Below are positions 1-64,000 of a DNA stretch of 64,000 nucleotides, piece by piece (position 1 is the first letter of the stretch; each line of letters starts with the position of its first letter). Both the position numbers and the translations under genes were made by a program. The notes beneath the pieces are model-generated. The model ran no database searches. It worked only from the letters and a program-made list of their open reading frames with translations, and was not told the DNA's origin. Origin of the DNA: Corallochytrium limacisporum Hawaii (Eukaryota; Protista; Pluriformea); the NCBI GenBank assembly GCA_002811645.1, contig PDIP01000064.1, positions 30,521 to 94,520 of the forward strand, in the 5' to 3' direction.

Positions 1-195
1 CTGATTTACCTGCTGCGCCAACGCTGATAGGTATATGGTGTTGGAAACCCAAGACCCATACCATCCCCGGTCGAAATCGCAAGCTCCAAACATCTCCATG
101 CCCAATCACTGCGTCCGACGCACGCGCAGGAACGCTTGCCCAGTGTACCAGTTTTCGCTGACTTTCGCATCTGTGGCCCTGCAAGACTGGAATTT

Positions 196-218
196 GTGTG
201 TGTGTATGTGTGTGTGTG
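196..218. repeat. (TG)n microsatellite
   Basis: tgtgtgtgtgtatgtgtgtgtgtgt. Confidence 0.8.
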
Positions 219-1140
219 TTGCGGTGGACACAAGGGTTTCACTAAGGTCAACGAGGAAGGAACGGTTTGGGAAGAAACATAACACAGTGGAAGAAGCCGG
301 ACTTGTATTGTGGTGGAAACCGAAGCAGTGGCTCACGGCGAGCACACTGGTGGCGGTACATTTTCTATCTCGGCCCCCCCCTATCAAAGCAAGGGGCCGC
401 GCCTCCCGCTGGGGCGCTGGCTGTTTCTGGTTCGAACCCCTACCCACGTACACTGCGGGGAGCACACACACACCCCCCTCCCCCACACACGGGCTTCCAT
501 TGCCCATCCCCCTGGTTCTCCAGCCCAGTTCCCCTGCCCCCAAAACCCTACCAAGGGCTTTTTCCTCTGCTTTCCCTTTTCTTTTTTTTTGTTTATGAAA
601 GAAGCTTTGGACGGGCGACCGGGCTAAATCAAAGGGAGCGGGAAGGGCGCTGAAGCGTGGCGAACTGATTCGCGAAATATTCACGGGCCTACCCCAGGGG
701 GGACTTTGTTGGGTTACGGGGAGACCCGAGGCGTGTTTCCACCGCACGCTTAGTATGGCGCTGGCCCTGCACTTCCCGCCCAAAGTTCAAATTAAATAGG
801 CCCCCGTTGGTATTCAGGGCGACTGGGGCCCCAGCTCCGCGTTCGGAACACAAACCCGGAAGGCATCGTCGGGGGGCATTGAGACCAAAGAAAGGGGCGG
901 TCTCACGGGCTCATTGCCTCAGCTATTTTCGGGCGACGGCCTGCTTGAAGTGTTCTCTGATAGTCCTTTCGACGCGGTCGTGTTTCATAATGCTGCAACC
1001 TGGGTTGATCACAATACGAAGAACACGAAGAGACGCTGCGGACACACAACAGCTCCGACTTCTGCCACATAACCATGTACTACCAGGACAACCAAAGCGC
1101 GACCTAGGCTTAAAGAAAACCTGTTTTATCACTTAAAATT

Positions 1141-3324
1141 ATGGAAACTGATAAGGGTAAAGATCCAGAATCTGTTTCTGAACAGACCAATAACGATTCT
1201 CAACCATATTCTCAACAGTACCATGAGCTGCTAGTGGATCAGGCTTTTGCCCGTAACGAGGCTGATCGAAGAAGACTCGCCCAGACCAGCCCCCGCGCTC
1301 AGGTATCAATCGGGTCATCTTCGTCGGCATCTATACTTAGCCCACGGGCCCGGGCTATGCGGGCTCAGGAGAAACAGGCTCGACTCTACCAACTGAACAC
1401 TGATCAGGAAGCCGCCACGGGTAATGGCTTTATGGATACGCCCAATGGTGCATCAGAGCTAGCCGCTGAAAATGACCCACGAATGCACCCTGGAGCCGGT
1501 CTAAGTAACACCCATTGGAATCAGTTCCTGCACGAGGTCCAGGCGGCCGACGCGGCGCGGGAAGCGCGGTTGAAGGAGACTCAGGCAACTGTTGTCGGAG
1601 CGCAGAGCAGCCTCCTGGACTACGTTCGCGAGCTTAGTGCACAGGTCTCGAGCTTGGACAGTCAGCTGCAGGCCAGCATTGACGAAGTGGCGCTGAAGAG
1701 CCGGCATATTGAAGAACTTCAGGATCAGCTTATGGAAGCCACCTCGCGGGCAAGGAAACAACAGGAGACATACGCACACCAAATCCATCATGCAGAGGAC
1801 TTTAGCGCGAGTGCCGCCGATCGGTTGACAGTGATGGAGGCCGAGGCTGAGGATCGGAAACGTGAAATCAGAGAACTACGGGAACGACTACATGAAGCAA
1901 AGGTCACTATCAAGGAGAAGAGTGAGCTCATAAGACAGCTGGAAGATGACACCGCAGCCGTCGAACGGGAACTCAATTTAGTAAGGCAGAATCGCAGGAC
2001 AAAGGAGGATCGCCTTGAAGACCAAGTAAGAGCTCAGGAGAAATTTATAAAACGGCTGGCAAGGATGGGCAAGACACAGGAATCGACATCTCAGCAGGCA
2101 TCAGCACCGAGTGTGCCTCCGTTTCCGTATGTGCTGCCCACGGCCCCCGTACAATCGCCCGTCGAAAACTCACTGCAACGTGAGCTCCAATCTTTGCACC
2201 AGCGCTTCAATGATATTGAACAACGGACCCGCAATGAGAAGCAACAACAGACTCTGGAGGCCATGGCCGAGGAACTCAAGACGGTACGGCAGGAGACACA
2301 AGAACTGAGAGCGAGACTGGTGGCGAAGAGCTCGCCACCGGTTGTCTCCGCGGCCGCGCCAAGGGTGGATAATTTGCAGACTGTGGCAGCAAATCCCCCA
2401 CACGCCGCTTCCACGAGCACTGCTGCTGCGGCTAGTTCGTCGCCCAAGAGATTGGACGCTCCGGTAGCACCAGCATCCCCAGGTTACCGAGAACCACCAA
2501 TCGTACAGGAATCAGCCGCCAAGGCACAGGCAGAGGCTTCCTTGCGCAATCTACAGCGTGAGATGCGCAATATGGAGCAATCCCTGCGACGGGAACGCGG
2601 ACTCCGACTGGGCCACGAAGCTGAATTGGAAGCTCTTCGTATTCGAACTCCCCAAGTTCCTGGTGCCGGTAGTAACACTGGGGCAGCGACAAGTCCAGGA
2701 TCCAGGTATGGACATACTAACTCGGCGCGCTCCTCGTTCTCTCGGCGCCACGACAGCGGAATTGATCACACCAGCATGTTTCACTCTCAGAGCACATCCA
2801 GCGTAGGTCGGTCTCCGGTGAAGACGGCCGCTTACATCGACCGGAGCACCATCAGCGGCGCTTCCGGAGGCGGGCCAGCCCGGTCAGTTGGACCCAGCGG
2901 GCGTCTGACGTTCTATAACAACAATACCGGCACCTCCGGCCATATCGCCGGTGCGTACCAATTCTACAGTGGCGGCAACTTTCCGGCTCGAGGACGGCCT
3001 CACATGACCGCGCCAGCTGGGTCACCGCTAGGTCAGCCGTCCCCGGGCCAGCGACGGAGGCAGTATACCTCCAGCAGTCCGGTCTCACAACGTCGCCGCG
3101 AGGTGGAGTATGTCCTTCTCGAAGACAAGCTGCAGGACGCATTCTTGGCCAGTGAGAATCTGAAGCAGGCCACTGACCGTCTGGTCAACCGCATTGAGCT
3201 GCTAAACACAAGCGGAGCTCCAAGTCCTCATGCTCCGACCACAGACACAATGAGGCCAGACAAGCACAACGGCGACTCGGAGTATGACGAGGACGAGGAT
3301 ACGGACGAGTCTGACGGTTACTGA
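1141..3324 (+). CDS. Hypothetical coiled-coil protein (727 aa) with a low-complexity S/G/P-rich C-terminal half
   Basis: Long ATG-initiated ORF with E/Q/R/L heptad-rich segments and an acidic tail; no family recognised. Confidence 0.8.
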   Translation: METDKGKDPESVSEQTNNDSQPYSQQYHELLVDQAFARNEADRRRLAQTSPRAQVSIGSSSSASILSPRARAMRAQEKQARLYQLNTDQEAATGNGFMDTPNGASELAAENDPRMHPGAGLSNTHWNQFLHEVQAADAAREARLKETQATVVGAQSSLLDYVRELSAQVSSLDSQLQASIDEVALKSRHIEELQDQLMEATSRARKQQETYAHQIHHAEDFSASAADRLTVMEAEAEDRKREIRELRERLHEAKVTIKEKSELIRQLEDDTAAVERELNLVRQNRRTKEDRLEDQVRAQEKFIKRLARMGKTQESTSQQASAPSVPPFPYVLPTAPVQSPVENSLQRELQSLHQRFNDIEQRTRNEKQQQTLEAMAEELKTVRQETQELRARLVAKSSPPVVSAAAPRVDNLQTVAANPPHAASTSTAAAASSSPKRLDAPVAPASPGYREPPIVQESAAKAQAEASLRNLQREMRNMEQSLRRERGLRLGHEAELEALRIRTPQVPGAGSNTGAATSPGSRYGHTNSARSSFSRRHDSGIDHTSMFHSQSTSSVGRSPVKTAAYIDRSTISGASGGGPARSVGPSGRLTFYNNNTGTSGHIAGAYQFYSGGNFPARGRPHMTAPAGSPLGQPSPGQRRRQYTSSSPVSQRRREVEYVLLEDKLQDAFLASENLKQATDRLVNRIELLNTSGAPSPHAPTTDTMRPDKHNGDSEYDEDEDTDESDGY

Positions 3325-3936
3325 GCGTTCACTTAACATGAAAGTATTTGAGTAAAGTGCAAACGTGACAATTGAAGATAGTCGTGCGGTCATGTGTTGT
3401 TTCGTCTGGACGTGGAAGCCAGCCCCAAGAAAGCGGGGTGCTTGAGAGTCACCAGCTCCCTTAAATTTCCAGGCATGATGGTTTTGCATGCGGGAACTAT
3501 CGTACCTATTCTGCTACAAGAAGAATTATCTGGTCGACGACCTTTTTGGTCGCAAATTCGGTGCGCTGCAAGACGTCGGGATCTCTATCTCTCAAGAACC
3601 CCCGTGAACTTAAACCGCAAGGAAATTCCCGAGTGACTTTACATAGTCTTCTGCCCTGTGGTAAAATCTTATAGAAGTACAGTCCATGGACAGAAACGAC
3701 ATGGAATCCTTGGCGGATCTTGCCTTTGACCCCACCGCCCGGGAGTTCACCCCCCAAAGTTTAGCGCTTATTTTTTTTTTCTGGGTTTCTATATATTGTG
3801 TGTGTGTTGCTGGGGTGGGACCGACCACTGTGCGCAGTCGCAACTAAGAATAGAAGCGCCCCTCTCAACACACACACACCCCACCCAACCAACCCTTCCC
3901 TCGAAGCTGGGCGAAGGGGCCCCCGGGGGGGGGGGG

Positions 3937-4023
3937 NNNNNNNNNNNNNNNNNNNNNNNNNNNNNNNNNNNNNNNNNNNNNNNNNNNNNNNNNNNNNNNN
4001 NNNNNNNNNNNNNNNNNNNNNNN
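3937..4023. other. Assembly gap (N run) flanked by poly-G
   Basis: Run of N in the sequence. Confidence 0.99.
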
Positions 4024-5590
4024 GGGGGTGCGCGACGGGCCCAAACAAAGGAACCCCCAAACACCGGGGACGAGCGAGGTAAAGCACACAGAGAGAGAGA
4101 GAGAGATTTTGAGAGACTGACTGCATGTGTGGGGATGTGGTGTGATGTCGACTCCTTGTTCCCTGTCTGTTGGTAACATTTTATATACTTGGCATCCTCG
4201 TGTTCTTGGGTGGTGGTCTGGGTGCCTTTTTCTCGTTCTGCTCCCCTTTTCGGCACTTTCTGCGTCCCCCCCCCCGGGGAGAGAGGTGGGTCCGGCACAC
4301 GTGGACCAGGGGCCCGCGCCGTTCGAGACTCTCTCTCTCTCTCTCGCTCTCTGTGCTTTGTGAAAATGACCCACGATGAAATCGGCCAGAGTCCCTTCTT
4401 TTCTTTCTTTCTTTCCTTTTTTTTTCCCCCTTTTTGTTTGTTTTCGTCGGTTGGAGTACGAAATGAGCCATATGTTCACTATTAATTAGAACGGGCCCTA
4501 CGGTCAGGAGTAAGGAAAAAGCCCATTTAAATTCTTCCGCACCTCCTCCTCCCTCCGCCGGGGGCGCTGGTAGTGGTAGTACTGAAAAAAAGCCTTTTGG
4601 CCCTGGGGCCTCCCGGGCGGGGGGGGGGAGGGTTTTGTTCTTTCTTCGTCCCTGAAACTTTTCTTTCCCCCCCCCCCCCGGGGGGAAGGCTTCGCGTGCC
4701 GCGGCAAGCCCAAGGAATAAAACAAATAACGGAGGGAGAGAAATAATGGAAAAAAAAAAGAAAAGGTAAAATAACCACCAGCCCCCAGACCGAGCTATTT
4801 TCTTAATTCCATTTTTTTATTATTGCGCGGTTCCCTTCTCCCTCTCTCTTGGCCCTCCTCCCCTCCCTCCGAGTCGGCGCGCGCAGGTTCGAGTGTGTGT
4901 GTGTGTTTCGGGACCGGTCGTTAAAAAATTTTCTCTCGTTCTTTTCTGTTCTTTTCCGGCGCTCTGTGCCGCGGCTCTTGGGGCCCCGGGGAAGTGCGCC
5001 TGTGCACGGGTGCGGATTTCATTCTTTTTTTTTTAACCATTTCCAAAGGGGGGCCACCAACCAAAAAAAGGAGAGAAAATTGGCCAGTCTTGAAAACCCG
5101 CCCCGTCCTGGCCTGGTACACACTCTGCGCAGATTTTACAAAAAAAAAATGGAGAAGGGAGGGAGAAGAGGGGGGGAGGTGAGAGAGGGCCGGGCGCCCC
5201 AGTATAGCCCGCCGCGTATGACGTGGGGTTGGTGGCTGTGAGAGTTGTGTGGGTGGGTGTGGAAGTGAAGGAAGCCTTGGCACGGATGCTTGGGATGCGG
5301 TGATGACCATGGAGATGGGAGTGAAGGCCGCCAACGCGGCGGTGGCGTCATGAATGTAATATTTGCCAAGCCTTTGTGAGACAGAGAAGGTTGAAAAGTA
5401 GTAACGTTGAAATCAAGAAGATGTCAACCCAAAAGAGTTCCTTGCTTTTGTAGGTAGGTGTACTTTCCGGTACCGGTTTCGTATCCAGACACCCATTCCA
5501 ATGGAAAGTAAGTGATAGTTCGCAAAATGACATGGGCCTAATTCAATTAAGGTAGTGTAGATCCACACACAACAGGCTATAGCAAAGACA

Positions 5591-6814
5591 ATGGCGCCTA
5601 ATGTCAATGGTTGTGCCGAGCGGCGCGTCGACGAGTATGGCCGTCCGGTCGATACCATGGACTTTAGCAGCATCAGCTCGGGAAAGAAGATGCCGTTCAG
5701 CACCATCAGCACCGTCAGCGACAACCCGAATGACTTCTCGGTGCTGACATATTATTTCTGCTTAGTAGTGCCTGCGGTCCAGGCAAGTTCCATATACTTT
5801 GGGGGCCACATGGTTTGGTTCCCACTCATCTTCACGTTTGGTCTGATCCCCATTGCTGATACCCTGTGCGGCACCAGCAAGCTCAATCCTTCCAAGGAGC
5901 TCGAAAAGAAATTGGACACCGAAGTCCAGTATCGTCTTGTGCCCGTTGTCTGGTGTGTTGCTCAGACCACTATTTTGCTTGTTGGCATGGTCTGGGGAGT
6001 GCAGCCAGAGCGCACCAGGGAAGAATTCATTGGATCCATCTTCGCTGTTGGTCTCGGCTCCGGCATGGGGATCAACGTCGCCCATGAACTCGGTCACAAG
6101 CGATCATCCTGGGAGCCATTACTGGCTCAGTATCTGCTGGCCTTGACCTCTTACATGCATTTCCAGATTGAGCACGTCGAGGGTCATCACTGGAACGTTG
6201 CCACTCCGCTTGATCCGGCCACCGGTCACTACAATGAATCATTCTATAGTTTCTGGCCCCGCACTGTCTATGGTTCATATGCCTCGGCTTGGGCCATTGA
6301 GAACAACCGCGTGGCCAAAAAGAGTCTGCCGTGGTACCAGAACATGATGATCTGGTACACCACGATCCCCATACTTTTAGTTTGCGGGGCCGGCAAGGTC
6401 CTCGGTCCATGGGGCGCCGTGTTCTTTGTGGGACAGTCAGTGTTCGGTTTCACCCTGCTTGAGCTTGTCAACTACATTGAACACTACGGCCTGCAGCGCA
6501 AAGAGATTGCCCCCGGTCGCTACGAGAGAGTGCGCCCGATCCACTCCTGGAATTCTGATCAGCGTGTGACCAACAACCTGCTCTTCAAGCTGCAGCGTCA
6601 CTCGGACCACCATGCGTTCCCGTGTCGCCGGTACCAGATTCTGCGCTCCTTTGACGAGAGCCCGCAGTTGCCCTCCGGCTACGCGACTTGCATCCTCATT
6701 GCTGCCGTGCCGTCTCTGTGGTTCCGCATAATGAACCCCAAGGTTGAAGAATTCAACAAGTGGGTTGAAGAATCTCGCAAGGACATGGAGGCCAGAGGAA
6801 TCAAAATCGAATGA
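5591..6814 (+). CDS. alkB: Alkane 1-monooxygenase (AlkB family, membrane di-iron hydroxylase)
   Basis: All AlkB histidine boxes are present: HELGH, EHVEGHH, the HYG motif NYIEHYGL and LQRHSDHHA; also VATPLDPA, HSWN and PQLPSGY; several TM segments. Confidence 0.93.
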   Translation: MAPNVNGCAERRVDEYGRPVDTMDFSSISSGKKMPFSTISTVSDNPNDFSVLTYYFCLVVPAVQASSIYFGGHMVWFPLIFTFGLIPIADTLCGTSKLNPSKELEKKLDTEVQYRLVPVVWCVAQTTILLVGMVWGVQPERTREEFIGSIFAVGLGSGMGINVAHELGHKRSSWEPLLAQYLLALTSYMHFQIEHVEGHHWNVATPLDPATGHYNESFYSFWPRTVYGSYASAWAIENNRVAKKSLPWYQNMMIWYTTIPILLVCGAGKVLGPWGAVFFVGQSVFGFTLLELVNYIEHYGLQRKEIAPGRYERVRPIHSWNSDQRVTNNLLFKLQRHSDHHAFPCRRYQILRSFDESPQLPSGYATCILIAAVPSLWFRIMNPKVEEFNKWVEESRKDMEARGIKIE

Positions 6815-6952
6815 ATTGATCTTGTACCACTATAGTGTAAATATATTTATAGAACGAATCGCATACCATATTGACCACACTGAACACCGCCACACATTCG
6901 GTCCAAAACCCGCGCTGCCGCGCCGTGCCGCAGTGCCAACACATGCTCCTGT

Positions 6953-9900
6953 TCAGATGTTCAGATTGGGGATGTCCGCGGAGACCGGTGTCATCATCCC
7001 AGACTCTCCAAACAGGTCCGCGAGTGATGCAGCGCTGCCAATGCTGCCAGATCGTCGTAGCACAGGCATCATTAACGGGGACATGGGCGCGTGGTGGTGA
7101 GTTTCGGCAATCACACCCTTGCGTAGCAGCTCGCGTATCTTTTGTTTGCTGTAAGTATAGCCAATCTTGAGCAGATCGTTGAAGTGCTGGAAGTCGGTGA
7201 TAGAGTAGTTGAAGATGTCATCAGAACGGAGGTAGTGGTACCGTTCATTGGCCTTGATACCCTCAAGGTGCTGCGCACACGCCGCGTAGGCCAGACGGCT
7301 CTGGATTTCGTCCAGGTTTGGGACACGAACTTTTTCGCTGAAGGGATTGTACCGGTTGGCAAGCAGGTACCAGCCGCTAATGTCGTCGCCGTAGTTGTAA
7401 AAATCGGATTCGTCTTCGGCGCCAATGTCATGTGCGATAATGATCTTCGCGCCGAAGCGTTGAGCCATGATGTCGGCAGGCAGATTGTTCAAATATCCAC
7501 CGTCCACGAGCAGGGCACCCGTCTCCGGATCTGTGATGGGTGGGAAATACCCAGCGAGGGTCATGCTCGCACGGCAATAGCGCCACAAACAGCCATACTC
7601 GTGTGACCGGAGCTTCGAGCTGGAAATATCGGTTGAAGTGCAGAAAAATGGCACCCACAGATCCTCAATCTGCACATTGCCCAGAATGGAATGGATCACT
7701 GCATTAAACGTACGACCGGTCATCATCGCTGTGGTCGGATAGGTCAGATCAAAGATGTAGTTCCTGAGGCTCGAGAATGCGGAACACAGTTCCCGCATCG
7801 TCATTTCCGTCTGCTCCATGTCCTGATACTGTGCGTAGATCGCAGCGACCATAGCACCCATAGATGTGCCACCAACCATGTCAACAGGGATATTTTCTTC
7901 CGTTAGGACGTGCAATAAGCCTACGTGGGAAACACCCCGGGCTCCACCACCACCGAGGACAACACCAATCGCCTTGCCCAAGAGTCGTCGGGCACATCGA
8001 TCCATGTCACTCCTGCACTGGCGCTCGTCCCGATTTTCCTTGAGCACGATCTCATCCGCACTGTCCTCACTGCTGAGGTCGTCGGAGGCCTGTCCACTGG
8101 AATTGGAGTGGGGTCCCATTTCCCAACCTCCTACAGAAGTCCTCCGTTCAAGGCCATTCTCACTATGCATGTCGGGCGAGTCCAAGGAAATGCTATCATC
8201 TTTGCCACTGACAAAGTCGGCAGCTGTGGCGGACAGGGATCGGCGCAAAGCCATCTGCAGTTGAGCCAGCGGAAAATCAGAGTCTTCTTTCGACCTACTC
8301 TTCTGGGTTTTGGCCACCGATGGCAACATACTTTCCGGGACACGGATGTGGTGATGGATGGTGACACCATCAATAGCACGCAGCCATTCCCTAGTGCCTG
8401 TGGGCATCTTCAGGTCTGACGGGTGCAACAGTACCAGGTGTTTTTGAATGCGTCTGGCCAGACCGGGGAATCTCTTCGTGACCTCGTCTACACGGGGTTC
8501 ATCGTTGCCACGGGCTACCAAGATAAACAAATCGGCCTGACGAATGCAGCGCTGGGTCCACGCCTTTGATACAGGACTTCTTGAGGTGTCCGGCAAATAG
8601 ACCAATAGTTGGTTACCGGATTCCTTCTCACTCAAGTAATGGATCAGCTCGTATTCCCGATTCGGTGCAAACGCATCTTTGCCCATAGCATCAAGGACAT
8701 CCTCCATGGTTATCACCACTGTGGGGCGGATACTGTTTAGCGAGTGCTCGAACCGCTTCACAAATTCATGGAGAGGCACATTGTCACCGATAGGTACCAC
8801 CGCAATCGTTGCAATATTGGGATTCGACTTGACCAGATTCTCGCTAGGCCGAGTGGGTTGCGATGCTTTGTTCCGATAGCTGTTCATCAACTTCTTGCCC
8901 AACATTTCAGTGAAGTACATCATGACCTCGGGGTACTTTCGTCGCAAATAGTCGAATAGTGGACGCGGGATCATGGCAAGTTCCGTGTCACGAATGGTCT
9001 TTACGCTGGATGCCCGCTTGGAATTAGTCAACAACTCCAACTCACCGACCACTTCACCGCGGCCATATTCAATCACAGTAATCAACGCGTCATCCTTGGT
9101 CTCATCAATATCCACAGACTTCATCCGCTGATGATCCTTTGCGCGCAGCGTTCTGGTATTTCGCAGCTTCTTCGCCTTCTCAATTGGATCGTCGTGCCGC
9201 ATAATACCCCGGAGGCGACCGCTGAGCACAATGTAAATAGCGTCTGCGTCATCGCCTTGCTTGTATATGTACTCACCTGTAGTTTTGTACAACCAATGGA
9301 AGGCAAAGTCCATTTGACGCACTTCCTTAGCCAGCCTACCACTGAACACATTGCACAGTCGATATAGAATATAAGGGTACTCGACAACGTGCCGATCCAC
9401 ATCCGAGTCCGACATTTCCAGCAGAACGACTTCAGTTTCAGCTCGAATATTGACAATACTGGCTTCGCCTGACATGTAGCCCATCTGACCCAAAATCTCT
9501 CCCGCGTGGGCAGTGTACAGCAATCTCTCTTCGCCGGTGTCTACATCTGGAACATTGACACTGCATGAGCCTGCCACAATATAGCCCAAAGCTCCCAAGC
9601 GTTCTCCGGCATTGATGAAGTGCGCACCCTTTTTGCGACGGACCAGATGCATGTCAGCTTTCAGCTTCTCCTGGATGGCTGCAAAGGACGTCAGAGAGCC
9701 TTGTGACGCCGTATCCTCTTGTGGGTTGGGACCATTCTGTTGAGAAATTTGCTCACTGTGGGAGCTCTTAATGCTCATGCTCTCCACGGACCGCTCCTCG
9801 AGTTTGTTTTCTAAGTCTGTGCGCAGGTGCTGCATGAGAGACGTGTCCTCTTTTCCAGGGCTGGTCACGGTCACCTCGGCCACGGTGGGCATGAGCAATT

Positions 9901-10999
9901 CTGCAAACTTTTGTTTTGCCTCATCGACATCGGACCGAAGCTCCTCTGCATTTTCATTCTGCATCTCCTTGCTTCTCCGAATCGGGTTGCGCATATTGGC
10001 GGGCTTATCAGACTCCACAAGTTTTGTGGTGATACCGAGGTAAGAATACAGAGTTCCCAGGGTCACGCGCTGCATGCGTGTCAACATCACTGAGAGAATT
10101 TTCTTGAATAGCAATGGCTCTCGACCGAGAACATCTTTCATTCGTGTGAGCGGAATTACCATCACCTCCGTGCTGTTCACCTCAGCCATTGCGTCAATGT
10201 CCTGCAAGGCTCCCGTACCGCTAACCAGTTCAAATATCTGCAGCAGGGACATTAAATGTTCTCCTTCCCGCACAACACTTATTTTGACCTTCTCACCATC
10301 ATCTTCTTGCAGGTAAACGGCCAGTGAGCCCTTGCGCACGATATAGAAACTGGGGGTGGACATGTCCAACGTCTGCCCCTTTCTCAGGGTTACGGTCATG
10401 GCCTCTCTGTAGACTGCGTCAAACACTTTCTGTGTATACTTACCAAAAATTCGAAAAATGTTCAAGGCGTAAAAGATTTCTGGAGGCAAAGCACTGCCGT
10501 AAACATTGAACGGGTTGTACTCACCGTCGTATTCGTCTGCACCTTCTCTTTCGGCCAGGCTGTCAAGATTACTAAGAGACATCTGACGGCCAATGGAGGC
10601 CAGATCCCGACGCTCACCTGAAGATGTGCTACTACTATCGTCTAGTCCTCGCAGTGGTCTCGTCAGCAAGTCCTTGAGCTTTCTGCGCAGGCCCCGCCGT
10701 TGGTAGCCGCGCTTCAGGCGGGTCCACGACCGCTTCGCCCGAAGCTTAGCAGCCTGTCGTTCCCGTGCCTGCCTTGTTGGTCTACCAAGCAAGATCCATA
10801 GCAGAACCACAAGGAAAAATGTGCAAATAGCATAATTTATGTAGGGCAAGATCCAATGCTGGGTCTCCAGGAGGATGTGCCAGTCAACCAACAGTTGAAT
10901 GTAGGTCTCAACCAAGGCACCTACAGCCACATATGCGTTTTCGGGCAACGCGGAGAGAGTCTGTGCCCACACCTCCAATGTCTCCTCAATGGAATCCAT
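6953..10999 (-). CDS. NTE1: Neuropathy target esterase / lysophospholipase NTE1 (PNPLA6/7 family)
   Basis: N-terminal TM, three cNMP-binding domains, and a patatin domain with GGGARG, GTSMG and DGG motifs. Confidence 0.95.
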   Translation of the reverse strand: MDSIEETLEVWAQTLSALPENAYVAVGALVETYIQLLVDWHILLETQHWILPYINYAICTFFLVVLLWILLGRPTRQARERQAAKLRAKRSWTRLKRGYQRRGLRRKLKDLLTRPLRGLDDSSSTSSGERRDLASIGRQMSLSNLDSLAEREGADEYDGEYNPFNVYGSALPPEIFYALNIFRIFGKYTQKVFDAVYREAMTVTLRKGQTLDMSTPSFYIVRKGSLAVYLQEDDGEKVKISVVREGEHLMSLLQIFELVSGTGALQDIDAMAEVNSTEVMVIPLTRMKDVLGREPLLFKKILSVMLTRMQRVTLGTLYSYLGITTKLVESDKPANMRNPIRRSKEMQNENAEELRSDVDEAKQKFAELLMPTVAEVTVTSPGKEDTSLMQHLRTDLENKLEERSVESMSIKSSHSEQISQQNGPNPQEDTASQGSLTSFAAIQEKLKADMHLVRRKKGAHFINAGERLGALGYIVAGSCSVNVPDVDTGEERLLYTAHAGEILGQMGYMSGEASIVNIRAETEVVLLEMSDSDVDRHVVEYPYILYRLCNVFSGRLAKEVRQMDFAFHWLYKTTGEYIYKQGDDADAIYIVLSGRLRGIMRHDDPIEKAKKLRNTRTLRAKDHQRMKSVDIDETKDDALITVIEYGRGEVVGELELLTNSKRASSVKTIRDTELAMIPRPLFDYLRRKYPEVMMYFTEMLGKKLMNSYRNKASQPTRPSENLVKSNPNIATIAVVPIGDNVPLHEFVKRFEHSLNSIRPTVVITMEDVLDAMGKDAFAPNREYELIHYLSEKESGNQLLVYLPDTSRSPVSKAWTQRCIRQADLFILVARGNDEPRVDEVTKRFPGLARRIQKHLVLLHPSDLKMPTGTREWLRAIDGVTIHHHIRVPESMLPSVAKTQKSRSKEDSDFPLAQLQMALRRSLSATAADFVSGKDDSISLDSPDMHSENGLERRTSVGGWEMGPHSNSSGQASDDLSSEDSADEIVLKENRDERQCRSDMDRCARRLLGKAIGVVLGGGGARGVSHVGLLHVLTEENIPVDMVGGTSMGAMVAAIYAQYQDMEQTEMTMRELCSAFSSLRNYIFDLTYPTTAMMTGRTFNAVIHSILGNVQIEDLWVPFFCTSTDISSSKLRSHEYGCLWRYCRASMTLAGYFPPITDPETGALLVDGGYLNNLPADIMAQRFGAKIIIAHDIGAEDESDFYNYGDDISGWYLLANRYNPFSEKVRVPNLDEIQSRLAYAACAQHLEGIKANERYHYLRSDDIFNYSITDFQHFNDLLKIGYTYSKQKIRELLRKGVIAETHHHAPMSPLMMPVLRRSGSIGSAASLADLFGESGMMTPVSADIPNLNI

Positions 11000-12037
11000 G
11001 ACTGGGCCGGCGTCAAAATATTATCAACTCTCCTAAATGGCTCGCTCTCGCTTACGCTCTCTGGCCTACCATAGTTCTCCACCTTTGGAGTTTCAGTCCA
11101 AACAGTCGATCAGTTCTGTCTCTCATAGTGCCTTTTCAGCACTATCAACAAAAAGGATTTGTTTGCGTGGATCTTATCAACAGATACCCTCATGGTTGTC
11201 ACTGCCGGTGAGCTTCTGTGCCTAGACATCACGTAGTTTGTCGACGGCAAGTGTTGCTGCTCACCAAACGGCCACTACCTCGAGCACAATGGAGACCCGC
11301 CCCGCTGACTTGGCCGCGGTGACGTCGGGGCGTGATACGCCAAAACCCACGTTGCTCACTCCTCCCTGTACACCGCCCGGTGCAAAAGACGAGTGTTTCC
11401 AATACTAAATATACGCCCAAAACAGGACCGTACGGCTCCGATGGCCAAAAAATCCGAACTCTCTCCTGCTCTGAAATCAGGAAACAACCGGGGTACCAAG
11501 GGTCCAAAAATTTCTTGCGGTCTCCATTGGGGGCCGATTTTATACCGACCGGCAAGCGAGGACCGGCCCCCCATTCCCTTCTGTCGCTCGGGCCAACCCA
11601 GCCCTGCAGCGGGTGCAGCAGCAACTGCGGCTGCTTCGGTGGGGACACTTCCAGTGTATTTGGGGGAACCCCGGGGCGGAGGAGGATCCGCCGCCCTCCC
11701 CCCATTTTTGTTTTCCTGCTCGTCCCTTCTGGTCATTGGTTGTCTATGGGAATGGCGCCAACGGTTCAAACGAGTCGGAGAAACCGGGGAACCAGGGGTC
11801 CTGACGCGCCGCTGTGCGACAAGGGAGTGAGCAAAAGGGTTAATGGCCATAGACATTCAGGGTATTTCGTAAACTATGTGAACATACAACGATTGAATAA
11901 TAGGTAGATGCATTTACTAGGAATCATGAACCGGGATCGTCACAGAAAATGACAGTGTTTGAAACCATGGAGCTGCCATGTAGAGGCCACCTTCTTCCAG
12001 TCAGCATCGAACAGTAAAACCACGAAGTTGACGAACC

Positions 12038-13333
12038 ATGGAAAACCGTAGGTCTGCCGATGGGTATCTGGCGGTCATAACTGCCTCAACATTGGCATGC
12101 CTAGTATTCCCCATCAGTATTCGACTCTTCCGCACGGTCGTGTGGGCACCACTCGGAATCACCGCAAATTCCGGCTGGGTTAGCAATGGTGCAGGGATCA
12201 CCACGGCCACCGCGAGTTTGATCATAGCAGGGGAAGTTGCCATAGCGACAGGTGTTTATTTGGATCCTACGCACTTCGGGGTGAAAGCAGTTGTTGACCT
12301 CAAATGGTATGATTCCTCATACATCAACGCGGGAATCATTGCCACACTGACAGCTGGCTGCGCTTCTATCTTGCGGGAGCTGCACCATGATGCATACATG
12401 AGCGTCAAGGCAGATGGATTCCACGTAGATCGACATTTTCCATTTAGCAGCACTCTCGGCGACCGCCGTGACTACCGTCACAGCACTTTCACCGGATCAC
12501 TGGCCGAATCCGTAGAAAATGTCATCAACAGAGTTGCTACCATCCTCAGCGCTGCAAGTAGCGGGAACTCACCGTCGCTGGATGACTTCAGTCCCCGCGA
12601 ATTCAGTCTGCTGCTCTCCCTCCTTTTCTGGACGCTCGTGGGCGGCAGGCCGTGGCAACCGCTGCCAGCCGATCTGCTCCGCCTTGGACCATTCTACCGG
12701 ACAGGTATCCCGACCCCGCGTGGTGTGATCGCTGGGCCAACAAAGTCAATGCGCGAGAAGCTTGCAAGGATTGCCAATCGGCGCGGGTGCCACAGCTGTG
12801 GCACCGGGCTGCATGGTAACCATTTCATTGCCGACCATCAGCCCCCTAGTGCACTGGTGCGGTCCCACATCAAGAGGAGCTGGCGATGGCTCGGTTGGCT
12901 CGGTGGCGGTGTGGTGCGGTCGCCTCAGCGGGACGCACTGCTGCGTAAGCGCTTCGCTTACAATGGCAGTAGTGCGGGAGGCGGTAAGCGATCATCGCTC
13001 CTGAGATCCGTCGTTTTCTCGCCCTTAACATCTGCAGTGGAGAAGCTGCAGGCGTCCGCGTCACCGTTGCTGCGCCTTTGGGCCCCACCGCAGCGCCTAG
13101 TACCGCACTGTGCTCAGTGTTCCCTAGAGCAAAGCCAACTGTGCGCCAAGTTGACCAGCCGCGCCCTGAGTACAGGCACGGTCCCCAGTTTGGTGGACAA
13201 AGGCGCACTGTGGCGGTCCTGGCGGGTCAGCACGCTACGGATGCACGACCTTTACCTTCCCGTGCCGATGATGTACACCATGGGACTTGCGGATGACCAC
13301 GGCCCCAATGCCGGCGCTGGTTTCGCTCATTGA
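12038..13333 (+). CDS. Membrane-associated hypothetical protein with a C-terminal HNH/Zn-like nuclease motif
   Basis: 431-aa ORF with a hydrophobic N-terminus; GCHSCG...FIADHQPPSAL...QRLVPHCAQCSLEQ motif. Confidence 0.7.
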   Translation: MENRRSADGYLAVITASTLACLVFPISIRLFRTVVWAPLGITANSGWVSNGAGITTATASLIIAGEVAIATGVYLDPTHFGVKAVVDLKWYDSSYINAGIIATLTAGCASILRELHHDAYMSVKADGFHVDRHFPFSSTLGDRRDYRHSTFTGSLAESVENVINRVATILSAASSGNSPSLDDFSPREFSLLLSLLFWTLVGGRPWQPLPADLLRLGPFYRTGIPTPRGVIAGPTKSMREKLARIANRRGCHSCGTGLHGNHFIADHQPPSALVRSHIKRSWRWLGWLGGGVVRSPQRDALLRKRFAYNGSSAGGGKRSSLLRSVVFSPLTSAVEKLQASASPLLRLWAPPQRLVPHCAQCSLEQSQLCAKLTSRALSTGTVPSLVDKGALWRSWRVSTLRMHDLYLPVPMMYTMGLADDHGPNAGAGFAH

Positions 13334-13525
13334 ATGGCTTGGTCTCCTCATGTAACATATGCTAAATTAGTAGAAACTTGTGCCCATATTTCAATACCGA
13401 TTTTGAGATGTACCCAATGGGTTTCCACGTCTTCGTGATGTTTTCATATTTGCGCTGTACTTTGTGTTGACGCATTTTCCAAGCGTCTTTTAGCTCCTGT
13501 GCTGGTGGCGAATGCTATAGTGCAC

Positions 13526-13884
13526 TTACTTGAGTTCCAGGTCTTCCAAACTCTTCTGCATATTGTAAAAAAAGGAAAGTAATTAATCAATACCATGGTT
13601 AGCAAAATTCAGTTCATTTCCCATTACACCAACCTTCGCAATCCCATTTCTCTGTTTATACTTACCCGTTCACTACCTGGTTCTGCCGTCTCATGGCTGG
13701 CCAAGGGATCAAACTCGTCCAAAGACGTGTCCACTTGCTGAACATTCTCCTTCGATACGCTTGTAGCTACCTCATTGCCGCTCCCTTCAGAAAGCGCCTG
13801 TGGGTCTGCCACCTTTTCAGCCTTCAGTTCCACCTCAGGTAGACTATCTGGTGCGGGATCGCCCACCTTTGCAACGTCGGCCAT
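13526..13884 (-). CDS. Small acidic hypothetical protein with two exons (13884-13666 and 13555-13526)
   Basis: ATG ORF MADVAKVG...; phase-0 GTAAGT donor at 13665, GCTAAC branch at 13603-13598, pyrimidine tract, CAG acceptor at 13556; exon 2 reads KSLEDLELK*. Confidence 0.55.
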
Positions 13885-14845
13885 TGTTTACGTTCTCTTG
13901 TATGATATCACGCTTCTATATCCTGTCGCAGTCCATAAATGGGTTAAATGATAGCTATCTCGTTTGATATCGATCCGACTACCGTGCCATACGGGTCACG
14001 TTTAAACGATCTCGTTGTTTCATTATTGGACGTTCAAATAGACCAGTGCATGAAATAGCCTCGGATGCCTGCCAATGGGTGACCTTTTTGGGGTTTTCTT
14101 AAAGGAGAGATGAAACACCGACAGATGCGATGGACAGACCCACAGCAATCTCCGTGGGCCCGCGACTGGGTATCTCTGGTGCTCACACTAACCCCAACCC
14201 CCCCCCCTTACCCAAAATTTCGGTGACAGCAGCAAATATGTTCAAACCGCACGTCCGTACTTTCACTACTGAAATCCAGAGACTCCCTCACCCTTGCCAG
14301 GCCGTAGTGGCCCCTATTTAGGGGTCCTCCTCGCCCGGTCCTCGGGGCAACGGGTGGTACCACCGATTGAAAAGCCTGGCCCGCTTTTGGGAAAACATTG
14401 CGCAGGAAGGGTTAAAATCACAGGGGCCGGAAAGAGAAAAAAAAAATATTCGTAAAAACACACACAGCCCCGAGGACCCCCAGGCCCCACCAACCCGTCG
14501 CTTGCCCTCCCCTCCCCCCCTCCTTTAGTTTCCTGTGTATTTTCCCATTTGGAGCGCCCCCCCGGGGGGGGGGGGGGGTCCTGGCCCTAAGCGCCCGGGG
14601 GCTACCGGAGAGGAGACCGTTTGGACGCGCGCAGTTGGGGTGGGAGCGCTGCGCCGCTCTGCTGCGGTTCGCGGGTTTCGGAGGAGCGGCGGGGGTTCGT
14701 TAGGGGAACAGTTCAAGACCGGGTGGCCCCTCCGTGGCGGGGGGGGGGGCAGACTTAGGACCCAGTGCTGTGGTATTGACTATTATAGTACATCTGTCTA
14801 TGTAGCGGGGTTTGGTTTATAGTTTAGTTGCTATTACTGTGTGTT

Positions 14846-17068
14846 TCACGCAGATATTGACGATGGTGGAACAGTGTCCTGATTCTCTGCCCGGCGATGC
14901 TCCAGGCCGATGCGGGTAACAAGGAAGAAGACGGCCGCGTTTGTGACGTGATAGGCCACAAACATTGAGAAGCCTGAGTACAGCGCAGATACGCCGTGGA
15001 ACTGGACGGTACGAATGGCACAATCCATAAAGGACGTGAACGGAGTACTCAGAGCCACCGCCGAGATCACACTGCCATCCACACCTGTAACTACCACTCC
15101 CAGGCCTTGCAGATGAAGCTTTACGAGGATGGTATTCACAGGATACGCTACCGCGTCCCCGACAAAGGCTGCAAGCATCGATGCCGCAGCGTGTGATGTG
15201 ATGGTGCTGACTGCTTCCACTGTCTCCTCATTGATGTTTTCTGCAAAATCTTCCGACCCATCATCACCGGCCGGATTTGATCCGGATTGGAAGTATCGTA
15301 AGAATCCCATAGGGAACAGGCTGCCGTGGTGCAGCAAGTTGCGCAGGACACGCCGCTCAACCAGGAGACTCACTCCGTCCTGCAGCAAGGTGCAGAGAAT
15401 AGCCGGTAGGGCCAATTTCCAAAGGCTCAGCGGTCGCGATATAACCAGAGTAGCAGCTTTGGTCAGATTGGCGCTCTGATCCAAGATTTCACTGGGTGCA
15501 TGTGTGTGTGGCAGGATTCGTGCCCGTAGAACCTGCCACAGAGTCGGCAGAAACGACCACACAATCCCCCAATAGGGACCAATGGCATTGTTCGGGGTGA
15601 GAAGACCATGTTGCACGGCTGTCACAGCTACACTCGGGTCGCCAGCCATTCTACGGTTCCATCCCGGATGGCGGGGATTGGCGGCCACTGCCGCAATTAC
15701 AGCGACCGAGGTGACCGGTAGACTGAGCACAGATGCAAGAGATCGGCTGATTACGAAGCGCACCAGACCTGTCATGGGATGCATGGGTTGACCATCGCTA
15801 TATCTGCGCTGGAGTGCCAAGGTCTCGTTCTTGTCTGTGAGCCCTTGTTCATTGTCATTCTCGTCGAACGGACTGTCCTGCTCCCCATGCTCCTCTTCGG
15901 TCTCAAGCAAGGAGTCCTGCAGATGATGTTGAGCACTTGCGTTCGCCAATGATTGCAGCAGATACGCGTTGATTGCAGTCTGCAGGCCAATGTGCAAACT
16001 ATCCCTTAGACACTCTTCTGTGTAGCCCCGCGCTGGAACGCGGCGAAGCATGACAAAGAATGCATCCATGACCCCTGCACTGGCCGTGGGTATGGATTGA
16101 CCACTAGACAATGGCATGATCGCGCGTTGCCCCTGGTTCAACAGCCAGCGCCAAGGCTGCAGTTCGCTACTGCTTGGAGTGGGCCAGGCTTGAAGTTGTA
16201 GTTTTAGCGCGAGCAGAGGAAAGCTCACCAGGCTTGCCACCAGACTACCTACCATAGCACTCTCTAGCTGTAACTTCAAATCCTCCTCGTCTGTGGGCGG
16301 TCGAGTCACTTTCTTTGCAACGGGAGCTTCAACCACATTGCCACTAGCCATAGGCAATGTCAAGCTTTCCACAGTTGCTGCGGCCGCTGCCGCCTGTGCT
16401 GAGTCGGCGCTGAGACTGTAGGTTGACTGTGCGTGCAAATTCGTCATGCTTCGGTTCAGGCTGCTCTGGCTATTATATCGCTCAACTCGCCGTCGTCCCC
16501 GTGAGCTGCGTGTCCGTGAAGCTATATTTATATTACTACCGGTGTCTGCCACTGCTACCGCTTCTACGTCCTCTGCTGCGCTCTCCTCCCTTCTAGGGGA
16601 CGTGGGAATCCCGGACTCTTCAAGCTCGATCTGTCTGGCGATTTGACTATTGCTCTCGTAGGCTACGGCATGCAAAATTTCTTGCTGCGCTTGTAAATCC
16701 GGCGTGCTGTATCCACGACTCCTAGGCGTGGTGTATCCGCTCACTGAACCACCCAAATTCAGCAGGTCAAGGTTGCTGCCAACGGCATCGTTGCCCAAAA
16801 ATGCACCACCGAGGCCAAGATTGTGGTCGTACCGGTGGTACTCTCGTTCCAGCTCTGCGCCCGATTCTGATCCAGAAACTCGCGTCTGTGGAGTGCGTTG
16901 TCCTCCATCTGTATAAGATCGCACCCGTAAACTCGGGCTGGAACCGCGACTGGACATGACACGCAGGTCTCCATGTGACCCAGCCCTACTCCGTCCTTCC
17001 TGCCGATCCGGGTTGCGCCAGGACGAGCTGGCCACCCCGAAAAAGTACCAAGGTGCTAGGTATACCAT
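14846..17068 (-). CDS. SLC25A46: Mitochondrial outer-membrane carrier-like protein SLC25A46/Ugo1
   Basis: Degenerate carrier repeats; C-terminal AYPVNTILVKLHLQG...FTSFMDCAIRTVQFHGVSALYSGF resembles SLC25A46; long disordered N-terminus. Confidence 0.75.
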   Translation of the reverse strand: MVYLAPWYFFGVASSSWRNPDRQEGRSRAGSHGDLRVMSSRGSSPSLRVRSYTDGGQRTPQTRVSGSESGAELEREYHRYDHNLGLGGAFLGNDAVGSNLDLLNLGGSVSGYTTPRSRGYSTPDLQAQQEILHAVAYESNSQIARQIELEESGIPTSPRREESAAEDVEAVAVADTGSNINIASRTRSSRGRRRVERYNSQSSLNRSMTNLHAQSTYSLSADSAQAAAAAATVESLTLPMASGNVVEAPVAKKVTRPPTDEEDLKLQLESAMVGSLVASLVSFPLLALKLQLQAWPTPSSSELQPWRWLLNQGQRAIMPLSSGQSIPTASAGVMDAFFVMLRRVPARGYTEECLRDSLHIGLQTAINAYLLQSLANASAQHHLQDSLLETEEEHGEQDSPFDENDNEQGLTDKNETLALQRRYSDGQPMHPMTGLVRFVISRSLASVLSLPVTSVAVIAAVAANPRHPGWNRRMAGDPSVAVTAVQHGLLTPNNAIGPYWGIVWSFLPTLWQVLRARILPHTHAPSEILDQSANLTKAATLVISRPLSLWKLALPAILCTLLQDGVSLLVERRVLRNLLHHGSLFPMGFLRYFQSGSNPAGDDGSEDFAENINEETVEAVSTITSHAAASMLAAFVGDAVAYPVNTILVKLHLQGLGVVVTGVDGSVISAVALSTPFTSFMDCAIRTVQFHGVSALYSGFSMFVAYHVTNAAVFFLVTRIGLEHRRAENQDTVPPSSISA

Positions 17069-20000
17069 GATTCTACTAATTGAGATGTTCGTTTGAACTC
17101 CCTACTGTTCAAGAGTCAATCATGTTCCACATCTCTTCTGAAAACTGGGCACAGTGTAATTTACCACAGAGGACAAAGCTGCTACCATTGACTGCCCTTT
17201 GGTACAAGTAGCTTTTAAACCATGAGTTCACAAAAGATATACCGAAGGTGAGTCCCCGCGGCGAACAGGAAATGATGTTGTGCCCTTTGTCAATCAAGAA
17301 ACCTCTGCCCTGAACAGTGGTTGGTTGGTCTGGTTGCCCTGTTTCAGGGCCCGCCCCTACCTCGGACCCTCCACCGAGCCCCGCCTCCACCGAACAAACA
17401 GACTCGGACGGAACGGCACCCCCCCCCCTCTCCCGTTGACCCGTTCCACCGACCCATTGGCGGAAGCGGGGGCCTAGGGGGAACGCAAGTCTAAAGTGAA
17501 CCGCGTCATCTAACTGAAGACCTTACATTTATGATTTTACGAATTTGTGTTCCATAGAAGGCCCGGATATATATATTACCCACCGGTTTGGCTGATGGCA
17601 TCGGGTATCATTTGGGCACGGGGTACCTTTACTTTTTCTATTTCCCTTACATTTTCGAACGGTGCGGGAGTATGACGTCGGGTTGGTAGGGCCATATGCC
17701 GCCTGATCACTAATTTCGTAAATGTAATGGATATGCCCTACACCAATTTGTGAATTTGGGGGACGTATCAAATGTTGGCTGATTTCTTTCCTGGGCGGAC
17801 TGCGCCATACCCCCGGTATTGGGCCAGCCTTCCTTTTCGGCTGATTTCAATGAGCAACGCAAATTTGGGACCGTTGCTGCTGTTCGCTGGGACCCGATTC
17901 GGGTCAACTGCTGCTTCATATGTCCATATGTTTAGTACCAGAGACGCCAACAATGGGAAACGGAACACTTGGGTGGTGCGACTGTGTGATTGCGCCACCC
18001 ACTGTTGGTTTGCAACAATGGGGCCATTCAAGGATTATTGGCGATACTAATAGTATGCGATTCTGTTCCGCGAAAAGGGGAAGAATCCGAAACCGTGCGC
18101 CGGTCAGGCACAGGGCGCCCGATGCGATCCATCGAGCCCGCAAGTGGGCCAAGGTAGGCAAATTCGAGCCGGGAAAGTAGTACAATTTGTACTTTGATGA
18201 AAGGAATGTTAAAACCACAGGGGCATATTAACAACTTGCCACAGTGCCTGGAGACAGAGAATGGGGCCAAAGACTGACGAGGGACAGAGGAAAGGAGTTC
18301 GCCTTGGACGAAGAGTTCTGCTGGTCTCACTCTTTCTATATGGGCTAATTTCCATACTGAATTCACTATGTGTTTCCTTGATGTTTTGTTCTTTGTTCTG
18401 GCGTTTGCAAGGTTATTGTTGGCTTTTGCTAGAGTCGACCAAACTGTTCACCTGGCCCATGCAAATGCTGCTGCGGCGCATCCCAATGCGACCCCACACC
18501 GACCCCATACGATCCCGCCACTAAGACGCAAGATTTGATCATCAATTCAGGTGCTGTGGATGTCGTCAGGCAAATGAAGTGAGCACCGTGTTTCTCAGCA
18601 GATCATGTCCATCCGCTCCGCATCCGCAAGGTATGCATGGTATCACAGTCAATTTATTTCCTCTTGGGCACATCCATCGCATGCTGGCACTGTTCGGATC
18701 AAAATAAAGCGTCAGCCAGTGGTGCACTACCGACCCGATCAGAGCGGCGCAGCACTCCTGGATCGCGCGCACATGTGATGCTCATGAAATCCTTGAAAGC
18801 GATCGCTCGTGATTCTTCACCGTCCCATCCTTCTCATTATCTACCCTAATATACTGCCTTTTTGTTTCTCTTTCTCTTCCGCCCTAATCTCTCCTCCTTT
18901 AATTACTGGCTGAACCTAGGACACTAGGGCCATACTCTCGGCAGGAGGGTCAGCCAAACCTTGCGCCCTGTAGTGAAAGTAAGGGAAATGTGTGAGAAAA
19001 GCTTTCCAGTAATTCGGCGGAGAGAGAGAGCCCCCCGGGGGGAGGGGGTCCCGTGTTGACGAGGAAAAGAGGGACCACCGACGAACTGCCTTGAAAGCCA
19101 AATCACCATCACAAGAGCGCATCCAACAGACATGTTTGCCGTTGATACGAGTGCGCACACAGTTATCCAAGCCAGAGCAGGTAGCATAACACCAGCATGC
19201 ATGACGTTCTATTAGCCTATCTCGAATAGGAATTAACCGTACGATGCGCTCAAAAGTATCAGCATAAACCGGTCGTTGCGATGTTCTCGTGTTTGCAACA
19301 TGTAGCATGTGTGTGCTGCACAACTGTGTGCCATGCGAAGACCTAAAAAAGAGTTTTTCTTGTTTCATGTCACTTCCTGCCCGCTTACGATCTCGATCTG
19401 TGGTCGACACACGGGCACCAGCAAACCCTAAATGCAGTACCCCTCTGGAAACGATCTCTTTACTTTCCGAACAAAGATTTGGTTCGGCTCTTTGAGTCAT
19501 ACCACTCCAGCGTAGCGCGGTGCGTGCGTAACTCCCAGTCAATCTCAGAGGCTTACACCACACACTCACACACACAAACACACAACATCAACCCAGGGCC
19601 GTCTACCCCAAAGAAAGAAAAGGGAAAAGTTAAAGGAAAGAAGGAAAAGGAAGGAAGAAGAACGACCCGGGCGTGTTGCCCGTGGGTCCGGCAGCGGGGG
19701 TTGTGCGTAGAGTGCGGATTGTATGACCATGGTGACCTGAACGGCAAGAGAGAAAATGAATACATCAGCGCGTTAATTACTAAAAAAAAAAAGAGAGAGC
19801 GAGAGAGAGAGTACAGAGACGGACATGACAAGGGCCCCGGGAGGGAGGGGGGGCAAGCCCTCCCTTCCCGGAGCTCCTCTCACTGAGAATCCCTTTCTTA
19901 GATTATTGGGAGAATGAAGAAAGATACACCGAGGCCGCCGGGGCCATTGTGAGAACAAGAAGAAAAAAAGGAAAAAGAAAGAAAAGGAACGGACCAGTGA

Positions 20001-20633
20001 ACCCCCGGGGGAGGTTAATACACCTGCAAAATATACGCGGGTGGGTCCGTACCCCCCCCCCTCTCTCTCTCTTCCCCGGCGGGGCGCGTCAGCACCGCGT
20101 AATATGGAATTTCGTCCTTCGTTCCTACTCTTCGACTCAATGACAAAAAGAAAACAAAAAAATTGCCAGTTTGTGTTTCTTTGGGCCTGCTGGGCGCGAG
20201 GGAAAAGAGGGGATGGGTGGCCAGGGGAATGAATGGTAGAAGAGAGAGTCAGACCGAGGGAGGGAGAGAGAGCGAGAGCGAGAGAGAGATGAGGAGGAGG
20301 ACAAGATTCCTTCTCCTGGATCGTTCCTCCACCAATTCCATATTAATACCATACTACCATTATACCATAATACGAATCAGTTTAAAAAAAGAAATGAAAG
20401 GGGCAACCCCCCTCCTACCCCGGCAAGTGGTGACCTCCGCCCTTTCGCCGCTTGGTGGTCTCATTGGTGTGCAAAAAAGGGAGGGTCCGGTTTGGCGATG
20501 ACATAGTAATAATACCAAAGATTACCTCAGTTTTTTCTGTGCGTGGGTGGGAGGGACTGGGGACCCTTCTCTCTCTTGGCTCGGCGGGTTTACTATACAA
20601 GGAGAAGGGGAACCACCCCGGGGAGGGGGGGGG

Positions 20634-20882
20634 NNNNNNNNNNNNNNNNNNNNNNNNNNNNNNNNNNNNNNNNNNNNNNNNNNNNNNNNNNNNNNNNNNN
20701 NNNNNNNNNNNNNNNNNNNNNNNNNNNNNNNNNNNNNNNNNNNNNNNNNNNNNNNNNNNNNNNNNNNNNNNNNNNNNNNNNNNNNNNNNNNNNNNNNNNN
20801 NNNNNNNNNNNNNNNNNNNNNNNNNNNNNNNNNNNNNNNNNNNNNNNNNNNNNNNNNNNNNNNNNNNNNNNNNNNNNNNNNN
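20634..20882. other. Assembly gap (N run) flanked by G-rich sequence
   Basis: Run of N in the sequence. Confidence 0.99.
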
Positions 20883-21710
20883 GGAGGAGAAGGAGGGGGG
20901 GGGAGAGGGTTCGTGGTACGAAAGGGTTGGATGACCTCGTCCAACAATCAAACGCACGCAGGTTGCAGCACCACCCCCTCCCCCCTTTTCTTCTCACTTT
21001 TCTCTCCCACCCACCCCCCAAAATTGCGCAGTACTGCGGTCACCTGAGCGGGGGGCTTAGGGTTAAAATGAAAGAGCGAGCGAGATAGGGAGAGAGGGGG
21101 GGGGGTGCGGAGAGAGGGAGAGCACGCTGCTAATACTAAATAAACAGGGTCAGCAGGTGACTCCCCCCTAACCTTCCTCTCCCTAGCCGATCCGTGCCCC
21201 AGACCTCTTGCGCACTTGCCCTACGCTACTCCGTTCAAAACCTTTCTCTCGTCTTTCTTTGTGAGGGAGAGTTTGGTTCGCAAAGAGCGTACCGGCGGGG
21301 GGGGATCCACACATTTTCTATACGCTCGTCGGAGATCCCGGGAACAGAACGAAACGGGAGATGAAGGAAGTTTCCGCCTGGGATGAGACCCGACGGTCGG
21401 GGATGGGGGGAAAAGGTGAGCGCAACGGTCAAAAGAGCAATTCTTTTGCAGTGCTGGTTTGTTTGGTCAGACAGCAAGAATATCGTTCGGTGTCCCTGAT
21501 GTCTGTGTTGTTGTTTCTGTGGCGCGACCATACAGTTGTGCATCCCTAAACACGCCGGTTTGGCTGACTGCGCACTGATCCAAGTGGCTATTTAAGTGGA
21601 CCAAGTACGGAAAAATTCACGATCAATTGTGTTTGAGGATACTTAACACGTGACTAAGGGAAAGAATAGAGGTCTTGGATTGGTCTTGTACACTCCAGAT
21701 ATTTCCCACC

Positions 21711-23018
21711 ATGGCGAAAATTGCAACCTACGGATTATTTGGCCTCCCCGGCACATTCCTGGCCATCCTGTTTGCGCTGTGGATGATGCCCCGCGCTGAC
21801 GTACCGAAGCACATGCAGAATCACAAGCTCGTCTATGACGGACAGCTCCTGAGCGAGGAAATGGGCGATGCACTGGTTGCTCGCCTGAAATCAGTAGATT
21901 ACCTGCCTTCCAACAACAACGATCTCAAGTTCTACACTACTCGCCACGAACACATTGGTGAGGCGGTACCTTACTCTCCGGACGAGGGCTGCCCGCACCC
22001 ACTCATGGTTCCCTCCATCAACCGTACCGAATGCATCCTGCCCGGTCGAGTGGACATCGCTAAGCACTACATTACCGGTGGTGGTCTGGAGGGCCGCAAG
22101 GAACGGTTCGAAGTGGCTGCCAGCCGCCTGCAGAGCTTTGGTCAGTATAACTGGGACTTGAACGTCTACCCTGAATTGCCCAAACTCTTTGCCGACTCCA
22201 AGTTTCAGCAATTCAGCAAGTCCGTTTGTCCTGATGACAGGCAGTACCTCGACCCGTTCCAGTTCAATTTCATTGTCCAGGTACCTGGACAGACAGTAGC
22301 ACTTCATCTGGATGGTGTTTACTTCTGGGGTGCGAGTCGCTTCGAGTTCCCGCAGTGGCTCCTCGCTGTTATGGCCTTCAGCAATCTCTGGTCCGAGGAG
22401 TTCATCGATCAGGTCCAGGTGGTCGCCTACCTGCATTCTTGGGACAACTACGATGAACGCGCTGGACAATTTGTATACTGGGTAGACGGTACGGCCGTGC
22501 CCCAGCGGGAAACTCCGAAGAAATACGCCGGCTCTGCCGTGGATGGCACCAAGACTATGCATGCTGCAGAAGTCTACTACCCGCAGCGGAAGCTTCCAAT
22601 CATCAATGGAATGGCAGATAACAGACTGGTCAACGTCGACGGCAAGGGTGAGAAATGGGCTCTGGTAAGCGGTGGCGAAACTCTTCAAACGTACGACTGG
22701 GATGATCTGCGTGTGACTGTGGTGTACCGCGGACGGTGCTTCAAGGACAAGGAGGAAGCCGAAGCTTACAAGAATCTGCCCGACGAGAAGAAGATGGCTC
22801 TCGAAGAGGTCCTGGCCAAGCTCGGCGATGACTTGGTCAAGCGCGGTCGTGTGTCCCAGCAGAAGCTGGACGATATGAGTAGGTTCGACTTCGCCCAGCT
22901 TTTGGTCCAGGAGTACATCAAGTACCCCTACAGTCCGACCGCCATCATTCCGTACAACTACTGCGCCCTGCCCAGACTGCTGCCGTTCACAAAGCCCCTG
23001 CTGGACATGATCTGCTAG
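21711..23018 (+). CDS. Putative membrane-anchored 2OG-Fe(II) dioxygenase of an uncharacterised family
   Basis: ATG at 21711 in an ACCATGG context; N-terminal TM; HxD motif (ALHLDG), distal His (TMHAA) and R-x-T; strong coding codon bias. Confidence 0.7.
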   Translation: MAKIATYGLFGLPGTFLAILFALWMMPRADVPKHMQNHKLVYDGQLLSEEMGDALVARLKSVDYLPSNNNDLKFYTTRHEHIGEAVPYSPDEGCPHPLMVPSINRTECILPGRVDIAKHYITGGGLEGRKERFEVAASRLQSFGQYNWDLNVYPELPKLFADSKFQQFSKSVCPDDRQYLDPFQFNFIVQVPGQTVALHLDGVYFWGASRFEFPQWLLAVMAFSNLWSEEFIDQVQVVAYLHSWDNYDERAGQFVYWVDGTAVPQRETPKKYAGSAVDGTKTMHAAEVYYPQRKLPIINGMADNRLVNVDGKGEKWALVSGGETLQTYDWDDLRVTVVYRGRCFKDKEEAEAYKNLPDEKKMALEEVLAKLGDDLVKRGRVSQQKLDDMSRFDFAQLLVQEYIKYPYSPTAIIPYNYCALPRLLPFTKPLLDMIC

Positions 23019-23741
23019 AGCGGTCCGCAAACAAAAATCATAGAATCATTACAGCCCATCTCCAAACACCATCGTAACATTAAAGAAGGTGTTGTCTTTC
23101 ATGCGTTAGTACTTGGCTATTTTCCGAAGCGTTTGCGAGAGAGTCCCCTTTGTACATTCTTGCTTTCATCGCCTATGTACACGCCTGCAAATCACGCAGA
23201 AAAGTACGGTATGGTACGCGGCCATTGGTAACATACTGCTGACGAATGACCTCCATGTCGTCCGGAGCCATCTGAATGTGTAACAAAGAGAATGTGCTGG
23301 AGAAGGCGGTTGCCGCAAGGGAACCCGTGCGAGGCCTGTCCACGTCGTCAAATGCAAAGCGAACGTCTACTCGACGGCCACACGCAGCAGCGGTTTTCGA
23401 TATACGGATTTGGCTGCAACCTGAGCAGCAGTCGGCCCCCCGCTCAGACCGGAGGGAGAGGGGGTTGCGAAGGGGTCCGAATGTGGGGCGGGAACGGGTC
23501 CGGAGCAGGAGCCGGACGGGCCAGCCACTATCATTTCACGGTATGCCGAGGCAAGGATATTAAGAGTACTTCAGACGATCAGAGCGCCATAGCATTGACT
23601 AAGCAAACTTACCAAAGTGAGCAAGAATTTCGAGAATGTATTGAAGTTCTCTTAAACGGGGTTGCCATTATAGTGTTGCACCGCCAAATCATGACGTAAC
23701 ACAGCTGGGAGTCTTAGGAGACGACGAAGACGTAAATCATC

Positions 23742-26675
23742 ATGGCGGGACGTCGCCGGCAGTTTGTAACGGCCAAAGACCAAGGTCACAATATGCCATT
23801 CTATGCTAAGCCGACGCAGCCAACCACAGCCGAGATCATGGAACAGGCAAGGGCCTCCTTGGCACAGCCTAGCCGTCCGTTTACGCCGGCCGTAGGAGGA
23901 CGTGCTAATAATGACATGGAATTTATCCGTGGAGGAAATGTAGACAAGGGGATATCTCTTAAGAGACAGGGATCAATGGGACGTGCCGCTTTTCTTGCAG
24001 ACCTGGAAGCCAGTTCAGCGTACCCAACTAGACAAGGGACCGCTAATTCATTGCGCGCGCGCCACAGCGATGTAGGAACCGAGTACGTGAGGCCTTCACC
24101 ATTGGTACCAAAACCACCGGACCGTCATGGTTCGGGACGGAAACAGAGAGGTGCAACGGGTGTGGATCCTATGAGAGGACCAAACAACAGCTCAGGCTCG
24201 CGAGATTCCATCGACTCATATAGGCCAGCTCCGGACAGTGGATCAATAGGTCACAAGCCGGTCGTGCCTCCCTCGTCCGGGAAACCCATGCGACCTACAG
24301 GTGTCCGTAGGAATTTGCTGCGCAGGCCGTCCGATGCTAACGATTTAAAGGCTTCACCACCTTCCATATCAGAAGAGGCTATATATGAAGGAGATTACCA
24401 AGTGCCAATCCAGCAACGCGGACATTCAGCCATTGAACGTAATGCGGAAGATGCCCGGTACCATCAAACCATCTCAGAGCGACAGGAGGAACGGCTACTC
24501 AAGTCTTTGGAGCTTACAGTGACGGAACTGTGCGAAGATTTGGTGCCAGACTGCCACATAGTGGACTTGAGGGCTACGGCAGAAACATTACTGAACTGTA
24601 CCTACGACCAAGAGTACGAGAGCCTGGGTACGGACTTCTTCAGTCTGGTAGTGCGCAGTTGTATCCGCCTTATGGACCTCAAGGATGCGTGTCTTCTTCT
24701 TCGTTTGTGTAAGATCATTCTAAGAACCACTAATAGTTCGCGAACAATGACCAATTGCTTCAAGATGATGCACAAATTGTCTGGTGACAACAGAAATGAT
24801 GTCACATTCCAGGAAGAGAATGTCTTTGATGAGCTACTGGCTGCCCTGACCGGAAGACTTGATCATTTTGATGCCCACACGGAAACGGAAGGCAGAGCCA
24901 GCGTTGCGGGTACACTGAAGAACTTGACCATGAACATAGAATTAATGAGTATGGGATACAATGAGGGCGGCTTTGCGGGTTCAGAGCGCTCTAAGAACAC
25001 CTCGTTGGCGAGAATGAATGTCGCCGATGTGATTGATGGCGTTTATTACGTCCTGGAATCTGCACTCCAAAGAGTGGCGGCTGAGATTCCATGGTCTTAC
25101 TATGAAATGACCGCGGTACTTCACGCCTTTGGGATTTATCGCAACTTGATTACTCTCATAGATGTGAATGAGAATTCCACGCGTGTCCAGCTGCAACATC
25201 TGGTATGTCGGGAAGACCTCATGGCGGTGATCGGTCAATTCATTTCCTATTTACCTGGCGCTACGATGAAGGAAGCGGTGGATAGGAATGTAGATGTGTA
25301 TATCATGGGTATTCGGGAATTAGTGTTGCAGGTAGCCCGGATCATGGGCAAGATCACGGTTTGGCGACGGGCCATTCCGCTGTTGTACGGCGGGCAAGTT
25401 AACAGGCAAGTCGTCATTGGAGATGAAGACAGAGAACTTGACGACAGGTGCAGCACCCAAGCACAAGAGTTCCTCAGGGAGATTCTCAGTTCAATATTCC
25501 AAATGACGGTGACACACAAGGAACATTATCCCTGCGCCACCCGCTTGCTCTTCGTATTGGGAAACCTTACGGCCCATGCAGTGGACTCTGGTCTGTTTGA
25601 TGCGCTGTACTTTGTGGATGGTCCCGAGCAGTTGCTGGACTTGTTCGACTTCTATCTCATGACGGATCCTGAAGTGGCTGCTCTGCTGGCGGCAGATGGT
25701 AGTCGAAAACGGCCAGGGCCTGGTCTGACAGGTACATACAAGAACGAAGGGCCCGTGGAAACGGCGCAAACGGGCGCGGGTGCACCGCAGACGGAGTGCG
25801 AGGATCTTTTGGTAAAGATGGTCCGTGTCCTCACCAACCTTGCCATTTCTCCCGAATTTGGACCGGAACTGGCCAAGGCTCAACCGGTAGGTGGCGTCGT
25901 CAGCATTCTTGCTGTCAAATCTCTACAATGCAGCGAAGAAATGATCCTCAACGCAGTTGCATTCATGCACAATCTCAGTTATTACTATGTAGAGGGTTTG
26001 TCGATCACAGCGGGACACCTTGGGGAGGCTGACGAGAATCAGATGATCAAAGTTTGCAAGTTGTTGCACCCAATCCTTCTCTGTGACAACATTGAAGCCG
26101 TCATGGAGACAGTTCGAGTGTTTAGCAACTTTGCTCGGCTTCAGTGCGTGCGGGCATACATCAACAAAAGTGGAGTGGACCGTATCTTGACCATACTGCT
26201 AGATGCTGAGAACTTGGACCTTTGCGCTGCAACCTGTGGAGCGTTGATGAATCTCATGGGCCAGCGTGAACATCGTTGGATCTTGAAGGAGTACGGCGGT
26301 CCTTCAGCTTTAATTGACCTCATCTCCTTCGCACCAGAGCGCCTCGGTGTGGCCACTACTGCCTGTAAGGTTCTATTCAACTATTGCAGTGCTGCACTCG
26401 AAGAGGCTGATGACAACGACATAGGCCAGGCCATCTCGTACGAGGAATTCTGTCTCCTTACGCAGACCATCGAGCAAAACGTTTCTATCATGCTGCGCAT
26501 GCTGCAGTCTCAAAACCATAGTACGGAAAACCTTGATGATGACGAGGAGGAGGGCCGTCAGAGCCCTAGCGCTGCCAAACCTGCCTTCCACCCTGCCGCG
26601 ATGGAGGACTTTGTTAACGTCGCGCGACGCCTGGGCACAATTATGGCAACTTCTGCAATTGAGCCCACGTGTTAG
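23742..26675 (+). CDS. ARMC2: Armadillo repeat-containing protein 2 (PF27, radial-spoke IFT adapter)
   Basis: N-terminal TTAEIMEQARASL..SRPFTP motif and C-terminal ARM repeats (LFVLGNLTA, LVKMVRVLTNLAI, EEMILNAVAFMHNLSYY) typical of ARMC2. Confidence 0.85.
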   Translation: MAGRRRQFVTAKDQGHNMPFYAKPTQPTTAEIMEQARASLAQPSRPFTPAVGGRANNDMEFIRGGNVDKGISLKRQGSMGRAAFLADLEASSAYPTRQGTANSLRARHSDVGTEYVRPSPLVPKPPDRHGSGRKQRGATGVDPMRGPNNSSGSRDSIDSYRPAPDSGSIGHKPVVPPSSGKPMRPTGVRRNLLRRPSDANDLKASPPSISEEAIYEGDYQVPIQQRGHSAIERNAEDARYHQTISERQEERLLKSLELTVTELCEDLVPDCHIVDLRATAETLLNCTYDQEYESLGTDFFSLVVRSCIRLMDLKDACLLLRLCKIILRTTNSSRTMTNCFKMMHKLSGDNRNDVTFQEENVFDELLAALTGRLDHFDAHTETEGRASVAGTLKNLTMNIELMSMGYNEGGFAGSERSKNTSLARMNVADVIDGVYYVLESALQRVAAEIPWSYYEMTAVLHAFGIYRNLITLIDVNENSTRVQLQHLVCREDLMAVIGQFISYLPGATMKEAVDRNVDVYIMGIRELVLQVARIMGKITVWRRAIPLLYGGQVNRQVVIGDEDRELDDRCSTQAQEFLREILSSIFQMTVTHKEHYPCATRLLFVLGNLTAHAVDSGLFDALYFVDGPEQLLDLFDFYLMTDPEVAALLAADGSRKRPGPGLTGTYKNEGPVETAQTGAGAPQTECEDLLVKMVRVLTNLAISPEFGPELAKAQPVGGVVSILAVKSLQCSEEMILNAVAFMHNLSYYYVEGLSITAGHLGEADENQMIKVCKLLHPILLCDNIEAVMETVRVFSNFARLQCVRAYINKSGVDRILTILLDAENLDLCAATCGALMNLMGQREHRWILKEYGGPSALIDLISFAPERLGVATTACKVLFNYCSAALEEADDNDIGQAISYEEFCLLTQTIEQNVSIMLRMLQSQNHSTENLDDDEEEGRQSPSAAKPAFHPAAMEDFVNVARRLGTIMATSAIEPTC

Positions 26676-27311
26676 TAACTGTTGAAATCCATTGTATAAA
26701 CATCATGTATATAACAAGTGTCATAAGGAACCGCACCGTACGCCCACTGAATGGAAGGCGCTCAAAGCATGCTGGTGATGCTCACTGCCGTCTCCGGACT
26801 GCCCCGAGTGGCCACTAACCGGAACCCTCCCTCCGTCCGTACCCGCCGGAATTTCGGCCGTTGTTTACCTTGTTGTCGACGACCAATGGAATTTTTCCAT
26901 TGCTGAGGGGAAGAAAGGCCGGGGAGCATCTCGAAAGGATCGGGGGGCTGGGAGTTGAGCAGACTCTTGGTGGGGTTGGGAAAAAGAAGAGGGGAGATGC
27001 TGGAACGAGAAGGGCGGAGGAGGGGGAGTGGTGGTTTGCGGAGACTCTACATTGCGCAGAATTCTGATGATAGATGGTGGGGGAGGGGCTCTGCTCGCCC
27101 CGCCCACTTTTTCGTATGAGTCTTATCATCGCGTTCGGAACAACATTGCTGTGGTGGTCTCATGATGCAGGGCCCTTGTCGTTTGCAGTTAATGCGCAGG
27201 GTATTCCATGCCATACATCTAAAGTCAGAACCAGAAGAATGATGTGCGAGCACTGCTTTGAGATCTTTCAGCTGCAGTTGTTCAGTTGCAAGACCACGGC
27301 ACTTGTCCAAC

Positions 27312-30300
27312 ATGTCTGTTAACTTCAGGCTGCGGCAGCTTATGCACGCATGCGTGCTGGTATCCCTGGGCATTGTCCTGGGAATGCTTTGGACCGAGTC
27401 ACTATCCCTGAGCCATCCTGATGTAGCGTTCACTTATGAGACTATGCGTTTTGATCCGGTGCTTGCCAAAACTGTGGATGTTTCCGATCGACAGATCTGC
27501 AAGGCGCACGCCCACGACAAGCTGATTACCCGGTTTACTGACAAGGCTATGTCCTCTACAAGACCACCCATCAGGCGCCCCCCTGTACACAGGCCTACAA
27601 GGCCTGGTGATGATACCATTTGGGTGCACATGGTTCCGCACACCCACGACGACGTGGGCTGGCTGAAGACGGTTGATCAGTATTACTATGGCGCAAACCA
27701 GCCCACCGCTCGTGCAAGTGTGCACTGGATCCTGGACACTGTCGTTGAGGAACTCTGGAAGGACCCGGACCGCAGATTTACCTACGTGGAAATGGCTTTC
27801 TTCTATCGTTGGTGGAGCGAACAGGACGGAGAAACAAGATCTCGAGTTGCCAAACTAGTGAGGGAAGGCCGCCTGGAGTTCCTGAACGCGGGATGGTCCA
27901 TGAACGACGAAGCTTCCGTGTACTACCAGGACACCATTGACCAGATGACTTTGGGACACCGATTGATCTTTGGAGAGTTTGGTGCGGTACCAACGGTGGC
28001 TTGGTCCATCGATCCCTTTGGCCACAGTCAGGAGCAGGCATCGCTGTTTGCACGCATGGGTTTTGATGCTATCTTCTTTGGGCGCATTGACTATCAAGAC
28101 AAGATGAAACGTGACAACGAACGCAGCCTGGAAATGATCTGGCACGGATCAAAAAGCATAGGCGAAGAAGCCGATCTCTTCACTGGTGTGCTCTACAACC
28201 ATTACGGACCTCCTGCTGGTTTCAATGCCGGGTGGAATGACCCCATCATGGACAATCCGGAGCTGGATGGCTACAACTTGCCAGACATGATTGACATGTA
28301 CATCAACGCAGCCTACGAATATGCAAATCACATGGCCACAAATCAGGTGATGTTCACCATGGGCGGTGACTTCAACTACGAAAATGCCCACGTGAACTTC
28401 CAGCAGATGGAGAAGATCATGGGACACATCAACGAAATGCAGGAATTCAAGGGCAAGAAAGTTCGTGCCTTTTACTCCACCCCGTCCCAGTACGTCGAGG
28501 CCCTGCATACAGCGAACATTACCTGGCCGACCAAATCGGACGATTTCTTCCCATACGCAGACAGGCCGACCGCGTACTGGACTGGATACTTCACCTCTCG
28601 AGCCAATCTTAAGGGGTATGTTCGTAGCTCAAATGCAGTGCTCCAGGCCTGCCGCCACTTCGAGTATTTGTCGGTCCCGTTCCCGAAGAAGGATGATGAC
28701 GACTCCCCAGCACAATTTGACGGCCTTTCTTTGCACTTGGCTGAAGAATTGGGCATCCTGCAGCACCACGACGCTGTAAGTGGCACTGAAAAACAGTTTG
28801 TGGCTGATGACTACGCCAATCGTCTGACCCGTGGTCGCCGCATTTGCCATGGATTCATGACTAAAGCACTGGAAGATTCCCTGGGGTCTGGAAGGATGCC
28901 GTTTGATACTAGCAATGTGGAACAGCCTCCGCCTCCCGACCAGACCTATCACACCTGTGACATGCTGAACGTGACTAGTTGTGCCGTCACAGAGAGCAGC
29001 GACGACTTCCATGTGGTCGTGTATAATCCACTTGCTCACTACCGCGTGGCCTATGTAACTATTCCCGTGGATGGATTCTATATGTCTCGATCTGATGGTC
29101 ACGTTGATCGTAAGGCTCAAGCCAACTCAGCGTACAGGGTGTGGGATGCCGTGTCCATGCATCCCATGGAGCATTCCATCTTGCCTTCTCCACGACTTCC
29201 CGTGGATGCGGGCCCTGCAATCAATGGCCCAGCCTTACCGCAGCCGGCTCCGAGTGTCATTACCGTCCCTGTTCTTATAGCACCCTTCGGGTTCCGCATC
29301 ATCAATGTGGAATCAACCCTTCCTCCACCTCTTCCAACGCCGCCTCCAAGCCACCGTCCGATCGGGGTTGAACGCACAGAAGGTGTATCCAGTGCCAACT
29401 CTGACATCGACAATGTGGAAAACGAGCAGTTTAAACTAGTTTTTGATGAGGATACTGGTTTCCTCGATGCCGTGTGCATCAAGAGTGTCACAAGCGAAGA
29501 AGAGCTCCATACGGGATGCCACCACCACGAGAGTTGCCCTTGTCCTGCGGGATCTCAGTACCTTCGTGTTTCCCAGGACTGGCGCTTCTACGAAAGCAAC
29601 TCTGGTGGTACCTCGGACTTGAGGAACACAGGTCAGGCCAGTGGTGCGTACATCTTCCGCCCGAAAGACACCGAAGAACCGGAGTCCTTCCGTCGTCTGC
29701 GGCACCTGAGCTCCAAGCCTGTCCCCACTGAGGTGTTCCGAATTCCCCTGGCCAAGGGCAAAGCTCCTCCGAATGACCACGACCAGGAAGCGCATTTCAT
29801 CATAGAAGTACACCAGGAAATCACGTCATGGATCACACAAGTCATCCGTCTATATCCTGGAGATATGCCGCTTGCGCGTGCAATTGAGATTGAATCCACC
29901 ATCGGTCAAGTTCCCGTCAGCGATGGTACTGGTCGCGAAGTGGTCATGCACTTCCATACTGGCATTGACTCTGGGGACACCTTCTACACCGACGCTAACG
30001 GTCGTGAGATGAAGAAGCGTGTCCGCAACCATCGCGATACATGGAACTTGACGGTCACTGAGCCTGTGTCAGGCAACTATTACCCAGTGAACACTCGCAT
30101 ATCCCTTCGTGATGATGTTCATGAGTTTGTGCTATTGACCGACCGCAGTGTCGGTGGATCCTCACTTGGCAGCGGTGAGTTGGAAGTCATGCTGCAGCGG
30201 CGCACCCTCCATGACGACGCGCGGGGTGTTAGTGAACCACTGGATGAGAAGATTCCAGTTGCCGGCGACCACAACTCGGAGATTGGCATCATCACTCGTT

Positions 30301-30929
30301 CCAAGCAATGGATTACTGTCCAGCCTGTTGCTTCTTCTGCGGAGCTTCACCGTCCGCTCGCGCTCGAGATCGCACACCCCGTCTCGACATTCTTTGCGAA
30401 AGGAAAGTACGAGCCAACGACGCCTGATCCTCCGCAAGTGCACATGAACACCGTGCTTCTTGGCAACCAGGGACTGGCAGTGGATGGCGATGAATCGGCA
30501 CTCTTCGATCCGTCTAAGTACCCCATCCTCGACGTGCTGAGTGGCAAGGTTGACATTAGGGCCAGTCTAATTCCAGATCAGCTCCATCTCTTAACCCTGG
30601 AGCGTTTGGATCATTCCTGGGTCCTGCTCCGTCTCGAGCACATATTTGAGGCGCACGAGTCCGATGCGGGTTCGACGGCCGCCGCTGTCGACCTACAGCA
30701 CCTGTTTGGACACAAACTCGCCATTGAGGATGTTATCGAAGTGGGTCTGTCTGGTTTGCCACGGCGTCATCGTCGCAAGTTTGTACCCCAAGACCAATAT
30801 GACAATAACAACCAGCCTGAGGATCTCGAGTTCAGTGCTCCATTATCCCACGTCAATGGCACCCTGGTTACCCTGGGACCAATGGAAATTAGCACCCTCT
30901 ACGTCAAACTCCGCACTGCATCCGGTTGA
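27312..30929 (+). CDS. MAN2B1: Lysosomal-type alpha-mannosidase (GH38, MAN2B1-like)
   Basis: HTHDDVGWLKT, WSIDPFGH, YWTGYFTSR, QHHDAVSGTEKQ and FYTDANGR motifs; N-terminal signal/anchor. Confidence 0.93.
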   Translation: MSVNFRLRQLMHACVLVSLGIVLGMLWTESLSLSHPDVAFTYETMRFDPVLAKTVDVSDRQICKAHAHDKLITRFTDKAMSSTRPPIRRPPVHRPTRPGDDTIWVHMVPHTHDDVGWLKTVDQYYYGANQPTARASVHWILDTVVEELWKDPDRRFTYVEMAFFYRWWSEQDGETRSRVAKLVREGRLEFLNAGWSMNDEASVYYQDTIDQMTLGHRLIFGEFGAVPTVAWSIDPFGHSQEQASLFARMGFDAIFFGRIDYQDKMKRDNERSLEMIWHGSKSIGEEADLFTGVLYNHYGPPAGFNAGWNDPIMDNPELDGYNLPDMIDMYINAAYEYANHMATNQVMFTMGGDFNYENAHVNFQQMEKIMGHINEMQEFKGKKVRAFYSTPSQYVEALHTANITWPTKSDDFFPYADRPTAYWTGYFTSRANLKGYVRSSNAVLQACRHFEYLSVPFPKKDDDDSPAQFDGLSLHLAEELGILQHHDAVSGTEKQFVADDYANRLTRGRRICHGFMTKALEDSLGSGRMPFDTSNVEQPPPPDQTYHTCDMLNVTSCAVTESSDDFHVVVYNPLAHYRVAYVTIPVDGFYMSRSDGHVDRKAQANSAYRVWDAVSMHPMEHSILPSPRLPVDAGPAINGPALPQPAPSVITVPVLIAPFGFRIINVESTLPPPLPTPPPSHRPIGVERTEGVSSANSDIDNVENEQFKLVFDEDTGFLDAVCIKSVTSEEELHTGCHHHESCPCPAGSQYLRVSQDWRFYESNSGGTSDLRNTGQASGAYIFRPKDTEEPESFRRLRHLSSKPVPTEVFRIPLAKGKAPPNDHDQEAHFIIEVHQEITSWITQVIRLYPGDMPLARAIEIESTIGQVPVSDGTGREVVMHFHTGIDSGDTFYTDANGREMKKRVRNHRDTWNLTVTEPVSGNYYPVNTRISLRDDVHEFVLLTDRSVGGSSLGSGELEVMLQRRTLHDDARGVSEPLDEKIPVAGDHNSEIGIITRSKQWITVQPVASSAELHRPLALEIAHPVSTFFAKGKYEPTTPDPPQVHMNTVLLGNQGLAVDGDESALFDPSKYPILDVLSGKVDIRASLIPDQLHLLTLERLDHSWVLLRLEHIFEAHESDAGSTAAAVDLQHLFGHKLAIEDVIEVGLSGLPRRHRRKFVPQDQYDNNNQPEDLEFSAPLSHVNGTLVTLGPMEISTLYVKLRTASG

Positions 30930-31109
30930 AGGTGAAAGTGACACAGGTTAGTAATCTCCCCTTAATATTATGTTACAACGTGCTAGTGTATTCAATGTGT
31001 ATGATGATGTCAGAAATGGATTGTTGATTGATGACGACGACGACAATGACGATGATGAAATGTATAGGAAGGAAGTGTTTGGTAGTGAGATTGAAACTTC
31101 TCTGTGAAC

Positions 31110-31718
31110 TCAAAGATGATCCTTAACGGCATTGCAAGAAGTGACGTACCGCTCATAGTCAGCAACCTGCCACGCATTACCCGCCGATGCTTTGACATCC
31201 GTTGCAAGGTCCCGGTAATAATGGGTGTACAGAGGAGCACCACTGGCGACACCGACGTAGTTCAGATCGCTGTTGCACTTACTCAATCCATCCGGGCCGC
31301 CGCGTTCGGCTGCGAAATCCTCAATCGATCCTTTCTTGCCACCGGCTTTTCTTAGCACATCCTCAAGCTTTTCAATCTCTGACGGACCTGCGTTCATGCC
31401 CACCAGAAAAAGGTTCCCACCGCTTCTATCGAGGCCTAGTTCCTTAAGAGCAGCAGTGATCTGTTTCTCCGGCATGAGCACGTAGAGGAGCTCCGTACCG
31501 ATTGCTCGCGTAACCATTTCATTACACTCCTCTCGCAACAGGGCGGATACAGCTCCACTCATCAAGTGGTCCAGCGAAATAATATGCTTTGCATTTACCA
31601 GTCCACACCGTTTGTATGTGCCGGTCATGATTTCCTTCTTCACCGCCGACAAGTCCTCTACGCCGTCATAGACATGAACCTCAATCTTCTGGCCCGATGG
31701 TGCCGTACACTGGTTCAT
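31110..31718 (-). CDS. CGI121: EKC/KEOPS complex subunit CGI121/TPRKB
   Basis: LVNAKHIISLDHL...TRAIGTELLYVLMPEKQITAALKELGL matches the Cgi121 family pattern. Confidence 0.85.
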   Translation of the reverse strand: MNQCTAPSGQKIEVHVYDGVEDLSAVKKEIMTGTYKRCGLVNAKHIISLDHLMSGAVSALLREECNEMVTRAIGTELLYVLMPEKQITAALKELGLDRSGGNLFLVGMNAGPSEIEKLEDVLRKAGGKKGSIEDFAAERGGPDGLSKCNSDLNYVGVASGAPLYTHYYRDLATDVKASAGNAWQVADYERYVTSCNAVKDHL

Positions 31719-32856
31719 TGTGTTCCTCTTTGTCTGCTCTCTATCCCGTTTTGCATATGGACTATAACTCTACTGCTCTGCGGACCATGACCACATCGCG
31801 CAACATGAACCACTCGTACCTTGTCCGCGCCAGATCTTTCACAAAACACGCTCTGTGTCAACCGGACACTGCTTTGGCCAGCCTGCCTTCCCCATTTCAG
31901 CCACCCCGCTCACTCACTTCGCTTGCTCTGGATTCAGCAAAATATTTCCAGCCAGTTGATGTCGAGGGCGGGCAAAGTATATGGACTCCCGATCTCCCCT
32001 CTCCCACACTCTTCCCCAGAGGTGAATGAAAATGGCAGGACGAAAAGTTCATTTGGCACAACGTACAAACTGGCACAAAGGTATCATTTTTCCTACGATA
32101 GGGTCCACCGATAAAGGAGGGGCGATCTCGCACCAGTTCCTCCTCCCGTTCTCTCTCGCCCAAAGGGTCTTCCGCCGTTGATGGAGGCGTCATCCCGTTC
32201 TATTGCGAATGTTCAGCCAGCATCCCGTGTTTTGATTCGTACCATCGCCTTGCAGTGACATGAGATGATCCATGTACAAGGGTCAGTGGATCCCATGATG
32301 GTCTGATTCGAAAACAGAGATTGATTGTGTGTGAGTTGTGTACGGTGTGGTGGGGTGAGGCGGTGTATGTGTAGTAGTGTGCAGTAATCTCTTGCTACAA
32401 CAACTGTCATCTTCCCGCAAGGCAAAGAGAAGGCAGGATATCAAAAAAGTTGACAAAATAAGAAAGCGGGTTAGCGATTGCCCCACCTCCCACACAATGA
32501 CCGTTACTCTGGGTGTCCACATCCTCACATGCGCAAGCGGACTGCCGAACATGCAGCAACGCCCCCAGTGCACCGGACCTTGGAGGTAACGGACCAAACG
32601 GCAAGACCCATTGTAGACCAAAAAAAAATAACCCAGACCCGATCCATGATTTATTGGTCCCATTAATGGCCCACCGAAATGTGTTCCTTATTCTTTTGGG
32701 TAAGGTCCTCCACTTTAGTGGGGAGGTAAGAAAAGAAAACGTAATCTCGCCGTTTAGACAAAGTACTACTCCGCAGGAAAGAAAGGAGGGGGGGGGGAGA
32801 CTTTAAACGACAGAAAAGTCACTTACCCCCAATCAAACACCTCCCCCCCCCCCGAA

Positions 32857-32878
32857 AACCAACCAACCAACCAACCAA
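32857..32878. repeat. (AACC)n microsatellite
   Basis: aaccaaccaaccaaccaaccaa. Confidence 0.8.
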
Positions 32879-35800
32879 ATCATGGCAAAACTAAATTTCG
32901 ACTGCTGCTTCAAAAAACAGATCCGGCGGTATCCATATACTGCAAGCAGCTTACCCGGTTGTTTGGTGTGTTTCGCGGACAACACGCAGCCTCGCTCTCA
33001 CTTCTATTCTCTTACTTCTCTCAACTCTCTCACACAACACGCTCTCCGTGGCTCACGGACGACGAGCGAGCAAGCGCGAGAGCATGCCGGCAACGGAGAT
33101 CAACAAATCTCCAGATACAGAGACACAGCGACACACTCGCACTCACGCACACACGGAGCCCCGTGAGCGAGAGCGAGAGCGAGAATAGAAGAATATTAGG
33201 GAGCGGGTTTGGACGCGAGTGTGGGGAGTGTGAGTGTTTTAATACTGTTGCCACGGTCATGGCCCGCATTTGGCAAGGTCGTAACGTTCGGAACCAGCTG
33301 CGCAACTTTTCTATAGTTTCTTTTTCGTACCCCTCCGCCCCAACCCACCCCCCCTTCCTCCCGCTTTGGTGGCCAAGCAAAAATCGTTTTCCTATTCTAT
33401 AGCCTAGAAGGTACTCCGTTGCTGCCGGGCCGGTGGTTCCCGTGTATATTTTTGTAAGTTAACTCCCCCCGGGGCTTCCGCCGCCCACCAACTCTGTCCT
33501 TAAAGTCTTTCTAAGATCAATCTCCGTACTGAACTCCAATGAATGAATGCCAAAGCATGCGTTCATTTATTGAGAACGGTTTTGGGCAGGACATCCTGAA
33601 TTGTGTAAAAGGAAACGGATGGCTGGTACGGGGCTTCGATTTCATTACGTCGACAAAGCCACTCCCGCCCTTACACAACACCCACTGACGTGAACGGTAG
33701 GTCAAAGTACGTAACAGTATGGCTTCTGCGGTCGTCTCATGTGCGCCAATCTTGCTTTTCCTGGAGGATTGAATGGCATGTGACCCCCAAGCACACATAC
33801 TGAAAGGCTGACACTGGCCCTCGATTTGTGTGTGCGTTTGCGATGTCAACCCCGGGCAGGAGCCGCGGATTGACGCAGCACCTGTTGCACGAGCAACCGC
33901 CAAGGGAGAGAATAACTACTGCTAACAGGGAAAGAACCCCATTTCGCCCCCGCCCCACTGCGGATTGGGTAGAGGAAGAAACAGGGCAGGAAAAAGTTCT
34001 GGTGGGCAGTCAGGCGGAGACGGGGGGAGGAGAGAGAGGAAAGGGACAAGAGGGCTAGGAGAGAGAAGCCGGGAATTCCTCATCGGCGCGGGCGGGCGGT
34101 CGGACGTTAGTGATTCCTCCTTCCTAACCGTCGTTGCTCATCGCCGGCTGTCCTATTGTTAATGTACTTGCATCACCAGTACGTAACATGTCAAGGCATC
34201 AACTGGCATCCAAAGTGTACAAGATTGCCAGAGAAAACCGGGCAATGCCCTCCGACATCAACACTGGGACACATGCGGACTTGTCCGGTGTCCTCTTGCT
34301 CGGATACCCAGAAACAACCGACTTGAGCAGCGGCCTGAGTCGGCTAAAATTTCACCGTAGTACGGTACGCAGTTCCACCTTCCAAGGAATGGTGACGCCT
34401 CATTCATCGTCGTATGCCGAACCCTAAAGACTACGATGCAACCCTCCATCATTTTGAACAGCAATAGGGAGCTTAAAGAATGAAACAAGAAGGCTCATGC
34501 GAGAATTTACCACACTGTTAACGTCTGTCCATCTCCCCAAGACCAATACAGGTTTATTGAATGAATTGTGCCTTCCTGTACGCTCTGGGACCTGGCATAA
34601 TCACTCGATCGCTGGTACAATCCGTGGTGTCTAGATAAGTGAAGCTTCCTTGGTATGGTTAATATGAAGATGATGTCCATGTCTCAAACGAGAAAACGGA
34701 TAGGCAAGAACAAACAAGAGTGTTTCTTGGCCGGCCTTACGTAAGCGCGGAGTTAGTAAGCAACAGGCACCACTGGGGCAAAATTAGGGTTGTTGTGAGG
34801 ATATACACATAACAGCGAAAAGAAAAGCTCACATTGCACTACTGGCTGGCAGAGATACGGATAATTACTCGTCAATTACAGGCGCAGGTGTGACTGTCTG
34901 TGAGTGAACGTGTCCGTGTGTGACAAGGTTACAATCCAATGAGGTGCCAGCTTTTCAAGCATTACCCATTACCTATTAGGTCTGTTGGCGAAGAAGGATG
35001 GCTAATGATGCAGATGATATGGTCAGATAGCAACTGTCACTTGAGGCAGCAATTCGGAGCCGTTTATCTCATATCGGACCGCCTACAAGAAGCACATTTA
35101 TTGCTCCTGAGGGCAACATAGTTGACCAAGCAATACACTATTGTTTTTGGGAGTGGGCCCATAAATTCTTGGAGAGGATACAAATGGTATGCAATGATAA
35201 CCCGGCGGTATGGGTTTGCGAGTCATATCTTGAGTGTGGCTTTCTGATCGCCAGCACATGGTTAATGACGCGCCAACAACGATGATGTCCAGCTAAGTTA
35301 AAAGAAGCGCCCGCAGCCACACCAGGAACGTGTGAGAGAGCAACCTTAGCGGAGGAAGCTATCCGAGGAGGGCACATGCGAGGCCTGACCAACATCATCG
35401 TGTGGATGACGGGTTGTTTCTGGCAAAGCCTGGCCTATGCCTCCGGCGAATTGGACTTGTGTCAGTGTGTGCATTTGTCGAGCTGTCGTTTCTAAAAAGT
35501 CCGCGCCTGTGTTTTCCAGTAACCGTATAGTACAACAGAACACAATGGCAAAGCCACGCACACTCCGGCGCTGCCATATTTGACAGCCGAAGCAAAGGGT
35601 ATCACATTCCACATGCCCCCAGGCAAATTTCAACCACAGGAGAACTAGGCGACCACAACAAAAAAATACTCAGGGGACGATGCTGCGCTCCCCAGTTCAA
35701 GTGTGTAAGGGGCTCGGGACCCCATTTGGTCCGCACTCTGTGGGTATCATCTATCATTATCTAGAGATGTTGTGCTATTTTGTCACAACTGAGAAAACCG

Positions 35801-36869
35801 AGAAAATTATGACAGAAGCAACGGATACGGGTCCCTTTCACACAGGATGGTCCTTGAAAGACGACCGCGGGCCGGAGAGCGATACCCCCCCCATCCCCTC
35901 CCCCCCTTTCCCCATTGACGTTGCTGCTGTTTTTTTTTTATTTTTGGGTGGACAACAGAGGGCCGTGGTCTTAGACCAGCCCACACAGAAGGCACACTTT
36001 CCAGTAGTAAGACTACCATAAGAATGTCCAGGGCAGGGATCCCGATGACGATTCTCCCACACTGATGTGCGTCGCCGCTTCATAACGGTCCATCCCCTCT
36101 TTCGTCAATTTACCCTTGCCACTCCTTTATTTTCAGTTTCCGGAGTATGGCCCACAGCTTAAGTATGGAGTCGCCCGCACTTACGACGTATGCGTGCGCA
36201 GTTCCGTGTCTCAGAGGGGTGGCAGGGGGGAAAGGTGGATCAAAAATCAAGAGGCTTTGAGTTGCCTGCTGGCATCTCCTTCTTTTGCCTCGGCATTATA
36301 TTGGTCCTGAGCATCATCGGACTCTAGTGCTGGTTGTCAACCTGTTTTTGAACATTACCATGCCTTAACTTACGATAAGTATGGGTACCCGGTGTCCGTC
36401 CCTCCATATCGGTTAGAGCAGTCCGTAACGCTGCTAGAAATCTCCATAACGGCTCTCAGGCAAGAACTTTTGGTCTGGTGCGTAATCTTCTTTCATTAGG
36501 ACTATCGCTTGATCAGAAACAGAGGGAAACAGACTAAGTTTACATGCAACAACAGGATGCTTGAGTGTAGGATAGTTAATAGCCACTTGCATCGAGCTTA
36601 CAGCCATGGAGGAGGGAAAGCCCCGTTGAGAAGACGGTGTCGCAAACTTCGGAGTGAGAAAGTACATTCCATTTGAAACCGCCCTCGTACGAAGAACTAG
36701 TGACATACACACAAAGACAATACGAAGGCAGTGATTCGATGCTACTTGAGGATCCAGCTCTTGCTCACAGTGTATGTCATGCGGGCGAACTGTGGTATCC
36801 CTGTGTTGACCAAAACACGTTCGTTCATCTTCACTTGTTCGCACAGAGAAACTATTGACATACTCGAAT

Positions 36870-38882
36870 ATGGGTCTTCAAGATCAAGCTGTCGTCGATC
36901 GCGATGCGACACACACCTACTCGGGCCGTATGGCTTTCATTCTGTCGGCCATTGGCTTTGCTATTGGTTTGGGTAACCTCTGGCGTTTCCCAATCTACGT
37001 GTACCGTTATGGAGGCGGCGCATTTTTTATCCCTTACATCTTCGGTCTGATCTTCCTGGGTATGCCCCTGCTTTTGCTTGAAACTGGTATCGGTAACGCC
37101 GCCCAGGCTGGTCCCGTTGCTGCCTTTGGCTTTATCAACCCTCGGTTCCGTGGTATTGGTGCTGCGGCCGCCTACTGCGCTTTCGTGACTTGTACCTACT
37201 ACTCTTCCATTTTAGCATGGGGTTTGGTTTACCTTGTGGAGTCCTTCTACGACGAGCTGCCTTGGGCTGTCAATGTCGATCCGAGCCAGACCTACAATGC
37301 CTCCATCTTGGATGGCCCCAACGACCACTTCTATGATGATGTTCTGAAGAGTAGCGATCCCAGTGAGACTGAGATCATTGTCTCCAGTCTCTTTGCCGGT
37401 AACTTGATTATCTGGGTTGTGAGTTACTTGGCTGTCTTCCAGGGCGCGAAGATCACTGGCTATGTTGCCTACGTCACCGTCACTGCCCCCATCGTTTTGC
37501 TTTTGGTTATCCTCATCCGTGCCGCTTCTCTGGAGGGTGCTAAGGACGGTATCAACGTATACATCGGCACTTGGGAATTCTCCAAGTTGCAGGATGGTGA
37601 GATGTGGGTCAATGCCATTTCCCAGATCTTCTTCTCTCTTGGTGTAGGTTTCGCCTCGTTGATTGGTTTTGGTTCTTACACTCATCGGGGTTTCAATGTG
37701 GTCAGCAACTCCATCATTGTAGGCGTTGGTAACTCCGTCTTCTCTTTCTTTGCGGGCTTTGCCGTCTTTGAGATTTTGGGATGGTTCTCGAACCTGACAG
37801 GTGTGCCAATCCAGGATGTGACCCCTGCAGGTCCCTCCCTGACCTTCATTGTGTATCCCACTGCCCTGGCTGAGCTGCCTGCTCCCCAATTCTTCAATGT
37901 TCTGTTCTTCCTGACCATCTTCTTCCTCGGAGTTGATTCTCTCTTTGGATTGATGGAGGGTACTGTCGCCGGCATAAACGACACCAAATACCTGTCCTTC
38001 TTGAACCACGTGCCCAAGTTTAAGATCGGTGTGATCTTTGCATTTGGTTGGCTCTTCTCTATCTGGTACGTCTCCGATGCTGGACTGTGGCTCCTCGACG
38101 TTGTCGATCACTACGTCGCTAACTATGCCCTTCTTTTCGTTGGTTGCGCTGAGGCCTTTTCTCTGTCCTGGGTCCATCTTCACGACGACATGGTCGACCG
38201 AGTTGGCTTCAAATCTATGATGCTGTTTGAGATTGCCTACCTTGGTGGTATCTTTATTGGAACCATTGTCTGCATGTTCGTCACTGAGACCTTGGGCGGT
38301 GCAGCTGCTGTTGGCGTCGGTTTCGGCGTTGGCATTGGCGTCTTTGTTCTCCTAACTGCTCTTTCTGTTTCCGCCGCCATTTCTCACTCCGGTCTGTCTG
38401 TCATGGAGGTTCTGGACCTCCTGTGTAACTACCAGATTGACGATGTCCGCACCTGGATCAACAAGACTGTCACCCAGGGCTATACCAACGGAAACATGCA
38501 GATCCCCAGATTCTGGAACCTGATGATCAAGTTTGTCGTACCGGGTACCATCATTACTCTCATCCTTATCAACGCCCGCTACCGTGTGATCGATGGGCCT
38601 TTCGGTGGCTACCCCGACTTCTATACCTTCGTGGCCGCGCTCGTCATCCTCGGTGCTATTGGTCTGTTCATGCTCGGAGTTTTCTTCCCCGAGTGCTACG
38701 CACCGGCCGACGACGCTGTAGGTGGCGACTCTGAGGACTTTGGCGTCTCCGATAAGAAGAAGCCCTCCGAGGTAGAGAGTGTTGAGGAGATCTACGAATC
38801 CAACAAAGCCAGCACCACCACTACAGACGAGCTGTTCACTGATGCTAACCGTCAGGTTGACAACAACATTTACGTTGCCTAA
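36870..38882 (+). CDS. Sodium-dependent neurotransmitter/amino-acid symporter (SLC6/NSS family)
   Basis: FILSAIGFAIGLGNLWRFP, GGGAFFIPY, QIFFSLGVGF and GPSLTFIVYP motifs; at least 12 TM segments. Confidence 0.93.
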   Translation: MGLQDQAVVDRDATHTYSGRMAFILSAIGFAIGLGNLWRFPIYVYRYGGGAFFIPYIFGLIFLGMPLLLLETGIGNAAQAGPVAAFGFINPRFRGIGAAAAYCAFVTCTYYSSILAWGLVYLVESFYDELPWAVNVDPSQTYNASILDGPNDHFYDDVLKSSDPSETEIIVSSLFAGNLIIWVVSYLAVFQGAKITGYVAYVTVTAPIVLLLVILIRAASLEGAKDGINVYIGTWEFSKLQDGEMWVNAISQIFFSLGVGFASLIGFGSYTHRGFNVVSNSIIVGVGNSVFSFFAGFAVFEILGWFSNLTGVPIQDVTPAGPSLTFIVYPTALAELPAPQFFNVLFFLTIFFLGVDSLFGLMEGTVAGINDTKYLSFLNHVPKFKIGVIFAFGWLFSIWYVSDAGLWLLDVVDHYVANYALLFVGCAEAFSLSWVHLHDDMVDRVGFKSMMLFEIAYLGGIFIGTIVCMFVTETLGGAAAVGVGFGVGIGVFVLLTALSVSAAISHSGLSVMEVLDLLCNYQIDDVRTWINKTVTQGYTNGNMQIPRFWNLMIKFVVPGTIITLILINARYRVIDGPFGGYPDFYTFVAALVILGAIGLFMLGVFFPECYAPADDAVGGDSEDFGVSDKKKPSEVESVEEIYESNKASTTTTDELFTDANRQVDNNIYVA

Positions 38883-39019
38883 ATAGTGGGTTTGACTGGA
38901 TGAAAACATGATCCAAAAACCATTAGCTTTACATACAAACTCATTTCACATACAGACTACAAAATAGCAATAATACAAAAAGGTACAAAACTACTGAAAA
39001 CAACCAATGACACAGGTAT

Positions 39020-41392
39020 TTATATAGATTCGTGATGGGCGAAAGGTGGACGAGGGGACCGCGTTCGCACCAAGGTGCCTCTGTAATCCGCGCGCTGTGC
39101 AATAAGCGACTGTAGGAAGCTTCTGGGCAGACGACTGAGATTTGATCCTTCGTCAAGAACAGCACGGACATTCTCCTCCTTCATTACAAAGACATTGCAA
39201 ACCTCATGTAGGAGGTGGAACGGCCCATCGAGGGCAGGCACTTTGAACTCATCAACAGTCTTCCTGTACTCCGCCATGTCTCGGCTGAGAATCATGCCAC
39301 CTACGGAACTTATGGTAAAACTACGCATGTGCTCCACAAGCATGCGATGGAACCTGGTCAATAGTTCGACGACGAAACGCTGGTAATTGACACCATCTAG
39401 GGAAGCCTGGAGCTTGACGCGAATGTTTTGCAGGTAGCCCACTGTCTTTTCGCAGGCCTTCGTAAGAGGTTTGCCGAGCATGCTGATGTCGTCTTCCGGT
39501 GGTCGATAGTCCTTTTTGTTCTGCGCGCTCAGCAATTTCTTCAAGTGCTCAAGGATGGCGAGCTGGACCTTTACCAGCGATTCAGCAATGCTATCTTCAG
39601 CCATGTCCTGGATCTTGTTCTTGCGATCTGTGATTTGGCGATGAATGTCATAGTGTCCACTAAGTAGCGGTTCAATCTGGTTGCGAAAATGAAGTTGCAA
39701 CAAGTGGAAGATGTAGTTTGCCACATTTGATATGTCAAAAATGTCTAAATTCGGTTCTCCTCGGACCGTACTTGAAACCCCGGAGCTGGCGCGGAAATAC
39801 AGTGCGTAAATTACATGGTCCACTCCAATCATGTCCAGTGTGGTCAGGTATACCCGACTTGCATGGTGTGCAAGTTCCTGCGGTGTCGATAGTTTCTGGA
39901 CACGTTCGCTGCTCTGCTGGGAGAGACTAATGATGCTCAGGGCTACCTCTGCACTCAACATAGTGCTTGACGCCAGGGCATCTCCTCCAAGAAATGAACG
40001 AACTGAGTAACGACTACGGTCAGCAAAGCCACTACTCAGGGAAGCACCACCCGCCAAGAACTTCTCCATGGCTTGAGTGTTTTCACTCAGCTTCACCCGC
40101 TGGTCGTGGTTAATCGATTGGTAGAATTCTTTCAGAATCGCTTGTGACTCCAGTTTGAGGTTGAAAATTTCGTCCTCGATGTAAGTTGCCGTGTATGTGT
40201 CCATGATCAGTTCACATAGACGCGATGTGAGGGAGACATCGTTGATCTCAAACTTGTTCATGCGCTCTGAGAGCTTATAGATCTGTTGGTGCAGAGTGGT
40301 CAAAATCTCAAGGTACAGATTCAAACCATCATGCTCCTTAATATCTTGCAGTACTCGGTCCACGTAGTTTTTGATCTTAATGGTAAAAACCTTTTCAATG
40401 AAACGTCCAATTACGTTCTCAGGGTCCTTGAAGATGCTGTGGATCTTTTCAACTTCTTGGTCGCATTCGTCGTAGATTTCAGCGAAAAAAGCTGTAATCT
40501 TTGCACTGTCCGGCGGCTTTGGCGGCTCAGGGAGCCTCAGTGCGGCTGGAGCGTCATCATCACCATCATCAAGTCGGTCATTGGGATCCGGAATGGTAAG
40601 GGGTGCTGGTGCCGTGGTCGCGCCGTACATGCCTCCTGAAGTACTCTCTTCCATGGCGTTTAGAAGGTACGGGTGGCGTGTGAGGTAATGATCCACACAC
40701 TGTGAGTAAGACTCAAAGGCAAAGAGGGTATGGGCGCACTCGCACATTACCTCAATGTCCTGTTCCTCGTAGGCTGTAATGTACTGGTTCATAAGATCAC
40801 GCTCGATCTCCGTGTACTTGTCTTGTACTGCCGCCCTCGCATCGTACCAGGCTTCGTTCTTGAATTCCCTACTAATTTCTCGCAGCTTGATGATAATCAT
40901 GGCTCCTTCATGAATCTTTTCTGGGTCGGTAAAGATAGAGTCCAAACGCTTGTCCTTGGCATCCCTGAACTGTGCAAAATAGTTCATGAGGCTCTTGCAT
41001 TCCTCTGCCCTAGTGCGCTTGGTGTGAAGCTGCTCCAATTGCTCACCGACGAAAGTCGCACGACCGCTGACTGCCTTCACCCGTTCATCAATATCATTGA
41101 AATTCTTTATGATGTTAGACCACCGATGAGTGACTTCGTTCAGGATATTCGTGTGTTCTTCTTTGGTATCTTTGTAACTTGTCTGCAGCATTTCCACGTC
41201 TGTTGTGGCCGACTCGCTAAGCCGTACAATATCCACGATTGCGCCCTCGAACGTAATGAGCAAAATATCGGGATCAAAATGACTGCCTTCTGTCTTTGAC
41301 CTCAAAACCACCTTGCGGTACAGTCCATCGATGAAGTCTTCTTCACTGAAGGGCTCAGTAAAGTCTGTTGCTGTCAGCTGTCTTGTCGACAT
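39020..41392 (-). CDS. EXOC5: Exocyst complex component 5 (Sec10)
   Basis: 790 aa; N-terminal FTEPFSEEDFIDGL, then VGEQLE, and C-terminal SLDGVN...ISSVGGMILSRDMAEY...QRADY typical of Sec10. Confidence 0.9.
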   Translation of the reverse strand: MSTRQLTATDFTEPFSEEDFIDGLYRKVVLRSKTEGSHFDPDILLITFEGAIVDIVRLSESATTDVEMLQTSYKDTKEEHTNILNEVTHRWSNIIKNFNDIDERVKAVSGRATFVGEQLEQLHTKRTRAEECKSLMNYFAQFRDAKDKRLDSIFTDPEKIHEGAMIIIKLREISREFKNEAWYDARAAVQDKYTEIERDLMNQYITAYEEQDIEVMCECAHTLFAFESYSQCVDHYLTRHPYLLNAMEESTSGGMYGATTAPAPLTIPDPNDRLDDGDDDAPAALRLPEPPKPPDSAKITAFFAEIYDECDQEVEKIHSIFKDPENVIGRFIEKVFTIKIKNYVDRVLQDIKEHDGLNLYLEILTTLHQQIYKLSERMNKFEINDVSLTSRLCELIMDTYTATYIEDEIFNLKLESQAILKEFYQSINHDQRVKLSENTQAMEKFLAGGASLSSGFADRSRYSVRSFLGGDALASSTMLSAEVALSIISLSQQSSERVQKLSTPQELAHHASRVYLTTLDMIGVDHVIYALYFRASSGVSSTVRGEPNLDIFDISNVANYIFHLLQLHFRNQIEPLLSGHYDIHRQITDRKNKIQDMAEDSIAESLVKVQLAILEHLKKLLSAQNKKDYRPPEDDISMLGKPLTKACEKTVGYLQNIRVKLQASLDGVNYQRFVVELLTRFHRMLVEHMRSFTISSVGGMILSRDMAEYRKTVDEFKVPALDGPFHLLHEVCNVFVMKEENVRAVLDEGSNLSRLPRSFLQSLIAQRADYRGTLVRTRSPRPPFAHHESI

Positions 41393-41771
41393 TGTTTTCG
41401 GTCCAGTCTATGTCTCTATCCCCAATCACATGATTATCTAAATTAAAGCCAATGTAGTTCTATGTGTCTCTATCGAAACGCTCTTGAACCACCAATGGTT
41501 TGGTAGCAGTTTGCGTGCAAGTACCTTGTCACAACAAACTCGGCACGCCTCCACCTACACAAATTGCCAATGACCGCCAACGCTGGCAACCCGGCCGTCC
41601 CTACCCCTCCGGGGCCCCGCTCCCTTTAGGGACAAGTGAAAACAGGTTTACCGCTGATAGTACACGGCGCAGTCCAATGGGAGAGATACGGACGAGCACA
41701 AAGAGGGAGGGAACATGACAAACCCAGGTCAAGGGGCATTGGGACATGGATTGATTGTTTGCGCTCTATTC

Positions 41772-44700
41772 TTACTTTACTTTCTTCTTCTCAGCTAGTT
41801 TCTGTGCGCGTGCGAGCGCGTCTTCAAGTTCTTTGCCATCGACGGCATTGAGGACGGTATTCCAGGTGATGGCTTCTCTGAGACAGATGGACATGTGGCG
41901 GTTCAGGTAGTCATACTCTGACTCATCAGACACTACAATGCGGTTCTGTCCCTTTGTTTCCTTGCTTGCAGGCTTTACCTTGGGCTCATCTGCATCCTGA
42001 GTAGCTTCATCTAGTGGGGCTTGCGTTGTATCATCATCCTCGGCCTTGTCCACATCCATGCCAGAGCTGGCCTGCTTGGCGTCATTTCGCAGCTGTAGCA
42101 GTTTCTTGGCCTCTTCATCTTGTTTCCTTAGGAATTTGGGTTTCAGCTCCTGACCAGACTCCATGTCCTCCAGACATTCCAGCAGCATGTCTATATACTG
42201 CTCCAGCAGCTTCGATTTCATCGCTGGGACATCACTTGCACGCATGTACTCCCACATCTCTTTCTCATCGATCTCGGCGACGACGAGCTCGCAGACACGG
42301 CGTGCGGTCTTAACGTAACGCAGCCGGTACAGGAGCTCCATATAGAAGAGCAGGTAACGCGGAGCATATCCAAGGTATGAACCAGGACGGTCAATATCAT
42401 ATTCCTTGCGATTCTGTCGCCAGAGCTGGAAGAATCGCTTTTCACCGCTGCGACTCTTACTCTTAGTCTTCTTCTTCGTCTCAAAAATCATTTGCATATG
42501 CTCAAGGGCAAGAAGCACATTCCCGTGTGAAGTGGAGGATGCGTAGATCATGGCCAGGCGGTACCGGGCCTTAAAGTAATACTTTTCCCGCTTCAGCAGA
42601 TATTGCAGCAAGTAGATTATCATATGGTGGAATTTGGCCGATGGCTTCTGCTCATCACCTTTCGCTGGCTCCCAGCGCTGGAACGCTGCAGAGGGAATCA
42701 TCTCCATAAACTCAATGGCTTTCTCGTCTGTAAGGACACGGCGCTGCACATTTTTCCACGCCAAAGAAATGACACGATAAATCGCACATACCGAGTTGTG
42801 CTTCATCCTCTTGTGGCAGTCGGTGTAGTACTCCACAGCCTTCCTTAGATCTTCTTCCATGTTGCCACGCTTGGCCAGACGCTCTGTACATTTCCCGAGC
42901 ATGTACAGAGTTGCCTCCTTTGCCACGGGAGGTTGCTCACGAGCTATCTCCTTCTCGCATTCGAGGTCACGGAGATTCTCTAGGCACTTCTTGGCATACA
43001 GGATAGGCGATTCATCGAAATGAAAAGCGACAAAGGAGGGAGGGTTGCCCCCCAGACGGATTTCCTTTGGCTTGTCAATCATTTGCTTTCGTTCCACACA
43101 GTATAAGAGGTACGCACATTTTAGGAGAAGAGCCTCCTTGTTGTCAGAGCCCTTCTCAGTTTGCGTCTTTGCGAGATCAAAACATTCATTCATGGAGTTA
43201 CCGGCGATAACAGCATTTCTGCATAGCAGAGGCTCTGACAATGCGTACCCGGTAGAGTTCATGGCAGTCTCCCAGCTTGTATAGTGTGTCAAACTAACCG
43301 CATGCCAGGTGGTCAGTCGTTCCGGATTCAGCGCCAGATCTCGCAAGAGTTGTAGATTCGAGTCAGTCAGGGACTGGTTGATGTCAAAGCGATGACGGTC
43401 AAGCATCCTGTGGGCCTCATTGTGGGTGTTACCAGGAGTCTTTGCCGACGGCGTCTTCTTCTTCACACGGTCAGATTCATTGGTGCTCCATGCCATCTTG
43501 CAGAAACCATAGACAAAGTAGAACTGTGAGACCACATCCTTTGGGAATACTTTCATAACCTCCTGAGGAATTGTTTCAAACACATCACCCGTTCGAGACA
43601 GATTCCGCTGGCCCAGCAAATATCCGCGGATTCCCTCCACCTTCTCTTCTAGTTTGCTCAAAAACTGTCCCTTGAGACTAGCTTTTGCAGATATACTGGG
43701 CTCTGCATCCAGATAGATAAAGTGAGCAGCAATGTCGATCAAAAGATCCTCAATGACGAATCCTACAGACTGATCACGGTCAATCTTGTCGAAAATGTAA
43801 GGGGCAATATTGCGGAATACCAGCATGGCACATCCCCGAGACTTAAATAGATCCTCGACAACTTCTCCAGGATGGTGTTCCTTGTTGACGCGTCCATTTC
43901 GTTGTCGTTGAATCTTGAACCCAGCAAGGCACCATAGTGTTTGCTGGTGAATCGTTCGCGGAAGTACATCACTGTCCGTGTTGATGTTGTCATGCTTCGA
44001 AAGATGGAATGCAGAGAGCTTGAGGAAGGCTAATTTCTTTGCCTTACAGACACTGTGTGCCGCTAGATCCTCATGGAGAATGCCGATTAGACGCAATGCA
44101 TCCACAGATGAAATGGTAGCATCATCGTTCTCATCTTGTTGACTCTTTGCACGAGACTCTTCGTCCATCTCAGGAAGAAACATAGCAATGGCCTGCACAA
44201 CAGCTTCTTCTGCAGCAACTCGAGCAGCCTCTTCTTCACGACGTTTCTTCTCCTCAGCGGCCTTTGCTGCTTCACGTGCTTTACGGTCTTCTTCCTCATG
44301 CTTTTTTTGCTGCCGACGAGACCGTCGGACATGGGGAGTCTCGCTATCACTTTCATCTGTGTCTGCATGACTCTGTGGAGCTGTGGAGTCCTTCTTCTCC
44401 TTTTCATCTTCCTCATCTTCGTCTTCCTCGTCCTCTTCCTTGTTCTTGTCTACGTCCTTGTCCTTATCCTTGTCTACGTCCTTGTCCTTGTCTTCGGCAT
44501 CGCTATCCTTGTCTTCGTCTTTCGTCTTCTCGGACTGGTCTGGTTGTTTCACATCAATGCGCCAAATGGTGGAGAGCTGTAGTAACATGCGCAAAGCACA
44601 AGTTGCCGTTACGTCGAGAGTTTCACTGAGCTTGCTTGCAACGACAGTAAAATTTTTCGGCAATGCTGCTATGCGTCGACGACAGTGGATGTACAGCTGG

Positions 44701-47444
44701 AGGAACAATTCTCCACATTGACGGATGAGATCCACGTTGACCTCGTCATAGTCATCAAAGTGCAAGTTCACAGAACTGCTTTCGATATAAGATACGACGT
44801 GATCAAGGAAATCCAGTGATCGATGAAAGCGCTCATCGCTGCAAGCAAAAATGAAGCAATCCTTATTGTTACGGTGTGGTGCCTGCAAGGAGTATTCCCA
44901 CCCCAGTTCCAGATGAACCAATGCAAGGACCGTTCGCAGAAAGCCATCTACATCCGACACTTTAACGTAGCTCTGCAATAAAATTCTGAGAAGTCTGGAC
45001 CTCTCTTCCTTGGACATCAGAATCGGGTCATCTTCTTCATCAGCAAAATCGCTGGCGTTCAAATAGGCAGCCGAATCGTTCACAACCAACCCATCCTCAG
45101 AGGCCTGTTCATCCTCTTCAGGCGGCAAAGACACAAGTTCTTTCCTTGTCTTGCCCAATAACACGGGTTCCAGAGCCTTGACCACATCCTCGTAAAGTCC
45201 TCTGCGGAACAATGTGTCCGTATCTACAACACTGGAGTGAACGTTAAGGGCATGACTCTTTCGCTTTAGCGCATCCAGTGTTACTTCTGTCATTGCCGGG
45301 ACATTTGCCAAAAGAATCCTTGTCTTTCTGTTGTAGTCTGCAATTCTCTGTCGCTTCTGACGTCTGGGAAATTGCTCCAAACATAACTCGTAGTACGTGG
45401 CAGCATTCTTGATGTCTTTGTGACGCTCAGCGACAATTGCCTGCATCAACAAGTATCGAATATACAGTTTGCGCACCGCCTGGTCCTTTGAGTCTGGATC
45501 CATCAACGACGAGTCACGCATCATTGCCTTGAAGATCACCCTGTCTAGCTTGTCCTTGAATGCCAGGTACAATCGCGGATTGTGCTCCTCATAATTCGAT
45601 GCGAGCTCTGTCATGTACAAGGATGCAGATGGGGATGTCTGGAATTCTGCATCACCGTTCTGTCGGTGCATGACAATATGGAACATGTCAAACAGCATGT
45701 AGTGAATCTCTTCGCTCCCAACGTTTTCTTCCGGATGTGCTACCAGAAATTCAAACATTTTTTGCACAATCTCAATCAATGGCCTACTGGTGCCATGCAA
45801 TACGTTACAGAACTCAATACAAGCCAGTTGAACGTTGTCATCTGAATCCTTCCCGGCATCAGTGGCGGCAGTTGTGTTCAGCACTTCATTTGCATCTGCA
45901 TCACGACGAGCATGTCGATCAGTGGCTTTGTCTCCACTGACAAAATCCAGACTTTGTCGTAACATTTCCTTCCATTGTTTATGGTTGATGCAGTCCAAAA
46001 TAGCTTGCTCGTACTCGTTTTCCGAAGCCTCCCTCCCCTTAGTGACCTTGTCAGGCTCTTCTATGTGACCAAGCTTGTGCCGGGAGCTGCTCTTTCGCAA
46101 CGAGGGTGTGTGGGGCACGTCATCACCGGCTTCTGCAGTCTCCTGCTCTTTCGCCTTTTCGGCACTTGCAATGTCAATTTGCATGTCTGCTGACTTTCCA
46201 CCCGGTCCAGGAGCGTGATTGGGAGTCTTGACCCCGGCTTCAGATGCGCTTGGATTCGGCACCTCTTGCACCTGCCCTTCGTCGATGGTTGAATTTAAAA
46301 TACCTGCGGCATCATTGGCAGCTAAGTTTACTCCAGTATCTTCTGGGACCTCGTTGTTCTCAACGGTCTTCTCAGAGATGAAACATTCTACGTTGTCCAA
46401 AATGCTCGGTTTGCTCTGCTTATCTTTCTTATCCTGCTCATCGTCCTTGAGAGTGGCTTTCATAAGGTCAAATATGGCCTTGATCACCACAGGCCACTTC
46501 TTTTCTTCTATGCGCAGAATGGATACCGATACCTTTTCAGAGCGTGGTACAATCGACGATGTCCCATGAAGATCACTCATTTTGGTCCACTGGTACCGAA
46601 CATTCAAAATTTGGTCAATGAGGTTCTGATCTGTCAACGGCATACTCATCAGATGCTCGTACCGACCAATGAAACCCGGAACATTCTGCATCATACCCAA
46701 TAAAGAAGGGTCTGATTGCATAGCCATGATAATGAGAGGACCAAGCTCTCCGTTGTACGAGTACCTAGCGTGTCCCTGTGTAGCCATTTCTATATACACA
46801 TCCCGGAAAAGTAACATGCAGTCTTGGAATGCCCCAATGCTGAATAAGAGGCGGATCAGTTTCTTGCGAGCTAACATGAAGCTTGGGTTAACGACAAGAC
46901 TCTGTTCCAAGGCATAGCGACTGGCAGAGACATTGCCAATCTCGTAGGCACTGAATCCCGCCCTATACCAAACAACACAGTCTGTCCGATCCACAGCAAC
47001 TGCATTCCAATAATGTTTCAGAGCACGCCTATATTTCGCCATACCGAAATAGACATCGGCAAGGTTCTTGTTTCCTAGGTACCTCAGGAACAGCGGAATG
47101 TTGCGAACGAGTGGAATTGACCGCTCTTCTTGAGCCCGGCGCACGATAGGATTGCGCAACATCTTCTTATATTTCTTGATAGCTTTCGATGCTTTACCTT
47201 TTCCATGCGCATTGAGAGCGGATTGATAGGCCGCTATGGCCTCAGCCTCAAGCGCTTCCCTCGTTTTGCCATGCTTCTGCCGTTTCCGAGGATGGGCGTC
47301 TTCACCCTCCGAATCCTCTCCACCCTCTGAGTCTTCAATATCACTGAAGTGTTCATCTTCACTCAAAACTTCCTCTTCCTCTTCAAAGAATTCTTCCTGC
47401 GGTTCTGCCCGTTTCTCCTCATTGATCGCTGCAAACCCAAACAT
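41772..47444 (-). CDS. CABIN1: Calcineurin-binding protein CABIN1 / Hir3 (HIRA complex TPR subunit)
   Basis: N-terminal FAAIN...TREALEAEAIAAYQ, TPRs (LRYLGNKNLA, DRTDCVVWYRAG), and C-terminal YFKARYRLA and LWR...IDRPGSY motifs. Confidence 0.85.
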   Translation of the reverse strand: MFGFAAINEEKRAEPQEEFFEEEEEVLSEDEHFSDIEDSEGGEDSEGEDAHPRKRQKHGKTREALEAEAIAAYQSALNAHGKGKASKAIKKYKKMLRNPIVRRAQEERSIPLVRNIPLFLRYLGNKNLADVYFGMAKYRRALKHYWNAVAVDRTDCVVWYRAGFSAYEIGNVSASRYALEQSLVVNPSFMLARKKLIRLLFSIGAFQDCMLLFRDVYIEMATQGHARYSYNGELGPLIIMAMQSDPSLLGMMQNVPGFIGRYEHLMSMPLTDQNLIDQILNVRYQWTKMSDLHGTSSIVPRSEKVSVSILRIEEKKWPVVIKAIFDLMKATLKDDEQDKKDKQSKPSILDNVECFISEKTVENNEVPEDTGVNLAANDAAGILNSTIDEGQVQEVPNPSASEAGVKTPNHAPGPGGKSADMQIDIASAEKAKEQETAEAGDDVPHTPSLRKSSSRHKLGHIEEPDKVTKGREASENEYEQAILDCINHKQWKEMLRQSLDFVSGDKATDRHARRDADANEVLNTTAATDAGKDSDDNVQLACIEFCNVLHGTSRPLIEIVQKMFEFLVAHPEENVGSEEIHYMLFDMFHIVMHRQNGDAEFQTSPSASLYMTELASNYEEHNPRLYLAFKDKLDRVIFKAMMRDSSLMDPDSKDQAVRKLYIRYLLMQAIVAERHKDIKNAATYYELCLEQFPRRQKRQRIADYNRKTRILLANVPAMTEVTLDALKRKSHALNVHSSVVDTDTLFRRGLYEDVVKALEPVLLGKTRKELVSLPPEEDEQASEDGLVVNDSAAYLNASDFADEEDDPILMSKEERSRLLRILLQSYVKVSDVDGFLRTVLALVHLELGWEYSLQAPHRNNKDCFIFACSDERFHRSLDFLDHVVSYIESSSVNLHFDDYDEVNVDLIRQCGELFLQLYIHCRRRIAALPKNFTVVASKLSETLDVTATCALRMLLQLSTIWRIDVKQPDQSEKTKDEDKDSDAEDKDKDVDKDKDKDVDKNKEEDEEDEDEEDEKEKKDSTAPQSHADTDESDSETPHVRRSRRQQKKHEEEDRKAREAAKAAEEKKRREEEAARVAAEEAVVQAIAMFLPEMDEESRAKSQQDENDDATISSVDALRLIGILHEDLAAHSVCKAKKLAFLKLSAFHLSKHDNINTDSDVLPRTIHQQTLWCLAGFKIQRQRNGRVNKEHHPGEVVEDLFKSRGCAMLVFRNIAPYIFDKIDRDQSVGFVIEDLLIDIAAHFIYLDAEPSISAKASLKGQFLSKLEEKVEGIRGYLLGQRNLSRTGDVFETIPQEVMKVFPKDVVSQFYFVYGFCKMAWSTNESDRVKKKTPSAKTPGNTHNEAHRMLDRHRFDINQSLTDSNLQLLRDLALNPERLTTWHAVSLTHYTSWETAMNSTGYALSEPLLCRNAVIAGNSMNECFDLAKTQTEKGSDNKEALLLKCAYLLYCVERKQMIDKPKEIRLGGNPPSFVAFHFDESPILYAKKCLENLRDLECEKEIAREQPPVAKEATLYMLGKCTERLAKRGNMEEDLRKAVEYYTDCHKRMKHNSVCAIYRVISLAWKNVQRRVLTDEKAIEFMEMIPSAAFQRWEPAKGDEQKPSAKFHHMIIYLLQYLLKREKYYFKARYRLAMIYASSTSHGNVLLALEHMQMIFETKKKTKSKSRSGEKRFFQLWRQNRKEYDIDRPGSYLGYAPRYLLFYMELLYRLRYVKTARRVCELVVAEIDEKEMWEYMRASDVPAMKSKLLEQYIDMLLECLEDMESGQELKPKFLRKQDEEAKKLLQLRNDAKQASSGMDVDKAEDDDTTQAPLDEATQDADEPKVKPASKETKGQNRIVVSDESEYDYLNRHMSICLREAITWNTVLNAVDGKELEDALARAQKLAEKKKVK
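44445..44493 (-). repeat. Coding tandem repeat (DKDKDV-like units) in the CABIN1 acidic linker
   Basis: ttgtctacgtccttgtcctt occurs twice with a 24-nt period. Confidence 0.7.
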
Positions 47445-49341
47445 TGTTTCTCAATTCTAACGGCAAGAAAAGGCCGTATCCGTTCTGAAATTCTCTTACA
47501 TCACGGTCTGTCCGGGAATCCCTTAAGATTTCTTCGCCTGTCAACAGACTTTGAAATCATTACCGTCTCGATGCCTCCTATTGGTTACAGGAGCTTTCTA
47601 TGTTTTCAATACCAAGTGGAAACACTCCCGTGTCCGCATCAAAAAGCAGCTGCGATCAAAGTGCTCAGTGCGCAGCCACTCTCGTCCAGCGCAGTGACCG
47701 TGACAGGCGCGAAAAAACGAAAAACGGCAATACCAGACCTTCATTAATGATAAATTAGGGTTCAGCTATATACTTTCCCGCCCTCCGCGACCGACCGTGC
47801 CCGGGGGGACTGGCTTGCACGGCTCGGAGGGTATTGGTGCTGGAAATACAAAATTACTCAGAACGTGCAAAAACTGAACTGGAGGCCCTTCAGCCTCAGT
47901 TGGATCCAAACCTAATTCACGCTGTTGTTGTTTGGATCCGCAGAGTTCCGGTAGTGAACATACCGTTGCGTACACCTTGGTTGTCTCCTTCTCTCACAGA
48001 ACCCGCAGCGCCCTATTCCCATACTCTCTTCCCATTGGTAGTAAGACTTGCCAAAAACAGAAAATGTAGTTTCTATAGAAAACGTACCAACCTCGGCGAC
48101 TGATGATTTGGCGCCCCAGCCCCCCTCCCCAACCACCAAACCCTCCCTCACTATTCACCACCATGTTAACCCCCTCTCGGGTTTGAAATAATACCCACCT
48201 GCCCCTCTCCCTAACCAGACCTGTCACAAGGAACTACAGCAGATTCGCCTCAGTGAAGTATGTCTGTATTAACCAAAAATCTCCGCCGACCGTGTCCAGG
48301 TCGTACATTCCGAGTCGTGACTGTTGCTCTGACGGTTCCTGTTCAACCAGGGCTGCACGGTTGGTCGGTTTGTTTTGCTTTTTTTTTTTTTCGCATTCGA
48401 ACAGCTTTTGCTCATTTGAACGGTGCAATCTATGAACGCTCATAACTATTGTGTCGGTACATTCGTCAGTGTGGACAAATGGTTTCTGGTCTGTGGAAAA
48501 TGGTGTGTTCTTGTCAGTGGAACAATGTGCACCTCATATATTCACTATGCTAATTCGTCGCCATCGTGATCATTGCATGTGTCGGGAAATGTTGGGTTTT
48601 GTTCAGTCCCAGTGCCCCATGTAGCAATCACCGGCATTTTCTTTCCACCGCCGCCAGTATGTTGTCGGTGAGGAGAGTATGTTGCATCTCCTGCTCTCTG
48701 GCAACGTCGAGGGCACCATGTCGTAGTTGGCAGAGGAGACGAATGGCGTACCGCAGCAGTGGAGAAACAAGTGCCCGAAAATGTCGGCGGGTCATTCGTC
48801 GTAGGGCTTGCGTCTGCTTAACTGTTGGGCCAGCCTTTATTGCTCAGGCTTTCCTTGAGCGATCGTTCGATGGTGATCTGGTCGAACATATTGGAGGAAT
48901 TGGGCACACAATGCCCATGCGTACATTGGCTATAGGTCAAAGGGACCTACGTGCGAGTTGTGTCATTCGAATTCCGATTCAATGTTGGAGTGTGGCCGGT
49001 GCGATGTTTTCATTCTTTCTGAAAAAGCGAGCTCCCCGACTATGCGAGTTGGATTCGTTTTGGCCCCAACCACCTTACACACACGGATTGGCCGGAAATA
49101 TGAGTAGCCGAGCATGCCGCGAATAACAAGGGCACGGATTCACCATCTCTACAGTTTAGAGCAGAATGATCCTTCTCTGCACACTTGCGTGCATTGTATG
49201 TTCTGAATATATGCTGTATTAGTGTCCGTTATACCTGGCTATTTTGGGTGCGATAGGACGAAATCAAAATCCCTGACAAGTACATAATCCACATGGTAGG
49301 AAGAGCACGGTTCTCCGGTGCAACTCGAACTATTCAACGCC

Positions 49342-50040
49342 ATGCCTAACAAAGAAGTTGAGGGAGCAGTTAATACATGGGACGTAAACCTGTGCGAGAC
49401 CTGCGTTAAGGTCCCTGCATATTGGTGTTGCTCGTTCTGGACGCCATGCTGTTTTGTGTGCCGTCAACGTATTCGAATTTTGGGTGGTCCAAACGTTTGG
49501 CGCGATAACTACGTCTGCTGTGGCGGTATCTGCGGTAACTGCTGCAAGGCGTGCGGTAATCTCGACAAGAAGTGCCCGGATGTCTGTCTATGCATCGAGA
49601 GCTTCTTCTGCTTCTGGTTCGCCACCAGCGGTAACCGGTTCCTCCTGCAGTCGACCTACAAGATCAGGAATACTCCTCTCGAAAACTGTCTGCTAATCTT
49701 TGCCTGCATTTGCTCCTGGGTCCGCTGCATTGCATCATTCTTCATTGATCTGCCGCAGGAACTCGAGTTCCTCATCGATATCCTGTACGCCATGCTGGCC
49801 AGCTGTATGTTGTCCCAGCAGGAGGCTGAGATTGATTTCCAGACTGGCACTGCAGGTGAGATCTATTGCTTCACGCCATACAAGAACCGTGTCCACGAGA
49901 GACAGCCTCAACCGCAGCCTGCTGCTGCTGGTCCACCCGGCTACCCCGGACCTCCCGGCGGTGCTCCTCCACCTGGCTACGGTGACCCTAATTCTCAGGG
50001 CGGCTACCCGCCCCAGGGCTACCCTGCGCCCAAGAATTGA
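49342..50040 (+). CDS. PLAC8-family cysteine-rich protein with a Pro/Gly/Tyr-rich C-terminal tail
   Basis: W...LC...WCCSFWTPCCF and CxxxLSQQEAEI pattern; GYPGPPGG/GYPPQGYP tail. Confidence 0.8.
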   Translation: MPNKEVEGAVNTWDVNLCETCVKVPAYWCCSFWTPCCFVCRQRIRILGGPNVWRDNYVCCGGICGNCCKACGNLDKKCPDVCLCIESFFCFWFATSGNRFLLQSTYKIRNTPLENCLLIFACICSWVRCIASFFIDLPQELEFLIDILYAMLASCMLSQQEAEIDFQTGTAGEIYCFTPYKNRVHERQPQPQPAAAGPPGYPGPPGGAPPPGYGDPNSQGGYPPQGYPAPKN

Positions 50041-50245
50041 TGAAAGTGTGACAATGAAAAAGGTCAATTATAATTCATCGTCAACGTAGTGAGTATTCAT
50101 ACTGTTGTTTGGTCGGGAGCTGACGGGTTTTGACAAGTATATTGATAAGCAGTTTCCAGTTCCTGAGGCTTGAAACTACAATAACTTGTAAATACATGAT
50201 TCTGCAAAGGACAGCTACTATGTAATCTTCTTTAGTTTATTGTCA

Positions 50246-50722
50246 TTACGCTGCTCGCGGCCCTATACTGGGCATGGCGGATACCAAAGTCTTCAGGTCG
50301 TCTAAATGCGAACTGATGGCCTGCTCTACTATGGAAGCTGTGTACGACGAGACTGCGCTGGGCTGAGTGACACAGTGGACCAACACACTCTCCTGCTTGT
50401 TCTGTAAATAGAACAATGACGTAATCGTCCGATTGCCACGAATGTGTGCTGCTTGCATGGTTCTAGAATTGGATATTCCTGACATGAATCCTTCCAATGA
50501 CGTGTGCAGCAACCGAATAACTGGGGCGAAGTCCTCATCAGCCTCCAGTTCTGCATTCGTTTTGGTGGATCTGGCCACAATTTCTGGCTGGTCTCCTACA
50601 ATGACATATGCACTCTTCCTTCCCGGGGGATACGGTTCTAACAAGGCGTCCAGCGTCCTTTGTATCTGCTTTCTAACCGCTTTGGGGCCCTTCTTGCTCC
50701 GAGAGCACAGGCTTGGTGCCAT
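50246..50722 (-). CDS. Small hypothetical protein (possibly profilin/roadblock/longin-like alpha-beta fold)
   Basis: 158-aa ATG ORF with a helix-strand-strand-helix-strands-helix pattern; divergent from the snoRNA-host/KIN17 unit. Confidence 0.55.
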   Translation of the reverse strand: MAPSLCSRSKKGPKAVRKQIQRTLDALLEPYPPGRKSAYVIVGDQPEIVARSTKTNAELEADEDFAPVIRLLHTSLEGFMSGISNSRTMQAAHIRGNRTITSLFYLQNKQESVLVHCVTQPSAVSSYTASIVEQAISSHLDDLKTLVSAMPSIGPRAA

Positions 50723-51306
50723 GCTTTGGTACTGACTTACAAACGTCTGTGGTGAGAGCACTATGTCATAGGTCCTCTTCTCCCCAAAGAGCCTTTCGTC
50801 AATGTCCCTCTAGGTATTTGCATAAACACATAGAATTAAAATGTCATCGATGGCCAATTTGAAATACTCTCACAGCCCTTCGCACGGAGTCATTTGGCCA
50901 CTGAGAAACGACGGTGTGTCAGTTGCGGGTGACTCTGCGGGGCCGTTCGGACGTCAGCCCCAATTGTTGCCGCCCCGGGGTGGGGGGGGGTTTCCCGCGC
51001 GCAGAATTTGACAGCAATCCGAGGGTGGCTGCTCATGTTGAGAGGGGAGCCCTCCCTTCCTTCCGCCCTCAGAAGAAACAGCGCCAGGCGGGACCGCGTG
51101 GCAGACAATTTTGTCAAAGTTTACAGGCCAATTGGCTTATTCCTTCATCAATGGGTAACTTTCTTTAGACGACAGACATAATGAATCTCCTTGGTATTTA
51201 GAGGGATGACAAAAATATGCGGCCATACCGGTTAGCATCGGAGAAGCATTCTCGAGCGTGGCGCTGGCGTTACGCAACGGGTTTGAAACAGTTTGCTTGT
51301 TAAAGA

Positions 51307-51554
51307 GTAGGTAACTGAATCCGATACGACGTGGTCAATGATACGGTGATGACTTCTATCCTTCAAAGTTCTATGAAGTCCACTTGAAGTTCTAAAGAGT
51401 CATTCTTCAGAATTTCGCCGGGCGCTTATACCTGATTCATATTTGTCATAGTTACACTGATGTGGTTGTTGACCCGAAACATACCCGGTTTCAAAATTTG
51501 TGAACTTAATTTACTGACTCTGGCTTATCTTTCTTGCTCTGTTATTGAAATTAG
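51307..51554 (+). other. Spliceosomal intron 1 of the snoRNA-host/KIN17 leader
   Basis: Donor GTAGGT (51307) or GTAACT (51311); branch TACTGAC at 51512-51518; pyrimidine tract; TAG at 51554. Confidence 0.7.
51341..51463 (+). ncRNA. SNORD46: Box C/D snoRNA, SNORD46/snR63-like (LSU rRNA Am2256, yeast numbering)
   Basis: Box C GTGATGA at 51346-51352; guide GTCATAGTTAC at 51445-51455 is antisense to LSU GUAACUAUGAC; box D CTGA at 51457-51460; D+5 selects the second A of GUAAC; flanking stem ggtcaatgat/gttgttgacc. Confidence 0.85.
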
Positions 51555-51631
51555 ATGTAAATCGTGCGTGCTGACGGTCTTCCCGAAGTCTATGATTTGT
51601 AAGACGATCGGATCAGCCATTCTCGCCAACG

Positions 51632-51890
51632 GTAAGTAATTGCATTACTCAAGTCCAGGAGGAGCTGGAAGGGATGATTCGATGATGAAAGAACTTTTTC
51701 TGTCAATCCACTGAAGAGGGCGCACTACCCACAATTAGCGCGTGCGGGCGTTCTTCACTGTTTATCCAAAAAGTGTATTCATACTGCCTGAAGTTTCATC
51801 CCTTTCTGGTCCTGTCCGGGTTCATTCTTCAAGGGATTTCTTGACCGCTAACATTATCTACATTCAGTCTTTTCCTTTTTTTCTTCTTAG
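51632..51890 (+). other. Spliceosomal intron 2 of the snoRNA-host/KIN17 leader
   Basis: GTAAGT at 51632; GCTAAC at 51847-51852; long U/C tract; TAG at 51890. Confidence 0.85.
51677..51795 (+). ncRNA. Dual-guide box C/D snoRNA (18S Um1288-equivalent and LSU Um2729-equivalent)
   Basis: Box C ATGATGA at 51682-51688; TCTGTCAATCC-A-CTGA (D' at 51711) is antisense to SSU GGAUUGACAGA; TGTATTCATACTG-C-CTGA (D at 51788) is antisense to LSU CAGURUGAAUACA; terminal stem ggaagggatga/tcatccctttc. Confidence 0.85.
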
Positions 51891-51957
51891 CTAGCCACAC
51901 GAACACTGGTCTTTACGAATTGGAGAGACATTCAGTTCGACACTAGTGTCAGTTCTA

Positions 51958-52191
51958 GTAGGTATTTCTGTTATACACCAGTGCTGGTTGGGCGTTTACT
52001 GCAGCTGATGAGTTTTTGTTGTCGCCCCAGTCTGAACTACACTGTTGAGTGACCTTGTCCATACAGCCAATTTACGGACAGACTGACCTCGTCCTACCAG
52101 CACTCTTTGAATCCTTAGTGTTCTACGCAAGAACTTGGGCTTACTAACCTCCAAGAACACATCAACATAGCTCTTTCTTTTTCCTATTCAG
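51958..52191 (+). other. Spliceosomal intron 3 of the snoRNA-host/KIN17 leader
   Basis: Donor GTAGGT (51958) or GTATTT (51962); perfect TACTAAC at 52142-52148; pyrimidine tract; CAG at 52191, 39 nt before the KIN17 ATG. Confidence 0.8.
52001..52089 (+). ncRNA. SNORD31: Box C/D snoRNA, SNORD31/snR67-like (LSU P-loop Gm2619, yeast numbering)
   Basis: Box C TGATGA at 52006-52011; guide TGTCGCCCCAGT-CTGA (D' at 52032) is antisense to LSU CUGGGGCGG; C'-like TGTTGA; box D CTGA at 52083; terminal stem agtgctggt/accagcact. Confidence 0.85.
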
Positions 52192-52230
52192 ATGCACTAC
52201 CTCTTGTCTCGGTGATCGTCAATTGACACA

Positions 52231-53019
52231 ATGGGGCGAGCAAACACCAACAGAAAGAAGCAGAGTCGCGGCCTGAAACAGGTACGCTTTTACTGTCAGA
52301 TCTGCGAGAAGCAATGCTCGGATGCAAATGGATACAAATGCCATTTGGCTAGCCCATCCCACAAACGGCAAATGGAGCTTGTTCAACTGAAACCTGAGCA
52401 ATACGCAGAAAGGTTCTCCAACCAGTTCCTCCAGGGATTTCTTGAGGTCTTAGAGGAAAACTTTGGAACAAAGCCTGTCGATGCAAACAAAGTGTATAAC
52501 CTATTCGTCAGTGACCCTGGTCATGTTCATATGAATGCGACGCAATGGAGCGGGCTTGGGCAATTTGTTCGCTGGCTCGGCAAACACGGGTATGCAACAT
52601 TGACCAAGACGGACGCATTCTATGATATTACCTATATTCCCAGCGGAGACCCTGAGGAGGAAGATGACACGTCTGGTCCAATGTCTCGAAATCACCAAGA
52701 ACAGGAACTTGCCAAAGACGCGAGCCGACAAGATCGACTGCTTGCGAAACAGATCAAGACTGGTTGGAAGAGGCAAACATCATCTAAAGTTGCTGGCAAC
52801 GATAGGGATGCAAAGGTGTCGTCACTTGAGAGGGCCCGTGCTTCGGATCCCTCAGCGGCAGAACAGAAGATTGCTATTACACTGGGATCTTCGGATGCTA
52901 CTACCAGTCGCAGTGCGGATGACAAGAAAGGCCAGAAGCGTCGCGCAGTCGCTCTTGGGGACAATGTTGACGCCACGGATGTCAATCCACACAAAAAGAA
53001 GCCAGTCTCTTTGGGATAA
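52231..53019 (+). CDS. KIN17: KIN17/Rts2-like zinc-finger and winged-helix protein lacking C-terminal KOW domains
   Basis: GLKQVRFYCQICEKQCSDANGYKCHLASPSHKRQM and HVHMNATQWSGLGQFVRWLGK motifs. Confidence 0.88.
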   Translation: MGRANTNRKKQSRGLKQVRFYCQICEKQCSDANGYKCHLASPSHKRQMELVQLKPEQYAERFSNQFLQGFLEVLEENFGTKPVDANKVYNLFVSDPGHVHMNATQWSGLGQFVRWLGKHGYATLTKTDAFYDITYIPSGDPEEEDDTSGPMSRNHQEQELAKDASRQDRLLAKQIKTGWKRQTSSKVAGNDRDAKVSSLERARASDPSAAEQKIAITLGSSDATTSRSADDKKGQKRRAVALGDNVDATDVNPHKKKPVSLG

Positions 53020-53091
53020 GCAATGGGGCACATCAAATAAGGACACTGTACAGTCCACATTAAAGAATCAGAATCCACCATGTCTCTGGGT

Positions 53092-54711
53092 TTAATTTCC
53101 TTTATGTTTTAAGGGATTGCGGCGAGCTTTTCCTCGGTCCTGTGTATCCGGTTCTTTTCCCTTCGCATCCAACCGCGGGGAGGACACGAGTTCCGACTGG
53201 CTCAGACCGGGCACCTCATCGACTGTCCGAGCAGTGTCCTGCCGTTGAGTGCCCATGTGGGCAGCACCTGATGCAGGACCTAATGGCAGGGTCATATGCA
53301 GTGCATCTGTGTTCAAGGGATACAAGCCATTCATGGCTACGGCATTGGTTGATGTGCCCAGGCCGGTGGCTGTTCGAGACGCATTTGTTGTGGCATCTGC
53401 AGCCAAATTGACGTTCGAAAGAGATATCACGCGTAGGCTAGCCTCCGCTGCGTCTCTTTCTGCAGTGATGCGGCGGATCTCTCCGTTGGCTTTTAGAAGT
53501 GCATTCATGGCATCATGGTAAAGATCGCCGTCTGCCAATGACGGACTACGGGCCAGATCCCTGGTCGTGGATCCAAGGTCTGCCTGCGCCAAATCGAAAT
53601 CTGATTGCTGTCGGCTCAAGGCACGTTTCAATTCCGATTTTGTGCGTTCAGCAGTTTGCAGTGCTTCCGCTGCTTCAATGGCCGCAGCGTCTGCATCTGC
53701 CTGGGCCGCATAGAGGCTCTCACGGGACTGCTGGGCCTCCGATTTGACTTTCAAATAGCGACTAAAGAGTTTTCCGTACGAATTCAAAATCACGCTTACG
53801 TCGTCTGCAATATTCTTCAGTGCGTGATCTTCAGCTCTGAACGCCGTAAGATCCGTTTGCCAGCCCTGAAGGTCCCGGAGGACACGATCAACCTGCACAG
53901 GGCTACTTTGTACATCTTTCTGCCTGCTTTCCATCACGGATGCTCGCGACTTAGTGACCAGTTTTTGAAGTAGGGGCAGACTCTTTCGGGCTGCCTCCAT
54001 CCGTGCTCCAGCCCGATCTGAATTGACCTGGCTTTCCTCCACAGCCATGGTCAATCTATGGACATCGTCCTCCAACTGCCGTTGACGAAGCTGGGCGAGA
54101 TCTCGGTCTCGGACGGCCTGCTCACACCGGTTCTGGACGTCCTTCAGAACCTTCTGTGTAGAAGAAATATCATGTTTCAATCGCTGAACCTCACGCGACT
54201 GTGATCCTCCGGGTCTGCTTTGGTTCTGTGGCTGGGACTGCTTCAATTCTCTCAGCTCAGATTCCAAAGACTCAATCTTGTCATTGGCCCAGTCCCAGTC
54301 GGCCTTGCTCACACGATCCGCCTTCTTATGGCCCACTTGATTGTTCTTAGCTACATCAAGCTCTTCCTCTAGCTCTGAAATGCGCTTAACCGCCTTGTGC
54401 AACCGATCTACTACCTTCTCGAGATACAGGCTATCGTCCTTGGTGCTCGAGCTCCTGCGGGGCTTTTGAATTGACTTCGGTGTTGAAATATTAACCCGGT
54501 TGCTTCTACTGGCATTGCTAGGTGCCGAACTCTTATGTTCAGCGCTGCTAAGGATGTTGTGGCATAGATCCACTGATTCGTGTGCATATATAATACTGTT
54601 ATACAGGTCTTCAATCTCGTGCTCGAGACTCCGATCGACCCGATCAGAGACGGCCATTGGTCCCGTACTATCTTTGTTCACTATGTCATCACTGTGTCTC
54701 ACATTGTTCAC
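53092..54711 (-). CDS. Hypothetical coiled-coil protein (539 aa)
   Basis: Long ATG ORF, heptad-rich; no family recognised. Confidence 0.75.
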   Translation of the reverse strand: MNNVRHSDDIVNKDSTGPMAVSDRVDRSLEHEIEDLYNSIIYAHESVDLCHNILSSAEHKSSAPSNASRSNRVNISTPKSIQKPRRSSSTKDDSLYLEKVVDRLHKAVKRISELEEELDVAKNNQVGHKKADRVSKADWDWANDKIESLESELRELKQSQPQNQSRPGGSQSREVQRLKHDISSTQKVLKDVQNRCEQAVRDRDLAQLRQRQLEDDVHRLTMAVEESQVNSDRAGARMEAARKSLPLLQKLVTKSRASVMESRQKDVQSSPVQVDRVLRDLQGWQTDLTAFRAEDHALKNIADDVSVILNSYGKLFSRYLKVKSEAQQSRESLYAAQADADAAAIEAAEALQTAERTKSELKRALSRQQSDFDLAQADLGSTTRDLARSPSLADGDLYHDAMNALLKANGEIRRITAERDAAEASLRVISLSNVNLAADATTNASRTATGLGTSTNAVAMNGLYPLNTDALHMTLPLGPASGAAHMGTQRQDTARTVDEVPGLSQSELVSSPRLDAKGKEPDTQDRGKARRNPLKHKGN

Positions 54712-55329
54712 AAATAATCTTCACACTCCCAGATGCAGATGTCACAGACACTCCAATCGAATGAAGCAGTTCTCTCGCCGCAAGCTGCGAGTTGCTGCGA
54801 AGTACCTGCCCTCTAGGTTCGCGGCCACCAGCCGAACGGTCTCTCGTAACCCTCCCGGTGAATACGCAGCCCAAGGGGGAGCCCAGCTCCCGTGCTGGCG
54901 AATAGTGAAAAGCCACCAAAGTCCCGCCAAAAAGACTGGAGCGTCAAAAATTCGGCCCCGAGAGCGGGGTGGGTGGGAGATGGGCGATTGAGCGGCCGGC
55001 AGGTCCACGGAGACACCCTTCTCTGGCGCCCACCTCCCCATTTACGCGACTGCAAGGTCCTTGAGACCCAGCAACCGGTTTCAGCGGAGATCTCATGGCG
55101 CACAGATTGTGAACTCTGTAAGGACTGACGAGGCTGGTGTGCTTAATTTGACAAAAACGGTACAGGTTAAAAGAAAGTGATTCCCAGAGGTCATTCTGAG
55201 CATCTTGTCAGTACAAGACGCGAGTCACTAGTAACATATTTTGTGCTTAATTCTCCTGTCTTGTCACGTGGAACTTATGAAAGACACTTTGACAAGACTC
55301 GTACACGAACACACATAGAACACAGCAGA

Positions 55330-55629
55330 ATGTATTGTATACAACTTTTGTTGCCGTTCCTCCTGATGCCACGGCAATTGTATGTAATGCCGGGATACCC
55401 GTTCCTCTGGGTTGCAACATTATTAGCGATCGTCCTCGAATTCAAACCATGCCTGGTATGCACGGTCATTCTGACTGTTGTTATATTCATGGCTTGCAGT
55501 AGCGGAATGTTGCATTTGTGTCCCGCAATCTGCGAAACGCAAGTGTTTGAAGGACAGCAGAACTGCCTCAACAAACTCAGTGAAGTCTTCGGAGCCGGGT
55601 CCGGCCTGCCGAGCATAGTGACTGTATGA
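55330..55629 (+). CDS. BLCAP: Bladder cancer-associated protein (BLCAP/BC10)
   Basis: MYCIQLLLPFLLMPR...LEFKPCLVCT matches BLCAP MYCLQWLLPVLLIPK...LERKPCTIC. Confidence 0.85.
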   Translation: MYCIQLLLPFLLMPRQLYVMPGYPFLWVATLLAIVLEFKPCLVCTVILTVVIFMACSSGMLHLCPAICETQVFEGQQNCLNKLSEVFGAGSGLPSIVTV

Positions 55630-55807
55630 GTTTGACATCCAATTTGCGAAATACAAAGTTAAAGAAGAAGTAGTACACAATACTCATCATTGACAGTGCT
55701 TTGCACATTAAAATACGAATAGTAAGTCGCTATATTTGTACAAGCTCTATGCCTTTGGAACCCTCCAAGCCAGTGATGCAGCATGTGAACATACCCTGAT
55801 CTGACCA

Positions 55808-57172
55808 TTACAAGTCCTCAGTTTCCTCCTCCATGGAGATACCTTGCTCCTCGAGGCGCTTCAGCAGAATGGGCCACAGATCCTCAGTAAGAGGAGCAAA
55901 GACACCGGTCTTGGTGATCTCACCGTCCAGGATCATCTGAGTGGCAATGGCACAGGGCACACCAACCAGATACGCCATGGCACTAGGTCCCTCTGGTTCC
56001 GGTTCACCATACTTGACGAGGGTGCAGGTCTTGCGCTGGCGGCGACCATCTGGATAGCTGGCAAAGAATTCGTGCTGCAGCAGAATCAGATCACGCTCGC
56101 CCTCTGCAAACATCATGCGGACCTTCATGTTCTCGCAAAGGCAGTCAAGGTACGTACCCACTTGCTTGGCCTCCTCGTCGCTGATCACTCCGAGCCAGCG
56201 CAGACCGCTCACAATGCGATTCAATTCTGATCCAGTCAGCCCGGTTTTGGCCGCTACTGCCTTCTCAAGTGAGGCGTTGTCACTGCCAGCAGCGTCCAGC
56301 ATCTTGGCCAGCAAATCGCGCCACTTCATGGCAGGGGCACCGGGCTGCAGGAAGTCACGGGCGTCGTCGTTAAGGAAACCCATGTCGGCAAGCGCCTGTA
56401 CAAAGACAGGATTACCCTCGTAGCGCAGAGAACCACGCAGGCAGGTCTTGCACTCTGGCATGCCGTAGCGAGTGTCATAGTAGGAAGAGTCCCGATTAGG
56501 GTAACCCCAGGTAGAGAAGCCGGGCTTAACGTTGACACGCTCAGGACCATCAGTCATGAGCTTAGGACCGGGCACAGTCACAACCTGGCCATCCTTCTTG
56601 AACTTGGCCTCGTTGCGGGCAGCCAGGAGGACACCGCGGGGACTCCAGGAGAACTTGTAACCGAAGGGGTTACCGCTGTCCTTGGGGTCAGGCAAACCGC
56701 CGGCGTAGGACTTGAAGGAGTCGATCGAACCACCCTGGTCGTGAACTTCCTTGATAACCTTGAGGGCATAGAGATGATCCATACCCGGATCGAAACCAAT
56801 CTCATTCATGACAGTCAGACCAAGGCTCTTGGCCTCACCGTCGAACTCCGCCATCTGAGGAGACACATAGGAAGTGGACACGAAATTCTTTTTGTTTTTC
56901 AGGCAGGACTTGATGATGAGAGCATGCTGGGTGTATGGAACCAAAGAAACCACAATATCGTGGGCAGCGACTTGGGCGTCGAGATCAGCCTCGTTGGAGA
57001 CATCGAGGACGATTGGAAAGACTCGGTCGCTATTCATCTTGGCCGCTAGCTTCTCGCCATTCTCTTTGGTGCGAGATCCCACAGTGACCACATTTTCGGG
57101 CCTGGCGTCAATCATCCACTTCACAAAGGGAGGCACGACTAGGCCGGTACCGCAGCAAAGAATCTTAGGCAT
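55808..57172 (-). CDS. LYS9: Saccharopine dehydrogenase (NADP+, L-glutamate-forming)
   Basis: Rossmann GTGLV, STSYVSP, MNEIGFDPGMDH, SYAGGLP, GYKFSWSPRGVL and YPNRDS motifs; true start is the ATG at 57172. Confidence 0.93.
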   Translation of the reverse strand: MPKILCCGTGLVVPPFVKWMIDARPENVVTVGSRTKENGEKLAAKMNSDRVFPIVLDVSNEADLDAQVAAHDIVVSLVPYTQHALIIKSCLKNKKNFVSTSYVSPQMAEFDGEAKSLGLTVMNEIGFDPGMDHLYALKVIKEVHDQGGSIDSFKSYAGGLPDPKDSGNPFGYKFSWSPRGVLLAARNEAKFKKDGQVVTVPGPKLMTDGPERVNVKPGFSTWGYPNRDSSYYDTRYGMPECKTCLRGSLRYEGNPVFVQALADMGFLNDDARDFLQPGAPAMKWRDLLAKMLDAAGSDNASLEKAVAAKTGLTGSELNRIVSGLRWLGVISDEEAKQVGTYLDCLCENMKVRMMFAEGERDLILLQHEFFASYPDGRRQRKTCTLVKYGEPEPEGPSAMAYLVGVPCAIATQMILDGEITKTGVFAPLTEDLWPILLKRLEEQGISMEEETEDL

Positions 57173-58310
57173 GGTTTCAGGTATACTTTCTGTCAAAGGC
57201 TGACTGCTTTCCTTTGCCACGAAGGTTTGAAAGTTGTTCGTGCAAGTGATGTGATCATCTGAGCAGAAACTGAAACACCTGTCCACACCTCCAATCTCAT
57301 AGTGTCCCTTTGCCTTCAGCGGTCGGTCCGTTTCCTGCTCCGATCCCAGACTTGGAAGTCTGAAGACTGCAGTGCACTTGGTTATATGGTCCCACCAAGC
57401 CAGCCATCCCATGTGTTTTCCTCCCTCCCCTCTGTGGGTCAGCAGCCACCACGGAGGCAAAGCTTTCGTGTCCGCGGTGTCTTAATGGTGATTCATATGC
57501 AGTACGGACGTATAGAATTTCTCGAGACATGAACACATTCAAAACTATCTTTGCTAGGGCTATACTTCAGGTTTAGAAAAGAGACCTATCGCATGATCGG
57601 CAATCAGTTTGGATCTCTCCGGCTCGTTCAAGGGTACGGTGCCAAATGTTGTCCAATAACACCGGTACATTTACAACCGCGTAGGGATTCTCCGAAAATG
57701 ATAGTACGCGCTTTCGGTGCCAAGTTTTGCTGGCCTTACGCTCCGGTGTGCTGCCTTCGCCCCGTTCCCCCGGAGGAGGGGGGGCCTTAATTCAATTGGT
57801 GATCAAAAATGGACTCCCGTGTCGGCTCCGTCGGGGTCCACAAAGGAGCGGAAGCCTGCACTACGCATCCGTTTCCCAGTTGGCCTCCCTGCCCAATGCG
57901 CGTTCGGTCGCCCAGTTTGGGTGAGCGTGTGGCAGCTGCCCGACTACAGCGGGAGCCCAGAAAGGGGGGAGGGCACAGAAGAAAGTGCCCAGTCCCAGAG
58001 CAAGCTAAGAGTGGGGACACGGGAGAAGGGGAAAGGGCGTTTCGGGCATCTGGCTGGACTTGCAAAGACATGGCGCATTCCTGCATAGTGAAACCTATGG
58101 AGCAGCAGTGAGTGAAGGATGGGATTTATGCATCCAAGTAAGCCATGACCAGCGTCAGAAATGACAATGGTATATAAGTATATCTACGATTCCAAAGTGC
58201 ATGATCATCAACTTTATTGCATGTCATTTCTCCAGCACACACTCTCTCTCCATGCTACACCGAATCGGACTGTTACGAAGAAGCCAGTATACACTTTCAC
58301 TGAGCGCATC

Positions 58311-59568
58311 ATGTCTCCCGTAGTATCAATAGATATGGAGGACGACTCCGGCCCTCGGATTACCGGTGAGTTTCTGAAGAAACTGTGTAGGGGGACCGAA
58401 GGACTGTACGGTACTCCGTCTCTGAATGACACACTCTGCCTACACTACGAGGGATTCAGCAAAATCGAGGATCTCGAAGAGTACACTGGTCTGAAGAGCC
58501 TGTGGCTTGAAAGCAACGGTCTCACAAAGATTGGGGATTGGAAAGCCAGGTGAAGCTAAAATGCCTGTATTTGCACGAGAACTGCATATCTAAGATTGAA
58601 AACTTGTCCCAGCTCCAGGAACTCGACACCATTAATTTGGCCAATAACATGATCGCAGACCTTGAGGGTATTCAAAACCTACACAAGCTTACCACCTTGT
58701 ATCTGGCACACAACTGGATCGAGTCTGTAGAGGCTCTACAGCCTTTACTGAAGTGCACAGAACTACGCACCTTGGACCTCAGCCATAACAAGATCAGCCC
58801 AGCGACCCGGCGGCCGTCGATATATTGGCAGCAATGCCAAACCTGAACCTGCTGGTTCATACCGGAAACCCAGTCAGTCGTGAGATCAAGAATTACCGCA
58901 AAATTATCATCAGTCGCTGCAAGGTTCTCAACTACCTCGATGAACGCCCTGTTTTTGACAAGGATCGCGGCGCGATTAACACCTGGGCTGAGGGCGGGGT
59001 GGAGGCGGAACGGAAGGTGCGTGAGGAATGGACAAAACGGGATCAGGAGAGAACCCGCCGGAGCGTGGATGCACTGAGTCGTCTGCAACAGGAGGCTGCT
59101 GCACAGAGGGAACGAGGCCTGTGAATCCGCATCATACCGCCTGCGGAAGCGAGAGGCAGTTCAAGGAGGCGTGTCCGGCATACGAAAAGTACGACTCTGT
59201 CACTGAGGATGTGGCAGAGGTACCTGAACACAATGTCCAGATCATTGAGGCAAAGATAGAAAGCAGCCAACGTTTAAATGGAGACAAGTCGGGACAATGT
59301 CGTATTGGCGATAATCAGACGAAGGAGACGCAGGGAGATGCTGCCCATGCTGCAGCGAGGATGATTTCCATCTACCACAGCTTGAGCAGGTTACTGAGGA
59401 AGACTCGCTCACTACGGGCAGAAGCCCTTCATTGCTGAATCAGATCAGAAACCGTTTCAATCCCTGGTTCTTGAGGCAAATGCCAGTTCTCCATCAGCCC
59501 TTGATGCCGACAAAAAGAAACCGCTGGTGCAAGTTATGGACGAGCTCTGTGTTGATGACCTCGACTAA
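58311..59568 (+). pseudogene. DNAAF1: Disrupted dynein axonemal assembly factor 1 (DNAAF1/LRRC50/ODA7)
   Basis: GPRIT..LKKLC...[37 protein letters not shown], LRRs and NYRK...LNYLDERPVF.KDR...W.EGG.EAE are split over three frames. There is a 1-nt loss at GGGG 58533-58536, an extra CCAGC at 58799-58803 and a TGA at 59122-59124; acidic tail fragments end in DDLD* at 59568. Confidence 0.85.
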
Positions 59569-59819
59569 ATTTCAGACCTGGCACACATGGTGTCGTAAAT
59601 CATGTTTCCAAGGAAATCCAATCAACAGGAACTTCCGCCATGTAGCATGTCCACATGAATTCAATACAGGTAAACAATCATACATCATCTGATCAATGGA
59701 CATTAGAGAAAGAGAAAACTCGATGGCAAAGCAAAAACTGAAGTGATTTGCGAACATGCTCCTGAAGCTAGGTTCTAATTTCGCAGTTGCATTTTATGGT
59801 CTCCCCTGAAGGACACAAT

Positions 59820-60077
59820 CTACTGGGTGCCGTACTTGTCAATCAGGCCCTGGACAACAGCAATGTACTTTTCCTTGGCATCTTCCTGGGACATGCCCTT
59901 GATCTTCTCCCAGGCGTCGTACTTGGCGCGGCCCTTGGGGTCGAACATACCGGGGCGAGCTCCAGAGCAGTCGCCGATGGTACCCTGCTTGAACAGAGCG
60001 TACATCTCCAGAAGCTCATCGTTAGAGGGAGAAGACTTCAAGGTCTTGGCCTTGACTGCAGCAGTATCGAAATCCAT
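59820..60077 (-). CDS. ACBP: Acyl-CoA-binding protein
   Basis: PSNDELLEMYALFKQGTIGD...RPGMFDPKGRAKYDAW..KGMSQEDAKEKYI. Confidence 0.95.
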   Translation of the reverse strand: MDFDTAAVKAKTLKSSPSNDELLEMYALFKQGTIGDCSGARPGMFDPKGRAKYDAWEKIKGMSQEDAKEKYIAVVQGLIDKYGTQ

Positions 60078-61487
60078 GGTGATAACTTGTCTTGTGAAAC
60101 TACAATACGTGTTGATGTAGAACACTTCATGCTGCTCCAATTCCTGCGGCGCAGCCCAGGAAGTACCCGACGGACTGCCTGAATTTCCGCTCACTTTAGA
60201 CAGCACCCATCAACAACAACGAGCCATCCGCCCCAAATGTACACAGGACTCCTTCATATCCGGTACTCAGCGTGGACTTTCCAGATGCGTTTTGCTCAGG
60301 GTAGCGTGTTCAATGGTTTCCCAAGCGCCCGTTTGTTGTGCCTATGGTGTCCCCTCTCATCTTCTTTGGTTGAAGAATATAGGAGAATCTTACTGTGCAT
60401 ACACTGGGCACCAATCAATCGTGCACTACCATACCTTCACCCCCTACTTTCCAACCTGGTGCAGTACACCCAGTACTTTTCTGCCGCAAGGGCACGGACA
60501 CACAAACGAAAGAGTTATTTTGGGAAACAAGGACCATTTTGAGGGGCCGGGACCGTCGGATGTGTGCTCTGTGTCTGCACTGATTCTCTCGCTGCACACC
60601 AAGCGTGATCATTAGAGAGGAATAAAAATCTAGTGCTCGTTCGGATGCACGATAAGTATGGTCTGCCCCCAAAACTCCCTCAACGACAAAAGTCACACGA
60701 GAATGAATGCAGGCCGCTGTGCGGTAAGCCAGCATAATTGAGGCACTTTATGTCTTGATAGAAGGCACAAGGTTAGTGACAAGGGATACCTTCTAGCGCA
60801 TAGACTGTTCCCCTCTGCTTGTCACGAGGTTTGTTCGCAAACGAAACAAACGTGCCTCGGAGACTGCAGAGATTTTTGCCGTTCCAGTAACCGAGCCCGT
60901 GGACAGTAGTGCATAAGCATCAAACACATGCGTTCGCATGGTACCTGTAGTAGTTGGGGTCCATATGTCCAAGGAAAGAAGTATATACTGCCAAGGGAGA
61001 GGTTTTCCGGCAGGTGATGAATCCTCTTCGATTGCCTGCCCCATCCCTGCGACATCCCAGCCGCCGTGCTATATATACGGCCATGGAAACCTACGCCACT
61101 GCGAGGTCACACTGCGGACATCTGCCACAGCGTTTGCACGGGGTAGGGTTCTTGCCTTTTGATATTGATTGTACCCACTGACCGGGACCCACAGTTGAAA
61201 CTGACACGTAGAGCAGTGAGATCCACCGGTGCGTGTACCAGGTAAACAAAATGCATGCCCACGGAAGCTCTTTACCCACTGTGCCGCCCCCATCCCTCCC
61301 TCCCCGGGGGGGGGTGCCTTTTGGATCTGCGGGTTCAATAGTTGCAAAGTGAGCTCCCCAAAAGTACAATTTTCACGGGCATTCCAAAAACGCAACTACC
61401 AACGATGGCTGGGCTGATGGCGAACGTGTGGTAACGAAATTGTTGATGGCAAACAGATTGGGAACTAAATTATGTAATGATTGATCA

Positions 61488-62804
61488 TTAATCCTCCATT
61501 TGCTGCTTGGAGTTCGGATCAAACCCGGGTGGGTAGGTGCTCCAGGCAGCCAGGACGGAGCGGGGGCCATAGAAGTAGTTGCGGCCATGACCGATCTGAC
61601 GGTTATCAATGATGACAATGTCGCCCTTTTGGTGTTCACCAATGACACCGTACTTCCAGAGCAAGCTGCGAATGTGCACCATGTCTTCAGTGGGAATGTC
61701 AGAACCGTCACCGTAGTAAGAGTTGAGGGAAACATCACCATTGTACAACCAATAGTAGCCGTTCATAATTGCGCGCGTGACCACGCTCAAGAAAGCAGGG
61801 TACCAGCGCTCTTCACGCACCGCTGCAGTCTCATGTTCCATGTGTTGGGCTTCGATGTGGAAGGTAGGAACATGGTTGTACCAGATCTCGCGGCCGGTGT
61901 GGGGGTGGTGAGTGCGGCCGGAGTAGATGTCATGGAGAACCAGAACATCACCCTCCCACTTGGGGTGCAGACCCTCAGATTCAGCAAGACGGAAGGCTTC
62001 ATCCCTGTCTTTAGTGTTGAACATGGTCTGCCAGCTCTTTGTCTTGAGAAGGTCCCAAGTGCTATGGCTTTCATCACGGTACTTGCGGATGGTCTTCATA
62101 CCGTGCTTCTCGAACTTGGCCTTGACAGCGGGATCCATGTTCTCCCAGACCGCTTCGTTATCGAACAGAGGAGTCTCACCACCGACAGGAGATGGCTGTT
62201 CGGCAAAGAAGTGCAAGTTCTTCGGACTGGTGTGCTGCAGGAAGCTCATCTCACTGTGCTGCGGAACCTGCAGGTAGTATGGGAATTCAGAGGCCGCAAA
62301 GACATATTCAGTGCCCGGGATCTTGGGTCGCTCAGAAACGCCAAGGTAAGTGTTGTTCAGCCACGGGTCAAAGGCAGTGATGACCGTCTCAAAGTCTTTC
62401 GGGGAGGACAAATCAAATCCGCGGAAACGAATCGCGCCGTGCTTAATAAGGGCCTTTTCGAAAACGTCGTGGTTCTTGGTGACATATTCCGCCAGGAACT
62501 TAGCATCTTGGCCAGGGGTCTTGGGTGTCAACTGCAGAGGGAAACCGCGGAGGGGATCGGCCAGCTCGGCTTTCACCAGATCGTTGGTGAGTGTATTTAC
62601 TGCAGTGGTATCCTTGGCGCGATGAGTCGGCTCCGTCAGGGTCTTACGATGACTCCAAATTTTCTGACCCGTGGGAAGGACCTGGGAAGGCTTGACGAAC
62701 TGCACAAACAGGGCAACAAGCAAAGCCTGAATGGCAAGGAATCCCAGGAAGTACATCCCGAGGCGAGAGGAACCCTTGGGCTTGCTTACCTGCTTTACTA
62801 CCAT
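61488..62804 (-). CDS. TauD/TfdA-family (SyrP-like) 2OG-Fe(II) dioxygenase with an N-terminal membrane anchor
   Basis: HGAIRFRGF, QHSEMSF (HxE), GGETP, WYNH and DNRQIGHGR motifs; N-terminal TM. Confidence 0.85.
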   Translation of the reverse strand: MVVKQVSKPKGSSRLGMYFLGFLAIQALLVALFVQFVKPSQVLPTGQKIWSHRKTLTEPTHRAKDTTAVNTLTNDLVKAELADPLRGFPLQLTPKTPGQDAKFLAEYVTKNHDVFEKALIKHGAIRFRGFDLSSPKDFETVITAFDPWLNNTYLGVSERPKIPGTEYVFAASEFPYYLQVPQHSEMSFLQHTSPKNLHFFAEQPSPVGGETPLFDNEAVWENMDPAVKAKFEKHGMKTIRKYRDESHSTWDLLKTKSWQTMFNTKDRDEAFRLAESEGLHPKWEGDVLVLHDIYSGRTHHPHTGREIWYNHVPTFHIEAQHMEHETAAVREERWYPAFLSVVTRAIMNGYYWLYNGDVSLNSYYGDGSDIPTEDMVHIRSLLWKYGVIGEHQKGDIVIIDNRQIGHGRNYFYGPRSVLAAWSTYPPGFDPNSKQQMED

Positions 62805-64000
62805 TTTGCAAGTTTACATTTGATCTTGCAACTTCAAAGTACATCATTTATTCAAGCGTATTGCTAATCTTGCTTTACTGGCGACCTCTTATACCTCAAA
62901 ATGGCAGTCACATGAAGCTATCCATGACGTGTGGTGGTGGGCTGCGGTCGCAAATTCCTTCAGGGAAAACTTCGCTTCCTACGCCGCGTCCCCATTCCCT
63001 TCTCCCTCCGCTGATCCCTTCCTTTGCACACTAGGACAACTGACACCTCATCGCGGTGAAATTTTTGGCTATGCTGCTTCCGATCTGCGAGCTCTGAGAT
63101 TGCGTACTGAGCGCATACAGACGGCAGCGGTTAAACTGCTTGCGCGATAGTCGGAAGGACCGGAAAAGATCTCTTCACGGAAGCCACGCGAGTAGTCGAA
63201 TTAGTCCTGTATATTCACTACAAAAACTAGTAGATATTCGTTCCTGATTGGTTTTTGATCGGTCCCCGCGCTTGCGTTGCACAACTGGAAGTACTCGTCC
63301 CCAGACCCATCTCCGTCCGCTTTCCTTTGGAAGCAGGAAACGAAGCCTTTCCGGGCCAGACGGTGGCTTACGGGGCGGTGGGCCGCCCACCAGGGGGCCC
63401 CCCCTCCCTAACCCCTCTGGGGGGGTCTCTTTTCTTGTTTGTTGCAAATTCTCATTAGGGGTTCAGGTTTTGAGTACCTGGTCCTGGATGGATGAAAGGG
63501 GGAGGAGAGAAGATGGGTGGGGGGCGTTGGGACCGAGCGACATTACATAGTCTCGGAAAACAGGGAGGAGGGGGCCGTCAGGGGAAGGAAATCAGAGGTT
63601 GGTATCCCTTGTCTTGGAGAGATCCGGGGTTTTTCGCTAGGGCCCCTCCCCAGGGAGAGAGAAGCCCTGGGGCGGCCCCCGAGCCGGGGGAGCCGGCACA
63701 CAAAAGATGGAGTTCTGGACAGGGCAAATGGAGAAGGGAGCTGGTGAGCCCCGGTAACAAAAACCCAAAGGCAAAAAAAAAAAGAGGGGGTGCACAGGCA
63801 GGCGGACGCGGGAGTGAGTGGTGGACGGAGACGGGAAGCAGCGGGTTGGCGGTGGTATACTCACCAGCTCAAACCAAGGACGGGCAGTTTTCCTCTGCTC
63901 CCGCCGTCGTACCAACCTCTGTTCAATAAAAAAGTGCAGAATTTCGAAAAACCGGTGTTCAACAAAAATTTGCACAATTCGTGATTGTTAGCCCAAGCGT

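Follow-up and report, generated by a model that had tools for sequence, protein, structure and literature searches.

The coding sequences of Corallochytrium limacisporum contain about 0.0 introns per kb, and the organism has lost exon-junction-complex, NMD and SR factors (PMC5560861). A row of three intron-like units directly upstream of a KIN17 gene in this genome raises the questions of whether these units are spliced, to which transcript they belong, and what they carry that could have kept them in place.

Gene structure upstream of KIN17

By reading the sequence over 50900-52700 and running a motif script, we located three intron-like units on the plus strand at positions 51307-52191 of the window, i.e. 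the whole 64-kb stretch of DNA analyzed here (Table 1). A pyrimidine tract precedes the acceptor in all three, and the distance from branch to acceptor is 37, 39 and 44 nt in introns 1, 2 and 3, respectively. The first-pass annotation had described donors, branches, pyrimidine tracts and YAG acceptors at these coordinates, with exons of about 70 nt in between, a last acceptor 39 nt before the KIN17 ATG, and nearly all coding sequences of the window uninterrupted. Each of these points holds: the signals were all re-found, the two internal exons measure 77 and 67 nt, the final acceptor (52191) lies 39 nt upstream of the ATG at 52231, and the large ORFs of the window, up to 1890 codons, are uninterrupted.

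The KIN17 ORF consists of 262 codons and matches the Pfam domains WH_KIN17 (2.9e-28) and KIN17 zinc finger (3e-17), while no other notable coding content was found on either strand of 51307-52230. The snoRNA cluster of the KIN17 leader is single-copy in the 24.1-Mb genome, and no second contig encoding the same KIN17 protein was found. When relatives of KIN17 were sought for synteny, a word-indexed search returned the query alone and an exhaustive search gave none above 52% identity. On the upstream side, the neighboring transcript contig (49500-50828) extends approximately 780 nt past the sole sizeable plus-strand ORF (49318-50040) and spans a minus-strand ORF (50246-50761); no Pfam domain was matched by any of these ORFs.

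Table 1. Features of the KIN17 leader, predicted guide interactions, and further C/D RNAs of the genome.
Feature	Position	Strand	Description
Promoter region and predicted exon 1	50829..51306	+	Predicted; contigs of the upstream gene stop at 50820/50828
Intron 1 (predicted, 248 nt)	51307..51554	+	GTAGGT donor, TACTGAC at 51512, TAG acceptor ending 51554
snoRNA 1 (predicted), including outer stem	51334..51474	+	C box GUGAUGA 51346-52; D' AUGA 51373-76 (degenerate); D box CUGA 51457-60; stem GGTCAA/TTGACC, 6 bp; double guide
snoRNA 1 D' guide	51360-72		13 Watson-Crick bp; LSU, C of GAGAACUUUG; yeast C1437 / U24 site
snoRNA 1 D guide			11 Watson-Crick bp; LSU, second A of GUAAC; yeast A2256 / snR63 / SNORD46 site
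Exon 2, 77 nt	51555..51631	+	Contig-covered; 3' end set by joints
Intron 2 (confirmed, 259 nt)	51632..51890	+	GTAAGT donor, GCTAAC at 51847, TAG acceptor; joints in X1
snoRNA 2 (predicted)	51671..51803	+	C box AUGAUGA 51682-88; D' 51711-14; D box CUGA 51788-91; stem GGGATGA/TCATCCC, 7+ bp, extends further; double guide
snoRNA 2 D' guide			11 Watson-Crick bp; SSU, first U of GGAUUGACAG; yeast U1269 / snR55 site
snoRNA 2 D guide			13 Watson-Crick bp; LSU, U of CAGUAUGAAUACA; yeast U2729 / snR51 site
Exon 3, 67 nt	51891..51957	+	Joints on both sides
Intron 3 (confirmed, 234 nt)	51958..52191	+	GTAGGT donor, TACTAAC at 52142, CAG acceptor; joints in X1 and X2
snoRNA 3 (predicted), including outer stem	51981..52106	+	C box (C)UGAUGA 52005/6-52011; D' 52032-35; D box CUGA 52083-86; stem AGTGCTGGT/ACCAGCACT, 9 bp
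snoRNA 3 D' guide			12 bp (2 G-U); LSU, fifth nucleotide of ACUGGGGCGGCA; yeast G2619 / snR67 / SNORD31 site
Last exon	52192..53053	+	39-nt leader, KIN17 CDS 52231-53019, short 3' UTR; Pfam and X1 contig
U14 homologue	G000:C230:48843-51964	-	56 bits (Rfam cut-off 64); 13-bp guide on SSU C414, 12-bp domain A; GTAGGT donor
snR52-type RNA	G000:C47:37090-37105	-	SSU A420-equivalent guide; predicted GTAAGT ... GACTAAC ... ACAG unit; D box to branch 57 nt
snR75-type RNA	G000:C239:235717-235732	-	LSU G2288-equivalent guide; behind GTAAGT

Splicing and the host transcript

The transcript data were assembled contigs of the poly(A) type from two public 2015 runs (X1 and X2), representing two samples from two studies, and these were compared over 49500-54500. 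Both runs are recorded as 'RNA? (a guess)'; we take them to be RNA from their exact intron-shaped joints and from the coverage gaps between genes. One of the two samples carries scattered substitutions relative to the window. The X2 strain has 14 substitutions in 2.7 kb of flanking genes (49500-50828 and 53120-54500). Over intron 2, exon 3 and KIN17 (51602-52918, 1.08 kb) it has none, and differs there only by the loss of one nucleotide from the T-run at 51876.

Introns 2 and 3 are fixed to the base. The GT..AG joint 51631^51891, at which intron 2 is removed exactly, is found in contigs of X1, and the GT..AG joint 51957^52192 is found in contigs of both runs. Both junctions had been predicted before any transcript was consulted. 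A shallower joint in X1, 51631^51867, uses an alternative acceptor of intron 2 after the AG at 51865-66, and intron 2 is also retained in some contigs of X1 and X2. The alternative 3' splice site is the first AG past the branch and makes exon 3 24 nt longer. Of the three introns originally proposed, two are thereby established by exact joints, and the first stands by its sequence signals (see below).

Beyond 51957^52192, the contig runs on across the KIN17 ORF and reaches 53053 in X1 and 52918 in X2. Contig depth is zero across 52005-52171 inside intron 3, meaning that no transcript is seen to enter the KIN17 exon from within the intron. Since the contigs join exon 3 to the KIN17 exon, the KIN17 mRNA is the host transcript and the snoRNA host is its leader. 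This is what had been proposed for the region, and the X1 contig that spans exon 3 through the ORF to 53053 bears it out.

In fungi and mammals, the classic hosts of several snoRNAs do not code for protein (PMC3596301, PMC2780460), and the leader is rich in upstream AUGs, as could be expected if the snoRNAs belonged to a noncoding host of their own, of the UHG/GAS5 type, that terminated upstream of KIN17, with KIN17 transcribed from its own promoter. We regard such an arrangement as very improbable, as both runs have a single contig that leads from exon 3 across the joint at 52192 and on through the ORF, 52005-52171 is devoid of contigs and no transcript start is seen inside intron 3, and the 39 nt between the last acceptor and the ATG are too little for a terminator plus a promoter. 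A host of this noncoding type would lack a long ORF, and was rejected because splicing here yields an RNA with the 262-codon ORF and its two KIN17 Pfam domains.

One box C/D RNA per intron

Every one of the three introns contains one sequence with a C box (RUGAUGA) and a D box (CUGA), and terminal stems close all three RNAs in minimum-free-energy folds. That there is exactly one C/D RNA with a terminal stem in each intron had already been noted, and the boxes and stems were found at the sites given. Intronic C/D snoRNAs are processed best when they lie roughly 50-70 nt ahead of the branch. Measured from the end of the D box to the branch A, the distance is 57, 60 and 61 nt for snoRNAs 1, 2 and 3, respectively, so that all three introns have the favored spacing; the earlier estimate of about 50-60 nt comes close to these measurements.

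When C/D boxes, an rRNA guide and a stem were required together, a scan of the 64-kb window identified no RNAs other than those of the KIN17 leader, compared with a single match in total in 20 shuffled windows. These C/D RNAs are therefore not a product of chance. Together, the boxes, stems and spacing support the reading of the three units as intron-encoded box C/D guides, which are predicted to accumulate as stable small RNAs.

Pairing of the guides with the ribosomal RNA

The rDNA of the organism itself was located by short conserved LSU and SSU patterns and then taken whole (contig C219). Of the six guide elements, five form duplexes of 11-13 bp with this rRNA directly beside a D or D' box, longer than the 10 bp required of a guide, and in each of the five the fifth nucleotide falls on the equivalent of a residue that is methylated in yeast (Table 1). 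The antisense elements of 11-13 nt initially reported at conserved 2'-O-methylation sites were thus recovered against the organism's own rRNA, with pairings of 11, 13, 11, 13 and 12 bp; complementarity to that rRNA is present for five of the six guides.

In yeast, the sites Am2256, Cm1437, Um1269, Um2729 and Gm2619 are served by snR63, U24, snR55, snR51 and snR67, respectively (PMC5199042). Equivalence to these sites was set by sequence context, and for the three 3' LSU sites by spacing as well: from the A target to the G target and on to the U target there are 361 and 110 nt in the own rDNA, compared with 363 and 110 nt in yeast. The context match at C1437 is in part provisional. On the sense strand of contig C219, the five predicted target nucleotides are at 1917, 4735, 5513, 5874 and 5984.

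The remaining element, the D guide of snoRNA 3 (52064-52082, approximately 19 nt upstream of the CUGA at 52083), is complementary to no part of the SSU, 5.8S/ITS or LSU of C219, and may be an orphan or act on a different RNA, for instance an snRNA. Within the 24.1-Mb genome, the snoRNA 1 guide together with its D box is unique, as is the D' guide of snoRNA 2 beside its box.

Comparison with Rfam

No matches were obtained with Rfam at gathering thresholds over the entire window, and an E-value scan of the same sequence returned no additional snoRNA. Below threshold, snoRNA 1 matches SNORD46 (RF00218) partially with 16.5 bits, snoRNA 2 matches snoR14 (RF01280) with 16.4 bits, and snoRNA 3 matches SNORD31 (RF00089) with 21.5 bits, each against a gathering score of 40, as well as snoU31b (RF01285) with 22.9 bits. 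The leader RNAs fall in the range of 16-23 bits, well short of the gathering scores of these families, 37-40 bits. Such matches are weak but concordant: the guide elements agree fully or almost fully with the family consensus (20/20 over the SNORD46 guide and its D box) and the same rRNA sites are served, with no detectable similarity beyond boxes and guides. The leader RNAs also differ from these families in that two of them bear a second guide, which in yeast belongs to another family. The family names first assigned, e.g. SNORD46 and SNORD31, are hence appropriate as equivalents in target site, but not as memberships at Rfam thresholds (16.4-22.9 bits).

Elsewhere in the window, a hairpin at 20879-21007, probably no more than a long inverted repeat, gave sub-threshold matches to Rfam microRNA precursors (mir-483, 37.7 bits versus a cut-off of 60).

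The low Rfam scores of all three RNAs, and the fact that single 11-mers complementary to rDNA are not unusual in shuffled sequence, could be taken to mean that the C/D-like motifs are accidental, or decayed pseudo-snoRNAs, within ordinary UTR introns. This is scarcely credible when five guides directly adjoin D or D' boxes and put their fifth nucleotide on known conserved methylation sites, when C box, D box and closing stem are all present in each RNA, and when the combined scan yields so little from shuffled windows.

Other C/D RNAs in the genome

Four further guide-verified C/D RNAs were found elsewhere in the genome, each located behind a GTRRGT donor; the introns around them are predictions from sequence. 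One is a homologue of U14 with both rRNA-pairing domains intact, and just upstream of it, on the same contig (C230), another guide C/D RNA lies in a GTAAGT-to-TAG unit. This pair looks like a two-intron noncoding host. The distance from U14 to the nearest consensus branch is about 143 nt, far longer than in the KIN17 leader. The other two are of the snR52 and snR75 types (Table 1), of which the snR52-type RNA appears to interrupt a coding region.

Taken together with the three RNAs of the KIN17 leader, a consensus donor is situated at most 110 nt upstream in 7/7 guide-verified C/D RNAs, compared with 2/35 chance pattern matches, the seven being a small sample in which the four additional RNAs were found by function. 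A genome-wide pattern built on geometry (C box, gap, D box, gap, branch) gave 67 matches versus 33 in the control, with an rRNA guide in 0/30 of the first loci, and was on that account discarded as unusable for detecting C/D RNAs. Guide patterns for the equivalents of LSU G2815 and A2640 had no matches in the genome, and the pattern for SSU A541 gave no convincing C/D RNA. The upstream regions of three snoRNA hosts share no words beyond chance. The word AAAGTTTAC occurs upstream of the donors of both the KIN17 host (51118-51131) and the U14 host, one common 9-mer being about the chance expectation.

The first intron

Intron 1 calls for separate treatment, as no contig of either run covers 50836-51435 and exon 1 is hence uncovered. 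The sole contig in this region, from X1 (51436-51631), starts within snoRNA 1 and runs unspliced over the predicted acceptor. If only introns 2 and 3 were real, snoRNA 1 would reside in the first exon or at the 5' end of the primary transcript, or have its own promoter, and be freed by endonuclease and exonuclease without splicing. This would account for the missing joint and exon-1 coverage, and for a contig that continues unbroken, with a depth like that of exon 2, from 51436 past the acceptor at 51554/5. We nevertheless hold it to be unlikely. The donor hexamer of intron 1, GTAGGT, is that of intron 3; a TACTGAC branch is placed 37 nt from a TAG acceptor and is accompanied by a pyrimidine tract; and the 57 nt from D box to branch compare well with the 60 and 61 nt of the proven introns. 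The donors upstream of all seven guide-verified C/D RNAs, against 2/35 chance sites, point in the same direction. The unspliced contig is itself weak evidence against splicing of intron 1, because a short first exon is easily clipped in assembly and goes missing from contigs, and because contigs retaining the proven intron 2 exist as well. Given a donor hexamer equal to that of intron 3, its branch motif and its spacing of 57 nt, intron 1 is probably genuine, if less assuredly so than its two neighbors.

Upstream AUGs in the leader

When the leader exons are read singly, exon 2 starts with ATG-TAA and has a second upstream AUG at 51592 whose frame is still open at the exon end, exon 3 is devoid of AUGs, and the last exon starts with a seven-codon uORF (52192-52215). 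The leader thus contains at least three upstream AUGs, and the KIN17 AUG itself is in good context. Judging from this arrangement, the uORFs probably hold the output of KIN17 protein below the level of transcription.

Proposed route from transcript to guide RNA

The scheme that we consider very probable as a whole comprises an RNA polymerase II leader with three snoRNA introns, KIN17 as the host, and five predicted methylations. A single transcript would start between approximately 50830 and 51306 and consist of three short 5'-UTR introns followed by the intron-less KIN17 ORF, with each intron encoding one box C/D snoRNA. The closing stem would bring the C/D kink-turn together, and the box C/D proteins are expected to assemble there, favored by a D box 57-61 nt before the branch A, a spacing conducive to splicing-dependent assembly of C/D snoRNPs. 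Splicing would then free a lariat, to be debranched and trimmed by exonucleases back to the snoRNP. Using yeast numbering, snoRNA 1 is predicted to direct 2'-O-methylation of LSU C1437 and A2256, snoRNA 2 that of SSU U1269 and LSU U2729, and snoRNA 3 that of LSU G2619. The spliced product would be the KIN17 mRNA, the translation of which is probably throttled by the upstream AUGs.

Relation to known snoRNA hosts

Multi-intron hosts with a single snoRNA in each intron are textbook knowledge for fungi and animals, and tandem introns with one C/D snoRNA each and short exons in between are the standard for fungal snoRNA clusters and mammalian UHG/GAS5-type genes (PMC3596301, PMC2780460). The KIN17 leader resembles these in having several short introns in a row and short, poorly coding exons, in the constant spacing between the snoRNA and the 3' splice region (PMC3596301, PMC2780460), and in the alternative splicing of the host, here represented by an alternative acceptor. 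The fungal and mammalian hosts have little coding potential, whereas here a full KIN17 ORF is present and the snoRNA introns are 5'-UTR introns. The lineage also differs, being that of a holozoan protist, as do the guide combinations, with the U24 site and the snR63 site served by one RNA and the snR55 site and the snR51 site by another. Such combinations fit the reshuffling of guide elements between snoRNAs that has been reported in Neurospora (among PMC3596301, PMC2780460 and PMC8476143). What is particular here is accordingly a protein-coding 5' UTR as host, a new lineage, and an intronic route kept in an intron-poor genome. Among the papers searched, none pairs Corallochytrium with snoRNA.

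Intron-poor fungi likewise retain snoRNA-bearing introns after near-total intron loss, namely in RPL7 (snR39-59) and NOG2 (snR191) (PMC8476143). Those are single introns at conserved positions in the coding regions of ribosome-biogenesis genes, whereas the KIN17 leader has three UTR introns in a gene without a known ribosome role. Several guides per transcript are also found in the S. cerevisiae units snR41-snR70-snR51 and snR67-snR53, which serve two of the sites predicted here, U2729 and G2619. The polycistronic snoRNA units of S. cerevisiae are cut by RNase III. Saccharomyces, with an equally intron-poor genome, has turned its clusters into unspliced primary transcripts (PMC3596301), in contrast to the genome studied here, which kept the splicing-dependent route.

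A possible reason for the persistence of the introns

It is plausible that introns persist at the KIN17 leader because they carry snoRNAs, which agrees both with the 7/7 sample and with the literature. A broader version of this idea is that most of the surviving spliceosomal introns are snoRNA carriers in noncoding hosts and UTRs, that the splicing-independent, RNase III-type route of Saccharomyces never evolved, and that snoRNA release is a main reason why the spliceosome was kept; we put this forward tentatively, as a rather doubtful generalization. KIN17 protein is linked to the spliceosome. If the broader idea were true, the three guides in the KIN17 leader would tie the supply of guide RNA to a splicing factor's own mRNA.

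For the annotation of the genome, the analysis corrects the KIN17 gene model to four exons, the first of them predicted, and yields three previously unannotated, predicted snoRNAs together with five predicted rRNA methylation sites. The locus adds a case outside the fungi in which introns of a near-intronless genome carry snoRNAs, with an outcome opposite to that in Saccharomyces: there the clusters shed their introns, and here they stayed intronic. It thereby supports the idea that the production of guide RNAs can keep introns, and hence the spliceosome, under selection after massive intron loss.
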